From Vicinamibacteria bacterium (GTDB lineage: Bacteria; Acidobacteriota; Vicinamibacteria; Fen-336): a stretch of DNA of 64,000 bases. Positions within the stretch are counted from its first letter, which is position 1, and every line of letters begins with the position of its first letter. Of this stretch, positions 1 through 64,000 are shown piece after piece. The stretch lies in assembly GCA_041481445.1 (NCBI GenBank), contig JBGPBV010000007.1:5365-69364 (forward strand), written 5' to 3'. The notes beneath the pieces were generated by a model. It was not told where the DNA came from, searched no databases, and saw only the letters and a program-made list of their open reading frames with translations. The translations under genes were made by a program, and so were the position numbers.

Positions 1-1
1 C

Positions 2-199
2 ACCGGCCCCGCCGAGCGGCGGCTGATGATGATGGGGGCGTCGATCCTGGCCGTGGTGGCGGTGGTCGCGTTCTTGTGGCCGCGGATGCTGGCCTGGCCG
101 GTGGGCGCCCTCTGCCTGTGGTTCGCGGCCGCCCTGCTCCAGCGCGCGGCGCGGCTGCGTTCCAACCAGGCCCCCGAGCGTCCTCGCTCTTCGACCTGA
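2..199 (+). CDS. C-terminal fragment of an upstream gene, hydrophobic (membrane protein); stop TGA at 197-199
   Basis: Open frame from the window edge with a hydrophobic stretch (LAVVAVVAFLW...LCLWFAAALL) and high GC3. The gene is cut by the window start. Confidence 0.3.
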   Translation, partial: TGPAERRLMMMGASILAVVAVVAFLWPRMLAWPVGALCLWFAAALLQRAARLRSNQAPERPRSST

Positions 200-215
200 G
201 ACCCTCCGCGCCCGG

Positions 216-2048
216 TCAGCGCGAGGCGGTGATCCGTCGCAGCGCGGCCTGCGCGGCCTGGCGCACGTCGGAGTCGGAATCGTGCTCGGCGGCCACGAGC
301 GCGCTCACCGCGGCCGCGGCCGGTGGCCCGATGGCATCGAGGGCCATCGCGGCCTCCAGGCGCAGCTTCTCGCTCCGATCGGACAGGGCGGCGGCAAGGG
401 CCTCCGCGGCGGGGGCGGCGGCCGGGCCCAGCTTCCCGAGCGCGCGCGCGGCGCGCCAGCGGCCTTCGCCCTCGCCGTGCGCGAGGACCTCGCGGAGGCC
501 GGCCACGACCACAGGGTCGCCTCGCCCGATGTTGCCGAGCGCGCGCACGGCGACGGTGCGGACGCCCGTCACCGGATCCTTCAGGCGGAGGACCAGCGCC
601 GGCGCCGCCCCGGAGGCGGCGGGTCCGGCCACCCCCAGCGTCCAGGCCGCGAACGCGCGGATGTAGGGGTCCGGGTTGTCGAGCGTGTCGATCAGCCACG
701 GCACGTCCGCCGCCGCCCCCGCGCCACTGGCGGCGAGGGTGTCCGCCGCCGCCCACCTCACCGACTCGGAGGGATCGTGGAGGAGCGCGCGCAGTCGTTC
801 GTACGCCGCGCCGGGCGGGGGATGGCCGTCGGCGAGGGCGCCGAGCGCGCGCGCCGACTCCAGGCGCACGCTCGCCTCGCCGTCGGCCAGGCCGAGGGCG
901 AGCGCGGATACCCCGCCCGGAGTGGCGGGCCGCCGCCGGCCCAGCGCCCAGGCCGCCTCACGGCGTACGTCCGGCGACGGGTCCGCGACCAGCGCCACAA
1001 GGGCGGCCGCCGAGGCACGCTCCACTTCCGGCGGTGCGCCCGCCGCGGCGAGGGCGGCCCGGAAAGGGCCGATGGCGGTGGCCTCCGCGGGTACGATGGT
1101 CGCGGCGAGCACGGCCTCCGCCACCCGCGCGCTTCCGAGCGGCGTGAGGTGGAGACGGTCCATGAACGCCGACGGACCGAGCGCACGCAGGCCGGGCTGC
1201 ACGTCGATGACGGGCACGCCCTCCGCGCGCAGGAAGTCGTCGATCCGCGTCTCCGGGATGGGCGGCGGCGGAGAGGGCCCGACCTGGTCGGCGTCCGGAA
1301 GGACCATCACGGCCAGGCGCGCCCCGTCCTGCCGCACGTCGTCGGCCAGGGCGCGAAGCTCCGCGAACATCTTCTGGAACGCGGACGACACCTTGGCCGG
1401 CTCGGGCTGCCGGTAGAGCTCGTCGATGCTGCGGATCTCGCGGCCCTCGGCGTCGACCACACGCCGGACGAGGGCCGAGCGCTTGAAGAGCTCGACCAGG
1501 AGCGGCGGCGGCCGCGACAGGTTGTTGTGGAGGTCCTCGAGGTCGTTCAGGACCACGGCCAGCACGACGGCGTCGGGACGGTAGCGGCGCGCGATCCGCT
1601 CGTAGGCGTAGCGCTCCTGCCGCGTGGACCATCCGAGCAGGGCGACGTTGAACGCCTCGAGGCCGGGGCCGCGGGCGTCCGCCATCCGCTGCAGCGCTTG
1701 CGGCCAGGCCTCCTCGCGGGGGAAGCCGTAGCCCAGGGTCACGCTGTCGCCCAGGCAGACCAGCCGGAACGTGTGCGGCGGCTTCTCGATCGGATGGTGG
1801 CGGTCGCGCAGGCCGTCGGCGTTGACGTCCTGGACCGGCCATCCCACCGCCTCCGACTTCACGACGTAGAAGTCGCCGTTCCATTCCGTGTCCCAGTCCA
1901 GACCGCGGGTGTCCGCGAGGGGACGCGGCGCGGCCGGCTTCTCGAGCCAGCGGGCGACGGCCTCGGCGCCGCCCGCAACCACGACGGTCACGGCGAGGCT
2001 GAGCGAGAGGTTGACGAGCCACCCGCGCCACCCCCCGGCCCCTTTCAC
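216..2048 (-). CDS. Membrane-anchored SGNH/GDSL hydrolase fused to C-terminal HEAT (PBS-lyase-like) repeats
   Basis: N-terminal TM helix. GDS block LVCLGDSVTLGYG in an SGNH-like domain. C-terminal repeats of the DPSxxVRxxAAxALG type (DPSPDVRREAAWALG, DGEASVRLESARALG, DSDSDVRQAAQAAL). Confidence 0.55.
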   Translation of the reverse strand: MKGAGGWRGWLVNLSLSLAVTVVVAGGAEAVARWLEKPAAPRPLADTRGLDWDTEWNGDFYVVKSEAVGWPVQDVNADGLRDRHHPIEKPPHTFRLVCLGDSVTLGYGFPREEAWPQALQRMADARGPGLEAFNVALLGWSTRQERYAYERIARRYRPDAVVLAVVLNDLEDLHNNLSRPPPLLVELFKRSALVRRVVDAEGREIRSIDELYRQPEPAKVSSAFQKMFAELRALADDVRQDGARLAVMVLPDADQVGPSPPPPIPETRIDDFLRAEGVPVIDVQPGLRALGPSAFMDRLHLTPLGSARVAEAVLAATIVPAEATAIGPFRAALAAAGAPPEVERASAAALVALVADPSPDVRREAAWALGRRRPATPGGVSALALGLADGEASVRLESARALGALADGHPPPGAAYERLRALLHDPSESVRWAAADTLAASGAGAAADVPWLIDTLDNPDPYIRAFAAWTLGVAGPAASGAAPALVLRLKDPVTGVRTVAVRALGNIGRGDPVVVAGLREVLAHGEGEGRWRAARALGKLGPAAAPAAEALAAALSDRSEKLRLEAAMALDAIGPPAAAAVSALVAAEHDSDSDVRQAAQAALRRITASR

Positions 2049-2140
2049 CGCCGCTCCCTCCGCGCTGGCACGAGGCGATGATAGGGCGGTTCGCGCCGCG
2101 CGCAGTTGACGCCCGCGCCGGCTCGGCCTACGGTCGCGGC

Positions 2141-2923
2141 ATGCCGCGCTTCAAGCTGACCCTCGAGTACGTGGGCACCCGCTACCGCGGGTGGCAGGTC
2201 CAGAAGAACGCGCGGACGGTGGCGGGCGAGCTGCAGGGGGCCATCCGGGCCGCGGCCGGGCGCGAGCCGGGCGAGCTCTACGGCTCCGGCCGAACGGATG
2301 CCGGCGTCCACGCCCTGCACCAGGTCGCGCACGTCGACCTGGAGACGCGGATGCCTCCGCCGCAGCTCCTCTGGCGCATCAACGAGGAGCTGCCGGCCGA
2401 CATCAACCTGCTGGCCCTGGAGCCCGCGCCGCATCGCTTCCACGCCCGCCACGCCGCCGTAGCCCGCAGCTACCTCTACCAGATCGCCCGCCGGAGGACC
2501 GCGCTGGGCAAGCCGTTCGTCTGGTGGGTGAAGGACGCCCTCGACGCCGCGGCCATGGCGCGGGCGGCCCGCCGCTTCGAGGGCCTCCACGACTTCCAGT
2601 CCTTCACGGACCAGGCCGCGGAGGACGGCTCGACCAGGGTCAAGGTCGGCGCGGTCGAGGTGCGCGCGGAGGGCGCGCTGATCCTGATCCGCATCGTGGG
2701 CTCGCACTTCCTCTGGAAGATGGTCCGGCGCATGGTCGGCGTGCTGGCGGAGGTCGGCCGCGGCGCCCTCGACGAGACCGACGTCAGCCGCCTGCTGGGC
2801 GCGCCCGACGGCGCGGCGGCGGTGGCCCCCCTCACCGCGCCGCCGTCCGGCCTCTTCCTCGAGCGCGTCCTCTACGAGGGCGACCCGGAGCCGGGTCCGC
2901 TGCGGGCGGTGCTGGCGCTGTGA
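2141..2923 (+). CDS. truA: tRNA pseudouridine(38-40) synthase TruA
   Basis: MPRFKLTLEYVGTRYRGWQVQ is the canonical TruA N-terminus. ATG at 2141 inside the longer track ORF 2078..2923. Confidence 0.85.
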   Translation: MPRFKLTLEYVGTRYRGWQVQKNARTVAGELQGAIRAAAGREPGELYGSGRTDAGVHALHQVAHVDLETRMPPPQLLWRINEELPADINLLALEPAPHRFHARHAAVARSYLYQIARRRTALGKPFVWWVKDALDAAAMARAARRFEGLHDFQSFTDQAAEDGSTRVKVGAVEVRAEGALILIRIVGSHFLWKMVRRMVGVLAEVGRGALDETDVSRLLGAPDGAAAVAPLTAPPSGLFLERVLYEGDPEPGPLRAVLAL

Positions 2924-4002
2924 AAGGGCGGGCGGTCGCGCGCGTGCTCGCCGGCCTCGCTCTCCTCGCGGGGGCGGGCGCGGGCGATCTCCGCGCCGAG
3001 AGCTACGAGGACCTCGTGCGCGCCTCGGTGCGCGGCGACGTCATCGCGGCCGACCGCCTTGCCACCTGGCCGCGCTCCGACCTGCAGCTCCAGTTGAAGT
3101 GGCTGCGCGAGATGCGCGCCTGCGCGCAATGCGGCGAGCGCGCGCTCGCGGACCGGTTCCCGTTCCTGGGGGCCGTCCTCCTCCACACCGACCGCGCGTT
3201 CCGGGACGACGAGGCCGCACGCACCGAGTCACGGGACTTCCATCTCGACTTCGCGCTCGACCTGCTGGAGGCGGCGCCGCCGGCCGTCCGCCAGTTCGAG
3301 CCGGCCTGGTTCCTGGTCGTGGGCGATCATTTCCTGCAATTCATCGAGACGCCGGAAGCGCGCCGGTATTTCGCGGCCGGCCTCTCCCGATTCCCGGGCG
3401 ACGTGCGGCTCCGCATCGGAGAGGGGGCCGCCTTCGAGGCGGAGGCCCGGCTGACTCCGCTGCCCGACATCGTCTACTCGGGCGGATCGCCGACGCGAGT
3501 CCTGCTGGAAGATGCCAGCGCGCGCCGGAGCCTCTTCGTCCAGGCCGAGTCGGCCTTCCGGCGCGCCGCCGAGCTCGCCCCTGAATCCGCGGAGGCACGC
3601 CTGCGCCGCGGCCACGTCCTCATCGACCTCGGGAAGCAGGAGGAGGCCCGGCGCGAGCTGGCCTGGGTCCAGGACCACGTCCCCGCGGGCGACCTTCACT
3701 CCCTGGCCGCCCTCTTCCTCGGCCGGGCCGACGAGAAGGCGGGCCGCTGGGAAAGCGCGGCGACGCAGTTCCGCGAGGCGGCCCGCACCGGTCCGCCCGG
3801 GGCGCGCGCCGCCTACGTGGCGCTGGCCCATGCCCTCGACCGGCTGGGGCGCGCGCCGGAGGCGCAGGAGGTGGTGGACTCGCTGCTCGCCCGTCCCACC
3901 CGCGACGATCCGTTCGACGGCTACATCGTGGGACCGGCCGACGAGAAGGAGCGCCTCGTCGCGGAGATGCAGGCGGCCGCGCGTGCGAGCGCCGCCCCAT
4001 GA
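2920..4002 (+). CDS. Secreted TPR-like repeat protein (hypothetical)
   Basis: GTG 2920 overlaps the truA stop (GTGA). Signal-peptide-like N-terminus VKGRAVARVLAGLALLAGAGA, helical repeat content, ATGA overlap with the downstream VWA gene. The long 2191..4002 track ORF upstream of 2920 is frame noise over truA. Confidence 0.5.
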   Translation: MKGRAVARVLAGLALLAGAGAGDLRAESYEDLVRASVRGDVIAADRLATWPRSDLQLQLKWLREMRACAQCGERALADRFPFLGAVLLHTDRAFRDDEAARTESRDFHLDFALDLLEAAPPAVRQFEPAWFLVVGDHFLQFIETPEARRYFAAGLSRFPGDVRLRIGEGAAFEAEARLTPLPDIVYSGGSPTRVLLEDASARRSLFVQAESAFRRAAELAPESAEARLRRGHVLIDLGKQEEARRELAWVQDHVPAGDLHSLAALFLGRADEKAGRWESAATQFREAARTGPPGARAAYVALAHALDRLGRAPEAQEVVDSLLARPTRDDPFDGYIVGPADEKERLVAEMQAAARASAAP

Positions 4003-4904
4003 TCGGCACCGTCCTGCTCGCCGCCGTCACCGCCTCGCCGCCGCCCGTGTTCAGGGCCTCCGTCGAGAAGGTCTACGTGGACGCGTTCGTCAGCCGCGGC
4101 GGCCAGGCCGTCCGCGGCCTGCGCGAGAGCGACTTCGAGCTGCGCGACGACGGAGTGCCGCAGGCGGTGGAGCTGGTCGCCCTGGAACAGGCGCCCCTCA
4201 CCGTCGTCCTCGCCCTCGACACGAGCGGCAGCGTGGCCGGCCGCATGCTGGACGCCTTGCGCGCGGCCGCGCGCGCCCTGGTCGAGGGTCTCCCTGCCCG
4301 GGACCACGTCGGCCTGCTCACGTTCAGCCATCGCCTCGACCTGCGCGCGGGCCCGCAGGCCACGCGCGCGGAGATCCTGGGGGCGCTCGACCACCTGGAG
4401 GCGACGGGGGCGACGGCCCTGCACGACGCGATCTATGCCGCCATGCGCCTGTCCTCGCCCGAGGACCGCCGCTTGGTCGTGGTCTTCAGCGACGGCGCCG
4501 ACAACCGGAGCTGGCTCTCCGCGGACGACGTGCGCGAGGCCAGCCGCCGCACGGGCGCGGTCGTGTACGCGGTCTGCCGGGGCCCGCAGCCGGCGGCGGT
4601 CGTGGACGGCCCCCTCCGCGCCCCGCCGCCCGCGCGCGAGAGCGGCTCCGTGCGCGAGCTGCGGCTGCTGGCGGAGTCCACGGGCGGCCTGTTCCTCGAC
4701 GGCGCCGATCCCGCCGGCGTCCGCGCGCGCTTCCAGAGGGTGCTCGAGGACATGAGCACGCGCTACCTGCTGGCCTTCGTCCCGACCGGACGCCGCGCGG
4801 GCACGCACCGGCTGGAGGTGAAGGTGCGCGCCGGCAAGGGCACCGTGCGCTGCCGGCGCAGCTACGTCGTGGCCCCTCAGTTGCCGTCGGCGGGCACGAA
4901 ATAG
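3999..4904 (+). CDS. VWA (von Willebrand factor A) domain protein
   Basis: MIDAS-like DTSGS motif (LALDTSGSVAG) in a Rossmann-like VWA pattern. N-terminal anchor. Coupled to the upstream TPR gene. Confidence 0.7.
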   Translation: MIGTVLLAAVTASPPPVFRASVEKVYVDAFVSRGGQAVRGLRESDFELRDDGVPQAVELVALEQAPLTVVLALDTSGSVAGRMLDALRAAARALVEGLPARDHVGLLTFSHRLDLRAGPQATRAEILGALDHLEATGATALHDAIYAAMRLSSPEDRRLVVVFSDGADNRSWLSADDVREASRRTGAVVYAVCRGPQPAAVVDGPLRAPPPARESGSVRELRLLAESTGGLFLDGADPAGVRARFQRVLEDMSTRYLLAFVPTGRRAGTHRLEVKVRAGKGTVRCRRSYVVAPQLPSAGTK

Positions 4905-5368
4905 ACGAGCGCGCCCGCCCCGCGCGTCTCCCCCGGTGGTCCGGTGTTCGTGACGACGTACATGAGCTTCACGGTCTGTGGCGGCCGCACGTAGTAGGCG
5001 CCCGAGTTCTGGAAGAAGGCCGGGTTGGCCGCGAGATCGCCCTTGCGCATGTGGAAGAGCCGGACGTCGTCGACCATGAGGATGAGGTCCGTCCCCAGCG
5101 CCTCCGAGCCGATGCGGTAGTTCCAGCCGAGGATGTAGACGGCGCTGGGCGGCGTCCAGGTCTTCTCGCGGACGACCTTCTGCCCCTGGCCGATCGCCTC
5201 GCTCGGGATGTCCAGCCCCTCGACGGACAGCGGGCGGAGCCGCGAGCGGTCGGGCACGGCCGCGCGCACGACCAGGACGGCCAGGAGCAGCAGCGTCCCG
5301 ACCACGGCCAGGAATTCCGTGCGGTGGACCTGGATCGTCGGGCCACGCCAGCCGGAGGGCGAGCTCAT
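4877..5368 (-). CDS. Hypothetical membrane-anchored protein
   Basis: ORF with one N-terminal TM segment (FLAVVGTLLLLAVLVV) and high GC3. ATGA coupling to the upstream gene (5365). Confidence 0.4.
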   Translation of the reverse strand: MSSPSGWRGPTIQVHRTEFLAVVGTLLLLAVLVVRAAVPDRSRLRPLSVEGLDIPSEAIGQGQKVVREKTWTPPSAVYILGWNYRIGSEALGTDLILMVDDVRLFHMRKGDLAANPAFFQNSGAYYVRPPQTVKLMYVVTNTGPPGETRGAGALVYFVPADGN

Positions 5369-5952
5369 CCGTGGCTCGCCTGGCGGACGACCTCCGGACC
5401 GAGGATCTCCGCCAGACGCGTCTCCACGTGGTGCCGGACGTGGGCGAGCGCGGGGCCGGTCTCACCCGGCGCCAGCGCCGCTTCGATCCTCTCGGTCCAC
5501 GCGCGCAACACGACGCACCACGTCAGTACCCGGCTCGCGAAGGCGCCCAGGCTGGCGTTGGCCTTCGCCTCCGCGGGCGTGGCCACGGTGACGTAGGTCT
5601 TTCGCGAGCGATCTCGAAGGCCCTTGAGGATCTCCGCGACCTGCGCGTAGAGGGCGACGAGGTCGAGGTCGGGTGCTCGGTCGAGCAGGAGCGTCATCAC
5701 GCCCTCGCCGCCCTCGGTGCCAACGCCGTCACGGTACGTGACGATCTCGTGGAACTCTCGCTCGGCGGCCGCCAGGAAGGCCCGCTCGTCCGGGGTATCG
5801 CGCGCGGCCGAAGCCAGTTCTCTCACGCCGTCGCGCGCCAGGTCCACCGCCGCCGCCGCGAACCGAATGGACGCGACGATCGACGCCGGCGCGCCGGGCG
5901 TCTGGAGCCGGAGGAGCTCACGGCGCGCCTGTCGATGGGCCTCGTCGATCAT
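5365..5952 (-). CDS. Hypothetical protein (His/Glu-rich helical; possibly hemerythrin-like)
   Basis: In-frame ATG (MIDEAHRQ...) inside the spurious 593-aa track ORF. Coding-like codon usage. No confident family match. Confidence 0.35.
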   Translation of the reverse strand: MIDEAHRQARRELLRLQTPGAPASIVASIRFAAAAVDLARDGVRELASAARDTPDERAFLAAAEREFHEIVTYRDGVGTEGGEGVMTLLLDRAPDLDLVALYAQVAEILKGLRDRSRKTYVTVATPAEAKANASLGAFASRVLTWCVVLRAWTERIEAALAPGETGPALAHVRHHVETRLAEILGPEVVRQASHG

Positions 5953-6122
5953 GGAGAGGCGCGCGGTCGAGTTTGGTCTTCGGCCTGCGAATTGACGAAC
6001 CGCGCAACCCGAGACTATACGATCTCGCACCCCATGGTTACCGACACTCTCACGGAGGAGGCCTATGGCGCGATGCGCATCGACGGCAGCCCCGTCTCGG
6101 CCTTGACGTTGACTGCGTCCCG

Positions 6123-7961
6123 TCAGGGCCCGATGTAACTGGCCCGCCGCGACTCGAACTCGTCCCAGTAGAGCGTGCCGTTCGCGGTGGGCTTGACGTT
6201 GAGCGCGCCCATGCGCATGAAGTCGACCGAGCTGCGGCTGTTGGCCAGGCCGGTGAGCTGCGACTGGGACACGCCGTCGATCCACAGCTCGAAGGTCCCG
6301 TCGTTCGCGATCGCCGAGCTCGAGCGCTTCCAGTCCAGCTCGACGGAATGCGGGCCGTCGCTGATCGGGAAGAAGCCGGTGTCGGCCTGGCTGTCGTCGT
6401 CCAGCCGGCACCGACCCTCGATCGAGTAGGCGCCGCTGAGGCGCTTGAGCACGATGGCGGCCAGGCGGCGGGTGGGCGCCTCCTCGAAGACGATGAAGAG
6501 GCGCGTGCGGCGGGCCCCGCCCGTCTCGCCGGGGTCGTAGCTGTTGGTGTCGAAGTAGAACCGCGCGCGGTAGCGGTCCTCGTCGAGCGGGCTGTCGTCC
6601 TCGACGAACAGGCTGGCGGTGTCGTTGACCGTCCCCTTGAGGCCCACGGACGTCAACCGCATGGCCGCCAGCACCGACGGGACGAGGTCCCCGCCGCCGG
6701 TGGAGGAGGAGGACCAGGCCGACAGATCCGCGGACTCGAAGCCGTCCCTGAAGATCAGGTCGCGGGCGAACTCCCGGGCGAACACGCCGTACCCCGAGCC
6801 GTCCTGGCCGTTGCTGTTCCAGGCAACGACGAAGCGGCCATCCAGTTGTGACGTCACCGCCGGTAGACGCTGCTTGCCCGTGGTGTACGTGTTGACCTGG
6901 AACTCGTCGCCCTCGGGTGAACCGGTGGCATCGAGGGCGCGGGCGAAGATCCCGTATTGACTGCCGTCCTGCTGCGCGGACTCCCAGACGACCACGAAGC
7001 GGCCGTCGGCGGAGGCGGAGACGCGAGGCACCGCCTGGCCGCCGGTCGTGTACTGGTTCACCTGGAATTCCGGGCCGGGGGCGCCGCTCGGATCGTACTT
7101 CCGGGCGAACACGCCGGCGGTGCCGTTCTGACCATTGCTCTTCCACGCGACGAGAAAGCCTCCGTCGCCGCTCACGGCCACGCTCGGGCTGTCCTGGTTG
7201 CCGGTGGTGTAGGCGTTGGCCCGGAAGCTTCCTTGCGGCACACCCGCCGCGTTGAACCGGCGGCCGAACACTCCGCGTCCGCTCCCATCCCGCGCGCCAT
7301 CGCTCCAGACGACGACGAAGTCGCCCGTCGCGTTCATGCTGACGAAAGGGTAGGCTTGCGCGCCCGTCGTGTAGGTGTTGACGGCGAACTCAGCCCCCTG
7401 GGCGACGCCGGCCGCATCGTACCGTTGCGCGAAGAGGCCTTCGCTGGTTCCGTCCTGAAAGGCGCTCTGCCAGACCACGACGAAGTTGCCGGACCCGTCC
7501 ATGGCAACGGTCGGGTAGTTCTGGCTGTTCGTGGTGTAGGTGTTGACTCGGAACTCGGGGCCAGGGGTCCCGTCGGACTTGAACCGCCGGCCGAACACGC
7601 CGTATTTGCTCCCATCCTGCGTGTAGCTCGGCCACACGACGACCAGATCGCCGGCGGCGTCGGAGGCGACCGACGGAAAGGTCTGGAGGTCGGTCGTGAA
7701 GGTGTTGACGCGGAACTCTCCCGAGCCCAGCGGCGTCCCCGAGGGCGAGAACCGGCGGGCAAAGGCATCGAAGTCGATGCCGTTCGAACCCGACCACGTC
7801 ACCACGAAGTTGCCCGCCGAGTCGGATGCGATCGCGGACTCCCACTGGAAATTCGTCGTATAGGTGTTGACCTGGAATTCAGGTCCGAGTGGGACCTGTG
7901 CCCACGCCCTCGTGGCGAGGAGGGTCCCTACCCAGCAGAAGGCCCAGAGTCGTGTGCGCAT
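6123..7961 (-). CDS. Secreted repeat protein: signal peptide, 7 tandem ~52-aa repeats (beta-propeller-like), C-terminal ConA/LamG-like domain
   Basis: Signal peptide MRTRLWAFCWVGTLLATRAWAQ. Seven repeats of E-F-[QR]-V-N-T-Y-T-T-x-x-Q-x-x-P-x-V-A-x(4)-G-x-F-V-V-V-W-x-S-x-x-Q-D-G-S-x-x-G-V-F-G-R-R-F. A ~210-aa C-terminal beta-rich domain. Confidence 0.6.
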   Translation of the reverse strand: MRTRLWAFCWVGTLLATRAWAQVPLGPEFQVNTYTTNFQWESAIASDSAGNFVVTWSGSNGIDFDAFARRFSPSGTPLGSGEFRVNTFTTDLQTFPSVASDAAGDLVVVWPSYTQDGSKYGVFGRRFKSDGTPGPEFRVNTYTTNSQNYPTVAMDGSGNFVVVWQSAFQDGTSEGLFAQRYDAAGVAQGAEFAVNTYTTGAQAYPFVSMNATGDFVVVWSDGARDGSGRGVFGRRFNAAGVPQGSFRANAYTTGNQDSPSVAVSGDGGFLVAWKSNGQNGTAGVFARKYDPSGAPGPEFQVNQYTTGGQAVPRVSASADGRFVVVWESAQQDGSQYGIFARALDATGSPEGDEFQVNTYTTGKQRLPAVTSQLDGRFVVAWNSNGQDGSGYGVFAREFARDLIFRDGFESADLSAWSSSSTGGGDLVPSVLAAMRLTSVGLKGTVNDTASLFVEDDSPLDEDRYRARFYFDTNSYDPGETGGARRTRLFIVFEEAPTRRLAAIVLKRLSGAYSIEGRCRLDDDSQADTGFFPISDGPHSVELDWKRSSSAIANDGTFELWIDGVSQSQLTGLANSRSSVDFMRMGALNVKPTANGTLYWDEFESRRASYIGP

Positions 7962-8143
7962 TCGGGATCTCCGTTCAGCGCGTCGTGGCCGCGGAGGAGG
8001 GAGGGGGAGATTCTGGGGTGCGGTGTCGAAGCTGTCAATGACCGCCGCGCGTGCCGGGGCGCCCGGCCGCGCCGGTCAGGGTCCGATGTAGACAAGGGTC
8101 TGACAACTTGCGGCCGTTGTCGTTTCAGATGAATAAATTGAAG

Positions 8144-8217
8144 TGGGCCTGGAAGGACTCGAACCTTCGACTAGCCGGTTATGAGCCGGCCGTTCTAACC
8201 AACTGAACTACAGGCCC
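8144..8217 (-). tRNA. tRNA-Met (anticodon CAT), elongator-type; tRNA-Ile2 (lysidine) not excluded
   Basis: Reverse complement GGGCCTGTAGTTCAGTTGGTTAGAACGGCCGGCTCATAACCGGCTAGTCGAAGGTTCGAGTCCTTCCAGGCCCA folds as a cloverleaf. 7-bp acceptor stem, GTTC/GAAC D-stem, anticodon loop CTCATAA, T-loop TTCGAGT. No initiator features (1-72 pair present, no GGG/CCC anticodon stem). CCA not encoded. Confidence 0.8.
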
Positions 8218-8234
8218 GGAGACAGGGTATCAGA

Positions 8235-9050
8235 TCAGCGCAGGGTCACGGAGCGGAAGACCCCGCCCGAGGCCCACTCGCGGAACCAGCGGAAGAGCTG
8301 AAGGGCGGTGGGCGCGCGCCGGCCTCCGCGGGAGAGTACGGACGCCACCGCCTTGCCGAGCGGCTTTCCCGCCACGAGATCGGAGAGGAGGCCATGCGCG
8401 TGGCGGGAGAGATCCTGGCGCCAGATCGAGTAGTTGCGGCGGTAGAGGGCCACCCAGGTGTCCTTGCGCGCAAAGGAGGGATGGCCGTGGTCTCCGTCGC
8501 GCACGCTCTGCAGGTAGGCGTTGACGGGATAGCGGAAGGAGAGCAGGCGGAAGGCCTCGATGGGAGCCAGGCGCGCGCGCTCCCACTTGTCGGCAGGCAC
8601 CGCCGCGATCTCCGCCTCGCCCAGCGGCGCCACCTCCGGCGCGTCGAAGACCTCGGCCATCGCCAGCTCCAGGCGCGCCAGGTCGTGGCACACCTCCGGT
8701 CGCTTGGCGCCCTTCCAGCGGGCCACGAAGGCGGGCAGGTGGTCGCCCAGGCGGTTCAGGGTGTACGAGACCGAGGGGTGGGCGGCGACGTAGTCGCGCA
8801 CGAGGTCGCCGAACCCACGGTCGCCCAGGTAGTGCTTGAGGGCGGGATAGTCCGATTCCAGCGCCTCCTCCATCCGGAGCAGGTACATGCCCTGGTAGAT
8901 CTCGACGCGCGACACGGGGTCGAGCGACCGCGAGGGCAGGATCACGTCGTCGATCGTCGCGCGGCCCAGCGCGCGTCGGGCGCGCGGCGAGGCCACCGCC
9001 GCCTTCACGTCGCCGGGATGGACCACGACCTCCTGCATCCAGCGCTGCAT
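8235..9050 (-). CDS. DUF2063-family partner protein of the MNIO (HvfC/BufC-like)
   Basis: 271-aa protein starting MQRWMQEVV in the lower part of the 589-aa track ORF. 32 nt downstream of the DUF692 gene. Size and position are typical of DUF2063 partners in MNIO RiPP operons. Confidence 0.6.
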   Translation of the reverse strand: MQRWMQEVVVHPGDVKAAVASPRARRALGRATIDDVILPSRSLDPVSRVEIYQGMYLLRMEEALESDYPALKHYLGDRGFGDLVRDYVAAHPSVSYTLNRLGDHLPAFVARWKGAKRPEVCHDLARLELAMAEVFDAPEVAPLGEAEIAAVPADKWERARLAPIEAFRLLSFRYPVNAYLQSVRDGDHGHPSFARKDTWVALYRRNYSIWRQDLSRHAHGLLSDLVAGKPLGKAVASVLSRGGRRAPTALQLFRWFREWASGGVFRSVTLR

Positions 9051-9082
9051 GCGCGGGAGGGGGACCCCGGCGGCGGCCGGCC

Positions 9083-9928
9083 TCACCGGGCGGCGGCGAG
9101 CAGGGCCTGCTCGCGGAAGGCGCCCGCCTTGAGCGCCTCCGCGTGCACGACCTCGAACTCGGGGATGTTCTCGTCCCACTCGTAGAGGGTGGCCACGTTG
9201 CCGGTGCGCCGGCAGGAGCGGCGATAGAGGTCCCAGACCTCGTCGATGGCGTGATCGCTGTGGGTGTCGATGATGTGCGTGCCCTTGTGCGTGTGACCGG
9301 CCAGGTGGTACTGGACCACGCGGTCGGCGGGGACGTTGTCGACGTAGACCCGCGGGTCGAATCCGTGGTTGAAGGAGCTGACGTACACGTTGTTGACGTC
9401 GAGCAGCAGCCCGCAGTCCGCCTCCCGGGCCAGGCGCGAGAGGAACTCCCACTCCGGCATCGTCGAGTCCTTGAACTCGACGTACGAGGAGGGGTTCTCG
9501 AGGACGAGCGGCCGCTCCAGGATCTCGGAGACCTGCCGCACGCGGGCCGCGGTATGGCGCAGCGCCTCCTCCGTGTACGGCATGGGCAGGAGGTCGTGGA
9601 CGTTGCGCCCGGCCACTCCCGTCCAGCAGAGGTGGTCGGAGACCCAGTGCGCGCGCGTCCTTTCGGCCAGGGCCTTGAGCTTGCGGAGGTACTCGCGGTC
9701 GAGGGGATCCGTGCTGCCGATCGACATCGACACGCCGTGCAGCGCGACCGGGTAGCGCTCGGCCACGCCGTCCAGGACGTAGAGGGGCCGCCCGCCCGTG
9801 TCCATGAAGTTCTCGGAGAGGACCTCGAACCAGTCCACCTTCGGCCACTTTTCGAGGATGTGGGGGAAGTGGACGGTCCTCAGGCCGATGCCGATGCCGA
9901 GGTCGGGAAGGTTCCAGCGGTTGCCCAC
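9083..9928 (-). CDS. DUF692 / multinuclear non-heme iron oxidase (MNIO; MbnB/HvfB/BufB-like) TIM-barrel enzyme
   Basis: 281 aa with a xylose-isomerase-like TIM barrel and His/Asp/Glu metal-ligand pattern (HGVSMSIGS, HWVSDHLCW, VLENPSSY, LLLDVNNVYV, HLAGH, DTHSDHAID) characteristic of UPF0276/DUF692. Confidence 0.75.
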   Translation of the reverse strand: MGNRWNLPDLGIGIGLRTVHFPHILEKWPKVDWFEVLSENFMDTGGRPLYVLDGVAERYPVALHGVSMSIGSTDPLDREYLRKLKALAERTRAHWVSDHLCWTGVAGRNVHDLLPMPYTEEALRHTAARVRQVSEILERPLVLENPSSYVEFKDSTMPEWEFLSRLAREADCGLLLDVNNVYVSSFNHGFDPRVYVDNVPADRVVQYHLAGHTHKGTHIIDTHSDHAIDEVWDLYRRSCRRTGNVATLYEWDENIPEFEVVHAEALKAGAFREQALLAAAR

Positions 9929-10023
9929 GCGGTCTGCCCTGTATGAAGACGAATGAGGCCGGGGAAGGGGAAGAGGCCCGCAAAGGCCTCCTCCCCGTGC
10001 GCAATCAGATCAGACGATCGACG

Positions 10024-10470
10024 TTACCGGCCCTTGCAGCCGCTCTTGCCCTTGCAGGAGCTCTTGCCGGCCTTGTCCTTCGCCGCCTTCTCCATCACCC
10101 CCTTGGCGTGCTCGGCCGAGAGCGGGACCTTGCAGCCGCCCTTGCCCTCGCACGAGTTCTTGCCCGCGCAGCCGGCGTCGCCACCCTGGCAGCCGCCCAT
10201 GCCCTTGCACTTGTTCTGGGCCTTGCACTCGTGCTTGGCGGAGGTGGCGCAGCTCCCCTTGCCCGAACAGGCGTTCTTGGCGTCCGCGCCCTGGCCCTTA
10301 CACTTGTTGAAGCCCTTGCAGACGTGCGGTTCGGGCTTGTCCGCGGCCGGCGTCCCCGTCGTCTTGGCCGCCGCCGCCGGCTTCTTGGTGTCGTCCGCGA
10401 GCGCCCTGCTGCCCGCCATCATGCCCGCGGCCACCACGCCCATGACCTTCGTGAACTCTCTCCGGTCCAT
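10024..10470 (-). CDS. Cys-rich RiPP/metallophore precursor (HvfA/bufferin-like, 12 Cys), twin-arginine signal peptide
   Basis: MDRREFTKVMGVVAAGMMAGSRALA carries a Tat motif (RREFTK). Lys/Gly-rich core with 12 Cys spaced mostly C-x5-C in C-[KESA]-G-[KQM]-G-x units (CKGQGA, CSGKGSC, CKGMGGC, CEGKGGC, CKGKSGC). Strong SD AAGGAGA 7 nt upstream. First gene of the MNIO operon. Confidence 0.7.
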   Translation of the reverse strand: MDRREFTKVMGVVAAGMMAGSRALADDTKKPAAAAKTTGTPAADKPEPHVCKGFNKCKGQGADAKNACSGKGSCATSAKHECKAQNKCKGMGGCQGGDAGCAGKNSCEGKGGCKVPLSAEHAKGVMEKAAKDKAGKSSCKGKSGCKGR

Positions 10471-10554
10471 TCACTGTCTCCTTAAGTTTGTAGCCGTCCC
10501 TTGACGGTACATACCCCCGTTACCGCTTTCCGGCCCACCCTTTGCGGGAGTGTC

Positions 10555-10584
10555 GTTATGGTCCGAACCCCCGCCCGGTGTCAA
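10555..10584 (-). promoter_or_regulatory. Candidate sigma70-type promoter of the precursor-MNIO operon (-35 TTGACA, 18-nt spacer, weak -10 CATAAC)
   Basis: On the minus strand, TTGACA (10579-10584) then CATAAC (10555-10560), about 85 nt upstream of the precursor ATG. Sequence match only. Confidence 0.3.
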
Positions 10585-10671
10585 GGCGGGTCCTCCGGCG
10601 CCCCCCGTACGCGGGGAACAACGCCCGCGCCCGCCGCCGTATTCCCCGGGAATGCTAGAATTTGCTCCCGG

Positions 10672-11400
10672 ATGAACCCTCGCCTCGAACGACTGATCCA
10701 CCTCCAACGAGCGGACAGCGATCTGCGACGGACCCAGGAGGGGCTGGCCGAGATCCCCAAGCGCAAGGCGGAGCTGGAAGCGGAGCTCGCCGCCGGGCGC
10801 GCCCGTCTCGAGCGGGCGAAGGTCGAGCTGGACGAATCCCTCAAGGCCCGCCGGCGCCACGAGGGCTCGCTCCAGGACCTCGAAAGCAAGCGCTCGCGGT
10901 ACAAGAGCCAGCTCATGGAGGTGAAGACCAACAAGGAGTACACGGCCATGCTCCACGAGATCGAGGGGGTGGAGCGCGAGATCCGCGGCATCGAGGACCA
11001 GGTGCTCACGGAGATGGAGAAGGCGGAGACGCTGGCGGCCGAGATCAAGGCCGAGGAGGCCGCCTTCAAGGCCCGCGAGGAGCGGCATCGCGCGGCCGTC
11101 CGCGGCCTCGAGGAGCGCGCGCGGGTGCTGGAGGCGGACGCCGGACGTCTGGGGGCCGAGCGTGACCAGGTCGCGCAAGGCATCGACGAGGACACCCTCG
11201 ACCTCTTCCAGCGCGTGGCGCGCCTGCGCGGCTCCGCCATGGCCGAGGCCCGCGACAACATGTGCCAGGTCTGCCACGTGAAGCTGCGCCTGCAGATGTA
11301 CGTGGACCTCAAGCGCAACGAGGAGATCGTGCAGTGCCCGGCCTGCAACCGCATCCTCTATTACGAGCCGCCCGTCCCCGTGACCGTCCCCGAGCCCTGA
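10672..11400 (+). CDS. COG1579/DUF164 zinc-ribbon coiled-coil protein
   Basis: Long coiled-coil region followed by a C-terminal C4 ribbon (CQVCHVKL...CPACNRILY). ATG at 10672 inside the longer track ORF. Confidence 0.75.
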   Translation: MNPRLERLIHLQRADSDLRRTQEGLAEIPKRKAELEAELAAGRARLERAKVELDESLKARRRHEGSLQDLESKRSRYKSQLMEVKTNKEYTAMLHEIEGVEREIRGIEDQVLTEMEKAETLAAEIKAEEAAFKAREERHRAAVRGLEERARVLEADAGRLGAERDQVAQGIDEDTLDLFQRVARLRGSAMAEARDNMCQVCHVKLRLQMYVDLKRNEEIVQCPACNRILYYEPPVPVTVPEP

Positions 11401-11837
11401 CCCTGGTCGCGGCGCCCCTGAGCGAATCCCTCCACATCCACATCGACGGAGCCAGCCGCGGCAATCCGGGCGAGGCCGGCTTCGGCGTCTACGTGACCAC
11501 GCCCGACGGGACGCCCGTGGCCGAGCTCTACGGCTACCTCGGGCGGGCCAGCAACAACGTCGCCGAGTACCAGGCCCTCATCCACGCCCTGCGCTACGCC
11601 TCCGAGCAGGGCGCCTCACGCGTGAAGGTGTTCTCGGACTCCGAGCTGGTGGTGCGGCAGATCGGCGGGCAATACCGGGTCAAGCATCCGGACATGGTGC
11701 CGCTGCATTCGCTGGCCAGGGGCCTGCTCTCGCGATTCCGGGAGGCGAGCGTCTCCCACGTCCGCCGCGCGCAGAACAAGGACGCGGACCGCCTGGCGAA
11801 CCAGGCGCTGGACGAGAAGGCCTCCAAGCTCAAGTAG
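11262..11837 (+). CDS. rnhA: Ribonuclease HI (start uncertain; overlaps the 3' end of the zinc-ribbon gene)
   Basis: HIDGASRGNPGEAGFGVYV...AEYQALIHAL...VFSDSELVV is the RNase H fold with the DEDD catalytic residues. The conserved domain begins near nt 11400 but the only in-frame start is ATG 11262. Confidence 0.75.
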   Translation: MPGLPREAAPADVRGPQAQRGDRAVPGLQPHPLLRAARPRDRPRALTLVAAPLSESLHIHIDGASRGNPGEAGFGVYVTTPDGTPVAELYGYLGRASNNVAEYQALIHALRYASEQGASRVKVFSDSELVVRQIGGQYRVKHPDMVPLHSLARGLLSRFREASVSHVRRAQNKDADRLANQALDEKASKLK

Positions 11838-12540
11838 GCCTGGCGAACCCGACGAAGTTGACCATCCGCCCCGCCCGCTTCCCTTCCCGCCGGTACGAGT
11901 GGTACAGGTCGGCGCGGCACATCGTGCAGTCCGCGACGTGGTGGATGTGGTCGGGGGCGAGGCCGGCCTCCTCGAGCTGCCGGACGTTCGCCGCGCGCAC
12001 GTCGAGGTGGGGCCGCCCACGAGGTCCCGGACGGAAGAACGCGGCGCCGGCGGGGCCGAAGGCTTCCTGGAGCTCCGGCCCGACCTCGTAGCAGCACGGA
12101 CCGATCGACGGCCCGAGGGCGGCGACGAGGTCGGACGGCTTCGATCCGCGCGCGGCCAGGGCCGCGACCGCCTCGCGCGCCACGCCCGCGAGCGTCCCCC
12201 GCCAGCCCGCGTGCACGGCCGCGATCCGGCGCTGGACGGGATCCACGAGCAGGACCGGCTGGCAGTCCGCGGTCTCGATGCCGAGGATCAAGCCGGGCTC
12301 CTCGGCGACGGACGCGTCCGCCTCCGGATGTCCTTCCCACGGCGCCGCCCGCACGCGGCACCCATGCACCTGCCTGAGGAGCTGCAGCCGTCCCGCGCCG
12401 GCCAGGGCCTGTGCGACGCGGCGCCGCGTCTCGTCGCGATCCTCCCAGCCGGCGGGACCGAGCCTCTGCTCGAACCCGTGCACGAGTCCCGGTATCGCGT
12501 CCAGGGCGGGGACGGTGGCGGCGCGCAGGGTGCGGCTCAT
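11830..12540 (-). CDS. pgeF: Peptidoglycan editing factor PgeF (YfiH/DUF152 polyphenol-oxidase-like; purine nucleoside phosphorylase family)
   Basis: 236-aa C-terminal part of the 811-aa track ORF from MSRTLRA. Motifs HAGWRG and CCYEV with conserved His/Cys are typical of the YfiH family. Confidence 0.75.
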   Translation of the reverse strand: MSRTLRAATVPALDAIPGLVHGFEQRLGPAGWEDRDETRRRVAQALAGAGRLQLLRQVHGCRVRAAPWEGHPEADASVAEEPGLILGIETADCQPVLLVDPVQRRIAAVHAGWRGTLAGVAREAVAALAARGSKPSDLVAALGPSIGPCCYEVGPELQEAFGPAGAAFFRPGPRGRPHLDVRAANVRQLEEAGLAPDHIHHVADCTMCRADLYHSYRREGKRAGRMVNFVGFARPT

Positions 12541-12554
12541 CCGACCATCGTAAG

Positions 12555-14135
12555 TCAGGCCGCGCGCGGGCGGCGCGCGACCGCGCGAGCGATCACGCCG
12601 CCGAGGACGGCCAGCGCCACCCCCTCGAACACCACCAGGCAGGCGTGCATGGGCAGCACGTACCGGAACTCGAAGTGCACGATGGACTGGAAGGCCGCCT
12701 GGTAGACGGGCACGAGGAGGAGGAAGGCCGCGCGCCGCGGGGCCACCGCGAAGAGCGCGATCGCTCCCAGCAGGACGAGCGGCAGCGCGACGGCCGTGAG
12801 CACGAGCTGGACCGGACGCAGGACCGGACGCAGGGGTGATCCGAGGCGGCCCAGCGAGACGGCGTCCCGGCTGGTGATCCGCGGCCGCAGGCGGGCCAGG
12901 AGCTCGGGGCCGTACAGGTGGGCGGCGGAGCGTCCCTGTCCCGGCTCGTGCAGCGCGCGGAGGACCTCGTCCGCGACCGTGCCCCTGGGCGCCACCGCCG
13001 GGGCGTCCGCGCCCACGAAATCGAGCATCTGCCCCGCCCGTCGCAGGGCGACGCCCGTGAACCAGACGGGATGGGCGCGGATCACGGCCAGGCTGCGGCG
13101 GACGCGATCGCGGTCGCGACGGATCCCGTCCGGCGAGCCCCACCAATCGCCGTAGCGCGAGTCGCCGTAGAGCCGCGCCTCCTGGGCGGCCACGTCGATG
13201 TCGTCCGTGCGCGTGTCCCAGGCGTTGCCGCTGGCCTCGCCGAGTCCCTCCCACAGCACGACGCCGAGGTTGATGCTCACGGGCACGAACGCACGGTAGA
13301 GGACGAAGTTCCGGATCGTGATGGGCGCGATCGCCGCCACCGCGCCCGCCGTGATCGCGGCGGCGATGGCCAGCGGCCGCCGCCCGCGCCGCCGCCCGGC
13401 CAGGGCGGCCATGCCCATCGCCACCGCCGGACCCAGGAGCAGCAGGTTCGGCCGTAGCCACACGGCGAGCCCCAGGAGGACGCCCGCGGCCAGCGCGCGC
13501 AGGAGGGAGAGGCGCGGCCCGCGCCGCACGGCGGGGGCCAGCAGCACGAGCGCGCCCAGCACCGGCACCGCGCACACCACGTCCGGCGTGAGCAGGGCCG
13601 AGTAGTAGGCCAGGTGCGGCAGGACGCCCGCGACCAGGCCGGCGGCCACGGCCGCCCGGCGCGCGAGCAGCACGTCCGCGAGCAGGAAGACCAGAGCGGG
13701 CACGAGCGCGTTGAGGGCGTTCTGGAGGAGCTGCACCGCGAACAGGCCGCGGCCGGCAAGGCGGTAGAGCGCGGCCAGCAGGATCGAGTAGCCGGGTGGT
13801 CGCGACAGGAGCGCGGTATCGGAGGGATCGACGCCGGAGACGAAGAGGAGGCCGTCGCCGCGCAGGATGGAGGCCGCCCCCTCGTCGTAGCGCGACATCA
13901 TCCGCGAGCCGGGCTGCTCCTGGGATTCGAGGCCGGGGGCCAGGTCGACCGCGTAGAGCGAGCGCACCGCGAAGGCGACGAGGAACACGCCGGCCATCCA
14001 GGCCGCGCGGCGGTGCCGGCGGCGGGGGCCGAGCAGGCGGAAGAGGCGGCGGATCACGCGCGGCAAAGGTCGCACAGTCCGCGCGACCTTGCCAACGGCG
14101 CGAACGGCATGGTAAGACCAGTCGTTTGAGCACAC
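12555..14135 (-). CDS. GT-C fold glycosyltransferase, family 39/PMT_2-like (ArnT/PMT-like) polytopic membrane protein
   Basis: More than 10 predicted TM helices. YDE motif in the first extracytoplasmic loop (RMMSRYDEGAAS). True start is possibly internal (MAGVFLV, about nt 13997). Confidence 0.6.
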   Translation of the reverse strand: MCSNDWSYHAVRAVGKVARTVRPLPRVIRRLFRLLGPRRRHRRAAWMAGVFLVAFAVRSLYAVDLAPGLESQEQPGSRMMSRYDEGAASILRGDGLLFVSGVDPSDTALLSRPPGYSILLAALYRLAGRGLFAVQLLQNALNALVPALVFLLADVLLARRAAVAAGLVAGVLPHLAYYSALLTPDVVCAVPVLGALVLLAPAVRRGPRLSLLRALAAGVLLGLAVWLRPNLLLLGPAVAMGMAALAGRRRGRRPLAIAAAITAGAVAAIAPITIRNFVLYRAFVPVSINLGVVLWEGLGEASGNAWDTRTDDIDVAAQEARLYGDSRYGDWWGSPDGIRRDRDRVRRSLAVIRAHPVWFTGVALRRAGQMLDFVGADAPAVAPRGTVADEVLRALHEPGQGRSAAHLYGPELLARLRPRITSRDAVSLGRLGSPLRPVLRPVQLVLTAVALPLVLLGAIALFAVAPRRAAFLLLVPVYQAAFQSIVHFEFRYVLPMHACLVVFEGVALAVLGGVIARAVARRPRAA

Positions 14136-14194
14136 TCTCCGCCCCCGCGCCGGACGCCGTCGTGGCGCCTCTTCCCGAGCCGCGCGGGGACCGG

Positions 14195-16546
14195 ATGACC
14201 GCCGATTTCCTCCGCGCCGCCCGGGCCGCCGTCTTCGGGAGCACGCTGCTCCCCCTCGTCACCACCCTCTGCAGCGCCTGGCTCCTGTCCAGCCCCGACC
14301 ATCACGTGGGCCTGCGCGAGGTGATGGCGCACCTCGGGATGATCGCGGCCGTCAACGCCCTGGTCGCGGCCGCGCTCTGGCGATGGGGAAGGGCGCTCGA
14401 CGGCTGGGGGCGGGGCCAGGCGGCCTTCCTCGACACCCTGCCCGCGCGGCGGGTGGACGTGGCCATCGTGGCCGCGGCCGCGGTGAGCCTCTTCCTGGAG
14501 CTGGCGGTGATCCGCTGGCAGGGCTCGGTCTTCGAGCTGTTCGCGCTCTACAAGAACCTGGGCCTGCTCGCCTGCTTCGCGGGCCTCGGACTGGGCTACG
14601 CGCTGGCCGGGCGCGACCGTCTCCCCCTCTTCGCCACCCTGCCCCTCCTCGGCTGGCAGATGCTCGTGTTGACCTGCCTGCGCCACGGCCTGCCCGGTCC
14701 CGCCATCGAGACCAACGGCTACTCCTGGCGGGTGCAGAGCCTGCTGGCCACGCCGTTCCCGGAGCAGCGCAACATCGGCTTCGCCACCGCGCAGACCGCC
14801 GGCCAGTTCGTGGCCGCCTATGCGTTCCTCTCCGTGCTCTTCGTCCTCAGCGCGCTCGCCTTCCTGCCCGTGGGCCAGCTCTGCGGGCGCTTGATGGCGC
14901 GGCGCGAGCAGCTCCACGCCTACGCGCTCAACCTGGCGGGCAGCCTGGCCGGCGTCGTGCTGCTCCTCGTGGCCAGCGCGCTCTGGACACCGCCTCTCGT
15001 CTGGTTCGCCCCCCTCTTCGCCCTGCTCCTCGTCTTCCAGAGCTTCGACCGGAAGGTCCTGCTCGCGGGGGCGGGGGCGGCGCTGGCGGCCGCGGTCGTG
15101 CTGGCCTGGCCGGTCTCGTTCCAGTGGGAGCGCATCTACTCGCCCTACCAGGTGATCGAGCACGGCCCCGGCGAGCGTGGCTACACCACCATCCGCGCCG
15201 CCGGCCACTACTACCAGAGGGTCCACGACCTCTCGCCGGCCGCCCAGGCCAGCTCGGAGAGCCGCCGCCGGATCGCCTTCTACTACGAGCTGCCCTACCG
15301 CGTTCACGGCGCGCCCACCAAGGTGGCCATCCTCGGGGCCGGCACCGGCAACGACGTGGCCGCCGCCCTGCGCGCGGGGGCGGAGTACGTCGACGCGATC
15401 GAGATCGACCCCGTCATCCTCCGCCTGGGCCAGCTCTACCACCCCGAGAAGCCCTACGACGATTTCCGCGTGCGCCGGATCGTGAACGACGCGCGCACCT
15501 ACCTGCGAACGACGCCCGAGACCTACGACCTCATCGTCTACGGCCTCCTCGACTCGCACACGCTGCTCAGCCACGCCTCCAGCGTGCGGCTGGAGTCGTT
15601 CGTCTACACCGTGGAGGGCATCCGGGAGGCGCGGGCGCGCCTGAAGGAGGACGGCCTGCTCAGCCTCTCGTTCGCGGTGGTGTCGAAGGAGATCGGCCGC
15701 AAGATCTACCTCATGATGACGGAGGCCTTCGACGGGCGGCCCCCGCTGTGCCTGCGCGGGGCCTACGACGGCTCGGTCATCTTCCTCCAGCGCAAGAACG
15801 GCGGGGTCACCGTGCCCGAGAGCCTGACCCTGAACCGGCGCGAGGGCTTCTGGGCCATGGAGCGCTTCGAGGACGCGAGCGTGCGGGCCGACGTCTCCAC
15901 CGACGACTGGCCCTTCCTCTACATGGCGGAACGCGTCTACCCCCTCTCGTACGTCTTCATGGGGTTGCTCGTGATCGCCCTCTCCCTTCTCCTCGTCTCC
16001 AACTTCACGGGCGAGCGGCCCGCTTTCAGCCACGCCGTGTTCTTCTTCCTGGGCGCCGCCTTCATGCTCGTCGAGACCAAGGCCATCACGGAGCTCGGCC
16101 TCACCTTCGGCAACACCTGGCACGTCATCGGGATCTCGATCGCGGGCATCCTGGCCATGGCCTTCCTGGCCACGGTGGTGGTGAGCCGGTGGAGGATCCG
16201 GGCGGTGGCGGTGCCGTTCCTCCTGCTCCTGGCCAGCCTGGGCGCGGGATGGTGGGTGTCGCGCGCGGGAGGGTTCGCGCCCACGGCGGCGGGGAAGCTC
16301 GCGGCCGTCGGCCTGCTGAGCCTGCCGATCTTCTTCTCCGGGATCCTGTTCGCGCGCTTCCTGGACACGGGCGTGGGCATCGCGGGGGCGATGGCGGTGA
16401 ACCTGCTCGGGGCGATGGTGGGCGGCCTGCTCGAGTACAACGCGATGTACTTCGGGTTCCGGTTCCTCTACGGCCTGGCCGCCGCCCTCTACGCCTGCGC
16501 GTTCCTGCTCGCCGGGAGGGCCTCCGTCCGCTTGCGCGCCCAGTGA
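14195..16546 (+). CDS. Membrane-embedded spermidine-synthase-like (class I SAM-dependent aminopropyl-/methyltransferase fold) protein with N- and C-terminal polytopic domains
   Basis: Central GAGTGND motif (VAILGAGTGNDVAAAL) plus a spermidine-synthase-like core, flanked by about 8 N-terminal and about 6 C-terminal TM helices. ATG 14195 within the 13796..16546 track ORF. Confidence 0.6.
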   Translation: MTADFLRAARAAVFGSTLLPLVTTLCSAWLLSSPDHHVGLREVMAHLGMIAAVNALVAAALWRWGRALDGWGRGQAAFLDTLPARRVDVAIVAAAAVSLFLELAVIRWQGSVFELFALYKNLGLLACFAGLGLGYALAGRDRLPLFATLPLLGWQMLVLTCLRHGLPGPAIETNGYSWRVQSLLATPFPEQRNIGFATAQTAGQFVAAYAFLSVLFVLSALAFLPVGQLCGRLMARREQLHAYALNLAGSLAGVVLLLVASALWTPPLVWFAPLFALLLVFQSFDRKVLLAGAGAALAAAVVLAWPVSFQWERIYSPYQVIEHGPGERGYTTIRAAGHYYQRVHDLSPAAQASSESRRRIAFYYELPYRVHGAPTKVAILGAGTGNDVAAALRAGAEYVDAIEIDPVILRLGQLYHPEKPYDDFRVRRIVNDARTYLRTTPETYDLIVYGLLDSHTLLSHASSVRLESFVYTVEGIREARARLKEDGLLSLSFAVVSKEIGRKIYLMMTEAFDGRPPLCLRGAYDGSVIFLQRKNGGVTVPESLTLNRREGFWAMERFEDASVRADVSTDDWPFLYMAERVYPLSYVFMGLLVIALSLLLVSNFTGERPAFSHAVFFFLGAAFMLVETKAITELGLTFGNTWHVIGISIAGILAMAFLATVVVSRWRIRAVAVPFLLLLASLGAGWWVSRAGGFAPTAAGKLAAVGLLSLPIFFSGILFARFLDTGVGIAGAMAVNLLGAMVGGLLEYNAMYFGFRFLYGLAAALYACAFLLAGRASVRLRAQ

Positions 16547-18303
16547 CCGGGCGGGCCCTCGCGCGACGCCTCGCTTCCCCTCCCCCCTGCGTGTGGGTCG
16601 CGCTCGCCCTCGCCGCCTACGCCGCCCTCGCCGTCGCTTCCGAGCGGGGCAAGTCCGCCGTCTTCGACGAGGTCATCCACCTCCCGCCGGGCTGGGCCGC
16701 CCTGAAGCTCGGCGACCACCGGATGAACCCGCTGCACCCGCCGCTGGCCCGGATCATCGCGGCGGCGCCTCTCCTGTTCATGGACGTCAGGGTCGATCCG
16801 GACGACCTGGCCTGGCGCACCGCGCGGCCGTGGGAGTGGGGCAAGCGGTTCCTGTATCGCTGGAACGACGGCGATCGCCTGCTGTTCTGGGGCCGGCTGC
16901 CCATCGTGGCCCTGGCCATGGTCCTGGCCGTCACCGTCTTCTGGTGGGCCCGCCGTCTCTGGGGCCTGCCCGCCGGCTTCCTCGCGCTCGTACTGTGCGT
17001 GCTCAGCCCCGACGTCCTCGCCCACGGCCATCTCGTCACGAACGACCTGCCCGTCGTGCTGTTCGTGTTCCTGTCCGTCGTCCTCTTCGAGCGGCTGGTC
17101 GAGCGGGTCACCGTCGTGCGGGCGATCGCGGTCGCCCTGGCCGTCGGCGCGGCGTTCGCGACGAAGTTCTCCGCCTTCGCCATCCCGCCCATCCTGGCCG
17201 CGCTCGCGCTCGTGGTGGCCTGGCGTCCCGAGCCGCTGGCGGTCGCGATCGGCACGCCGCGCGCGGTCTCGGGCCGCGCGCGGAAGCTGGGCCTGCTCGC
17301 GGTCGTGCTGGTGGCGATCGGGGCCCTGGCCCTCGCCGTCGTCTGGGCCGCCTACGGATTCCGCTCCGCGCTGACTCCGGATCCCGCCGTCGATGCCTTC
17401 ATGCACGGCAGCGACGCGCCCCCGGCCAGCCCCGTGCTCCGCGTCGGCGCCTCCCTCACGCGCGGCCGGCTCCTGCCCGAGGCCTGGGTCTGGGGGTTCC
17501 TGAACTGCTTCAAGTCGTTCGCGAGCCGCCCGTCGTTCCTGCTCGGGCACTGCTCGGACACGGGCTGGTGGTACTACTTCCCGGTCGCGATCGCGCTCAA
17601 GGCACCGCTGCCGCTGCTCGTCCTCGTCGGCGCCGCCGCCGTTCTGGCCTGGACGCGCCCGGCGGGGGGGCGCGCGCAATGGTTCGTGTGGCTGCCTCCC
17701 GCGATGTTCCTCGCCCTGACCATGACGCAGAACATCAACATCGGACACCGGCACGTGCTGGGGATCTATCCCTTCTTGTTCGTGGCCGCTTCGCGCGTCG
17801 CGTCGCTCGCCTGGTCCTCGCGCCGGTCGTGGCCCCGAGCGGCGGTGGTGGCCCTGTCCGTCCTGTACGCGGCCAGCGTGCTCAGGGTGCATCCGAACTA
17901 CCTCGCCTACTTCAACGAAGCCGCGGGCGGGCCGTCGCAGGGCTGGCGATGGCTCGTGGACTCGAACGTCGACTGGGGCCAGGACCTGCCCGGCCTCAAG
18001 AAGTACATGGACGCGAGCGGGATCGCGCGGGTGACCCTGTGCTACTTCGGGACGGCCGATCCCGGCTACTACGGGATCGCGTCGGACCGCCTGCCCGGGT
18101 ACCAGCCGCCGCCGCCCTCGAGCCTCACCCGGACGATCCGCAAGGGCGACGTCGTCGCGATCAGCGCCACTCACCTCCAGGGCCTGTACCTCGACCCGGA
18201 GATGCAGCCGCTGATGGCGCAATTTCGAGCGAGGGCCCCCGTGGCGACGATCGGATACTCGATCTTCGTGTATCGCGCCGACTTCGACTGGACGCTGCCC
18301 TAG
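16543..18303 (+). CDS. GT-C fold glycosyltransferase, family 39/ArnT-like (second copy)
   Basis: GTG 16543 overlaps the upstream stop (GTGA). FDE motif (SAVFDEVIHLPPGW). More than 10 TM helices. Large C-terminal periplasmic domain. It is the downstream part of the 1306-aa track ORF, whose 5' part is frame noise. Confidence 0.6.
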   Translation: MTGRALARRLASPPPCVWVALALAAYAALAVASERGKSAVFDEVIHLPPGWAALKLGDHRMNPLHPPLARIIAAAPLLFMDVRVDPDDLAWRTARPWEWGKRFLYRWNDGDRLLFWGRLPIVALAMVLAVTVFWWARRLWGLPAGFLALVLCVLSPDVLAHGHLVTNDLPVVLFVFLSVVLFERLVERVTVVRAIAVALAVGAAFATKFSAFAIPPILAALALVVAWRPEPLAVAIGTPRAVSGRARKLGLLAVVLVAIGALALAVVWAAYGFRSALTPDPAVDAFMHGSDAPPASPVLRVGASLTRGRLLPEAWVWGFLNCFKSFASRPSFLLGHCSDTGWWYYFPVAIALKAPLPLLVLVGAAAVLAWTRPAGGRAQWFVWLPPAMFLALTMTQNINIGHRHVLGIYPFLFVAASRVASLAWSSRRSWPRAAVVALSVLYAASVLRVHPNYLAYFNEAAGGPSQGWRWLVDSNVDWGQDLPGLKKYMDASGIARVTLCYFGTADPGYYGIASDRLPGYQPPPPSSLTRTIRKGDVVAISATHLQGLYLDPEMQPLMAQFRARAPVATIGYSIFVYRADFDWTLP

Positions 18304-19835
18304 AAGAACCTCCACCAGCAGGCGATCGCGATCGTCACCGGGGCCAGCGTGGCGGCGAGGACGGCCGCGGAGACCGCGCTGGGCGCGCCCTGGTCGGCCT
18401 CGCCGGACGGCCGCGCGAGGGCGGCCACGAGCAGGACGGGCATGATCGGGATCCAGATCCGGCCCACCTCGCCGCGCGTCTGCCCGGACAGGAGGAGGAG
18501 GGCCAGCGCCGCGGCCGCCCCCAGGCGGAAGGCCTCGTCGGGCTGGAGGCGGGCGCGGGCGAGCAGGCGCCGGCCCGACCACGCGATCGCGAGGACGAGC
18601 GAGGCGGCGATCGGCGGCCCGAGGAAGAGGCCGAGATCGAGGGGATCGAACACCAGCCAGAGGGCGTAGTCCCGCGGCTCGGTGAAGAACTCGCGATGGA
18701 TGCGGAGGGCCTCCGCCGCGGACGCGAGCGGATGGTGGCCGACCAGGGCCGGGGCGAGGAACGCCGCCGCCGTGACCGCCGCCGCCAGCGCGCCGCGCGC
18801 GACCCCGCGCACGAGGGAACGGCCGGCCGCCCAGGAGGCGCAGAGCACGGCCGTCCCCCCGACGATCAGGAACGCCGGGGCCCCGTAGGACAGCGCGACC
18901 GCCATCCCGCCGGCCAGGCCGGCCAGCGCCGACCAGGCCACGGCCCGCCCGCGGCTCTCGCCGGTGAGCGCACGGGCGAGCGCGGCCGCGGAGAGCGCGA
19001 CGGGCAGGGCGAGGGCCTGGTCGAGCTGCGGCAGCATGAGGACGGGGCCGGGCAGGAGGCTCCAGAGGATGCCGACGCGCGCGGACGCGAGCGGCCCGAG
19101 GCCGACTCCGCGCGCCAGCGCCGCCACCGGCCAGGCGGTCAGGGCGCACGCGGCCAGGATCAGGAGGCCACCGAGCACGCCTCCGGCGCGGGCGGCCGCG
19201 CTGTGCTCCGGCCGCGGCCGGCGCGGGTTCGAGTCGGGCAGGCCAGACACCGACAACACCGTGCGCGTGAGCGCGGGGGAGCTCTCGCACAGCGCGATGA
19301 GGCCGCGATAGACCAGTACGGGACCGGGCGGGTGCGTGGCCGCGTGCTTGGCCCCCTTCCGGAAGGTCGGGAGCAGCACGTCGTGGTTGCGGAGGAACTC
19401 GATCGGGTCCTCCGCCTCCGGGGCGATCGCGACCGTGTAGTACGAAGTCGCCGTGCGGTAGGCGACACGGCCGAACAGCGTGGGCAGGGCGCCGTCGGGC
19501 TCCATCGCGATCAAGGCCAGCGGCAGGGCGAGGCCGAGGAGCGACCCCGCGGTGAGGAGCGCCCGTCGCGCCGCCTCGCCCGCGGCGCGCGCCCGCGCGG
19601 ACCCCGAGGCGGCCAGGAGCGCGACCGCCGCCAGCACGGCCAGGAGGGCGGGCCAGAGAGGGCCGGTGGTGCCCACGTCGCGAAGCGGCCACTGCCACTC
19701 CGGCGGGTAGGGCGCGGGCCCGCGCAACCAGGGCAGGCGGTCGCCCCACGCGGCCGCCAGGAACGTGACGGTGGCGGCGACCCAGAGCGCGCGCTCGCGG
19801 CGAGACGGCTCGCCCAGGGGCGCTCCCGTCAGCAT
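18300..19835 (-). CDS. Polytopic membrane protein (hypothetical; possibly glycosyltransferase/flippase-like)
   Basis: 511-aa C-terminal part of the 952-aa track ORF, from MLTGAPLG. Many TM helices. Confidence 0.45.
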   Translation of the reverse strand: MLTGAPLGEPSRRERALWVAATVTFLAAAWGDRLPWLRGPAPYPPEWQWPLRDVGTTGPLWPALLAVLAAVALLAASGSARARAAGEAARRALLTAGSLLGLALPLALIAMEPDGALPTLFGRVAYRTATSYYTVAIAPEAEDPIEFLRNHDVLLPTFRKGAKHAATHPPGPVLVYRGLIALCESSPALTRTVLSVSGLPDSNPRRPRPEHSAAARAGGVLGGLLILAACALTAWPVAALARGVGLGPLASARVGILWSLLPGPVLMLPQLDQALALPVALSAAALARALTGESRGRAVAWSALAGLAGGMAVALSYGAPAFLIVGGTAVLCASWAAGRSLVRGVARGALAAAVTAAAFLAPALVGHHPLASAAEALRIHREFFTEPRDYALWLVFDPLDLGLFLGPPIAASLVLAIAWSGRRLLARARLQPDEAFRLGAAAALALLLLSGQTRGEVGRIWIPIMPVLLVAALARPSGEADQGAPSAVSAAVLAATLAPVTIAIACWWRFF

Positions 19836-19904
19836 CGCGGGAGTATAACGTCGGGCTCCCGCGGGCGCCGTGCCCCGCGGGCGCCGTGCTAAGATGTCCG
19901 GTCC

Positions 19905-21005
19905 ATGTCTGCCCGCCGGGCCCTCCTGACCAGCCTCCTCCTGCCGTTGGCCGCCTGCGGCGGCGGCTCGCCGTCCGGTCCGGCGCCCGTCCCGTCGAGC
20001 GGCGGCTCCCAGTCCGTGACCGTCGTCGTGTTCTACGACGAGAACGGAAACGGCACCATCGACAGCGGAGAGGTCGCGCGCGTGCCGGACGTCGAGGTGA
20101 GCCTGGGCGGACGCAGCGCGCGCAGCGCCGCCGGCACCGGCCGGGCCGTCATTGACGGCGTGGCCACGGGCACGTTCACGCCGGCCGTGAACGCGGGCAC
20201 GCTCCCTCCGTTCTACGGGGTGGGGCGCCTCTCCACCGTCCAGGTGCCCGTCTCCGGCGAGGTGGCGATGCCGCTCGTCCTCCCCATCGGGTCGAACCGC
20301 CCCAACACGTACATGGCCTTCGGCGACAGCATCACCGAGGGCAACAACTATCCTGGCGACCCCTCGTATCGCGGACCGCTCGGCGACAAGCTGCGCCAGC
20401 ACTTCGGGCGAGCGACCGTCCTCAACGAAGGCGTGGGCTCCACGAAGAGCAATCAGGGCGCGGCGCGCGTGGACGGGCCGCTCAACGCCGACCGGCCCGC
20501 GTACACGCTGATCCTCTACGGCACCAACGACTGGGGCCAGTCGGAGTGCAACAGCGTGGCCAAGCTGGCCACGACCTGCTTCACGATCGACAGCCTGCGC
20601 GACATCATCCTGTCCGCGAAGGGCTCGTCCAGCCTGCCCGTCCTCGCCACCATCCCGCCCTGCAACGAGGGCTACGACTTCCGCGCCCCGCCGCAGCGCA
20701 ACGATTGGGTCTCGGCGGTGGACGTCCAGATCCGCGACCTCGCCCGCCAGCAGGGAGTGCCCCTGGCCGACGTCGAGAAGGCCTTCCTGGCCGCCGGCAA
20801 CGACTCGCGCTTGTTCGTGGACCACATCCATCCGAGCGCGCAGGGCGAGGAGCTCATCGCGACCGCGTTCTTCCAGGCGGTTTCCCGCGCCGCGGGCGCC
20901 GGCGGCGCGTTCACGGGGCCGGTGATCGACCTCGACGCACCGCAGGTGCTGTCGCGCCCGGCGAGGCCGGGGCGCTCGGCGGGGACGGAGATCCGCCGCC
21001 GCTGA
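19905..21005 (+). CDS. Lipoprotein with N-terminal SdrD-B/CarboxypepD_reg-like domain and C-terminal SGNH/GDSL hydrolase domain
   Basis: Lipobox LLLPLAACGG. VVVFYDENGNGTIDSGE beta-sandwich motif. GDSITEG (Ser block) and DxxH (VDHIHPS). Confidence 0.65.
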   Translation: MSARRALLTSLLLPLAACGGGSPSGPAPVPSSGGSQSVTVVVFYDENGNGTIDSGEVARVPDVEVSLGGRSARSAAGTGRAVIDGVATGTFTPAVNAGTLPPFYGVGRLSTVQVPVSGEVAMPLVLPIGSNRPNTYMAFGDSITEGNNYPGDPSYRGPLGDKLRQHFGRATVLNEGVGSTKSNQGAARVDGPLNADRPAYTLILYGTNDWGQSECNSVAKLATTCFTIDSLRDIILSAKGSSSLPVLATIPPCNEGYDFRAPPQRNDWVSAVDVQIRDLARQQGVPLADVEKAFLAAGNDSRLFVDHIHPSAQGEELIATAFFQAVSRAAGAGGAFTGPVIDLDAPQVLSRPARPGRSAGTEIRRR

Positions 21006-22152
21006 TCGTCGGCGCCCATCCCTCCTCCTCGACCGCGGCCGGCTCCATCGAGAGCCGCCGCACCGGCCCGACGAGGCTCTCCCCCGCCAGCCGGTGCGCG
21101 ATCTCGTTGGGATGGTGGTCGACGGGGTGGACCCAGAGCGATTCCGCGGGGCGCCCATGGAGCGCCGACAGGAAGTCGTGCCGCGGGATGCCGGCGGAGA
21201 GGCAGAAGCGCGCGATCGTCTCCGACACGTCCGCGAACGGGTAGCGCCCTTCCAGGCCCACCAGAAGGGGCCAGGACGCGATGAGGAAGCGGCCGCCGCG
21301 GGCCTGGGTCCTCCGGTTCATCTTCCGCAGGAGGGCCTGGGTCCGCTCCCATCCCTCGCGGTTGGGCTCGCCGTACATGTCGTGGTACCAGCGCGTGGTG
21401 TCCCGGCCGATGCGCCAGGTGTCGAGGCGGTCGCGCACGAACGCGAGGAGGCGCGGGGTCCAGGGCCCGAGCCGGCGGTCCTCCTCCTCGCGGAACATGC
21501 GGCCGCGGTCGAGGATCCAGTCGTTGAGGTAGGCCTGGCGCGCCTGGAAGACGGGCGCCTTCACCGCGTCGTTGAGGACCATCCCGTAGACCACGACGTC
21601 GGGATCGAAAGCGAGCACGGTCTCGAACAGGTCGAACAGCTCCGGGAAGTCGTACCCGCGCCGGCCGCAGTTGAGGACCTCCCAGCGCCCGGCCTCGCCC
21701 GCGGTGTTGAGCAGGCGATGGAGGACGCGCGGGTAGGCGTCCTCCTCCTTCACGCCCATGCCCTCGGTGAAGGAGTCTCCGATCACGAGCACGCGCGTCA
21801 CGCCCTTGACGTGCGGGCCGATGGGGGACGAGCGGAACTGCTGCTCGCTGTAGCGGCGCTCCACCGCGTAGGGCGTGTGCGTCACCGCGTCCTCGAGGCG
21901 GGCCAGGCCCAGGGCGCGGTAGCGCTCGACGGTCGCGGGATCGCGCAGGTCGACGTCGAAATAGCCGCGCGGGTTGCTCGGATAGCAGTCGAGGAGCACC
22001 GTCCGCCCGCGGTTGGCGATCCGGTTCGTGTGCTGGAAGCCGGCGGGCGCGTAGCCGGTGACACGGAACACTCCCTCCAGGACGAGCAGCGTGAAGAGTG
22101 TGGACGCGGTGATCAGGGCCACGCGCCCGGCCGCCGTCCGGACGGAAGGCAT
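20911..22152 (-). CDS. Membrane-anchored SGNH/GDSL-like hydrolase
   Basis: N-terminal TM anchor, GDSFTEG block, D..H (PVDHHPN). The 3' end overlaps the convergent gene by about 95 nt, so the low-complexity tail is uncertain. Confidence 0.55.
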   Translation of the reverse strand: MPSVRTAAGRVALITASTLFTLLVLEGVFRVTGYAPAGFQHTNRIANRGRTVLLDCYPSNPRGYFDVDLRDPATVERYRALGLARLEDAVTHTPYAVERRYSEQQFRSSPIGPHVKGVTRVLVIGDSFTEGMGVKEEDAYPRVLHRLLNTAGEAGRWEVLNCGRRGYDFPELFDLFETVLAFDPDVVVYGMVLNDAVKAPVFQARQAYLNDWILDRGRMFREEEDRRLGPWTPRLLAFVRDRLDTWRIGRDTTRWYHDMYGEPNREGWERTQALLRKMNRRTQARGGRFLIASWPLLVGLEGRYPFADVSETIARFCLSAGIPRHDFLSALHGRPAESLWVHPVDHHPNEIAHRLAGESLVGPVRRLSMEPAAVEEEGWAPTISGGGSPSPPSAPASPGATAPAVRRGRSPAP

Positions 22153-22166
22153 GGGGCGGCAATGAT

Positions 22167-23549
22167 ATGCTGCCCGGCGCGGTCACCGGTCGATTGAACG
22201 CGCGGAACATTGTGTTTCTAGCCGTCAGAGCTCGGCCGGTGTCGCTGGGAGCGTTCCTGACGCTCGTCGCGGCCGGGGCTGCGGACGCCCAGACCCCCGC
22301 CCCCACGCCGTTGCCGCAGGACCAGCTCACGCTCCAGGCAAGGTCCAACGTGGTGCAGGGCTCGGGGGCCCGCGCGCTGGGCATGGGCGGCGCCTTCCTG
22401 GCCCGCGCCGACGACGCCACCGCCGCCTCCTGGAACCCCGCCGGCCTGAGCTACCTCCGGTTGCCGGAGGTGTCCTTCGTGTACTCCGGCGGCAACTTCG
22501 ACAGCCAGGAGACGAACAGCGTCACCATGGATTTCGAGAAGGACCACCGGCACGGCCGCGGTCCCGAGTTCCTGGCCGCGACCTATCCGCTCCAGATCGG
22601 CCCCGTGTCCGGCTCCGCGCAGCTGAGCTACCAGCGCCTGATCTCGTTCACGAGCGACCGCACCATCGACGAGAGCTTCTTCCCGGCGCCTCCGGACGAG
22701 CCCTTCACGCGCCAGTCCACGATCACGTCTCGCGGGGGCTACGACGTGCTGGCGCTGGGCAGCGGCTGGCAGCTCACGCGCACCCTGAGGGCGGGGGTCA
22801 CCCTCAACCGGTGGTTCAACGGCTACGACCAGACCTACGACCGGCCGGTCGAGCTCGGCATCAGCCATCAGGAGTTCCACTACTCGCTGCGCGGCTGGAA
22901 CGCCAACCTCGGGCTCATCTGGACGCCGACGGAGACCCTCAACATCGGTCTCGTGTACAAGACCGGTTTCACCGCCGAGCTGGACATCGCGAAGCTCCGG
23001 ATGGATCCGTTCCCCGTCGGTGACCAGGTGGTGGTGCGCGAGCGGCAGGCGAGCAGCGACGACCTGGGCCTCCGCCCCACCCTCGAGTTCCCGGCCGCGA
23101 TCGGAGTGGGAGCGTCCGTCCGTCCCTTCAGCGCGCTCACCCTCTCCGTCGACTACACGCGGACGCGATGGTCGAAGGGCGTGATCCGCAACTTCTTCGA
23201 CCTGCCGAAGACGGGCAGCGTCAACGTCTTCGACGTCCTGCCCTACCCGACGCTCGATCCCGCCCTCCCCCAGGCCGACACCGCGCAGATCCGGGCCGGC
23301 GTCGAGTACGTCTTCATCCGCGGGCCCGTGAAGTGGCCGCTGCGGGTCGGCTACTTCAACGACAAGCAGTACTACGAAGCCTTCAACGGGCCGCCGCAAT
23401 TCGACGCCTTCACGGCGGGCACGGGTCTCATCGCCGGACCCGTGCTCTTCGACGTGGCCTACATCCTCGAGACCGACCGCTATCCCGCGGTCAGCATCAG
23501 CTCCCACCGCCTCATCGGGTCCGTCATCCTCCGCCTCCCGCGCCGCTGA
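22167..23549 (+). CDS. Outer-membrane beta-barrel protein, FadL/TodX- or PorV-like (hydrophobic-compound transport family)
   Basis: Signal peptide. GMGGAFLARADDATAASWNPAGL N-terminal hatch-like motif. Alternating beta-strand pattern. Aromatic C-terminus. Confidence 0.55.
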   Translation: MLPGAVTGRLNARNIVFLAVRARPVSLGAFLTLVAAGAADAQTPAPTPLPQDQLTLQARSNVVQGSGARALGMGGAFLARADDATAASWNPAGLSYLRLPEVSFVYSGGNFDSQETNSVTMDFEKDHRHGRGPEFLAATYPLQIGPVSGSAQLSYQRLISFTSDRTIDESFFPAPPDEPFTRQSTITSRGGYDVLALGSGWQLTRTLRAGVTLNRWFNGYDQTYDRPVELGISHQEFHYSLRGWNANLGLIWTPTETLNIGLVYKTGFTAELDIAKLRMDPFPVGDQVVVRERQASSDDLGLRPTLEFPAAIGVGASVRPFSALTLSVDYTRTRWSKGVIRNFFDLPKTGSVNVFDVLPYPTLDPALPQADTAQIRAGVEYVFIRGPVKWPLRVGYFNDKQYYEAFNGPPQFDAFTAGTGLIAGPVLFDVAYILETDRYPAVSISSHRLIGSVILRLPRR

Positions 23550-23600
23550 AGGCCGGGGACCCGCCGCCCGCGGCCGGCGCCTCACGTTAGACTCGACGCT

Positions 23601-23978
23601 GTGGATACCGACGACGACGTCCTGGCGGAGGCGGTCGAGGTCCTGCCCATCGCGGAGGTGGCCCCTCTCCTGGCCGGCGGCGGGCGCGGGCCCTTCAGCG
23701 AAGGCGAGCTGGCCTACGCGCGGGACAAGTCGGATCCGGAGCGGCGCCTGGCCGCCCGCCTGGCCGCCAAGCGCGCGGCCCTGCGCGTGCTCGGGGGCAC
23801 CCTGGTGGAGGCGGACGTCGAAGTGGTGCGCGCTCCCGGGGGCGCCCCGCGCCTCCGCCTCTCCGCGCGCGCCGAGGAGCAGCTCCGCAAGGCGGGCGCG
23901 GGAGGGGCCCTGGTCAGCCTGACCCACGGCCGCGAGCACGCCGCGGCCGCGGTCCTCCTCGTGCGCGGGCGAGCGTGA
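23601..23978 (+). CDS. acpS: Holo-[acyl-carrier-protein] synthase (4'-phosphopantetheinyl transferase)
   Basis: 125 aa, ...GALVSLTHGREHAAAAVLLV is an AcpS-like C-terminal motif. Size typical for AcpS. Confidence 0.7.
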   Translation: MDTDDDVLAEAVEVLPIAEVAPLLAGGGRGPFSEGELAYARDKSDPERRLAARLAAKRAALRVLGGTLVEADVEVVRAPGGAPRLRLSARAEEQLRKAGAGGALVSLTHGREHAAAAVLLVRGRA

Positions 23979-24970
23979 GGGTCCTCCGCGCCGTCGTCCG
24001 CGCGGCCGTGCTCATGGGGGTGGTCGCGGTGGCCGCCTGCCTCTACCTCGCCTTCGCGCCGTTCGGCGACGCCGCCCCCCATCCCTTCAACCAGAACCGC
24101 AACGCGGTCTGGCTCGAGCACCGCTGGCTCGAGAAGGCGCACTCCGTGGAGGAGATGGAGCAGATGTTCCGCTTCCTCGACCACCACGGCATCGTGTACG
24201 CGTATCCGCACCTCATCCCGTTCGACGGGGCGGGCCGGCTGCCCCTGCACAACCGCGAGCAGATGCGTGCGCTCCTGTCCACCGCCCGCCGCGTCGCCCC
24301 CGGCATGAAGGTCCTGCCCTGGGTCGGGGGCCTGCGCGTCGGCTACAAGCGCAGCAAGCCGGGGACGCTCAACCTGGAGGACCTGGGGCAGCGGCAGCGC
24401 ATCGTCGCGGAATGCCGCGGGCTCATGGACGAGGGCTTCGACGGCATCCACGTCAACGTGGAGCCGGTGGCCAACGGCGACGACGACTTCCTCGCCCTCC
24501 TGCGTGCGCTGCGCACCGCCATCGGGGGCGGCATCCTCTCCCTCTCCGCCACCCGGCCGGGCCCCATGGCCCCCGCCTTTGCGCCGAACTTCTTCTGGAC
24601 GGCCGACTACTATGCGCGCATCGCCGATTCCGCCGACCAGGTCGTGCTCATGACCTACGACACCGCCCTCCCCACGCCCGGTCTCTACCGCCGCTACGTC
24701 GCCTACGCGGCGGAGGCGGTCAACGCCACCCTGGCCCGGACCAGCCGCACCCGGGTGCTGGTGGGGATCCCGACCTACAAGGACACCGGCCTCATGCACC
24801 GCAAGGGGGTCGAGACCACGGAGAACGCCCTGCTCGGCGTGGTGGCCGGCCTCCGCGGCCGCACGGGCGGCGGCACCTTCGAGGGCGTGGCCCTCTACGC
24901 GGAATGGACGACCGACCCCGGGGACTGGGAGGTCTACGAGCGGGTGTGGCGCGGCCACACCGTCCCCTGA
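23975..24970 (+). CDS. Membrane-anchored hypothetical protein, possible glycoside-hydrolase-like TIM barrel (GHL/GH18-like)
   Basis: GTG start overlapping the acpS stop. N-terminal TM. Motifs DGIHVNVEP and VVLMTYD resemble GH-like TIM barrels. Weak assignment. Confidence 0.35.
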
Positions 24971-24991
24971 GCCGTCGCGCGGCGGCGGAGC

Positions 24992-25672
24992 TCAGGCGGC
25001 GACGGAGCGGTCCTCCACCACCAGCCCGTCCTGGATCCGGACCACGCGCGCGGCCAGCTTGGCCACATTCGCGTCGTGGGTGATGAGGACGATCGTCTGT
25101 CCGGCCGCGTGCAGCTCGCGGAAGAGATCGACGATCGCGTGGCCGGAGGCGGAGTCGAGGTTGCCGGTCGGCTCGTCGGCCAGGATGATGGCGGGGTCGT
25201 TGACGAGGGCGCGCGCGATGGCCACGCGCTGCATCTGGCCTCCGGAGAGCTCGGTCGGCTTGTGGTCCATCCGGTCCTCGAGGCCGACCCGGCGCAGCAT
25301 GGCTTCCGCCCGCTCCTTCCGCTCGCGCGTCCCCACCCCCCCGAACAGCAGGGGCAGCTCCACGTTCTCGCGCGCGGAGGCGTAGGGCAGCAGGTTGAAG
25401 TTCTGGAACACGAACCCGATGCGCTTGTTGCGGATCTCGGCCAGCCGGTTGCGGTCGAGGTTGCCGACCGCCTCCCCGGAGAGGAGGTACTCGCCCGAGG
25501 TCGGGGTGTCGAGGCAGCCCAGGATGTTCATGAGGGTCGACTTGCCGGACCCGGAAGGGCCGACCACCGCCACGTACTCGTTGGCCGCGATGTCGAGGTC
25601 CACCCCGCGCAGCGCCTCGACCTTCTGCGCGCCCATCGAGTAGACCTTGCGGATGTCACGCATGGCAATCAT
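24992..25672 (-). CDS. ABC transporter ATP-binding protein (MacB/LolD/DevA-like)
   Basis: Walker [11 protein letters not shown]-loop, signature [15 protein letters not shown], Walker B ILADEPT, H-loop ITHD. Start ATG at 25672 with GAGGA SD, inside the longer track ORF. Confidence 0.9.
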
Positions 25673-25787
25673 CTTTGGCGTCCTCGCTCCGCGCCTCGCG
25701 TCCTGTGCGTCGCCGCGCCGGGAGTGAATCCCGGCGCGGCGGCAGCGGAGACGCTCCGCTGCGGAAAACGCCCACGACGTCTTCGCA

Positions 25788-27041
25788 TCATTCATACCTC
25801 AGCGATTCCGCGGGGTTGACGCGGGCGGCGCGCCGGGCGGGGAAGTAGCCGGCCAGCGTGCCCACCGTGCCCAGGATGAGCGAGGTGGCGGCGGCGATGG
25901 CGGGCGAGAAGGTGGGCCGGCCCAGGAACTCGAAGGCCTGGTCCTTCAAGGGCAGGGCGGCCACGATCTGCATCAGGATCACGCCCACCGCCGTCCCCAG
26001 GGTCCCGCCCAGGATCGTCATGGTGAGGGCCTCCAGCACGAACGGCGACATCACCTGCCGCACCTTCGCCCCCAGCGCCATCTTCACGCCGATCTCGCGC
26101 GTCCGCTCCTTCACCACCGCGTACATGATGTTGGCCACCCCCATGCCGCCCACGAGCAGGGTCAGGCCGCCGATGATGCCCAGGAACATCTGGATGCCCA
26201 GCGCGATGTTGCCGGTGATGCGCTGGTTCTCCCTCGTGTCCCAGATCCCGAGGGCGCGCTCGTCGTCGGGGTCGAAGCGGTACTTGCGGGCCAGGACGCG
26301 GTAGATCTGGGCCTTGGCCTGGTCGGCCATGCCCTCGCTGGCCGGCTTGTACACCATGTTGCCGATCTTGGCGTCGGTGAACATGGCCTTGAAGGTGGGG
26401 GCGGGGATCGAGGCCTGGCTCTTGTCCGGCCCGCTGTACATCCCCATCATGACCTTGGGCTGCATGACGCCCACGACCAGGAACGTGGACTGGTTGATCT
26501 GGACGGTCTTGCCGACGGCGTCGTCCTTGGCGAACAGGTCGGTGGCCAGCTCGTCCCCCAGCACGACCACTCGCCGCTTGAGCGCGCTGTCGAGGTCGTC
26601 CAGGAAGCGGCCCCCCGCCTGCGGGTTGATGTTGCGCATCTCGCCGAACGAGGGGTCCACGCCGCGGACGCGCACGTTGACGGTCTTGGTGCCGTGGGCG
26701 ACGGGGACCCGCTTCGAGTACTCGCGGCTGAGCGCGGTGATCTCGGGGATGCGGGCGACCAGCAGCTCCGCGTCCTCGTCCGTGAACGAGATGGTGCGGC
26801 CGGAGGGGAGCCCGGCGTAGGCCCGGGTGGTGGCGCCCGGCCAGAGCACGCCGATGCCTTCCCCCATCCCGCGCGAGTTGCGGTGGAACGAGCGCTTCAT
26901 GCCCTCCCCGAAGGAGAGCAGCAGCACGATCGAGAGCGTGCCCCAGGCGATGGCCATGACGGTCAGGCCGATGCGCTTCCGGTTGCGGGCGGCGTCCACC
27001 CGGAAGAGGCGCCAGACGAGGAGGAGCTCGGCGGTGCTCAT
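25788..27041 (-). CDS. ABC transporter permease, FtsX/MacB-type (4 TM + large periplasmic domain)
   Basis: MacB-like topology and a C-terminal FtsX domain. Confidence 0.8.
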   Translation of the reverse strand: MSTAELLLVWRLFRVDAARNRKRIGLTVMAIAWGTLSIVLLLSFGEGMKRSFHRNSRGMGEGIGVLWPGATTRAYAGLPSGRTISFTDEDAELLVARIPEITALSREYSKRVPVAHGTKTVNVRVRGVDPSFGEMRNINPQAGGRFLDDLDSALKRRVVVLGDELATDLFAKDDAVGKTVQINQSTFLVVGVMQPKVMMGMYSGPDKSQASIPAPTFKAMFTDAKIGNMVYKPASEGMADQAKAQIYRVLARKYRFDPDDERALGIWDTRENQRITGNIALGIQMFLGIIGGLTLLVGGMGVANIMYAVVKERTREIGVKMALGAKVRQVMSPFVLEALTMTILGGTLGTAVGVILMQIVAALPLKDQAFEFLGRPTFSPAIAAATSLILGTVGTLAGYFPARRAARVNPAESLRYE

Positions 27042-27048
27042 CGCGTCC

Positions 27049-28278
27049 TCAGGCCAGCTTCAGGGCCACGACGGGGTCGAGCAGCGAGGCCCGTCGGGCG
27101 GGGAAATAGCCGGCGGCGAGGCCGATGACGCCCAGGAGGACGGCGGTGGTGAGGATCACCACGGCGGAGGCCTCCGGCGTGCCCACGTACTCGTCGAGCT
27201 GGTGCGGGAAGATCGCGATGACGCCCAGCGTGATCAGGAAGCCGAGCACGCCCCCCACCGCGGTCAGGGTCATCGTCTCGACCAGGAACTGGCCGAGGAT
27301 GAACCGCGGCTTGGCCCCGACCGCGAGCTTGACCCCGATCTCGCGCGTCCGCTCTTCCACCACCACGTACATGATGTTCGACACGCCGATCCCGCCCACG
27401 ATGAGGGTGAAGGACCCGATGACGCCCAGGAAGGCGCGGAAGACCCCGAAGAACACGCGGAAGAACTTCTCGCCCTCGGTGGTGTCCCACATGCCGATGG
27501 CTTCCTTGTCCTTGGGGTCGAACTTGAGACGGTGGCCGAGGATCTCGTAGACCCGGCGCGTCACGTCGGGCACCATGGCCGCGTCGTGGGCCTGGAAGAT
27601 GAAGTTGTCCACGTAGCGCTCGGTGAACAGGCCGCGGTAGGTGGACTCCGGCACGAAGGCCTTGTCCTTGTCCCGCCCGCTGTAGCTCGAGTCCTGCGCC
27701 TTCTCCTGCATGACGCCGATCACGAGGAACGGCGTGTTGTCGATCATGACCGTCTTGCCCACCGCCTCCTGGTCGTGGAAGAGGTCCTGCTTGAGCTTGT
27801 CGCCCAGGAAGACGACGCGGCGGCGCCGGTCCACGTCCACGTCGTTGAGGTAGCGCCCGCCGGCGGCGGGGATGATGTTGCGCATCACCGCGAAGATCGG
27901 GCTGTTGGCGGACATGTCGGGGGAGAGGCGCGCCCGCTCGCGGCGGAAGGTGCTCTTGTCCCGTGAGTACTCGCCGGAAAAGTCGGCCTCCGGGATCTCC
28001 CGTCGCAGGGCGGCCAGGTCCTCCTCGCTCACCCGTAGCCGCCGTCCCTTGCCCAGCCCCTGGAACGGGATCGAGGTCCGCGAGGGCCAGGCGATCACGA
28101 TGTTCTCGCCCAGCCCGTGCTGGTTCTTGGCGATGCGCTTCTGGAGGGCCTCCCCGAAGGAGACGAGGAGGGCGACGGACACCGTGCCCCAGGTGATGCC
28201 GAACAGCGTCAGGAGCGTCCGCATCTTTTGCTGCCGGACGTCCTGGAGCATCTGTCGGAGGAACGAGAGCGAGCTCAT
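27049..28278 (-). CDS. ABC transporter permease, FtsX/MacB-type (second paralog)
   Basis: Same architecture as the adjacent permease, so the exporter has a heterodimeric permease. Confidence 0.8.
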   Translation of the reverse strand: MSSLSFLRQMLQDVRQQKMRTLLTLFGITWGTVSVALLVSFGEALQKRIAKNQHGLGENIVIAWPSRTSIPFQGLGKGRRLRVSEEDLAALRREIPEADFSGEYSRDKSTFRRERARLSPDMSANSPIFAVMRNIIPAAGGRYLNDVDVDRRRRVVFLGDKLKQDLFHDQEAVGKTVMIDNTPFLVIGVMQEKAQDSSYSGRDKDKAFVPESTYRGLFTERYVDNFIFQAHDAAMVPDVTRRVYEILGHRLKFDPKDKEAIGMWDTTEGEKFFRVFFGVFRAFLGVIGSFTLIVGGIGVSNIMYVVVEERTREIGVKLAVGAKPRFILGQFLVETMTLTAVGGVLGFLITLGVIAIFPHQLDEYVGTPEASAVVILTTAVLLGVIGLAAGYFPARRASLLDPVVALKLA

Positions 28279-28309
28279 GGGGTGATCGTGGTGGTCGTGG
28301 TGGCCGCGG

Positions 28310-29401
28310 TTACTCGATCTTCTTCGGAGGCCGCTCGACCACCTGGTCCTTGGCCTTGAGGCCGTCCGCGACCTCGATGTTGATCCCGTCGGAGAGGCCG
28401 ACCTTGATCTCCTTCTTGACCGGCTCGCCCTCGCCCGCCGGCGGGACCTCGATGGTGGCCTTGCCCTCCGCGAACGTCACCAGGCGCTCGGGGATCAGCA
28501 GCACGTCCTTCTTCTCGCGCACCACGATGTCGGCGTTGGCGGAATAGCCCGCGCGCAGGACGACCCCCGAGCCCGGCTTGAGCTCCACCTCGACGTCGAA
28601 GAGAGTGGCCCCTTCCGCGGTCTTGGACTTGGGCGCGATCTTGTAGACGGTGCCCTCCACGGCGGCGTCGGGCATGGCGCCGATCTTGATGCGCGCGGGC
28701 ATGCCCTCCTTGAGCTTGCCCACGTCGATCTCGTCCACGGTGCCCTTGAAGACGAGCTGGGTCATGTCGGCGAGGGTGGTGAGGGCGGTGCCCGCCTGGT
28801 ACGAGGTCAGCGGCACCACCGGATCGCCCTCGTTGACGAGCAGCTCGAGCACGGTCCCGGAGACGGGGGCGCGGATGATGGACTCCACGTTGAGCTGCTC
28901 GGACTTCACGCGGCCCTTCTCGACCAGGGCCAGGCGCTCCTGGGCCAGGCTGAGGCGGATCTGCGCGTCCTGGATCTCCTTGTCCGCGGTGTCGGACTCC
29001 TGGTTCGAGACGATGCCCTGCTTGCTCAGCGCGGCCGTGCGGTCGGACCGCTTCTTGGCCTGGTCGAAGACGTTGCGTGCGATCTCGACTTCGCGCCGCG
29101 CCTCCGTCAGCTCCATGGGCGTGGGGTCGGGCAGGATCTCGAAGAGGGGGTCGCCGGTGGCGACGTGGTCGCCGACCTCACGGAACGAGCGCTTCACGAT
29201 GCCCGAGATCTTGCTCTTGACCGCGATCTCGCGCTTGGGGCGGATGGCGCCCACGGCCAGCGCCTTCTCGACCACGGGTCCGCGGGCGACTTCGACCAGC
29301 TTGTAGGGTTTGTCCTTCTCGGACCTGGACCGGCTGTACAGGGCCCCCGCCGCTCCCGCCGCCAGCACGACCACGCCGACTCCGATGACACCTTTGCGCA
29401 T
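28310..29401 (-). CDS. Periplasmic adaptor / membrane-fusion protein (HlyD/MacA/DevB family)
   Basis: N-terminal anchor, coiled-coil hairpin, lipoyl and beta-barrel domains. ATG at 29401 (MRKGVIGV) with GGGAG SD. The track ORF extends to 29464. Confidence 0.8.
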   Translation of the reverse strand: MRKGVIGVGVVVLAAGAAGALYSRSRSEKDKPYKLVEVARGPVVEKALAVGAIRPKREIAVKSKISGIVKRSFREVGDHVATGDPLFEILPDPTPMELTEARREVEIARNVFDQAKKRSDRTAALSKQGIVSNQESDTADKEIQDAQIRLSLAQERLALVEKGRVKSEQLNVESIIRAPVSGTVLELLVNEGDPVVPLTSYQAGTALTTLADMTQLVFKGTVDEIDVGKLKEGMPARIKIGAMPDAAVEGTVYKIAPKSKTAEGATLFDVEVELKPGSGVVLRAGYSANADIVVREKKDVLLIPERLVTFAEGKATIEVPPAGEGEPVKKEIKVGLSDGINIEVADGLKAKDQVVERPPKKIE

Positions 29402-29549
29402 CCGCGACACTCCCTTCCTCCCAGGACACCCTATAAGACGGGGCCCGACCCTCAGTGGGTTCAAAGAAATTCGGACCAGCCGAGGGATTCCTGCGGGTGG
29501 GACCGGAAGAGGGCGTTTACGGCAGGCGGGCGTTCAGGGAATTGGACGG

Positions 29550-30371
29550 CTATTTCCAGGTCAGCCGGTTCCGGTACACGTCCTGCACCTTCGAGGTCAC
29601 GACGGCCTCGACGGCCCAGTCGCTCACGTCCTCGCGCCAGACACCCGGCAGCTCCTCGAGGAGCGCGCGCTCCTGAGGCGCGACCTGCCGGGCCTTGGGG
29701 GGCAGGGGGCGCGTGGACGACTTCCCGTCCACGATCATCGAAACCTTCATCTCGCCGACGTCGATCGGCTTGCGTCCCTGGTTCCTGAGGAAGACCTTCA
29801 CCGAGTACGGCTCCCCCGGCTTCACCTCCGCGGGCTCCACGACCAGCTCGATCGTGGCCTCGACCTTCGGGGCGCGCTTCACGCCGACACCGGCGGTCTC
29901 GAACCCGCTCAGGTCGCGGCCCACCGTGCGCAGGCTCTCCGTCACCGTGGTGCCCAGGACGAAGCCGCGGACGGCGCCGGTCGGAGCCGTCGCCGCCTTG
30001 CCGGCGGGAGGCGCCACCGGAGGGGCGGGCGGAGCCGCCGGGTTGGTGGCTCCACGGGCGGCGCGCGCTCCGGTGCGGCGGGCGGGGAGCGTCGAAGACG
30101 GCGGGGCGGGGACGGCCTCGGCCACCGCCGGGCGGGCCGCCTCCGGGCTGGGTGCCGCGCTCGGCTCCGCCTCCGGAGAGGCCGCGAGCGGCGAAGGCGT
30201 GAGCGGCCCGAAGTTCGGCGGAGGCGTCGCCACCGCCGCCGTCTTCGGCCCAAGCTGGGTGCGCCACCACCAGGACGTGAGCGCCCCCGCCGCGAAGCTC
30301 ACGACGACCAGGAGCAGGAGAAGGATGGGACGCGCCGAGCCGGACTGCGAAGGGCGCGTGGTCGTGCTCAC
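29550..30371 (-). CDS. Hypothetical membrane-anchored protein with Pro/Ala-rich linker and C-terminal beta domain
   Basis: TM anchor (ILLLLLVVVSFAAGAL), about 100-aa P/A-rich low-complexity linker, globular C-terminus. Confidence 0.45.
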   Translation of the reverse strand: MSTTTRPSQSGSARPILLLLLVVVSFAAGALTSWWWRTQLGPKTAAVATPPPNFGPLTPSPLAASPEAEPSAAPSPEAARPAVAEAVPAPPSSTLPARRTGARAARGATNPAAPPAPPVAPPAGKAATAPTGAVRGFVLGTTVTESLRTVGRDLSGFETAGVGVKRAPKVEATIELVVEPAEVKPGEPYSVKVFLRNQGRKPIDVGEMKVSMIVDGKSSTRPLPPKARQVAPQERALLEELPGVWREDVSDWAVEAVVTSKVQDVYRNRLTWK

Positions 30372-30416
30372 AGGTCCCCCTCCGGGCGCCGTCGCCCCAG
30401 GACGAAGTGCCTGATT

Positions 30417-30842
30417 CTAGCGCACGACCTTGAGGGTGGCGCGGTACTCGGAGGCGGCAGGGGTGGCACCGCCGCGGGGGGCGGGATCGAGGCGGACGAG
30501 CGCGATGCGATAGCGGTCGTGCTTGACTTCGCGGGGGTAGCGACCCGACGTGTGCAGATCGTAGGCGGCGGACGCCGACTTTGCCACCACCTCGACCGCG
30601 ACCGTCGCGTCACCCTCCCAGATGCACTGGACGTCCGTCGGGCAGCGGGAGTCGTCGCGCACGGCGCGCAGGGTCAGGCGGAGCCCGGTCCCTTCGATGG
30701 CGGCGGCCTGGCCGACGGAGAGCGTGAACTCCCGGCCCAGCGGCACCGCCGGCGACGAGGCCGAGGCGACCTCGTCCTTGCAGGCGGCGGCGGTCAGGCC
30801 GATCGCGATCGTGGCCGCCAGCCCCCAGCGCGCCGCGCTCAC
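30417..30842 (-). CDS. Small putative lipoprotein with conserved Cys pair (CPTDVQC)
   Basis: GTG 30842 overlaps the rSAM stop (GTGA). Signal VSAARWGLAATIAIGLTAAAC with a lipobox-like AAAC. An alternative ATG lies at 30890. Confidence 0.4.
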   Translation of the reverse strand: MSAARWGLAATIAIGLTAAACKDEVASASSPAVPLGREFTLSVGQAAAIEGTGLRLTLRAVRDDSRCPTDVQCIWEGDATVAVEVVAKSASAAYDLHTSGRYPREVKHDRYRIALVRLDPAPRGGATPAASEYRATLKVVR

Positions 30843-32641
30843 GACGCCGCCACCCGGAGGTAGTGCGGCGAGGTGCCCAGGGCCTTCCATTTCTCGGGCA
30901 GCCGGTAGGACGGGTTCGGCGTCTCCACGCACACGCCGCAACGGATGCATCCCTGGATCTCCGGGCAGTGCGGCGAGAGCTTCTCCTGCTGGCTCTTGTC
31001 GAGCTCGCGCAGGTAGTAGCCCTTGCTCACGCCGTTGTCCACGATGTCCCACGGGAGCACCTCCTCCCGGCCGCGGCCGCGGAAGAGGTAGAAGCCCGGA
31101 TCCAGGCCGGCCGCCTTCATCCCGCGCTTGAGGTCGACGTCCTCGACCGCGGCGTGCTCCAGGGCGGCGGCCACGCGCCGGTCGGCCAGGGCCAGGATGG
31201 ACTGCGAGACGCCGGTGCGCGCGCTCTTGATGACGGCATCCACGTTGGCCATCTTCCCGAAGGCCTTGCGCAGGTACTGGAGCTTGCGGTCGGTCTCCTT
31301 CGGGTCCTCCATGGGGAGCCACTGGTAGGGCGTGCCCGGCTTGGGCACGAACGGGTTCACGGAAGGATGGATGCGGCCGACGCGGCCCCGCGCGCGCCCG
31401 ACCGCGATCATGCGGTCGCGGATCTGCTCGGTGAGGGTCACGATCCCCTCGACGTCCGCGTGCTCCTCCCAGGGCAGGCCGACCATGTAGTAGAGCTTCA
31501 GGTTCTGGATCCCGTTCTCGAAGATCCAGGTCGCGCGGTCGAGGATGTCCGTGTTCGTGAACTGCTTGTTGAGGATCCGGCGCATGCGGTCGGTCCCGCA
31601 CTCCGGGGCCAGCGTGAGCCCGTGCACGCCGGTGTCGGCCAGCTTGAGCACGAACTCCGGCGTGAGGTCGTCGAGGCGCAGGGAGGCCACCGACACCTCG
31701 TAGTCCAGAGCGGCGAGGTCGTCCACGATGGCCTCGATCTCGGGGTGGTCGCAGACCGCCGTGGAGACGAGGCCGATCTTGCCCGTGTGCCGTCTCACCT
31801 CCCGCGCGCGCCCCACGATCTCCGCGCGCGAGAATCCGCGCACGGGCAGGTAGTTGTACCCGGCCCAGCAGAACCGGCACATGCACGGGCACCCGCGCGA
31901 GATCTCCACCATGAACTTCATGGACATCTCGGTGTGCGGGGTCAGGATGACCGACTGCGGCAGGGCCATCTTCCCCGGCCAGCCGCGCTGGCGGATGACC
32001 CGGCCCGGCCCGTCGTAGCCGGCCACGGTGCCGTCGGCGTGGTAGCGCACCTCGTGCCGGCTGGGCACGTAGAAGCCGTCCTTCTCGTGGAGGCTCTCGA
32101 TCCCGCGCCGCGCGTCGGGCGCCCCGGCCAGGGCCTCGACCAGCCGCGGCACCAGCGCCTCGCCCTCCCCCACCGCGACGAGGTCGGCGAAGGGCGCGAG
32201 CGGCTCCGGGTTGAGGAACACCGCCGCCCCCCCGAGGACGACGATCGGGTCGCCCGGACCGCGGTCGGCCGCGCGCAGGGGAATCCCGGCCAGGCGCAGC
32301 ATGCGCAGGACGTACACGTAGTCGTTCTCGAACGACACCGAGAAGGCGAGCACGTGGAAGCTCCGGAGGCCGGAGCCGGTCTCGACCGTCGTCAGCGGAT
32401 GGCCGGACCGCTCCAGGTCCTCCCGGTCCACGTCGTCGGGGAGGAAGGCCCGCTCGCACAGCACGTCCGGGTGCGCGTTGAGCATCTGGTAGACGCTGTG
32501 GAACCCGAGGTTCGACATCCCGACGAAGTACAGGTTCGGGTAGCACAGGGCGATGCGGAAGCGGCCCGCCTGCTTGACGTCCTGCAGGGGGAGCTCTGCC
32601 TCACGATGACCGCGGTGACGCTCGTGCAACAGGCGCGACAT
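30839..32641 (-). CDS. B12-binding-domain radical SAM protein (TIGR03960-like uncharacterized rSAM family)
   Basis: N-terminal B12-binding-like domain (ALCYPNLYFVGMSNLGFHSVY). Radical SAM CxxxCxxC (CPCMCRFCWAGY). C-terminal Cys cluster (CPEIQGCIRCGVC). Confidence 0.75.
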   Translation of the reverse strand: MSRLLHERHRGHREAELPLQDVKQAGRFRIALCYPNLYFVGMSNLGFHSVYQMLNAHPDVLCERAFLPDDVDREDLERSGHPLTTVETGSGLRSFHVLAFSVSFENDYVYVLRMLRLAGIPLRAADRGPGDPIVVLGGAAVFLNPEPLAPFADLVAVGEGEALVPRLVEALAGAPDARRGIESLHEKDGFYVPSRHEVRYHADGTVAGYDGPGRVIRQRGWPGKMALPQSVILTPHTEMSMKFMVEISRGCPCMCRFCWAGYNYLPVRGFSRAEIVGRAREVRRHTGKIGLVSTAVCDHPEIEAIVDDLAALDYEVSVASLRLDDLTPEFVLKLADTGVHGLTLAPECGTDRMRRILNKQFTNTDILDRATWIFENGIQNLKLYYMVGLPWEEHADVEGIVTLTEQIRDRMIAVGRARGRVGRIHPSVNPFVPKPGTPYQWLPMEDPKETDRKLQYLRKAFGKMANVDAVIKSARTGVSQSILALADRRVAAALEHAAVEDVDLKRGMKAAGLDPGFYLFRGRGREEVLPWDIVDNGVSKGYYLRELDKSQQEKLSPHCPEIQGCIRCGVCVETPNPSYRLPEKWKALGTSPHYLRVAAS

Positions 32642-32696
32642 GGGCAGCAGGCGATTTTACCGCACTTCGGCCGGGCGGGCGCCGCCGGGGCCTAGG

Positions 32697-33896
32697 ATGG
32701 AAGGGATGGGGGCCAATCGCGGGCGTCGCGCCTATGACTGGGCGCCGTGGGCGGGGGTGGCGCGGACGGCGGAGGCGGAGCCCCCGGACGTCGCCGCCGA
32801 CCCCGGCGCGCAGACCGCGGCCGCGGAGCGCCGCGGCCGCCGCGTACGCTCGCCGGCACTGACCGGCCTCTTCGTGCTGGCCTGCATCTACACGCTGTCG
32901 ATCGCCCGCCCGTTCCTGGTGCCGCTCGCCGTGGGGCTGATCGTCTACTTCCTCCTGCGGCCGCCGGTGCGGACGCTGAAGGCGGCCCACGTGCCGGAGC
33001 CGCTGGGGGCGGCCCTCGTCCTGCTCGCGCTGTTCGCGGTGCTGGGCGCCGGCCTGTACGCGCTGTCCTGGCCGGCCGCGGCCTGGGCCGCGCGGGCGCC
33101 GGAGAGCGTTCACCGCGTGGAAGAGAGGCTGCGCCCGGTGGCCCGGCGGCTCCGACGCCTCAGCCACACTGCCGAAGAGATGGGGCGGATCACCGAGGCC
33201 ACCGCCCCCGCCTCGCCCACCCCGGAAGTGAAGATCAAGGAGCCGACCTTCGGCGCCCTGTTCGTGGGCGGCGTCCAGTCGTTCCTGGCCGGCACCGTCG
33301 TCGTCCTCACCCTCGTGTATTTCATGCTCGCGGAGGGTGACGGCCTGCTGCGCAAGGTCATCCGCGCCTATCCCCGCCTCAAGGACCGCCAGCGGGCGGT
33401 GGCCATCGCGCACGAGATGGAGCAGCAGATCTCGGGCTACCTGTTCTTCTCGACGGTGATGAACGTGCTCTTCGGCGTCGTCGTGGCCCTCGTCATGTGG
33501 CTGCTGGGCATGCCCAACCCGATGCTCTGGGGAGTCGTGGCCGGCGTCACGAAGTTCATCCCGTACCTGGGCGGGCTCGTCTGCACGGTGGTGCTGGCCC
33601 TGGCCTCGATCGTCACCTTCGACGACTTGTGGTGGGCCCTGCTGGTGCCGGCGGTGTTCCTGGCCATCGACACCGTGCACGGCAACGTCCTGCTGCCCCT
33701 CCTGATAGGGAAGCGCTTCACCCTCGATCCCACCGTCCTCTTCGTGGGCCTCTTCTTCTGGTGGTTCGTGTGGGGAACGGCGGGAGCGCTCCTGGCCGTC
33801 CCCATGATGTCCGCCCTGCGGATCTTCTGCGATCACGTGGACGGGCTTCAGCGCGTGGGCCGGCTCCTGGGCGGGTCCGACCAGCCCGCCGCCTGA
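32697..33896 (+). CDS. AI-2E family transporter (PerM/UPF0118 permease)
   Basis: About 8 TM helices with the characteristic C-terminal region (KFIPYLGG...). ATG 32697 within the track ORF. Confidence 0.75.
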   Translation: MEGMGANRGRRAYDWAPWAGVARTAEAEPPDVAADPGAQTAAAERRGRRVRSPALTGLFVLACIYTLSIARPFLVPLAVGLIVYFLLRPPVRTLKAAHVPEPLGAALVLLALFAVLGAGLYALSWPAAAWAARAPESVHRVEERLRPVARRLRRLSHTAEEMGRITEATAPASPTPEVKIKEPTFGALFVGGVQSFLAGTVVVLTLVYFMLAEGDGLLRKVIRAYPRLKDRQRAVAIAHEMEQQISGYLFFSTVMNVLFGVVVALVMWLLGMPNPMLWGVVAGVTKFIPYLGGLVCTVVLALASIVTFDDLWWALLVPAVFLAIDTVHGNVLLPLLIGKRFTLDPTVLFVGLFFWWFVWGTAGALLAVPMMSALRIFCDHVDGLQRVGRLLGGSDQPAA

Positions 33897-33897
33897 G

Positions 33898-35097
33898 CTA
33901 CTCCGCCCCTCCGCCCCCCTGCTTGCGCAGGAACGCGGGGACGTCGAGGTCGAGGCGTCCGCCCCCGGAGGCCGCCTTCGTGGTCGGGGTCTTGCGGTAG
34001 AACCCGCCCGCCTCCGTCGGCGCCATCGACGCCGACTGCGCGGAGGGGCCGACGTAGTTGGCGAGATCGACGGGAGTCGGCGCCACCTTGCGCGAGCCCT
34101 TGTTGAAGCCGGTGGCGATCACGGTGACCTTGACCGCGTCCCCCATCGACTCGTCGGTCACGATGCCGTAGATCACGTTGGCCTCGGGGTCGGCGACCTT
34201 GGTGATCAGGCTGGTGGCCTCGGAGGCCTCGGCCAGGCTGAGGTCGATCCCGCCCGTGATGTTCACGATGATCCCGCGCGCCCCCTCGATCGAGCTGTCC
34301 TCGAGCAACGGGTTGGAGACGGCGCGCTGGGCCGCCTCCACCGCGCGGTTCTCTCCCTCCCCGATCCCGGTGCCCATCACCGCATGGCCCATCCCCTTCA
34401 TCACCGCGCGCACGTCCGCGAAGTCGAGGTTGATCTGGCCGGGGACGGTGATGATGTCCGAGATGCCCTGCACGGCCTGGCGCAGGACGTCGTCGGCCAC
34501 GCGGAAGGCCTCGGAGACGGGGGTGTGCCGCGCGACCGTCTGCAGGAGCCGGTCGTTGGGGATCGCGATCACGCTGTCCACGCACTCGCGGAGCTGGGCC
34601 AGGCCTTCCATGGCCTGGGCCATGCGCCGCTTGCCCTCCAGGCTGAAGGGCAGCGTCACCACCGCCACCGTCAGCACGCTGCCGTTCTCGCCTCCGAGCT
34701 GGCTGGCAATGGAGGCGACCACGGGGGCGGCGCCCGTGCCCGTCCCCCCGCCGAGGCCGGTGGTGATGAACACCATGTCCGACCCCTCGAGGGCGTCGCA
34801 CACCTTCTCGGTGTCCTCCACCGCGGCCTGCCGCCCCACGTCGGGGTTGGCGCCCGCGCCCAGGCCCTTGGTGAGCTTGCCCCCGATCTGGATCTTGACC
34901 GGGGCGCGGTTGGAGCGCAGGGCCTGGAGGTCGGTGTTGATGGCGATGAACTCCACGCCCTGCAGGCCCGAGGCGATCATGCGGCTGATGGCGTTGCCGC
35001 CGCCGCCGCCCACGCCGACCACCTTGATGTGGGCGCCGCGCGTCTCGTCGTCCGCGAAGGTGATGCGGCCGGGACCGTCGTTCATTTCGTTCGGCAT
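33898..35097 (-). CDS. ftsZ: Cell division GTPase FtsZ
   Basis: GGGTGTG tubulin signature ([19 protein letters not shown]), T7 loop NLDFADV, conserved C-terminal peptide [19 protein letters not shown] upstream. Confidence 0.97.
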
Positions 35098-35104
35098 GAT
35101 TCTC

Positions 35105-35305
35105 CTAAATCCCCTCCGAGCAGCCGGTCATGAACCCGCAGCGCAGGCAGATGCGCTTGCAATGGGACGCGATCACGGAGGACCCGCACATCTCGCAGCG
35201 AGGCTCGCCCTCGCGGGGCAGGAACACGCCCGGACGGACGGCCTCCCGCACGCGCTGGTGCGGCACCGGGACCGGCGGAAAGACGACGCCCTCCTTGACG
35301 TCCAT
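35105..35305 (-). CDS. Small Cys-rich (zinc-ribbon-like) protein encoded between ftsA and ftsZ
   Basis: 66 codons with about 90% GC3 (genome-typical coding bias). Cys pattern CEMC...HCKRIC..CLRC..GC. The stop codon TAG lies inside the ftsZ Shine-Dalgarno (TAGGAGA). Confidence 0.45.
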
Positions 35306-35477
35306 CGCGCCTCCTTTTTTGGCAGGGGGGGCACTCGCGGTGTGCCCGAATGGGCGCTTCGCGTCCCCCCCTGCAACCCCCCTCGCGCGACCGCCGCCGC
35401 CTTCGGCGGCGCCGGCGCGCTCTACGTGTCCTCCTGCCCTCCTGATGTCCTCCTGCCCTCGCGCCCTGCCTTCTGCT

Positions 35478-36725
35478 CTAGAAGAAGTCCGACAGCCAAC
35501 CCATGAGACGTCCCGTGACCTTTCCGAACGTGCCCGTCGCCGCCGGGCGCATCAGGCCGACCCCTCGGCGCTCACGGTTGTGGAAGCCCCAGAGGACGAG
35601 GCCCACCGCCGTCGAGTAGACGGGGCTGGCCACCACGTCGACCAGCCCCCCGATGCCGGACGGGGTTCCACGCCGCACGGGCATGTCGAAGATCTGCTCG
35701 GCGATCTCCGGCATGCCCTCGAGGATGGCGCCCCCGCCCGTCAGCACCACGCCGCTGTTCAGGCTGCGATCGAACCCGGCCCGTCGGATCTCGGTGAGGG
35801 CGAGCTGGCAGATCTCCTCCGCGCGCGCCTGGAGGACGTCGCCCAGCACCTGGCGCGCCATGATCCGGGGCTTCCGCCCGCCCACGGAGGGGACCTCGAT
35901 GGAGTCGTCCTCCGGGATCATCGAGACCAGCGCGCACCCGTGCTTCTTCTTGATCTTCTCCGCCTCGTTGACGGGGGTCCGGAGGGCCACCGCCACGTCG
36001 TTCGTGAAATGCTCGCCCCCGACCTGTAACACGGCGGTGTGCCAGAGCGAGCCCTTTTCGAAGATGGCCAGGTCGGTCGTCCCGCCCCCGATGTCGACCA
36101 GGGCCACCCCCAGCTCCTTCTCGTCGGGGGTCAGGCAGGCCTCGGCGGCGCTCAACTGGGTGAGGACGGTGTCCGTGACCTCCAGGCCGGCGCGGTTGAC
36201 GCAGGTGACGGTGTTCTGGGCGGCGGTGGAGGCGCAGGTGATGACGTGGACGTTGACCTCCAGCCGGGTGCCCGTCATCCCGCTGGGATCGCCGATGCCG
36301 TCCTGGTCGTCCACCACGAACTCCTGGGGCAGGACGTGCAGGATCTCGCGGTCGAGGGGGATGGAGACGGCCTTGGCCGCCTCGATCACGCGCGCGACGT
36401 CGTCGCGCTCGATCGTGCGGTTCTTGCTGGAGACGGCGATGACGCCACGCGAGTTGAACCCGCGGATGTGGGTGCCGGCCAGTCCGACGTAGGCGGACCC
36501 GATCTCGACCCCCGCCATCAGCTCCGCCTCCTCCACCACCCGCTTGATGGAGTCGACGGTGGCCTCGAGGTTGATCACGACGCCCTTGCGCAGGCCCTTG
36601 CTCTCCGCCTGGCCGATGCCGATGATGTCGAGCCGGCCCTCGTCGGTGATCTCGGCCACGATCGCGCAGACCTTGTGCGTGCCGACGTCGAGCCCCACGA
36701 CGTAGCGTTCTTTCTTCTTTGCCAC
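35478..36725 (-). CDS. ftsA: Cell division protein FtsA
   Basis: Actin-like ATPase motifs (VVGLDVGTHKV, DIGGGTTD, GVVLTGGGA) and a C-terminal amphipathic tail. Confidence 0.95.
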   Translation of the reverse strand: MAKKKERYVVGLDVGTHKVCAIVAEITDEGRLDIIGIGQAESKGLRKGVVINLEATVDSIKRVVEEAELMAGVEIGSAYVGLAGTHIRGFNSRGVIAVSSKNRTIERDDVARVIEAAKAVSIPLDREILHVLPQEFVVDDQDGIGDPSGMTGTRLEVNVHVITCASTAAQNTVTCVNRAGLEVTDTVLTQLSAAEACLTPDEKELGVALVDIGGGTTDLAIFEKGSLWHTAVLQVGGEHFTNDVAVALRTPVNEAEKIKKKHGCALVSMIPEDDSIEVPSVGGRKPRIMARQVLGDVLQARAEEICQLALTEIRRAGFDRSLNSGVVLTGGGAILEGMPEIAEQIFDMPVRRGTPSGIGGLVDVVASPVYSTAVGLVLWGFHNRERRGVGLMRPAATGTFGKVTGRLMGWLSDFF

Positions 36726-36733
36726 TTGGGTTC

Positions 36734-37783
36734 CTATCCCCCTTCCTGTCCGGTGTGGATCGGCTCCATGCGGGGCCCCGTCGGCATCTCGTGCGTGTCC
36801 GGCAGCGCGGCCGGCTCCGGGGTGGGCGGTCCCCCCGGCTTGGAGGTCGCCACCGGCTCCGGCGGCTCCTTGGCGTAGATGCGGTCGCGGAAGCGCAGGT
36901 CGAAGTACTCCGCCCGCGGGCAGCGCTCCCGCAGCTCCTGGCGCAGCCCGAGGAACGTGACCAGGCGGCTCCGGTAGGGCGGCGCCCCCATCCGTACGAC
37001 CTCGCCCGCCCCTCGCAGCACGACCCGCAGGTCCCCCGAGGGCTCGACCTCGACCTCCGAGATCTCCGCGGCCAGGTCGCCCACGTCCTGCAGGAGCGCG
37101 CCCGCCCGCGCCGCCCGGTCCCGGCGGGCCTCCGCGTCGAGCTTGGCCAGGCCGCGCACGATGGGCAGGTCGAAGGCGGCGGTGCGCGGGCCGTAGATGT
37201 CGACGAGGGCGCCGTCGCCGTCCATGAGGTAGAGGCGGTCCATCTCGGCCAGGGCCAGCGGGACGCGCTCGTGGATCTCCACGCGCAGGGTGTCGGGCAG
37301 GGTGCGCGACACGGTCGCGTCGGCCACCCAGGGCGACGCGCGCAGCCGGGCCTTGAGGGCGTCGATGTCGAGCCCGAGGATGTTCTCGCCCACGGCCGGG
37401 CCGAGCAGCTCGCGCACCTCGCCCTCGGACAGGAAGTGCCCGCCGCGCACCTCGACCTTGCCCACGCGCAGCCTCTCGCTCGCCATGACCCGCGAGTACC
37501 CGGTCCAGAGCGCGCTGACCCCGATCAGCAGCGCCGCCCCGAGCTGGAGGGCGAGCACGGTGCGATGCGTCCAGCCCCGCCGCCGCGGCCGCACCCGCGC
37601 CCGGCGCGCGGGGCGCAGGAACGGCGCGTCGTCCACGGGGTCCAGGGCCGGGTCGAGGGTGAGGTCGGGCGACGGAGGCACGATGAGACGCCGTTGCGCG
37701 GGCTCGGGGGGCAGCGGATTGCGAATGGTCAAGGATTCGCCCCCGCTTGTCGGGACTTGAGGAGCTCGTCGCCGGCGGTCCAC
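36734..37783 (-). CDS. ftsQ: Cell division protein FtsQ/DivIB (POTRA domain); N-terminus overlaps the murC 3' end
   Basis: Basic cytoplasmic tail, single TM, POTRA-like region ([17 protein letters not shown]) and a beta domain, in the conserved position between murC and ftsA. Confidence 0.8.
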
Positions 37784-39114
37784 ACGCTGCCCGCGCCGAG
37801 GGTGAGCACCACGTCGCCCTCGCGCACCTCGCGGGCCAGGCGGTCGGCCGCCGCCCGCAGGTCGCCCGCGTAGACGACCTGGCGGTGGCCGCGGCGCGCG
37901 ATTGCCTCCGCCAGCGCCTGCGAGGTCACCCCCGCCACCGCCTCCTCGCCCGCCGGGTAGATGTCGGCCAGGAGGAGCACGTCGGCCAGGTGGAAGGCGC
38001 GGCAGAACTCGTCCCAGAGATGGTGGGTCCGCGTGTAGCGGTGCGGCTGGAACAACACCACCGTGCGCCGGCTTCCCGCGCGGCCACGCAGCGTCTCCAG
38101 GGTGGCGCGGATCTCCGTCGGGTGGTGGCCGTAGTCGTCGACCACGAGCACGCCGCCCGCCTCCCCGCGGACCTGGAAGCGCCGGTCGACGCCGGTGAAG
38201 CCGGCCAGGCCCTGGCGGACGTTCTCGAAGGACACCGCCAGCTCGAGCCCGACCGCGACCGCGGCCAGGGAGTTGAGCACGTTGTGGGCTCCGGGCACCG
38301 CCAGCTCGATCTCGCCCAGCGGCTTCTCGCCGCTGGTGGCGAGGTAGGTGGCCTCGCCGGGCCCGAGGCGCACGTCGCGCGCGGAGACCTGGGCCTGCGG
38401 GCTGAGGCCGTAGGTGACGATGCGGCGCTCCACCCGCGGCAGGATGTCCTGGATCGGCCCGTCGTCGAGGCAGAGCACGGCCGCGCCGTAGAAGGGCACC
38501 TTGTTGACGAAGCCGAGGAAGGCCTCCTGCACGTCCGCGAGGTCCCGGTAGGTGTCGAGGTGCTCGCGGTCGATGTTGGTGACCACGGCCACGGTGGGGG
38601 TGAGCTTGAGGAACGAGCGGTCCGACTCGTCCGCCTCCGCCACCATGAAGTCGCCCTTGCCCAGCCGCGCCCCCGAGCCCAGCACGCCCAGCCGCCCGCC
38701 CACCACCACCGTCGGATCCAGCCCGCCCTTGTCGAGGACCATCGCCACCATCGAGGTCGTGGTCGTCTTGCCGTGGCTACCCGCCACCGCCACGCCGTAC
38801 TTGAGGCGCATGAGCTCGGCCAGCATCTCCGCGCGCGGGATGACGGGGATGCCCAGCCGGCGCGCCTCCATCACCTCGGGGTTGGTCGGACGCACCGCGG
38901 TCGAGATCACGACGACATGGGCGCCGGCGACGTTGGCGGCGGCGTGCCCCTCGGCGATCCTCGCGCCCTGCCCGGCCAGCCGGTCGGTCACGGGCGACCG
39001 CCGCTGGTCGGACCCGGAGACGACGTAGCCCAGGTTGAGCAGCACCTCCGCGATGCCGCTCATGCCGCTGCCGCCGATGCCGACGAAATGGATGTGGCGG
39101 ATGTGCCCGAACAT
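37729..39114 (-). CDS. murC: UDP-N-acetylmuramate--L-alanine ligase MurC
   Basis: [32 protein letters not shown] motif. It is the 3' segment of the 1157-aa track ORF. Confidence 0.95.
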
Positions 39115-40184
39115 CACGCCACCTTCCCTTCGAGCAGGTCGGCCACGCGGGCGGCGGCGTCGGGGCGGGCCAGCTTCCGCGCCGCCTCCTCCATCGCGGT
39201 GAGCCGGGCGGGGTCGCCGAGCAGCTCGGTGAGGACGGCGGTCAGGCGCTCGGGCGTGAGGTCCTTCTCCTCGATCATGCGCGCCGCCCCCGCCTCCTCC
39301 AGGGCGCGGGCGTTGCTCGTCTGGTGGTCGTCCGCGGCCTGCGCGAAGGGGACGAGCACCGAGGCCTTGCCGGCCGCCGCCAGCTCGGCGGCGGTGGTGG
39401 CGCCGCTGCGGCACAGGACGAGGTCGGCCTGGGCGAAGCGCGTCTCCATGTCGTCGAGGAAGGGCAGCACCTCCGCCTTGCGTCCGGCCGCGTTGTAGGC
39501 CTCCGCCACCTCGTCGCGGGAGGCGGGTCCGGTCTGGTGGACGATCTTGAGCCGGTCCGGCCCCGGCAGCAGGCGGGCGGCCGCGGTCAGCGTGCGGTTG
39601 ATGATCCGCGCGCCCTGGCTGCCCCCGAAGGTGAGCAGGGTCAGCGGCGGCACGTGCCACTTGGGCACCAGCTTCGCGAAGCCGCCGCGGACGGGGTTGC
39701 CCGTCACCACGCCCTTCTTCCCGAAGAAGCGGCGCGCCTCTTCGTACGAGCAGGCGGCATGGCGCACGAACGGCTTGAGGACGCGGTTGGTGAAGCCGGG
39801 CTTGGCGTTGGGCTCGAGCAGCACCGTCGGGATGCGCAGGAGGGCGGCCACGAGGACGGTCGGCCCGCCCGCGTAGCCGCCGACGCCGAGCACGGCCAGG
39901 GGCCGCAGGCGCCGCACGAGCAGGACGGCCTTGACCATGGCCCACGGCAGCGCGAGGAGGCCCTTGACCATCCGTACGGGCCCGACGCCGTTGAGAGGGA
40001 GGATGGGCAGCAGCTCCAGGTCGTAGCCCGCTTGCGGGACCAGGCGGGACTCGAGTCCCCGCGGCGTCCCCACGAAGACCACGCGCGTCTGGGCGTCGCG
40101 GGCCTTGAGCTCGTCCGCGACCGCGATGCCGGGGAAGAGATGCCCTCCCGTGCCGCCGGCCGCGATGAGGATGGTTCGTGCCAT
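39114..40184 (-). CDS. murG: UDP-GlcNAc:undecaprenyl-PP-MurNAc-pentapeptide GlcNAc transferase MurG
   Basis: [10 protein letters not shown]-terminus and GT28 C-terminal domain. Confidence 0.95.
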
Positions 40185-40187
40185 GGC

Positions 40188-41279
40188 TCAGTCCGCATGC
40201 TGGGTGATGTTGAGCAGGAAGCCGACGCTCACCAGGGTGAACAGCAGCGACGACCCGCCGGCGCTGATGAACGGCAGGGGTATGCCCTTGGTGGGCAGGA
40301 GCCCGAGCACGACGCTCACGTTGATCAGGGCCTGGAGGACGATGGACAAGGTGAGGCCGGCCGCGAGGTAGGTCCCGAACGCGTCCGGCGCCTTCCAGGC
40401 CGCGCGCACTCCGCGCCAGAGCAGGAGGACGAAGGCCAGGAGGACGGCCCCCGCCCCCAGGAGGCCCAGCTCCTCGCCGATCACGGCGTAGATGAAGTCG
40501 CTGTACGGGTAGGGCAGGTAGAAGAGCTTCTGGCGGCCCTCCATGAGGCCCACGCCGGTGAGCCCGCCCGTGCCCACCGCGATCAGGCTCTGGATGATCT
40601 GGTACCCGGAGCCGCGCGCGTCCGACCACGGGTTGAGGTAGGCCTCGATCCGGTCCCGGCGGTAGGCGGCCATCATGATCGCCTGGTAGAGCAGGGGCAG
40701 GCCGAGCAGGGCGAGGGCGGCGAAGTAGCGCAGGCGGACGCCGGCCAGGAACAGCATCACGCAGCCGATGAGGATGATGGTGGCGGCGCTGCCGAGGTCG
40801 GGCTGGATGAAGACGAGGAAGGCGAACCAGCCCAGCAGCAGCAGCACCGGGAAGAGCGAGGGCAGGAACTCGTTGACGTTCTCGCCGCGGCGCTCGAGGT
40901 GGTAGGCCAGGAACAGGATGGTGGCCAGCTTGGCCATCTCCGCCGGCTGCAGCGAGAGCTGGCCCAGCCGGATCCAGCGGTGGGTGTCGTTGACGGCGGG
41001 GAGGAACAGGACGGCGATGAGCAGGACGAGCGCGCCCATCACCGCCGAGTACACGACGGCCGGGTGCCGCAGCTTCCGGTAGTCCATGCGCATGGCGGAG
41101 ACCAGGCAGACCAGACCGACGCAGGCCCAGACCACCTGGCGGATCAGGAAGTGATAGGCGTTGCCGTAGCGCTCCTGGGCCAGGCCGCTCGAGGCGCTCC
41201 ACACCATGACCAGGCCGATGCCGAGCAGGGCCACGGTCACGGCGAAGAGGGAGGCGTCGGAGGAGAGCTTCTTCGCCAT
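40188..41279 (-). CDS. ftsW: SEDS-family peptidoglycan glycosyltransferase FtsW
   Basis: 10-TM SEDS protein with the conserved [11 protein letters not shown] region. Confidence 0.93.
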
Positions 41280-41302
41280 CTAGCGTCCTCGCGGGGGGGC
41301 CA

Positions 41303-42670
41303 TCATGGCTGTTTCTTCCGCTCGATCAGGCGGCGCACCTCGTCCTTGAAGGCGCGGCCACGGGCGGCGTAGTCCTCGAACATGTCGAAGGAGGAGCAGG
41401 CGGGAGCCAGGAGCACGACGTCTCCGCGCGCGGCCAGGCCGCGCGCGCGCTCGACCGCCTCCCGCATCGAGCCGCAGGGCACGACGGGGACCACGCCCCC
41501 GAGGGCGGCCACGATGCGGGGGGTGGCCTCGCCGATGGCGAGCACCGCCTTGCCCCGCGCGCGCAAGGCCGGCCCGAGGTCCGCGAAGTCGCCGCCCTTG
41601 TAGCGGCCGCCCAGGATCGGGAGCACCGGACCGTCGAAGGCCTCCAGGCTCCGGCGCGCGGCCTCCACGTTGGTGGCCTTGGAGTCGTTGAAGAAGACCA
41701 CGCCGTCGACCTCGGCCACGCGCTCGAGGACGTGCTCGACTCCCGCGTAGGAGCGGACCGCGCGCCCGATGGCGTCGGGCGGCGCGCCCATCAGGCGGGC
41801 GGCCGCCGCCGCCGCCAGCAGGTCGGACGCGAGGTGGGCGCCGGGAAGCCGGACCTCCGCGCGCTCGAACAGCGCCTCGTCCAGGCCGTCCGTCCGCAGG
41901 CGCGCCGTCGCGGCGTCGAAGAACGCGCCCTGGGTCGCGCCCGCCACGGGATGGAATGCGACCTGCCGCGCGCGCCCCCGCCGGGCGAGGGCGAGCACGG
42001 CCGGATCGTCGGCGTTGACCACCGCCCAGTCCCCCTCGTCCTGGTTCGCGAAGATGCGCGCCTTGGCCTGCGCGTACTCCTCGTAGCTCGCGTGGCGGTC
42101 GAGGTGGTCGGCGGAGAGGTTGAGGAAGACGGCCACGTGGGGCCGGAAGGTCTCGGTGCCCTCGAGCTGGAAGCTCGAGACCTCCAGCACGAACACCGTC
42201 CGGTCGGTCGAGCCGTCGACGATCCCGGTCAGGGCCTGGCCGATGTTCCCGCCCACCCGCACGTCACCGCCCTTCTCGCGCAGCATGGCGCCCATGGCGG
42301 CGGTGGTGGTCGACTTGCCCTTGGTGCCCGTCACCGCCGCCACCGTGCCCTTCAGGAGGCGAAAGCCCAGCTCCAGCTCCGCGAGCACGGGGACTCCGGC
42401 CACCCGCGCCGCCTGCAGCTCCGGGATGGTGGAGGGGACGCCCGGAGACACCACGATCATCGAGGCGCCCGTGAACGTCTCCGTGCGATGCCCGCCCGTC
42501 TCCAGGCGCACGCCCTCCTTCTCCAGGTCTAGGACCTCCGCCGGGAGCTCCCCCGGCCCTTTCCGGTCGGTGGCCACGACCCGCGCCCCCCGCCGCGCGC
42601 AGAGCCGCGCCGCCGCGACACCCGAGCGCGCGAGGCCGACCACCACGACGTCTTTCCCCTCCAGCTCCAT
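41303..42670 (-). CDS. murD: UDP-N-acetylmuramoyl-L-alanine--D-glutamate ligase MurD
   Basis: N-terminal Rossmann GLARSG, Mur ligase central GTKGKSTT, position in the dcw cluster. Confidence 0.93.
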
Positions 42671-42709
42671 GGGCTCCTCACGGCGACCGGAACATCCTCA
42701 TCGGCGCTC

Positions 42710-43801
42710 TCACCTCAGCTTCACCGTCGTGAGGCTCAGCAAGGCGAAGATGAAGGCGACGATCCAGAAGCGGACGACGACCTGCGTCTCCTTCCAGCCG
42801 ATGAGCTCGAAGTGGTGGTGCAGGGGAGCCATTCGGAAGACGCGCTTGCCGCGCAGCTTGAACGACACGACCTGCACGATCACGGACAGCGCCTCGATCA
42901 CGAACATCGCGCCGATGCTGAAGAACAGCACCTCCTGTTTGGTGAGGATGGCCACGGTGCCGAGCGCGCCGCCGAGGGCCAGCGAGCCCACGTCGCCCAT
43001 GAAGATGTGGGCGGGATAGCAGTTCCACCAGAGGAACCCCGTCGAGGCCCCCACCATCGCCCCCATGAAGATCGTGACCTCGCCCACGCGCGGGATGAAC
43101 AGCAGGTCGAGGTAGCGCGAGAACACCGCGTGGCCGGTCACGTAGGTGAGCACGGTGAAGGCGGCGGCGGCGATGAGGGTGGTGCCGATGGCGAGGCCGT
43201 CGAGGCCGTCGGTCAGGTTCACCGCGTTGGAGGCGAAGGCCACGAACAGCACCGCGAACGGGATGTAGAGCAGGCCCAGGTCGGGCAGGAGGGTCTTGAA
43301 GAAGGGCAGGGTGATGTGGGTCGAGTAGGTGGCGGGGTCCACCCGCGCGAACCCGTAGACGTAGACCCCGATCGCGAAGCCGATGGCGAGCTGGAGGTAG
43401 AGCTTGCTCCAGCCGCGCAGGCCGAGGCTCTGCTTCTTGACGACCTTCAGGTAGTCGTCGGCGAAGCCGATGGCGCCGAAGGCCACCGTCGACAGGACGG
43501 CGATCCAGACGTTGCGGTTGGTCAGGTTCGCCCACAGGAGGGTGGGGATCACGATGCCGGCCAGGATGAGCAGGCCCCCCATGGTGGGAGTGCCCTTCTT
43601 GGCCTGATGGGCCTGCGGCCCCTCCTCGCGGATGTACTGCCCGACCTGCAATCGCCGCAGCCGCTCGATCATCCAGGGGCCGAGGATGAGCACGAGGAAG
43701 AGCGCGGTGAGGCTGGCCACGGCCGTGCGGAACGTGATGTACCGGACCACGTTGAACCCGGACACCTGCGTGTGGAGCGGGTACAGGAGGTGGTAGAGCA
43801 T
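42710..43801 (-). CDS. mraY: Phospho-N-acetylmuramoyl-pentapeptide transferase MraY
   Basis: DD motif (GFADDYLK), NAVNLTDGLDGLA, HHH motif (PLHHHFE). Confidence 0.96.
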   Translation of the reverse strand: MLYHLLYPLHTQVSGFNVVRYITFRTAVASLTALFLVLILGPWMIERLRRLQVGQYIREEGPQAHQAKKGTPTMGGLLILAGIVIPTLLWANLTNRNVWIAVLSTVAFGAIGFADDYLKVVKKQSLGLRGWSKLYLQLAIGFAIGVYVYGFARVDPATYSTHITLPFFKTLLPDLGLLYIPFAVLFVAFASNAVNLTDGLDGLAIGTTLIAAAAFTVLTYVTGHAVFSRYLDLLFIPRVGEVTIFMGAMVGASTGFLWWNCYPAHIFMGDVGSLALGGALGTVAILTKQEVLFFSIGAMFVIEALSVIVQVVSFKLRGKRVFRMAPLHHHFELIGWKETQVVVRFWIVAFIFALLSLTTVKLR

Positions 43802-45219
43802 CAGCGCCCATCCGTTTCGCCGAAGCGCGCCACCAGCGCCTCCACCACCTTCTCCATGTGCGCCCCGTGCGAGCCCTTGACGAGGACGGCGTCACCCGGC
43901 GCCACCAGCGTGGCGACCTCGGCCGCCGCCGCCGCCGAGTCCGGGAACTCGCGCAGGGCGGACACGGCGAAGCCGGCGCCGCGCGCGCCCTGCACGAACT
44001 CGCGCCCGAGCGCGCCCACCCCGACCACCGCGTCCGCGCGGCCGGCCAGCTTCGCGCCCGTCTCACGGTGCAGCTCCGGCCCCGTGGGCCCCAGCTCGAG
44101 CATGTCGCCCAGGATCACGACCCGCCGGCCCGGCGCGGCCAAGCCGAGCGCGGCCACCGCCGCCTCCACCGCGATCGGGTTCGAGTTGTAGCTGTCGTCG
44201 AGCAGCGTGATGCCCTGGCCCAGCCGGCGCACCTCTCCGCGGCTGCGGGCCGCCTTCATCTGCGTGGCCGCCTCCACGATGGTCTCCGCGGGCACGCCGA
44301 GGGTGTGGGCGGCGGCGGCGGCGGCCAGGAAGTTCATCAGGAAGTGGGGCCCGGGCAGGGGCAGGGCCACGTCGTGGGCCCGCCCGTCCAGGCGCAGGTC
44401 GAAGCGCATGCCGTGGATCGTCCCCCGCCAGCTCTCCGCGGAGACGTCGCACCGGCGGTCGCGCCCGAACCAGACCGTGCGGCCCTTGCGCTCCTCCCCG
44501 ATCCTCCGGACGCGCGGGTCCTCCCAGTTGAGGACGGCCACGCCGTCGGCGTCGAGCCCCTCCAGGATCTCCGCCTTGGCCGCCGCGATCGCGTCCACGG
44601 AATCGAAGAACTCGAGGTGCACGGGTGCGACCATCGTGATGACGGCGACGTCGGGACGCGCGATGGAGGAGAGCTCGCGCAGCTCACCCGCGGCGGACAT
44701 GCCGAGCTCCAGGACGGAGAAGCGGTGCTCGGGCCGGAGGCGCAGCAGGGTCAGGGGGAGGCCGTACTGGTTGTTCAGGTTCCCTTCCGTCTTGAGGACC
44801 GGGCCCTGGGTGGCCAAGAGCGCCGCCGTCATCTCCTTGGTGGTCGTCTTGCCCGCGGAGCCGGTGACGGCGACGACGGGGATGGCGGCCTGGAGGCGCA
44901 CGTAACGGCCGAGGTCCTTGAGGGCCTGCGTGGTCTCGCCCACGTGGACGAGCGGGAAGCCCTCCGGCGCCGGGACGTCGCGATGGACGATCGCCGCCGC
45001 CGCGCCCTTCTCGATCGCGGGGGCCAGGAAGTCGTGGCCGTCGAAGCGCGGCCCCTTCACGGCCACGAAGAGCTGCCCGCGCGCGATGGTGCGCGAGTCG
45101 ATGGAGACCCCGGAGACGCCCGTGGCCGGGGGGCGCCCGGCCAGGCGGCCGCCGGTGGCCCCGGCGATGGCGTCCAAGGTGAGCGTGGCGTCGAGGGGGG
45201 TCACGGGGGCTCCCTTCAT
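43801..45219 (-). CDS. murF: UDP-MurNAc-tripeptide--D-Ala-D-Ala ligase MurF
   Basis: Mur ligase motifs (VTGSAGKTTTKEM) and C-terminal domain. Confidence 0.93.
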   Translation of the reverse strand: MKGAPVTPLDATLTLDAIAGATGGRLAGRPPATGVSGVSIDSRTIARGQLFVAVKGPRFDGHDFLAPAIEKGAAAAIVHRDVPAPEGFPLVHVGETTQALKDLGRYVRLQAAIPVVAVTGSAGKTTTKEMTAALLATQGPVLKTEGNLNNQYGLPLTLLRLRPEHRFSVLELGMSAAGELRELSSIARPDVAVITMVAPVHLEFFDSVDAIAAAKAEILEGLDADGVAVLNWEDPRVRRIGEERKGRTVWFGRDRRCDVSAESWRGTIHGMRFDLRLDGRAHDVALPLPGPHFLMNFLAAAAAAHTLGVPAETIVEAATQMKAARSRGEVRRLGQGITLLDDSYNSNPIAVEAAVAALGLAAPGRRVVILGDMLELGPTGPELHRETGAKLAGRADAVVGVGALGREFVQGARGAGFAVSALREFPDSAAAAAEVATLVAPGDAVLVKGSHGAHMEKVVEALVARFGETDGR

Positions 45220-46691
45220 GACTTGCCCGACCGGAGGGCGAGCCGGGACAGGATGTCCCGGGCCACCTGCCGGTCGTCGAAGGGGACCGTGCGGTCCCGC
45301 AGGACCTGGTAGGTCTCGTGGCCCTTGCCGGCGATCACGACCGCGTCGCCCGGCTGCGCCATCTCCAGCGCCCGCGCGATCGCCTCGCGGCGGTCCACGA
45401 TGGCGTGGCGCTCGGCCTTGCGGCCGCCGTTCATCCCCCTCTGTATCTCTTCGAGAATAGCCTCCGGGGGCTCGGAGCGGGGGTTGTCGGAAGTGACGAT
45501 CACGATGTCGCTCAGGCGCGAGGCGACCGCGCCCATGAGCGGCCGCTTGGTGCGGTCGCGGTCGCCGCCGCAGCCGAACACGGTGATGACCCGCGACGGC
45601 CCCAGCTCGCGCACCGTCTCCAGCAGGTTCTTGAGCGCGTCGTCGGTGTGGGCGTAGTCCACGATGACGGTGAAGCCGGCCGCCCCCGGCACGCGCTCCA
45701 GCCGGCCGGGCACGCCGGTCACGGTGGCCAGACCGGCCCGCGCCACCTCGGGGGCCACGCCCAGCGCCACCGACGCCGCGAAGCCGGCCAGCAGGTTCTG
45801 GACGTTGAAGCGCCCGACCAGCGCCGTCTTGACGTCCTGCGCGCCGGAGGGCCCGACGATGCGGAAGCGCGTGCCCTCCAGGCCCAGGCGGATGTCCTCC
45901 GCCCGGAAGTCCGCGGGCCGCTCGAGGCCGTAGGTCCAGACGGGCGCGCGGGCGGCGGAGACGAGGTCTCCCGCGCGGTCGTCGTCGGCGTTGATGACGG
46001 CGCGGCCGTCCGGCCGCAGGAGGTCCGAGAACAGCTTCCGCTTGGCCTGGAAGTACGAGTCCATGTCGCCGTGGAAGTCGAGGTGGTCGCGGGTGAGGTT
46101 GGTGAACACGGCCACGCGGAACTCACAGCCGGCCACGCGCTGGAGCTCCAGGGAATGCGACGAGACCTCGAGCACGGCGTGCGAGCAGCCCTCGTCCACC
46201 ATCTCGCGCAGGAGGGCCTGCAGGTCGGAGGACTCGGGCGTGGTGCGCGTGGCGTCGGCCAGGCGGTCGCCGATCCGGTACTGGACGGTGCCGAGCAGGC
46301 CCACCCGGTGGCCGGCCGCGCGCAGGGCGGCGTCGATCAGGTACGTGGTCGTGGTCTTGCCGTTGGTGCCGGTCACGCCGACCAGCTCGAGAGAGCGCCC
46401 CGGCTGTCCGAGCACCTCCGCCGAGAGCAGGGCCAGGGCCTCGCGGGCGTCCGGCACCCTCAGCCAGGGGCCCCCCGGCTCGGCCTCGCGCTCGGACGCC
46501 ACCGCCGCCGCCCCCTTCTTGCGGGCGGCCTCCACGAACTGGTGGCCGTCCGCGGCCAGCCCCTTGATGGCGACGAACAGCGCCCCCGGTCCCGCCTTGC
46601 GCGAGTCGTGGGTCACGGTCGTGATCGCGGTGGCGGGATCGCCGGCCAGGACCGACCCCGGCAGGCGAAGGGCGAGATCGGCGAGCCTCAT
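45216..46691 (-). CDS. murE: UDP-MurNAc-L-Ala-D-Glu--2,6-diaminopimelate ligase MurE
   Basis: VTGTNGKTTTTYL. DNPR motif (VTSDNPRSE) indicates meso-DAP specificity. 3' part of the 1152-aa track ORF. Confidence 0.93.
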   Translation of the reverse strand: MRLADLALRLPGSVLAGDPATAITTVTHDSRKAGPGALFVAIKGLAADGHQFVEAARKKGAAAVASEREAEPGGPWLRVPDAREALALLSAEVLGQPGRSLELVGVTGTNGKTTTTYLIDAALRAAGHRVGLLGTVQYRIGDRLADATRTTPESSDLQALLREMVDEGCSHAVLEVSSHSLELQRVAGCEFRVAVFTNLTRDHLDFHGDMDSYFQAKRKLFSDLLRPDGRAVINADDDRAGDLVSAARAPVWTYGLERPADFRAEDIRLGLEGTRFRIVGPSGAQDVKTALVGRFNVQNLLAGFAASVALGVAPEVARAGLATVTGVPGRLERVPGAAGFTVIVDYAHTDDALKNLLETVRELGPSRVITVFGCGGDRDRTKRPLMGAVASRLSDIVIVTSDNPRSEPPEAILEEIQRGMNGGRKAERHAIVDRREAIARALEMAQPGDAVVIAGKGHETYQVLRDRTVPFDDRQVARDILSRLALRSGKS

Positions 46692-48751
46692 CGGGCCGCC
46701 GCCCCCAGGGACGCGCTCGCCGTCACCGGAGAGGGCGCGGTCGTGGCCGCTCCTCCGAGATGGAGCACGCAGGTCATGCCCGCCTCGATCTCCGTCCCCG
46801 GCTCCGGCGATTGCGTGACCACGCGGCCGGATCCCTTCAGCTCCACGATGAGGCCGAGGCGGGCGGCGGTGGTCGCCCCTTCCCGCGCCGACCAGCCGCG
46901 CAGGTCGGGCATGCGGTCCGGATACCCGGCCGGGCCGCCGCCGGAGGTGGTGGACCCTGCGCTCGTGTCCGCGGCGGCCGCCGGACGGTAGGCCGCCGGA
47001 TGCGCCGTCTCCGGCCGGAACCCGGTGGCGCGCAGGACGCGGCCGGGGTCGTCGGGAGGCACGGCCAGCCGGCGCAGCGCGGGCTCGGCGATGCGCGCGA
47101 ACAGCGGGGCGGCCACGTCGCCGCCCTCGTTGGCGGGCCCGCGCGGGGTGTCGAGCGACACGAGCACGACGATGGCCGGGCGCGAGGCGGGCACGAACCC
47201 CACGAACGAGGCCACGTGATCGACCATCGAGTAGTGGCCGGACGCATCGACCTTCTGGGCGGTGCCCGTCTTGCCGGCCACGGCGTACCCGGGGAAGGCG
47301 GCGCGGTGGCCCGTCCCCCGCAGGACCACCCCGCGCAGGATGTCGGTCAGGGTGTCCGCGGTGGCGGCGTCCACCACCCGCCGCACCGCGGTCGGGCGGG
47401 CCTCGCGCACCACCCGTCCCTCGCTGTCCTCGATCTCGCGCACGATGATCGGCTTCATGAGGTACCCGCCGTTGGCCACCGCCGCCACCGCCGCCGTCAT
47501 CTGCAGGGCGGTCACGCCGATCTCCTGGCCGAAAGCGAGGGTGGGCAGGCTCAGGGCGCTCCAGCGGTTGGGCGGGCGCAGGAGGCCGCCGGACTCCCCC
47601 GGCAGCTCCACGCCGGTGGCGGCTCCGAAGCCGAACTGCCGCATGTAGCGGTTGAAGTTGTCGCGCCCCAGCCGCTGGGCGATGCGGGCCACGCCCACGT
47701 CGCTCGACTTGGCGATGACGTCGCGGAAGGTGAGCTGGTCGAAGACCTTGTGATCGTTGATGCGGATGCCCGCCACCTCGAGCGCGCCGTGGCCGCAGTC
47801 GATCACCTCGTCGGGATCGACCACTTTCTCCTCGAGGCCGGCGGCGGCGGTGATGATCTTGAACATGCTGCCCGGCTCGTAGGCGTCGGCGACCGCGCGG
47901 TTGCGCCAGCGCGAGCTCGGATAGGCGCCGAAGCGGTTCGGGTTGAAGGTGGGGCGGTTGGCCAGGGCCAGGATCTCGCCCGTGCGCGGGTCCATGACCA
48001 CCGCCACTCCCGACTGCGCCCCCGTGTCCTGCACCGCCTTCTCCAGCTCCCGCTCGGCCACGTGCTGGATGGCGTCGTCGATGGTGAGCACGACGGTGTG
48101 GCCCTCGGTGGACGGCTTCTCGGTGTGGCCGAGCGCGCGCCGGCGGGCGTCCGTGCGGATCACCACCTTGGCCGCGCGGCCGCGCATCACGTCCTCGAAC
48201 GCGTACTCGATCCCGCTCATGCCCGTGTTGTCGAGGCCCACGTAGCCGATGACGTGCGCGGCCAGCTCGCGCTGCGGGTAGTAGCGGCGGTTCTCGGTCA
48301 GGAAGCCGACGCCCTCGAGCTGGAGGGCGCGCACCGCGCGTGCGGTGCCGGGGTCCACCTTTCGCCGCACCCACACGAAGGCGCGCGTCTTCTCGAGCTG
48401 GGCGTGCAGCTCCTTGCGCGCGGAGGCGTCGAGCCCGAGGGCGCGGGCGAGGGCGGCGGCGGTGCCCGCCGCGTCCTCGATGTCCTGGGGCACCGCGTAG
48501 ATGCTCTCCGCGTCCACGCTCACGGCCAGGGGATGGCCGCTCCGGTCCACGATCGCCCCCCGGCGCGGGTCGAGGTTGATCGTGCGCTCGCTCTGGCGCG
48601 CGGCCTGGCGCTCGTAGGAGGCGCGGTCCATGAGCTGGATCTGGACCAGGCGCATCACCACCACCAGCGCCCACAGGCAGGCGGAGAGGGCCACCAGCAT
48701 GAGGCGCAGCCGCACCATGCGCTCGCGGGCGGACAAGGGGGCCGGGGTCAT
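46688..48751 (-). CDS. ftsI: Peptidoglycan D,D-transpeptidase FtsI (class B PBP3) with C-terminal PASTA domain
   Basis: N-terminal anchor and dimerization domain. Active site SMFK, SSD, KTGT(A). C-terminal ~65-aa PASTA-like module (MPDLRGWSAREGATTAARLGLIVELKGSGRVVTQSPEPGTEIEAGMTCVLHL). Confidence 0.9.
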   Translation of the reverse strand: MTPAPLSARERMVRLRLMLVALSACLWALVVVMRLVQIQLMDRASYERQAARQSERTINLDPRRGAIVDRSGHPLAVSVDAESIYAVPQDIEDAAGTAAALARALGLDASARKELHAQLEKTRAFVWVRRKVDPGTARAVRALQLEGVGFLTENRRYYPQRELAAHVIGYVGLDNTGMSGIEYAFEDVMRGRAAKVVIRTDARRRALGHTEKPSTEGHTVVLTIDDAIQHVAERELEKAVQDTGAQSGVAVVMDPRTGEILALANRPTFNPNRFGAYPSSRWRNRAVADAYEPGSMFKIITAAAGLEEKVVDPDEVIDCGHGALEVAGIRINDHKVFDQLTFRDVIAKSSDVGVARIAQRLGRDNFNRYMRQFGFGAATGVELPGESGGLLRPPNRWSALSLPTLAFGQEIGVTALQMTAAVAAVANGGYLMKPIIVREIEDSEGRVVREARPTAVRRVVDAATADTLTDILRGVVLRGTGHRAAFPGYAVAGKTGTAQKVDASGHYSMVDHVASFVGFVPASRPAIVVLVSLDTPRGPANEGGDVAAPLFARIAEPALRRLAVPPDDPGRVLRATGFRPETAHPAAYRPAAAADTSAGSTTSGGGPAGYPDRMPDLRGWSAREGATTAARLGLIVELKGSGRVVTQSPEPGTEIEAGMTCVLHLGGAATTAPSPVTASASLGAAAR

Positions 48752-49146
48752 CAATTCCGCTCTCCGGGCACCGGCGATCCCGCCGGGCCGCCCAGCTCCT
48801 TCGCCATCTGCGCCCCCGGTGCGGCCGGACGCGGCTGCTCGATCACGATCACGCGGCCGGCCGGCGGCGACTGCAGGCCCAGCTCGCGGGTGGCGATCGC
48901 CTCCACCCGGTGCAGGTTCTCCAGGCTCGCCTTCTCGAGGCGCAGCTTCCGGTTCTCCTCGAGCAGCCGCTCGCGCTCGCGCGACATCCGGTCCTGGGCG
49001 CGCGAGGTCTCGCGGATCTTGAGGTGGGGCCAGGCGTAGAGCACGAGGCCGCCCACCAGCGTCATCACCAGCAGGAGCAGCCACCACAGGTCGCGGCTGG
49101 CGCGGGGATCGACCTCGCGCACGACCTGGGAGTTGTCGATCTTCAC
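48751..49146 (-). CDS. ftsL: Cell division protein FtsL
   Basis: 131 aa, single TM ([19 protein letters not shown]) followed by a coiled coil. GTG start. ATGA coupling to ftsI. Confidence 0.75.
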
Positions 49147-50062
49147 GGCTGGACCCGCTCGATCGCTCTCAGGCGCGCGCTGCGCGACCGTGGGTTGCGG
49201 CGCGTCTCCTCCTCCGCCGGGCGGAGCGGCTTCTTCGTGAGCAGCCGGAAGCCGCGCGTGGCCAGGGCGCGGAAGGTCTGCTTGGCCTCGCGGTCCTCGA
49301 GGCTGTGGAACGCGATCACGGCCAGGCGTCCGCCGGCGGCGAGCACGCCCGCGATCCCCTCCAACGCGTCCGCCAGCCCCTCCAGCTCGCGGTTGACCTG
49401 GATGCGCAGGGCCTGGAAGGTCCGGGTCGCGGGGTCGAGGCCGGGACGGCGCGAGCGGCCGGCGGAGCGACGCACGATGTCCGCGAGCTCGGTGGTGGTG
49501 GTGATCCGCCGCTGGCGGCGCGCCTCCACGATCGCGCGCGCGATCCGGCGGGAGGCGTGCTCGTCGCCCCAGCGGTAGATGAGATCGGCCAGCTCGCGCT
49601 CGGGCAGGCGGTTCACGAGGTCGGCGGCGGTGAACCCCTGGGTGGGGTCCATGCGCATGTCGAGGGGCCCCTCCGCGCCGAAGCTGAAACCGCGCGAGGG
49701 CTCGTCGAGCTGCATCGAGCTCACGCCCATGTCCAGGAGGACGCCGTCGGGGCTCTCCCCCGCCATCCGGTCGGGGACCTCGCGGAAGTCCGCGTGCTCG
49801 AAGCGCACGCGCTCCCCGAAAGCGGCGAGCCTCTCGCGCGCGTGGGCGATCGCGTCCGGGTCGCGGTCGAAGGCGACGAGGCGCCCGTCGGGGGCGCTGC
49901 GGCGCAGGATCTCCGCGGCGTGGCCGCCGAGGCCCACCGTGCCGTCGACGTACAGCCCCCCCCGTCTCACCGCGAGCAGCTCCATCGCCTCCGCGAGCAG
50001 GACCGGCTCGTGCCGCCGGAGGCTTCCACCGCCGTCGCGCGCGGGACCCTCGCTCTCGCCCA
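49143..50062 (-). CDS. rsmH: 16S rRNA (cytosine1402-N4)-methyltransferase RsmH (MraW)
   Basis: [13 protein letters not shown]...[15 protein letters not shown]-binding start and conserved C-terminal region. GTG start around 50062; the track ORF upstream of that is frame noise over mraZ. Confidence 0.9.
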
Positions 50063-50065
50063 CAT

Positions 50066-50509
50066 CTAGATCCCGAACCCGGAGAGCACCCGCCCGTCCT
50101 CGTCCGTGAACGGCTCCTTCTTGAACAGGCGCTCGGTGAGGCGCTTCTGGTTCCAGACCGCAAGGTGGTTCTGCAGGCCGAGCACGCTCACGTCGCCGGC
50201 CATGGCCGCGCTCTCGCGCAGGAGCTGGGGGAGCACGACGCGGCCCTGCTTGTCCATCGTCACCGTCTGGCCGAAGAAGTTCACGCGGTCGAGGAAGCGC
50301 AGCTTCGAGGGATTGGTCGACGGCACCTCGGCCAGGCGGCGCTCGATCTCGAGCCACACCGCCATCGGATACACGCGCACGTATTCGCCGGTGACGCTGG
50401 TGACGAACAGCTCCGCGCCGTACTGCTGCTCGATGAGCAGACGGAAGCCGTTCGGGACCTTGAGACGTCCCTTGTCGTCGACGCGCGCCGGATGGTTGCC
50501 GCGCAGCAC
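50066..50509 (-). CDS. mraZ: Transcriptional regulator MraZ (canonical copy, first gene of dcw operon)
   Basis: Two MraZ/SpoVT-AbrB-like repeats (DDKGRLKVP and DKQGRVVLP). GTG start (track shows MLRGNHP). Confidence 0.9.
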
Positions 50510-50610
50510 GTTCGCTCGCTCCGCCGGGGCCCGCTCGCCCGCGAAGGGGAGTCCCCTCCGGGGCGAGGTCAGCGACCTCGCTCAGTCGCGGCGCTCACGC
50601 CCTCTTTGGG

Positions 50611-50648
50611 ACACGTGACGCCACTTTTTTCCACAAAATTCCACTCCC
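50611..50648 (-). promoter_or_regulatory. MraZ operator: direct GTGG repeats at 10-bp periodicity (GTGGAATTTT GTGGAAAAAA GTGGCGTCAC GTG)
   Basis: On the minus strand, immediately downstream of the predicted -10, CCAC appears on the plus strand at 50621, 50631 and 50641. This is the expected form of an MraZ box (tandem GTGG/TGGG repeats). Confidence 0.55.
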
Positions 50649-50649
50649 G

Positions 50650-50678
50650 AGTCTAGAGGTGACCCGGAGGGCTGTCAA
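50650..50678 (-). promoter_or_regulatory. Pmra-like sigma70 promoter: -35 TTGACA, 17-nt spacer, -10 TAGACT
   Basis: Minus-strand sequence TTGACAgccctccgggtcacctcTAGACT lies about 140 nt upstream of mraZ, just downstream of the paralog stop. Confidence 0.55.
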
Positions 50679-50688
50679 GGGGGAAAAG

Positions 50689-51189
50689 TCACATCCGCTT
50701 GGGTTTTTCCTGTGGATGACCGTGCTCGGACGGCCCCGTGGGAGCGGGAGCGGGGGGAAGCGGCCATTGGACGTCGAGGGTAGCGTCCTCGAGGACCTTC
50801 TCGGACTCGGCCACGAAGGCCTCCCAGCGCTCGGGGGCCCAGACCTCGAACCGGTTCAGGACGCCGATGACCAGGGCCTCGCGGTCGAGCTGCGCGCCGA
50901 GGCGCAACGGCGCGGGCAGGAGGATGCGGCCCTGCACGTCGAGCTCGCAATCGACGGCGCGGCTGGTGAGCAGCCGCGTGAGCGCCTTGGCCGGCTTGCT
51001 GAACGCGGGCAGGGCGCGGAGCTGGCTCTCGAGGCGCGACCACTCGGACGGCGGGTAGGCGGCCAGGCACTGATCGAGCACGGTGACGACGAGCCGCGGC
51101 GCGCGATCGGCGAGCGCGCGGCGGAACGCCGCGGGCACCGGGAGGCGTCCCTTGGGATCGATCCGGTGGCGATAAGTCCCTTTGAACAC
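50689..51189 (-). CDS. MraZ paralog (second, divergent MraZ-family regulator)
   Basis: VFKGTYRHRIDPKGRLPVPAAFRR matches the MraZ N-terminal consensus (MFRGxxxHxIDxKGR). A second DxxGR repeat is present (DVQGRILLP). Likely GTG start at 51189; the track ORF extends to ATG 51234 through the GTGG repeats. Confidence 0.65.
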   Translation of the reverse strand: MFKGTYRHRIDPKGRLPVPAAFRRALADRAPRLVVTVLDQCLAAYPPSEWSRLESQLRALPAFSKPAKALTRLLTSRAVDCELDVQGRILLPAPLRLGAQLDREALVIGVLNRFEVWAPERWEAFVAESEKVLEDATLDVQWPLPPAPAPTGPSEHGHPQEKPKRM

Positions 51190-51234
51190 AGCGAGCTGGA
51201 AGTATTCCACACTTTCTTCCACTTTTCCACACAT
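51190..51234 (-). promoter_or_regulatory. Second GTGG-repeat array (TGTGGAAAA GTGGAAGAAA GTGTGGAATA) immediately upstream of the mraZ paralog
   Basis: Three GTGG motifs at about 10-bp spacing, the same repeat type as the operator upstream of canonical mraZ. Confidence 0.45.
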
Positions 51235-51237
51235 GTC

Positions 51238-51282
51238 CTCGGCCCGGCCCGCCGTGGCACCAGAGCGGCGGGCCGGGCCGAG
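51238..51282. repeat. Perfect 17-bp GC-rich inverted repeat (CTCGGCCCGGCCCGCCG - 11 nt - CGGCGGGCCGGGCCGAG) in the mraZ-paralog/folC divergent intergenic region
   Basis: Read directly. The arms are exact reverse complements. Confidence 0.7.
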
Positions 51283-51307
51283 CGTCCGTTATCATCCTGA
51301 CCCCTTC

Positions 51308-52606
51308 ATGCCGTCCCCTCGTCGCTCGTCGGCTTACCTGGCCTCGCGCATCAAGCTCGGCATGAAGTTCGGGCTGGAGACGATGCGGGCCCTCGTGGCC
51401 GCGCTCGGACATCCCGAGCGCGAGTTCGCGACGATCCTGGTCGCGGGCACCAACGGCAAGGGCTCGGTGGTCGCCTACACCGACGCCGTCCTGCGCGCAA
51501 GCGGCCTGCGCGTCGGCCGCTACACCTCGCCCCACCTCGTGGACGTCAACGAGCGCATCGTGGTCGCCGGGCGTCCCATCACCGACCGCGCCCTCGACCT
51601 GGTGGTGGACGCGGTCCGCGAGGCCGCCGAGGAGCGAGGACGTTCGGGGGCGCTGCCCGCCTCCCCGACCTTCTTCGAGGTCCTGACCGCGGCCGCCCTC
51701 GTCCACTTCGCGCGCGAGAAGGTCGAGGTGGCCGTCCTCGAGATCGGGATGGGCGGGCGCCTCGACGCCACCAACGTGGCCGACCCGCTGTGCTCGGCCA
51801 TCGTGACCGTCGACCGCGACCACGAGGCCTATCTCGGAAGGACCCTGGGGGCGATCGCGCGCGAGAAGGCGGGCGTCCTGCGAAGGGCTCGGTCCACCGT
51901 GCTCGGGCCGATGGCGGAAGAAGCCCGGGCGGCCATCGAGGAAGAGGCGGCACGGCTGGACGCGCGCCTCCTGGACGTGACGCGCGAGACGACGCTGGCC
52001 CCGGACGCGAAGGAGGCCGTCACGCTCCATACCCCGTCCCGCGCCTACCGCGGCCTCCGCCCGCTGCGCGGCGCGCACCAGCGCGCCAACCTGGCCGTCG
52101 CCGTCCGCCTCCTCGAGGCGGCACGCGAGGCGGGGGTCGCCGTCGATCTCGGACGGGTGGCGGAGGGCGTGGCGCGCACGCGCTGGCCGGGCCGGCTGCA
52201 GCGCCTCCCCGGGCGGCCGCCGATCCTGGTGGACGGCGCGCACAACCCGGCGGCGGCGCGCGCGCTGGCCGAGGAGCTGCGACGCGAGCGCCCGTTCGTC
52301 CTCGTCTTCGCGGCCATGGCGGACAAGGACATCGCGGAGATGGGACGCATCCTCTTCCCGCTGGCCCAGGCCGTCGTGCTCACACGGCTGGGCGTCGACC
52401 GCGCGGCGCCGCCGGAGGAGATCGCGCGGCGCGTGGGGCCGGCGGCCGCCCGCGCGCACCGCGCGCCCGCCTGGCCGGCCGCCCTGGCCCGGGCCCGGCG
52501 CCTGACCGGCCCGCGCGGCCTGGTGGTGGCGGCGGGGAGCCTCTACCTGGCGGGCGAGGTGCTGCGGTCGGTGGGCGCGCGCCGCGGCAGCAGGCCGCGG
52601 AAGTAG
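51308..52606 (+). CDS. folC: Bifunctional folylpolyglutamate synthase / dihydrofolate synthase FolC
   Basis: VAGTNGKGS P-loop and Mur-ligase-family fold. N-terminal IKLGMKFGLETMRALVAALGHP is typical of FolC. ATG 51308 within the longer track ORF. Confidence 0.85.
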   Translation: MPSPRRSSAYLASRIKLGMKFGLETMRALVAALGHPEREFATILVAGTNGKGSVVAYTDAVLRASGLRVGRYTSPHLVDVNERIVVAGRPITDRALDLVVDAVREAAEERGRSGALPASPTFFEVLTAAALVHFAREKVEVAVLEIGMGGRLDATNVADPLCSAIVTVDRDHEAYLGRTLGAIAREKAGVLRRARSTVLGPMAEEARAAIEEEAARLDARLLDVTRETTLAPDAKEAVTLHTPSRAYRGLRPLRGAHQRANLAVAVRLLEAAREAGVAVDLGRVAEGVARTRWPGRLQRLPGRPPILVDGAHNPAAARALAEELRRERPFVLVFAAMADKDIAEMGRILFPLAQAVVLTRLGVDRAAPPEEIARRVGPAAARAHRAPAWPAALARARRLTGPRGLVVAAGSLYLAGEVLRSVGARRGSRPRK

Positions 52607-53100
52607 CCCAGCGCCTCCGGCGTGTCCCACTGCGCGGGACCGACGAAGCGGCGCAGCAGCGCGCCGTCGCGGCCCACGACGAACGTCTCCGGATAGCCGG
52701 TCGTCCGATACTCGGCGGCGGCGTGCGCCTCCGGGTCGCGCAGGATGGGGAAGCTCACGCCGACCTTGGCCACGAAGTCCTGCACCGGCTTGTCGTCGCG
52801 GTCCACCGCGACCCCGAGGACGACCAGGCCCTCGGGTCCGAGCGCGCGGTGCAGGCGCTCCAGGGAGGGCATCTCCTCGACGCAGGGGGGACACCAGGTC
52901 GCCCAGAAGTTGACGAGCACCACCCGGCCGCGCAGGGCGCCCAGGTCCGTGGTCCCCCCGGAGAGCGCGCGCAGGCGGAAGTCGGGCACCGCCGCCCCCG
53001 GCTTGAGCCCGTAGCCCTTCCGCTCCTGGAGCGAGATGAAGCCGAAGGCGGCCCCGCCCACGATGGCGATGACCGCCGCGAACTTCACGATCTCCTTCAT
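52543..53100 (-). CDS. TlpA-family thiol:disulfide oxidoreductase (periplasmic thioredoxin-like, WCPPC active site)
   Basis: N-terminal anchor and NFWATWCPPCVEEMP active site. Confidence 0.8.
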   Translation of the reverse strand: MKEIVKFAAVIAIVGGAAFGFISLQERKGYGLKPGAAVPDFRLRALSGGTTDLGALRGRVVLVNFWATWCPPCVEEMPSLERLHRALGPEGLVVLGVAVDRDDKPVQDFVAKVGVSFPILRDPEAHAAAEYRTTGYPETFVVGRDGALLRRFVGPAQWDTPEALGYFRGLLPRRAPTDRSTSPAR

Positions 53101-53110
53101 GCCCGCGTCC

Positions 53111-53686
53111 TCACATGTGCCCGGGGCCGGGCGCCTCCAGGTATTTCTCCAGGAGCGGCTTCTCCCCGCCGGTGCCCCAGTTGATGCGCTCGGTCCACAC
53201 CGCCATCACCCGGCCCTCGGGATCGAGGAGGTAGGCCTCGGGGTCCTGCGGCGTGCCGTAGGGGCCGGCCAGGCGCGCGCCCCCCGGGTCCGACACGATC
53301 GCGAAGGTCAGGTTGTTGCGCGTGATGAACTCGGCGACCGGGCCCTTCTCCTTGTCCAGGGCGACGGCCACCGTGCGCAGCCCGCGGCGGAAGTAGCGGC
53401 GATGCATCCGCTCGAGGTAACGGAAGTAGGCGTCGCTTCCCGGCCAGCGCGAGTCGAAGAAGATGAGGACGGTCGGCCCTCCATGCTCGAGGATCAAGGG
53501 CGTCGGCCGCCCCTCGGGGATGGAGGGCAGAGTGAGGTTCGGGGCCATCTGGCCGACGTGGACTCGGGTCGCGCGGGGCGCGCGCGAGTAGAGGTACCCG
53601 ACCACGATCGCGGCCGCGACGGCGGCCCCGAGCAGGACGGCGCCGGCCACCGCCAGCGGCCCGCGCGCCTCTTTCCACGACGCCAC
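53111..53686 (-). CDS. TlpA/redoxin-like paralog lacking the CxxC active site (FFDSRWPGS)
   Basis: Same fold and length as the neighbour, but the catalytic cysteines are replaced (SRWPGS). Confidence 0.6.
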   Translation of the reverse strand: MASWKEARGPLAVAGAVLLGAAVAAAIVVGYLYSRAPRATRVHVGQMAPNLTLPSIPEGRPTPLILEHGGPTVLIFFDSRWPGSDAYFRYLERMHRRYFRRGLRTVAVALDKEKGPVAEFITRNNLTFAIVSDPGGARLAGPYGTPQDPEAYLLDPEGRVMAVWTERINWGTGGEKPLLEKYLEAPGPGHM

Positions 53687-53723
53687 GCGATCGATTCTAG
53701 ACGCGCTTCGCTACAATCCGGTC

Positions 53724-54890
53724 ATGGCTCGATTGTCGGACGAAGTGCGCGGCCTCCACGGCGACCTGGTCGCTCTCCGCCGCGAGCTGCACCAGCACCC
53801 CGAGCTCGCCTACGCGGAGACGCGCACCGCCGCCCGCGTGGCCGAGATCCTCCGCGGGAGCGGCCTGGAGGTGCGAACGGGCGTGGGCGGCACCGGAGTG
53901 ATCGCCAGCCTCGGCAAGGGCGGTGGACCCGCCGTCCTGCTGCGCGCGGACATGGACGCCCTCCCCATCCAGGAGGACAGCGCCGCCCCCTACGCCTCGC
54001 GCGTGCCCGGCGTCATGCACGCCTGCGGGCACGACGGGCACGTGGCGATGGCGGTGACGGCGGCGCGGGCCCTCCTCGCCCGCGGCGTGGCGGGGAGGGT
54101 GCGCGTCCTGTTCCAGCCCGCGGAGGAGGGCGAGGGGGGCGCGCAGGCGGTGATCCGCGACGGCGGGCTCGAGGGGGTCGACGTCGTGCTGGGCGTGCAC
54201 CTCTGGAACGAGCTGCCGGTGGGCACCATCGGGGTGAAGGCGGGACCGCTCATGGCCGCGGCGGACCGCCTCCGCATCGTCGTGCACGGCCGCGGGGGCC
54301 ACGGCGGCAAGCCGCACCGCGCCGCGGACCCGATCGTGGCCGCGGCCCAGGTGGTGACGGCGCTGCAGACGGTGGTGGCGCGCGAGGTCTCGCCGGTGGA
54401 GCCGGCGGTGGTGACCATCGGCGCCATCCACGGCGGCCAGGCCTTCAACGTCATCCCGGACGAGGTCGTGCTCACGGGGACCATCCGCACCTTCGACGCC
54501 GTTCTGCGCCGGTCGATGCCGGAGCGCATCGCGCGCGTGGCCGGCGGCGTGGCCCGCGCCCTCCAGTGCCGGGCGGAGGTCGAGGTCAAGGCCGGCAACC
54601 CGCCCGTGATCAACCACCCGGACGTGGCCGAGATCGCGCGGCGGGCCGCCCTCCGCGTGGTGGACGAGGAGCACGTCCGGCCTCCGGAGCCGACCATGGG
54701 GGGCGAGGACATGGCCGTCTACTTCGAGAAGGTGCCCGGCTGCTTCGTGTTCGTGGGCTCCGCCAACGCCGCCCGCGGCCTGGACCAGCCGCACCACAGC
54801 CCGCGCTTCGACTTCGACGAGGAGGCGCTGCCCATCGGCTGCGAGTTCCTGCTCGCCGCGGCCGAGGAGGCGATCCGCGCGCGGGGCTAG
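53724..54890 (+). CDS. M20D-family amidohydrolase (N-acyl-L-amino acid amidohydrolase / hippurate hydrolase-like)
   Basis: HACGHDGH metal-binding motif, conserved His/Glu ligand positions, 388 aa. Confidence 0.8.
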   Translation: MARLSDEVRGLHGDLVALRRELHQHPELAYAETRTAARVAEILRGSGLEVRTGVGGTGVIASLGKGGGPAVLLRADMDALPIQEDSAAPYASRVPGVMHACGHDGHVAMAVTAARALLARGVAGRVRVLFQPAEEGEGGAQAVIRDGGLEGVDVVLGVHLWNELPVGTIGVKAGPLMAAADRLRIVVHGRGGHGGKPHRAADPIVAAAQVVTALQTVVAREVSPVEPAVVTIGAIHGGQAFNVIPDEVVLTGTIRTFDAVLRRSMPERIARVAGGVARALQCRAEVEVKAGNPPVINHPDVAEIARRAALRVVDEEHVRPPEPTMGGEDMAVYFEKVPGCFVFVGSANAARGLDQPHHSPRFDFDEEALPIGCEFLLAAAEEAIRARG

Positions 54891-54891
54891 C

Positions 54892-55209
54892 TCAGGGCGT
54901 GCCGCGCGACTCGATGAAGTTGAGGATCGCGAACACCACGAGGGCCACGAACACCGCGATCCCCAGGTAGAGGTACGCGCGGCGGTCCTTGCCCTTCACG
55001 CCGTCCCGGAGGTCGCGCGCCTGGCGCTCGGCCACGCGGTCCGGCGGCTCCACGACCAGCTCCGGCGGGGGGCGCAGGGCGGCGGAGGCGGCGCCGGCCA
55101 GGGCGGCCTGCGGCACCAGGCGATCGACCTCCACCGGGGCGATCGCGGTCGGGTCGCGCGGCAACTCCCGGTGGCGACGCTTGGCGCGATGGCGGTGACG
55201 GCGGCTCAT
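54892..55209 (-). CDS. Small hypothetical tail-anchored membrane protein with Arg/His-rich N-terminus
   Basis: ORF with C-terminal TM (YLYLGIAVFVALVVFAIL). Overlaps the 3' end of the next gene. Weak. Confidence 0.25.
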   Translation of the reverse strand: MSRRHRHRAKRRHRELPRDPTAIAPVEVDRLVPQAALAGAASAALRPPPELVVEPPDRVAERQARDLRDGVKGKDRRAYLYLGIAVFVALVVFAILNFIESRGTP

Positions 55210-55253
55210 GTCGTGGCCCCCGCGGGCGGCCCAATCGTACCCAGGCCCGGCGC

Positions 55254-56342
55254 TTATGCAACCCAGGCCCGCCGGGCCACGGTGGCGCGGTCGATGCGCG
55301 GCCAGACCAGTTCGTGGCCGATCCCGGGACGGGTCGGGACGGCGATCTGCCCCTCGGGAGACACCACGACGGGCGGGTCCACCAGGTCCTCCTCGAAGTA
55401 GCGCGCGCTGGCCGACGTGTCTCCGGGCAGGCAGAACCCGGGCAGGGTCTGCAGATGGACGTTGGCCAGCCGGCCGATCCCGGACTCCAGCATCCCGCCG
55501 CACCAGACGGGGACACCCCGCGCGCGGCACAGGTCGTGGACGGCCAGGCTGGCCCCGAACCCGCCCAGCCGGCCCGCCTTGATGTTGATGATCCGGCAGG
55601 CCCCGAGGTCGATCGCGTGGCGGGCGTCGTCCACAGAGCGGATCGACTCGTCCAGGCAGATCGGCGTGCGCAGGTCACGCGCCAGCGTGGCATGGTCGAC
55701 GATGTCGCTCCAGCCCAGCGGCTGCTCGATCATCATGAGGCCGAACTCGTCGAGCTCGCGCAGATGGGGGGCGTCGTCGAGCGTGTACGCGCTGTTGGCG
55801 TCCACCATCAGGGGCACGCCGCCGAAGCGCGCGCGTAGCGCCCGCACCAGCCCGCAGTCGTGCCCGGGCTTGATCTTGATCTTGAGGCGCCGGTAGCCGG
55901 CCGCGAGCTCCGTCTCCACCTTGCCGAGCAGGGCCGCCTCGTCCTCCTGAAGGCCGACGGAGACGCCGGCGTCGATCGCGGTCCGGTCCCCGCCGAGGAC
56001 GCGATGCAGCGGGACACCCTCGCGGCGGGCCCACAGCTCCCAGACCGCCATCTCGAGCGCCGCCTTCGCCATCTCGTGCCCGCGCACGCGGACGAGGCCG
56101 GGCAGGACCCGGCGCGGATGATCGATGTCGAGCTCGAGCAGCAGGGGCACCAGGAACTCGTCGAGGATGTGCCACACGGTGCCGTTGGTCTCGGGCAGGT
56201 AGAAGGGGTCGCGGTCGGCCACGCACTCGCCGTAGCCCGTCACACCCTCCGCGGAGACGGACACGAGCAGGAACTCCTTCCGTGTCGTCCTTCCGAACGA
56301 GGTCTCGAACGGATGGCGCAGGGGCAGGGCCAGCTCGCGCAC
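55254..56342 (-). CDS. Enolase-superfamily enzyme, o-succinylbenzoate synthase / N-succinylamino-acid racemase (MR/MLE) family
   Basis: KxK motif (RLKIKIKPG), Asp/Glu/Asp metal-ligand spacing, second catalytic Lys (INIKAGRLGG). Confidence 0.8.
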   Translation of the reverse strand: MRELALPLRHPFETSFGRTTRKEFLLVSVSAEGVTGYGECVADRDPFYLPETNGTVWHILDEFLVPLLLELDIDHPRRVLPGLVRVRGHEMAKAALEMAVWELWARREGVPLHRVLGGDRTAIDAGVSVGLQEDEAALLGKVETELAAGYRRLKIKIKPGHDCGLVRALRARFGGVPLMVDANSAYTLDDAPHLRELDEFGLMMIEQPLGWSDIVDHATLARDLRTPICLDESIRSVDDARHAIDLGACRIINIKAGRLGGFGASLAVHDLCRARGVPVWCGGMLESGIGRLANVHLQTLPGFCLPGDTSASARYFEEDLVDPPVVVSPEGQIAVPTRPGIGHELVWPRIDRATVARRAWVA

Positions 56343-56373
56343 CTCGACACGCTCGATCCTCAGCGCCCGGTCC

Positions 56374-58251
56374 TCACGAGAACCTGTGCTTGCGCATCCA
56401 CAGCTCGAGGGTCAGGAGCAGCCAGAGCTGATGGCCGTGGTCGGCGCGGCGGGCCAGGTGATCGTCGTAGAGCGCGCGCACGCGCCCGACGTCGAGGCGA
56501 TCGGCGAGGCGCGGCCGGTCGAGCAGGGTCTCTTCCACCATCGGGCGCAGCTCGCCGCGGAACCACGACCCCAGCGGCACCCCGAAGCCGTGCTTCTTGC
56601 GGTCGACGATCTCGCGCGGCAAGAGCTCGGCCACCGCCTCCTTGAGCACGACCTTGCCCTTCCGGCCCCGGCGCTTGAAGCGGTCGGGCAGGCGCGCCGC
56701 GTACTCGGCCAGGGCGCGGTCGAGGAGCGGGCTGCGCGTCTCCAGCCCGTGCGCCATCGACATGCGGTCCATCTTGGGGAGCAGGTCGTCGAGCAGGTAG
56801 GTCCGCGCGTTGAGGTACAGCAGGCGCGAGAGGAGCGAGCGGCCGTGGCCTTTGGCCAGGGCCTCGCGATAGGAGGCGAGGACGTCTCCGTTGGCATGGC
56901 CCCGCAGGAGCGACGGGATGTCGCGCGGGTCGAAGAACGTGCTCCAGCCCGCGATCCGGTCCACTTCGGGACGGCCGCCCTTGTCCGCGAACCGGCGCAG
57001 CCGCGTCAGGGGGCCGTGATGGGCGGCGCCCTTGGGGAGCGCGCGGGCCACCCCGCCCATCATCGTGCGCAACGGCCCGGGGATCTTGTCGGCCAGGAGC
57101 GCGGCCCAGAACTTGTCGTAGCCCGCGAACACCTCGTCCCCGCCGTCCCCGTTGAGGGCGACGGTGACCTCCCGCCGCGCCTCGCGCGACACGAGGTAGG
57201 TGGGCAGGGCCGAGGAGTCGCCGAACGGCTCGTCGTGATGGTGGAGCAGCGTCTCCATCAGCTCCGCGGCGTGGGGCGCGACCACCGACTCGTGATGGTC
57301 GCTGCCGATGTGCCGCGCCACCCGCGCCGCGTGCTTTCGCTCGTCGAAATAGGCGTCCCCCTCGAAGCCGACCGCGAACGTCTTCACGCGCCCGGGCACC
57401 AGGCGCGCCATGAGGGCGGCCACCGCGCTCGAATCGAGGCCGCCCGAGAGCAGCACGCCCAGGGGGACGTCGGAGACGAGGCGCTTGCGCACGGCCGCTC
57501 TCAGCAGATCGAGCACGCGCTCGGCCGCCTCCCTTGGCCCGACCGCGGCCTCCTCGCCCTCCGGGGGGAAGGCCAGGTCCCAGTAGCGCCGGGGCGCGCC
57601 CACGCCGTGGGCGTCCGCGATCATCAGGGACGCGGGCGGGAGCTTGCGGATGCCGCGGAACAGCGTGTGCGGGGTCGGCACGTAGCCGAAGGCGAGGTAT
57701 TCGCCGAGGCGCTCCTCCGCCATCTCCGCGGGCGCGCCCGCGGCGAGCAGGGCCTTGATCTCGGAGCCGAAGACCAGCCGCCGCTCGTCCGACCAGTAGT
57801 AGAGCGGCTTCTTGCCGAAGGGGTCGCGGGCGAGCAGGAGACGGCGGCGGCCCGCGTCCCAGATGGCGAGCGCGAACATGCCGTCGAGGGCGGGGATGAT
57901 CTCGTCGCCCTTCTCCTCGTATCCATGGGCGATCGCCTCGGTGTCGCCGTGGGTACGGAAGGTGTGCCGGGGCGCCAGCTCGGCGCGCAGCTCCTGGAAG
58001 TTGTAGATCTCGCCGTTGAGCATCACCTGCACGCGTCCGTCCTCGCCGCCCAGCGGCTGGTTGGCCGCCTCGCTCAGGTCGATGATCGAGAGCCGGCGAT
58101 GGACGAGGCCGAGGGCGGGCGTGCCCGCGTGGTCCTCGAACGTGCCCTGGGCGTCGGGACCGCGATGGCACAGCGTGGCCCCCATGCGCTGGAGCAGCTC
58201 GACGTCGGCAGGCGCGCCGTCGAACCGGAGGACGCCGGCAATGCCGCACAT
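56374..58251 (-). CDS. asnB: Asparagine synthetase (glutamine-hydrolysing)
   Basis: N-terminal MCGIAG Ntn-glutaminase nucleophile and PP-loop SGGLDSS. Confidence 0.9.
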   Translation of the reverse strand: MCGIAGVLRFDGAPADVELLQRMGATLCHRGPDAQGTFEDHAGTPALGLVHRRLSIIDLSEAANQPLGGEDGRVQVMLNGEIYNFQELRAELAPRHTFRTHGDTEAIAHGYEEKGDEIIPALDGMFALAIWDAGRRRLLLARDPFGKKPLYYWSDERRLVFGSEIKALLAAGAPAEMAEERLGEYLAFGYVPTPHTLFRGIRKLPPASLMIADAHGVGAPRRYWDLAFPPEGEEAAVGPREAAERVLDLLRAAVRKRLVSDVPLGVLLSGGLDSSAVAALMARLVPGRVKTFAVGFEGDAYFDERKHAARVARHIGSDHHESVVAPHAAELMETLLHHHDEPFGDSSALPTYLVSREARREVTVALNGDGGDEVFAGYDKFWAALLADKIPGPLRTMMGGVARALPKGAAHHGPLTRLRRFADKGGRPEVDRIAGWSTFFDPRDIPSLLRGHANGDVLASYREALAKGHGRSLLSRLLYLNARTYLLDDLLPKMDRMSMAHGLETRSPLLDRALAEYAARLPDRFKRRGRKGKVVLKEAVAELLPREIVDRKKHGFGVPLGSWFRGELRPMVEETLLDRPRLADRLDVGRVRALYDDHLARRADHGHQLWLLLTLELWMRKHRFS

Positions 58252-58267
58252 GAGCGAAAGGCCCGGC

Positions 58268-58738
58268 TTACCGGCGCGCTTCCGGCCGGGTCTTCGCCGC
58301 CGTCGTGCAGTCGCGGCAGTATCCGAAGATCTGGTGCCGATGGCCGTCGATGACGAAGCCGATGTCGGCGGCGATCTCGTCCTGGATCCGCTCGATCTCG
58401 GCGCTGGAGAACTCGAAGATCTCCCCGCACGACTTGCAGATGAAGTGGTCGTGGTGCTCGCGCTTGTACTCGCGCTCGAAGCGCGTCTGGCCCTGCAGGA
58501 CGAGCTCGGTGGCGAGGCCGGCGGCCTGGAGGAGCTTGAGCGTGCGATAGACGGTGGTGCGCCCGATGTCGGAGCGGCGCTTCTGGACGAGCTGGAGCAG
58601 GTCGTCCACCGAGAGGTGGCGCTCCGAGCGCAGGAACGTATCCAGGATCGCCTCGCGCTGCTCGCTGCGCTTGAGGCGGTTCTTCACGAGATAGGCGGCG
58701 AAGACCTCCTTCTCTTCGCGCCCGACTTCGTTCGCCAC
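58268..58738 (-). CDS. fur: Fur-family transcriptional regulator (Fur/Zur/PerR-type)
   Basis: Winged-helix N-terminal domain, HHDH metal site (REHHDHFICKSCG), CxxC...CxxC structural Zn site. Confidence 0.8.
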   Translation of the reverse strand: MANEVGREEKEVFAAYLVKNRLKRSEQREAILDTFLRSERHLSVDDLLQLVQKRRSDIGRTTVYRTLKLLQAAGLATELVLQGQTRFEREYKREHHDHFICKSCGEIFEFSSAEIERIQDEIAADIGFVIDGHRHQIFGYCRDCTTAAKTRPEARR

Positions 58739-58890
58739 CGTACGGGCAGACTAACGCCCGGCCCGGGGAGGTGTCAAACCGTTTCCGGCCAGCATCTTCC
58801 GGCCGCGCCCGCCGGGTGCTACCGACCCCTGTGATCCAGGCCCGACCGTCTTTGACTCGGGCTCGGAACAGGTCTACCGTGAGTCGGCCC

Positions 58891-60300
58891 ATGTTGTCTC
58901 GCCTCAAGCTCGCCGCCCTGATCACGGTCGTGGGCATCGCCGCCCTGCTACCGCTCTACGGCGACCCTCGCAACGCCCCCGTGACGCACGCGGAATGGGC
59001 GCGCATGCTGCTGCGCGGCCTCGGCATGGAGGAGGCGATCCGGCAGACTTCGACCGCCGCCCAGGCCTTCGCGATCCTGTCCTGGAAGAGCAGCCTCACC
59101 TTCCGCGCCGACCGCTATCTCACGGGCGACGACGTGCGCGTGGACGGCGAGGGGGAGCAGCGCCAGGTGGTGGCCACGGGAGAGGTCGGAGAGGTCAGCT
59201 ACGCGGTGGCGGTGGTGCGCGCCGGCAACTACAGCTTCCGCGTGCACGTGGCGGGCGACCCCGAGCGCCCGGTCTCGGCCGAGCTCGCACGCGTCGGCGA
59301 GGTCACGCCGCTCGGCGCCTTCACGGTCCGGCCGGCGGTGGCCATGACCTGGGTCGACGCCGGCACCGCCCACCTCGATCCCGGGGCCTACACCGCGTCC
59401 GTGCTGCTGCCGCGCGGCGCCACCCTCGAGAACGTCGAGGTGGCCCCGCCCTGCGTGGTGCCGATCGAGCCCCCGAACGGCTGGAAGGCGCCGGAAGTCC
59501 TGACGTCGGAGGACGCCGCGGTCACGATGGTGCAGGCGCTCGACCGGCTGTCCGAGCTCCCGCCCGCGGACACGCCGCTGGAGATCGACGCCTCGCAGTT
59601 CCAGACGGAGTGGAGCGGCACGCCGGTGGCGACCAGCCCCGGCGGCCTGCAGTCCGCGGTCCAGGGGGGGACGGCGGGCACGCGCGCGATCGTCGTCGTG
59701 GACCTGCCGGACCCGGGTCAGTACACGATCTCGGCGTTCGGCCTCACCGGCGGCGGCCAGAGCTGGACGGCGGATGCCTGCCTGAAGTCGGTCGTCTGCG
59801 CGAAGAAAGACCCGCGCGCGGACCTCGCAGAGTGGCGGCCGGTCCTTTCCGGGCCGTTCGCGGCCGGCCGGCATTCGTTCTCCGTCCTCCTCGCTCCCGG
59901 CGCGATCATCGAGCGCGTGCGAGCAGAGAGGAAGAAGAACACGCCCGCGGACTACGTCGCGACCCTGCGGCGGATCGGCTTCGACGTGGGACCCTCGGGC
60001 CCGATGGAGCGCAACCGCGCCGTAGACGCGATGAAGTTCCTCGACCACAAGGCGGCGCCCCTGAAGGAAACGCTGTGCGGCGACGTCGTGCTGCCGACGA
60101 TACCGCCGGGCTCGCGGCCGGGGACCACCGTCGCCGAGATCCCCGGATCCGGTGGCGCAACGACGCCGCTGAATCCCGGCACCGGGCCGCCCTCCATCGG
60201 GGGCAGCGGACCGGGAGGCGGAGTGGGGACCATACCGCCGACGCTGCCGCCGCAGGACGTCTCCACGCCGGTGCAGCCGCTGGCGAGTCCCCGGCCCTAG
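58891..60300 (+). CDS. Hypothetical secreted protein with Gly/Pro-rich C-terminal tail
   Basis: ATG 58891 within the track ORF. Signal/anchor LKLAALITVVGIAALL. No family assignable. Confidence 0.4.
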   Translation: MLSRLKLAALITVVGIAALLPLYGDPRNAPVTHAEWARMLLRGLGMEEAIRQTSTAAQAFAILSWKSSLTFRADRYLTGDDVRVDGEGEQRQVVATGEVGEVSYAVAVVRAGNYSFRVHVAGDPERPVSAELARVGEVTPLGAFTVRPAVAMTWVDAGTAHLDPGAYTASVLLPRGATLENVEVAPPCVVPIEPPNGWKAPEVLTSEDAAVTMVQALDRLSELPPADTPLEIDASQFQTEWSGTPVATSPGGLQSAVQGGTAGTRAIVVVDLPDPGQYTISAFGLTGGGQSWTADACLKSVVCAKKDPRADLAEWRPVLSGPFAAGRHSFSVLLAPGAIIERVRAERKKNTPADYVATLRRIGFDVGPSGPMERNRAVDAMKFLDHKAAPLKETLCGDVVLPTIPPGSRPGTTVAEIPGSGGATTPLNPGTGPPSIGGSGPGGGVGTIPPTLPPQDVSTPVQPLASPRP

Positions 60301-60324
60301 AAGCCGGGCGCGCGCCGCCCGCGG

Positions 60325-61158
60325 CTACTGATCCACCACGCAGAACAGCCCGGACGCCGACGACTTGCCCTCCACGCCACGCTCGTCGATCGACGAGACG
60401 CGCCACTGGTACGTGCCCGGCCAGCGCGTGGGGACGTCGAGGAACGCCACTTCGACCTCACGCGTGAGCAGGACGTCGTCGCCGGACAGCGTCAGCACCT
60501 GGACGTGGTACCGCCGGCCGACGCCGGCGCTCGTCCACGTCAGGCGCGCGGGCTTTCCCTTCTCGACGTAGGACGGGTCCTTCCCCGGCCGCAGTCCTCC
60601 AGGAGCAGCCGGCAAGGCACCGAGCTGCGGCTCTCCGCTCGCCGCCACGAGCAGGCCCTGTCCCGGGTCCACCACCACCGTGCCCGACCTCGTCTTGACG
60701 CTGAAGCGGCCGTCGAGCGAGGAGACGCGCGTGAGCAGGGCGGCGTCGTCGCGGCGGACGACCACGCTGCCGCGCCCGCGCACCTCGGCCTCCGGAGTGA
60801 CGACCTTCAGGATGTCGGCGCGGGTGGCGCGCTGCTCGACGCGGCCCTTCTCGAGGGCGGCGGAGAGCACCGTGCTCGGGGTGAGGCCGACGATGCTGTC
60901 GCTGCCGATGAGGATCCGCATCCACGGGAGGAGGATCCAGGCCAGCCCGTCTCCCGCCGTGCGCACCGACTCTCCCGGGGCCAGGCGGAACTCGCTGCCC
61001 GCGGCCTTCCAGGAGTCGCCCTTGCCGCGCTCCACCGTCCCTTCGACGACGCGCACGGGGGCGACGGGCACGGCCGGCGGAGGCGGGAGATGCCGCTTCA
61101 CCTCGACCTTCTGCCCGGCCAGGAGGGGGAGGGCCAGCAGGAGAACGCCCAGCGGCAC
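60325..61158 (-). CDS. Hypothetical secreted protein (FecR-like/beta-rich)
   Basis: GTG at about 61158 gives a signal peptide VPLGVLLLALPLLAG. It is the 3' part of the 381-aa track ORF, whose 5' part overlaps wzc in another frame. Confidence 0.4.
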   Translation of the reverse strand: MPLGVLLLALPLLAGQKVEVKRHLPPPPAVPVAPVRVVEGTVERGKGDSWKAAGSEFRLAPGESVRTAGDGLAWILLPWMRILIGSDSIVGLTPSTVLSAALEKGRVEQRATRADILKVVTPEAEVRGRGSVVVRRDDAALLTRVSSLDGRFSVKTRSGTVVVDPGQGLLVAASGEPQLGALPAAPGGLRPGKDPSYVEKGKPARLTWTSAGVGRRYHVQVLTLSGDDVLLTREVEVAFLDVPTRWPGTYQWRVSSIDERGVEGKSSASGLFCVVDQ

Positions 61159-61160
61159 GC

Positions 61161-63263
61161 TCAGCGGTTCCCGACCGCCACGTCTTCCGCCGGCCTCGCC
61201 TCCGTCGGCTTCTTGTTCGCGGCCTGGGAGGGCGTGTCCGTCTCGTGCGGGTAGTAGTAGTAGTAGTAGCCCTTGGCCCGCACGTTGACGGAGTTGAGCA
61301 CCACTCCGAGCACGTTGTCCGTCACCTTGCGCAGCGCGGTCAGGTGGCGCCGGATCAGCTTCTTGTCCGCGGTGTTGTACTGGACGACGAACGTGGTCAT
61401 GTCGGAGTACCGGGCCAGGAGCTGGGCGTCCGTCACCGAGGCCAGCGGCGGCGAGTCGATGAGGATCCACGAGAAGTGGGCGCGCAGGCGGGCCAGGAAA
61501 TCCCCCATCGTGGGCCGGGTGAGGATGGCGGGGGGATTGGGGGGAAGCGGCCCCGTCGCCAGCGCGTACAGGTTGGGCACCTTCGTGGGGCGCACCAGCG
61601 CGTCGAGGTCCTCGTGGTTCACGAAGAAGTTCGTGACCCCCGGCTCGCGCGTGAGCCCCAGGCGGCTGTGGAGCTGGCCGCGGCGCAGGTCGAAGTCCAC
61701 GAGGACGGTCTTCTCCCCCGAGGACGCGAGCAGCTTGCCGAGGTTCACGAGGGTGGTGGTCTTGCCTTCCTGGGGCACCGTGCCCGTGACCAGCACGATC
61801 TGCCCGCCCTCGTCCTTGCGCCCGAAGATGAGCGCGGTGCGGAGGTTCTGGTAGGCCTCGGTGACGAAGTGCACGTTGGCCTCGTCGTACTGCGGCACCG
61901 CGGCCAGGAGGTCGATGTGCAGGAAGCGCTCGATCTCCTCCGGGTCCTTGATGGTGTTGTCCAGGTAGTCGCGGCCCAGGACGAGACCGACTCCGAGCAT
62001 CAGGCCCAGGAAGACGGCCGCGGCGGCCACTTTCCGCTTGTTGGGGCGGATCGGGTAGGCGGGCGGAGTGGCCCGCTCGACCACGCTCACGTTGTTGTTC
62101 CGGATGGAGGAGGCGATGTCGGTCTCGTTGAGCTTCTGGAGGAGGACGTCGTAGAGGCCCTTGGCCGATTCCGCCTCCTTCTTGAGGGCGTCCAGCTCCG
62201 CCGCCTTGCGGCTCTGGGAGGCGGCCTGCGCCTTCTCGCTGTCGATGGCCCCGTGCAGCTCGGTCTCGCGCTTCTGGATCTGCTCGTACTCCGCGTGCAT
62301 GGCGGCCACGATCTGCGTCCCCTGCTTGTCCTTCGCCTTCTGCGCCTGGTCGATCTGCAGCCGTACCTTCTGGACCTCGGGATGGCCTTCCTTGAACTCC
62401 TGGCGCAGGCGCGCGAGCTCATTGCTGGCCTGGGCGATCTGCGCGTTGAGGGTCATGATGATGGGATCGGCCGCGAACTGGGGCACGGCGTCGAGCGACC
62501 GGCCGGCGTCCTTGAGCTGGCTGATCTGCTTGAGGGCGGCCTCCAGCGCGATGCGGCGGGCCTGGGCCTCGATGAGGTCGGCGGTCAGCTTGGAGATGGA
62601 GCTGGTCACGGCGGAGGTGCTGCCCTCGGGCACGAAGAGGTCCTGGGTCTGGTAGCTCTTGAAGAGGCGGTCCTGGGCCTCGCGCATGTTCTTCTGGGTC
62701 GCCCCCAGCCGCTCCTGGAGCCACTCGTAGGCCTTGCGGGCCGCCTCCACCCGCGTGGAGATCACTTCCTCGATGTAGACGTCGGCCAGGCTGTTGGCCC
62801 AGAGGGCCGCTTCCTGCGGGTAGCGGTGGGTGACGTGGATGAGGACGAGCCGGCTCTCCGGCACCGGCTCCACCGCCACGTGCGACATGAACGCCGCCCC
62901 CGCGTCGCGGGCCTCGGCGGTCGCCGGGTGATCGTCGAGCTTGAGGCGGGCCAGGACCTTCTCTCCCAGCGCGGCCGACTGCAGCACGCGGAACTGCGTG
63001 TTGTAGAAGTCGGTGTTCTGCCAGTAGCTGCCGGCCATCGCGTCCTGCACGCTCAGGAAGGTCGGCGTGGGCGGGTCGATCTGCACCATGACCGAGGCGC
63101 GGTACTCCGGCGTCTGCGCGAAGGCGAGCAGGAGCCCGAGGGCCAGGCCGAGCGTGGACGAGGAGGCGAGCAGGATGCGGCTCTTCCAGAGGAGGTTGCC
63201 GTAGTAACGGAAGTCGATCGCGTTGTCGGCCGGGGCGGGGGCCGAGGGGACGTGGCTGCCCAC
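61161..63263 (-). CDS. wzc: Polysaccharide co-polymerase / BY-kinase (Wzc/GumC/EpsB-like) with C-terminal tyrosine autokinase domain and Tyr cluster
   Basis: Wzz-like periplasmic coiled-coil domain between two TM helices. Walker A (TGTVPQEGKTTTLVN), Walker A' (VLVDFDLRRG), Walker B (ILIDSPP). C-terminal GYYYYYY tyrosine cluster. Confidence 0.85.
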   Translation of the reverse strand: MGSHVPSAPAPADNAIDFRYYGNLLWKSRILLASSSTLGLALGLLLAFAQTPEYRASVMVQIDPPTPTFLSVQDAMAGSYWQNTDFYNTQFRVLQSAALGEKVLARLKLDDHPATAEARDAGAAFMSHVAVEPVPESRLVLIHVTHRYPQEAALWANSLADVYIEEVISTRVEAARKAYEWLQERLGATQKNMREAQDRLFKSYQTQDLFVPEGSTSAVTSSISKLTADLIEAQARRIALEAALKQISQLKDAGRSLDAVPQFAADPIIMTLNAQIAQASNELARLRQEFKEGHPEVQKVRLQIDQAQKAKDKQGTQIVAAMHAEYEQIQKRETELHGAIDSEKAQAASQSRKAAELDALKKEAESAKGLYDVLLQKLNETDIASSIRNNNVSVVERATPPAYPIRPNKRKVAAAAVFLGLMLGVGLVLGRDYLDNTIKDPEEIERFLHIDLLAAVPQYDEANVHFVTEAYQNLRTALIFGRKDEGGQIVLVTGTVPQEGKTTTLVNLGKLLASSGEKTVLVDFDLRRGQLHSRLGLTREPGVTNFFVNHEDLDALVRPTKVPNLYALATGPLPPNPPAILTRPTMGDFLARLRAHFSWILIDSPPLASVTDAQLLARYSDMTTFVVQYNTADKKLIRRHLTALRKVTDNVLGVVLNSVNVRAKGYYYYYYPHETDTPSQAANKKPTEARPAEDVAVGNR

Positions 63264-63265
63264 GG

Positions 63266-64000
63266 CTAGAAGAGCCGTCGGGACACGGTGATCACGTCGT
63301 TGGGGCTGACCGGGGGATCGGCCGCGCTCCCCTTGCGCACGGCCTTGAGGTCGACCTTCGTGATCGTCACCGTCCCCGTCGCAGGGTCGATCCGCCGCAC
63401 CTTGACATCGCTGCTCCCGAAGCGGGTCAACCCTCCCGCCGTGGAGATCGCTCCCGTGACGGTCAGGTCCCCTTCGATCGGATACCGCCCGGGACGCGTG
63501 ACCTCGCCTTCCACGGTAACATACTGGCGCGCCGGGGCCGTAATCACGTCCCCGTTGCGGAGCGGCATCTCCAGGCCCACGTAGTCCTGGCCGCTGAAGG
63601 TGCCCCCCAGACGCAGGCGCAGCGCCTTGCCTCCGCCCTCGAACACGCCGTCCGTGCGCGTGATGACGACCTCGCCGGAGGCGCGGGGCGTGAACCCGCC
63701 CGACTCCACCAGCACGTCGATCAGACGGCTCCCCCCGCGCAGCACCTTCCGCCCCGGCGTGTTGACCTCGCCCAGCACCACCACGAACTGGCTCTGGTAC
63801 TCCTTGACGTGGACCTCCACGTGCGGGTTCACGAGGAAGTCCTTCTCCAGGAGCGTCGTCATCTTGCGCTGGATCTCGGCCACGGTCAGGCCGGCCACCG
63901 GCACCTCGTTGAGCAGGGGGAAGGTGATGGTGCCCGTCGTCTGCACGGTGGCCAGTCGCGAGAGGTCCGCGTTGCCGAGCACGGCGATGTCGAGCACGTC
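63266..64000 (-). CDS. wza: Polysaccharide export protein Wza/GumB-like (SLBB domains), 5' end beyond window
   Basis: Soluble-ligand-binding beta-grasp repeats (GDVITV, GEV..PG.Y). The frame is still open at the window end. Confidence 0.7.
   Translation of the reverse strand, partial: DVLDIAVLGNADLSRLATVQTTGTITFPLLNEVPVAGLTVAEIQRKMTTLLEKDFLVNPHVEVHVKEYQSQFVVVLGEVNTPGRKVLRGGSRLIDVLVESGGFTPRASGEVVITRTDGVFEGGGKALRLRLGGTFSGQDYVGLEMPLRNGDVITAPARQYVTVEGEVTRPGRYPIEGDLTVTGAISTAGGLTRFGSSDVKVRRIDPATGTVTITKVDLKAVRKGSAADPPVSPNDVITVSRRLF

Follow-up and report, generated by a model that had tools for sequence, protein, structure and literature searches.

The dcw cluster of this Vicinamibacteria bacterium is headed by two adjacent mraZ genes of divergent sequence, each preceded by its own GTGG array. 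We propose that they form a two-tier, self-repressing MraZ control unit, a reading to which we give a probability of roughly 0.6. MraZ is among the most conserved of bacterial regulators, and is treated as a single-copy gene heading the dcw cluster. The tandem pair, which belongs to one lineage of soil Acidobacteria, is a real, inherited variant of this well-known control system and not an artefact. The whole stretch of DNA analysed, referred to here as the window, is 64,000 nucleotides (64 kb) long, and all the features described below lie on its minus strand. A literature search for a double mraZ found nothing relevant; the term mraZ1p is merely the name of an E. coli promoter.

The first-pass annotation of the window had placed a second MraZ-family gene about 180 nt upstream of the expected one and on the same strand. 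Both open reading frames are present as described, separated by a gap of 179 nt (50510–50688). The upstream gene, mraZ1 (50689..51189), encodes an accessory MraZ of 166 aa, and the downstream gene, mraZ2 (50066..50509), encodes the clade's orthologous MraZ, of 147 aa. Both have a GTG start. mraZ2 is directly followed by rsmH (mraW; 49143..50063, taken from the list of open reading frames), the first dcw gene downstream of the pair, and the order on the minus strand is mraZ1, mraZ2, rsmH, ftsL, ftsI, murE. In an identical locus, L085, the gene calls downstream have Pfam Methyltransf_5, FtsL and PBP domains. mraZ1 is the first gene of the cluster but is not adjacent to rsmH, because mraZ2 lies between them; this is a feature of position and not a trait of the family. 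mraZ2 itself stands directly before rsmH–ftsL, behind a promoter and three GTGG repeats at a 10-bp phase.

When the two proteins were compared with Pfam PF02381, as the annotation had proposed, each matched in two stretches, at 111.2 bits for MraZ1 and 67.3 bits for MraZ2 against a cutoff of 23. MraZ1 also scores 131.8 bits against TIGR00242, above the cutoff of 98.35. Each half of the protein has a DxxxR motif (D11-P-K-G-R15 and D84-V-Q-G-R88). In alignment A2, residues D11, G14, R15, D84, G87 and R88 are invariant, and in alignment A5 K13 is invariant too; the L019 subclade has Q13 in place of K13. K13, R15 and R88 of MraZ1 are the equivalents of the DNA-reading residues K13, R15 and R86 of M. 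genitalium MraZ. The core of the protein (residues 1–136) has the MraZ fold. The AlphaFold2 model has a mean pLDDT of 80, with only one of the five models being confident, and a Foldseek search with it gave an E value of 2e-11 and TM scores of 0.82–0.84 to 9qlg and 1n0f (MraZ of M. genitalium and M. pneumoniae). The Pro-rich C-terminal extension noticed in the first pass is real: it comprises residues 137–166 and ends in PQxKPxR. AlphaFold2 confidence is low there, and on this prediction the tail is probably disordered. Its length differs between relatives, in which the whole protein ranges from 151 to 177 aa.

The downstream gene had been described as the canonical mraZ. This description is correct for its position and orthology but not for its sequence: MraZ2 scores 71.2 bits against TIGR00242, below the curated equivalog cutoff of 98.35, as against 132 for the upstream gene. 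Six mraZ2 orthologues from four acidobacterial classes score 73–91 bits, all below the cutoff. Since the position, the operator and the Pfam match of mraZ2 are all classical, we take these scores to indicate a divergent lineage of the same family. MraZ2 contains the motifs D11-D-K-G-R15 and D86-K-Q-G-R90 and is 90–95% identical to many acidobacterial proteins, and of 80 Acidobacteriota loci, 70 have a single mraZ, which belongs to the mraZ2 type. By these sequence comparisons, mraZ2 is the Acidobacteriota-wide orthologue. The curated model rejects the true acidobacterial orthologue yet accepts the accessory copy.

We then considered the occurrence of mraZ1. In the mraZ2 tree, the loci that carry it all fall into a single monophyletic group, the records of which are labelled Vicinamibacteria. 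For this clade the analysis covered 17 fetched loci and, in addition, some 60 metagenome contigs. It had been suggested that relatives be checked for two mraZ copies: every member of the clade with enough sequence, including each long-enough metagenome contig, carries both mraZ1 and mraZ2, together with both arrays. The order is always mraZ1 and then mraZ2–rsmH–ftsL. Within the clade mraZ1 diverges to as little as 44% identity, and the matches listed from protein searches with mraZ1 are all of the same clade.

The possibility that mraZ1 is a recent tandem duplicate of mraZ2 was rejected. MraZ1 is closer to the E. coli and Firmicute MraZ proteins (34–35% identity) than to MraZ2 (29%). In BLASTP it gave 88.6 bits with E. 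coli MraZ and 91.3 bits with a Firmicute MraZ, as against 60.8 bits with MraZ2. The TIGR00242 scores of the two types do not overlap (71–91 bits for mraZ2-type proteins and 105–132 bits for mraZ1-type). In a neighbour-joining tree, the mraZ2-type proteins are split from all others with a bootstrap of 100/100, which places mraZ1 outside the acidobacterial MraZ clade, and mraZ1 forms a clade of its own at 95/100. There was no clear signal of foreign origin in composition, the GC3 of mraZ1 being 0.89 compared with 0.94–0.96 in neighbouring genes.

Values of dN/dS are 0.04–0.44 for mraZ1 and 0.03–0.30 for mraZ2, with pS of 0.34–0.54 in comparisons with the window. For the mraZ1 of the window the ratio is 0.23–0.44 against relatives, and for its mraZ2 0.08–0.30. 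On these ratios both genes are under purifying selection. The ratios and the clade-wide retention also rule out mraZ1 as a pseudogene or decaying copy. In most pairs the rate of evolution of MraZ1 is roughly double that of MraZ2.

The promoter of the downstream gene, P2 (50650..50678), is of the sigma-70 type with the sequence TTGACA-N17-TAGACT, and begins 10 nt past the mraZ1 stop codon. It has 10 of 12 consensus matches and was the sole hit of the promoter scan in 1.6 kb. Its TTGACA is kept in all tandem loci and in nearly all of the 70 single-copy loci. The operator Op2 (50611..50644) begins 5 nt past the −10 element of P2, and consists of the array GTGG-N6-GTGG-N6-GTGG (GTGGAATTTTGTGGAAAAAAGTGG, 50644–50621) and a fourth box, GTGT (50614–50611), which is poorly conserved. 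The three-box array is the only match to this pattern in the 64 kb (0.00 expected by chance), and most of the 80 acidobacterial loci have such an array, at the 10-bp phase and directly past the −10 element. As judged by this conservation, Op2 is the ancestral MraZ operator. Other than Op2 and the upstream array described below (Op1), no further GTGG arrays that might represent a regulon were found across the 64-kb window.

A conserved CCACA (50711..50715) lies in the final codons of mraZ1, 37 nt ahead of the −35 element of P2; it is the reverse complement of TGTGG, the outer box of Op1. It is found 36–45 nt upstream of TTGACA in 59 of the 64 distinct tandem loci, and in a different reading frame in each of two subclades, and it may be an inverted box before P2. 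A structured RNA or known RNA family in the region was considered and rejected, as the Rfam matches were sub-threshold and at the level of chance only. Compared with shuffled sequence, the mraZ2 leader shows no better folding (z −1.7), and a terminator scan of the region found none.

Upstream of mraZ1 is Op1 (51201..51231), a conserved 31-bp block (TGTGGAAAAGTGGAAGAAAGTGTGGAATACT) that we consider as a putative MraZ operator of this gene. Its GTGG boxes (51230–51227, 51222–51219 and 51210–51207) make up the array GTGGAAAAGTGGAAGAAAGTGTGG (51230–51207), the only match to GTGG-N4-GTGG-N8-GTGG in the 64 kb (0.03 expected by chance). The block is nearly invariant in 73 distinct sequences, as compared with 34–54% difference at synonymous sites; its core is invariant in 10 aligned loci whose upstream flanks are unrelated, and it occurs solely in loci that carry mraZ1. 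In the 73 sequences conservation begins at the T preceding the first GTGG, and the three GTGGA boxes are kept, 21–44 nt upstream of the mraZ1 start and with 8/12 spacing. The first-pass annotation had regarded this array as being of the same type as the downstream operator, and the two do use the same GTGG core. It had also described a spacing of about 10 bp, which needs correcting: the GTGG boxes have spacings of 8 and 12 bp, and a 10/10 spacing is obtained only by reading the array as GTGT-N6-GTGG-N6-GTGT. In the L019-type subclade, the GTGT boxes on which this reading depends have decayed to ATGT and TTGT. Op1 is also conserved outside the GTGG cores, with a T before and AA after each outer box, which implies a further constraint, either a promoter or another protein. 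On its boxes and their conservation, Op1 is probably the MraZ operator of mraZ1.

There is no conserved sequence upstream of Op1, and we therefore placed a candidate promoter, P1, inside it (51201..51229). P1 would consist of TGGAAA (51229–51224), a 17-nt spacer, TG (51209–51208) and AATACT (51206–51201). With 8 of 12 consensus matches it was not reported by the promoter scanner, which has a threshold of 9/12. The GTG start of mraZ1 is 11 nt past the −10 element of P1, and has no Shine–Dalgarno sequence. We infer that P1 is a weak extended −10 promoter overlapping Op1. In another locus, L133, the same type of array is found in a 5′ UTR, with a separate promoter well upstream of it, an observation that weakens this reading of P1.

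In the two-tier circuit that we propose, the downstream tier (P2, Op2 and mraZ2) would be the ancestral acidobacterial form of the classical Pmra arrangement, in which a MraZ oligomer would bind to the three 10-bp-phased GTGG boxes right after the strong P2 and so repress its own operon. Op1 and mraZ1 would have originated outside the MraZ lineage of the Acidobacteria and been added directly upstream in the ancestor of one acidobacterial clade; since then the unit would have been inherited vertically, purifying selection acting on both genes. The GTGG(A) boxes of Op1 are the most likely binding site of MraZ1; they probably overlap its own weak promoter, and the protein would thereby repress itself. 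The 10-nt gap between the mraZ1 stop codon and the P2 −35 element is too short to contain a terminator, and transcripts begun at P1 should therefore continue across P2 and Op2 into mraZ2 and the division genes; because Op1 and Op2 have the same GTGG core, each MraZ probably binds to the operator of the other as well. Several findings count against this circuit. The 8/12 spacing of GTGG in Op1 is unlike that of every characterised MraZ operator, Op1 is conserved outside its GTGG cores as well, P1 has a low score and is weakened by the array in L133, and the outer boxes of Op1 fit the DnaA-box consensus.

The fit to the DnaA-box consensus is the basis of a different reading, that Op1 is wholly or partly a cluster of DnaA boxes in place of an MraZ operator. 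With DnaA on the outer TGTGGAA(A/T)A boxes, expression of mraZ1, and by read-through that of the dcw genes, would be tied to the state of replication initiation. Box 1 of Op1, read on the other strand (TTTTCCACA), is a perfect match to TT[A/T]TNCACA, the consensus by which we scored DnaA boxes and which may not be that of the Acidobacteria themselves, and the 64 kb contain just one further match. Box 1 is invariant in all 73 sequences, including its A-run, and arrays of the same spacing with better DnaA-like boxes (GTGGATAA) are found in gut-metagenome contigs that have no mraZ nearby. That further match, however, lies within Op2, a clear case of the classical MraZ operator, and a match to the DnaA consensus is therefore no argument against MraZ. 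As a DnaA box, box 3 has a single, variable mismatch at position 2 (TATT, TTTT, TCTT or TGTT before CCACA). The middle box (TCTTCCACT) fits poorly, with two mismatches and a one-base overlap with box 1, and Op1 strictly accompanies mraZ1. We regard this DnaA reading of Op1 as improbable. It would be a long shot, too, for Op1 to be a composite site for both MraZ1 and DnaA, with the outer boxes as perfect or near-perfect DnaA boxes and the GTGG cores as MraZ boxes. If it were so, the mraZ1 unit would be a sensor, conveying the state of replication initiation to the division cluster via read-through and via MraZ1 at Op2. L133 and the L123 group, two unrelated lineages, also have arrays with the spacing of Op1 next to mraZ; given a composite site, these would suggest that DnaA and MraZ are linked more widely, in a way not yet described.

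Other alternatives accept that the upstream gene is an MraZ but differ on what it does. mraZ1 could be redundant, an acquired mraZ with a transplanted operator that provides a second dose of the same repressor and no distinct logic. The common GTGG core of the operators, the common contact residues of the proteins and the roughly twofold faster evolution of MraZ1 would all fit, but the pair is kept throughout the clade across deep divergence (as far as 44% identity in mraZ1) with dN/dS well below 1, and Op1 has a fixed architecture of its own, unlike Op2, making redundancy unlikely in our view. MraZ1 could also act chiefly via MraZ2, by mixed oligomers or by competition at Op2, as a modulator or anti-repressor, with Op1 as a mere promoter region. 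In its favour, MraZ proteins act as ring oligomers, and their binding to DNA is governed by the interfaces of these rings (PMC12957436); the two genes are neighbours in every case and are probably transcribed together; and the conserved inverted TGTGG upstream of P2 lies within the end of mraZ1. Against this, MraZ1 keeps all of its DNA-reading residues and Op1 has its three GTGG boxes intact, and since the proteins are only 29% identical they are unlikely to share interfaces; we give this mode of action a slender chance. Finally, the upstream array might be coding, with mraZ1 starting at ATG 51234 and the GTGG run encoding MCGKVEESVEYFQLA. The frame is open from this ATG in the source genome, and in L085, the identical locus, the publicly recorded gene begins at the equivalent position. 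The ATG is nevertheless missing in most relatives, the nearest ATG in L001 is in another frame, and an in-frame stop separates the array from GTG 51189 in 36 of the 64 distinct relatives. These stops rule out a translated array, so that this reading has next to no chance of being right. It follows that the array is untranslated, that GTG 51189 is the start, as the first-pass annotation had preferred, and that the ATG in the public records is to be corrected. The N-terminus of MraZ1 after GTG 51189 aligns to the MraZ consensus from residue 1.

Returning to the two-tier circuit, we compared its parts with known MraZ systems. In E. coli, Pmra (mraZ1p) has TTGACA-N17/18-TAAACT, then GTGGGaaattGTGGGgcaaaGTGGG and then mraZ–rsmH–ftsL, which is the layout of P2, Op2 and mraZ2, and E. 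coli MraZ represses its own operon. E. coli has one mraZ, whereas the locus studied here carries, directly upstream, another mraZ that is divergent and has an array to itself; a further contrast is that the acidobacterial orthologue mraZ2 falls below the TIGR00242 cutoff. The binding repeats of B. subtilis MraZ are three copies of GTGG[A/T]G with 4-nt spacers, and have the GTGG(A) box and 10-bp phasing in common with Op2. This triple repeat is unique in its genome, as the Op1 and Op2 arrays are each unique in the window, but B. subtilis has one gene and one operator, and the 8/12 GTGG spacing of Op1 differs. For M. genitalium MraZ on a four-box promoter, cryo-EM structures (9sz7 and 9r4j) show K13, R15 and R86 in contact with the GTG(T/G) boxes, and tolerance of altered box spacing is reported only at high protein concentration (PMC12957436). 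These contact residues are kept in both MraZ1 and MraZ2, the MraZ1 model superposes at a TM score of 0.8, and Op2 likewise has a fourth box, GTGT at +10. The M. genitalium protein differs in being 29–30% identical, and the Mycoplasma cluster has one mraZ.

The tandem clade can be seen as a natural experiment, in which two divergent MraZ proteins have been kept adjacent over a long evolutionary span, with the same box core but a different geometry (10/10 as against 8/12). The binding of the pair to Op1 and Op2 would bear on how box spacing and oligomer geometry set the specificity and cooperativity of MraZ, a question opened by the 2026 M. genitalium structures.

AbrB and Abh of B. subtilis are SpoVT/AbrB-type paralogues within one genome that have overlapping specificity and regulate each other, and they provide an analogy for a possible interplay of the two MraZ proteins. 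In contrast to the MraZ pair, AbrB and Abh are not encoded side by side or at the head of the dcw cluster, and their binding sites are not phased GTGG repeats.

The dcw cluster in the window is headed by two mraZ genes on the minus strand. The upstream gene, mraZ1, runs from a GTG at 51189 to its stop at 50689 (166 residues), and is separated by a 118-nt spacer from a divergent folC-like gene starting at 51308 on the plus strand. The downstream gene, mraZ2, runs from a GTG at 50509 to 50066 (147 residues). The 179-nt spacer between them holds a promoter, P2 (TTGACA-N17-TAGACT, 50678-50650, minus strand), and mraZ2 is followed by rsmH (50063-49143, minus strand), ftsL, ftsI, murE and the remaining dcw cluster. 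Both proteins match the Pfam MraZ model (111 bits for mraZ1 and 67 bits for mraZ2), with two half-domains in each ORF and a DxxxR motif in each half, confirming the tandem mraZ genes noticed in the first-pass annotation.

Scanning species-representative genomes with aligned mraZ2-type proteins gave 80 Acidobacteriota loci under the labels Vicinamibacteria, Thermoanaerobaculia, Terriglobia and Polarisedimenticolia. In the 70 that lack a second copy, including L015, which has just 89 nt of upstream sequence, the sole mraZ encodes an mraZ2-type protein of approximately 146 residues. A second, upstream mraZ is limited among the loci scanned to L001-L007 (66-74% identical to mraZ1 of the window) and L019, L020 and L033 (44-45%), so relatives do share the two-copy arrangement. 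Six further contigs with mraZ1-type proteins have the order mraZ1-mraZ2-rsmH-ftsL, or, on contigs that end early, its first part, and the same order is found in every contig of sufficient length among approximately 75 metagenome hits. In a neighbor-joining tree of mraZ2 proteins the tandem loci and the window form one clade; the pair therefore arose once and has since been kept. L020 and L033 are two tandem loci in one MAG, which suggests a strain mixture. The mraZ and promoter of L008, L052 and L070 are typical of Vicinamibacterales, and the labels of these contigs (Bifidobacteriaceae, Gemmatimonas and Acidimicrobiia) probably reflect MAG binning contamination or mislabelling.

Which copy is canonical depends on the measure. 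By position and orthology it is mraZ2, as first proposed, being the type found in all 70 single-copy loci. By sequence it is mraZ1, which scores 131.8 bits against TIGR00242 (cutoff 98.35) vs 71.2 bits for mraZ2; mraZ1-type proteins of both subclades of the tandem clade (window-type and L019-type) score 105-132 bits, and none of six mraZ2-type orthologues, drawn from four classes, reaches the cutoff (73-91 bits). Solved structures agree: against Mycoplasma MraZ structures mraZ1 scores 59 bits and mraZ2 27 bits. The AlphaFold2 model of mraZ1 (mean pLDDT 80, only one of five models confident) reaches TM scores of 0.82-0.84 on superposition with MraZ of M. genitalium and M. pneumoniae, and has low confidence at residues 137-166.

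A recent duplication of mraZ2 is ruled out as the origin of mraZ1, which in BLASTP matches mraZ2 with only 60.8 bits (29% identity), vs 88.6 bits (34%) for E. coli MraZ and 91.3 bits (35%) for a gut Firmicute MraZ; the scores of mraZ2 against the latter two are 61.6 and 69.7 bits. A joint neighbor-joining tree separates mraZ2-type proteins of all classes from mraZ1, E. coli and Firmicute MraZ in 100/100 bootstraps. Within it, mraZ1 is monophyletic (95/100) and its inner branching order parallels that of mraZ2. Read most simply, the ancestor of the clade acquired mraZ1 once, or retained it as an old paralogue, and the two genes were then inherited together vertically. Purifying selection acts on both, with dN/dS of 0.04-0.44 for mraZ1 and 0.03-0.30 for mraZ2; comparisons with the window show changes at 34-54% of synonymous sites.

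Each gene has its own GTGG array, as had been claimed: Op1 (51231-51201) before mraZ1 and Op2 (50644-50621, minus strand) before mraZ2. Each is the sole match to its own pattern in 64 kb, where the chance expectation is about zero, and the arrays form A+T-rich islands (39% and 44% G+C) vs 72% for the genome; the window is likewise 72% G+C. The Op1 block, TGTGGAAAAGTGGAnGAnnnTGTGGAAnACT, is invariant in nine of ten aligned loci, with one change in L019, and the left flanks are unrelated; across 73 distinct sequences conservation begins exactly at the T preceding the first GTGG. The spacing of approximately 10 bp first described for this array needs correction, since all sequences of the two subclades place the three GTGG cores at intervals of 8 and 12 bp. 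Because its outer boxes read GTGTGG, the window-type subclade also offers a 10/10 register, GTGT-GTGG-GTGT, with conservation of at least 90%; L019-type members have only ATGT-GTGG-TTGT in this register.

The GTG start lies 15 nt past the last GTGGAA in 62 of 64 window-type members, and 36 of the 64 have an in-frame stop between array and start. This rules out translation of the array, and the choice of GTG 51189 was right. The public calls disagree. That for L085 (GCA_041499675.1, the same organism; 3001-3540, equivalent to 51234-50695) begins at the upstream ATG 51234 and takes in the operator, and is rejected as too long by the same in-frame stops; that for L001 (3487-3891) begins at an internal GTG and is too short, losing the N-terminal DNA-binding motif.

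P2, Op2 and mraZ2 are predicted to form an ordinary Pmra-type autoregulatory unit, because Op2 starts 5 nt past the -10 element, as in classical layouts. The same layout is seen in E. coli K-12, where we read TTGACA-N17/18-TAAACT-N7-GTGGGaaattGTGGGgcaaaGTGGG. In B. subtilis, repression requires three GTGG[A/T]G repeats set 4 nt apart (bioRxiv 10.1101/2022.02.09.479790), and K13, R15 and R86 of M. genitalium MraZ read four GTG(T/G) boxes (PMC12957436). Most single-copy loci have TTGACA-N17-TA(C/G)TAT, then three GTGGA-N5 units at 10-bp phasing and then the start codon, the middle box being degraded to TTGG, CTGG or ATGG in some; a fourth Op2 box, GTGT (50614-50611, minus strand), is not generally conserved. 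In single-copy loci such as L009 and L014 the third box is often GTGGAG, at approximately 9 nt from the GTG start, and its GGAG therefore also serves as a Shine-Dalgarno sequence. The 5' UTR in these loci is nearly all operator; the mraZ2 leader is longer in the tandem clade, at approximately 134 nt in the window.

The genes upstream of mraZ1 vary between tandem loci (folC, a CarboxypepD_reg gene, DUF4143 genes) and no conserved sequence was found left of Op1 among those compared, from which the mraZ1 promoter should lie within or just after the block. Op1 contains a candidate, TGGAAA-N17-AATACT with a TG ahead of the AATACT (extended -10 type), which scores 8/12 and falls below reporting by the promoter scanner. 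The start codon lies 11 nt past this putative -10 with no Shine-Dalgarno sequence (an ATG 7-8 nt past it in the L019 subclade), suggesting that the mRNA is leaderless or nearly so. This promoter assignment is weakened by L133, a non-acidobacterial metagenome contig with a very divergent mraZ-rsmH (2900-3060, minus strand), where an 8/12 array, TGTGGAAAAGTGGATAAAGGTGTGGAAAAC, lies in the 5' UTR approximately 55 nt downstream of a separate TTGACA-N17-TATATT promoter.

The mraZ1 stop lies just 10 nt from the -35 hexamer of P2 (50678) and no terminator-like site was found in the region; transcription from upstream should therefore run across both P2 and Op2 and on into mraZ2 and the division genes. 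Judged from sequence, the most likely mechanism (probability approximately 0.6) consists of two self-repressing MraZ units in series, with such read-through and probable cross-binding, which supports, with refinements, the original proposal of two separately autoregulated paralogues. An extra, inverted MraZ site could bracket P2: of 64 distinct tandem loci, 59 have CCACA (reverse complement TGTGG; 50711-50715 in the window) at 36-45 nt before TTGACA, in L003-L007, L019, L020, L033 and metagenome loci. It sits in the last mraZ1 codons, read as Pro-Gln in one subclade and Ser-Thr in the other; since the frames differ, the constraint is on the DNA, and these codons overlap a stretch conserved for itself. 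CCCAA-N10-ATTTT-N4-TTGACA is common to tandem loci and single-copy Vicinamibacterales, and thus the end of the Pro-rich tail, variable in length (total protein 151-177 residues), seems to be read out of ancestral promoter-upstream DNA. A conserved element, GGCGAAAAT.A.GCGTAA(G/C).., lies approximately 45-60 nt upstream of the mraZ -35 in L009-L065 and other single-copy Vicinamibacterales; part of it, GGCGAAA...CCCAA-N10-ATTTT, persists in tandem loci within and just past the mraZ1 end.

Taken singly, the components (MraZ fold, GTGG repeats, Pmra-type promoter) all belong to known kinds. What is new is the conserved two-gene, two-operator arrangement, for which we found no published description in a partial coverage of the literature, together with the non-acidobacterial affinity of mraZ1 and the fixed 8/12 geometry of its array.

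Op1 might instead be a DnaA or composite site, which we consider unlikely. Its box 1 reads TTTTCCACA on the opposite strand, a perfect match to TT[A/T]TNCACA; the sole other match in the window lies within Op2, and some overlap between MraZ and DnaA motifs is therefore inherent. Box 3, however, varies at a key DnaA position, the middle box, which overlaps box 1, makes a poor DnaA box, and Op1 always accompanies mraZ1. A metagenome scan with the 8/12 pattern relaxed gave many matches outside the acidobacterial clade, including gut contigs with DnaA-like boxes (GTGGATAA) and no mraZ in reach. An 8/12-type array adjoins mraZ in two independent lineages, L133 and a gut Firmicute (L123, L134, L140 and L188). 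In the latter, the mraZ strand carries TATAAT, GTGG-N6-GTGG-N6-GTGG and then the 8/12 array inverted (TTTTCCACAgagTTTTCCACTTTTCCACA); in L123 (human gut, 10700-10830, minus strand) three inverted TTTTCCAC(A) boxes directly follow the classical array. These could be either DnaA-like boxes or inverted MraZ boxes.

In L093 (2500-2565), a cluster of five boxes of the TGTGGA(A/T)AA type, facing both ways, lies just past dtd, where a noncoding stretch of approximately 540 nt begins, with no mraZ nearby; these may be DnaA boxes or a distant MraZ site, and the gut metagenome contigs L137, L151, L153, L164, L180 and L208 are similar. The pattern scan also found short tandem GTGGAAAA/GTGGAAAAGTAA units, unrelated to mraZ, in soil metagenome contigs (L096, L109, L116, L117, L121, L132, L136, L144, L160, L169, L173, L181-L186, L196 and L205). 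Between the folC-like start and Op1, ending 6 nt short of the first box, lies a perfect 17-bp G+C-rich inverted repeat with an 11-nt loop (51238-51282; -43 kcal/mol, z -4.9) and no T-run after it, which is absent from the other tandem loci and identical in L085.
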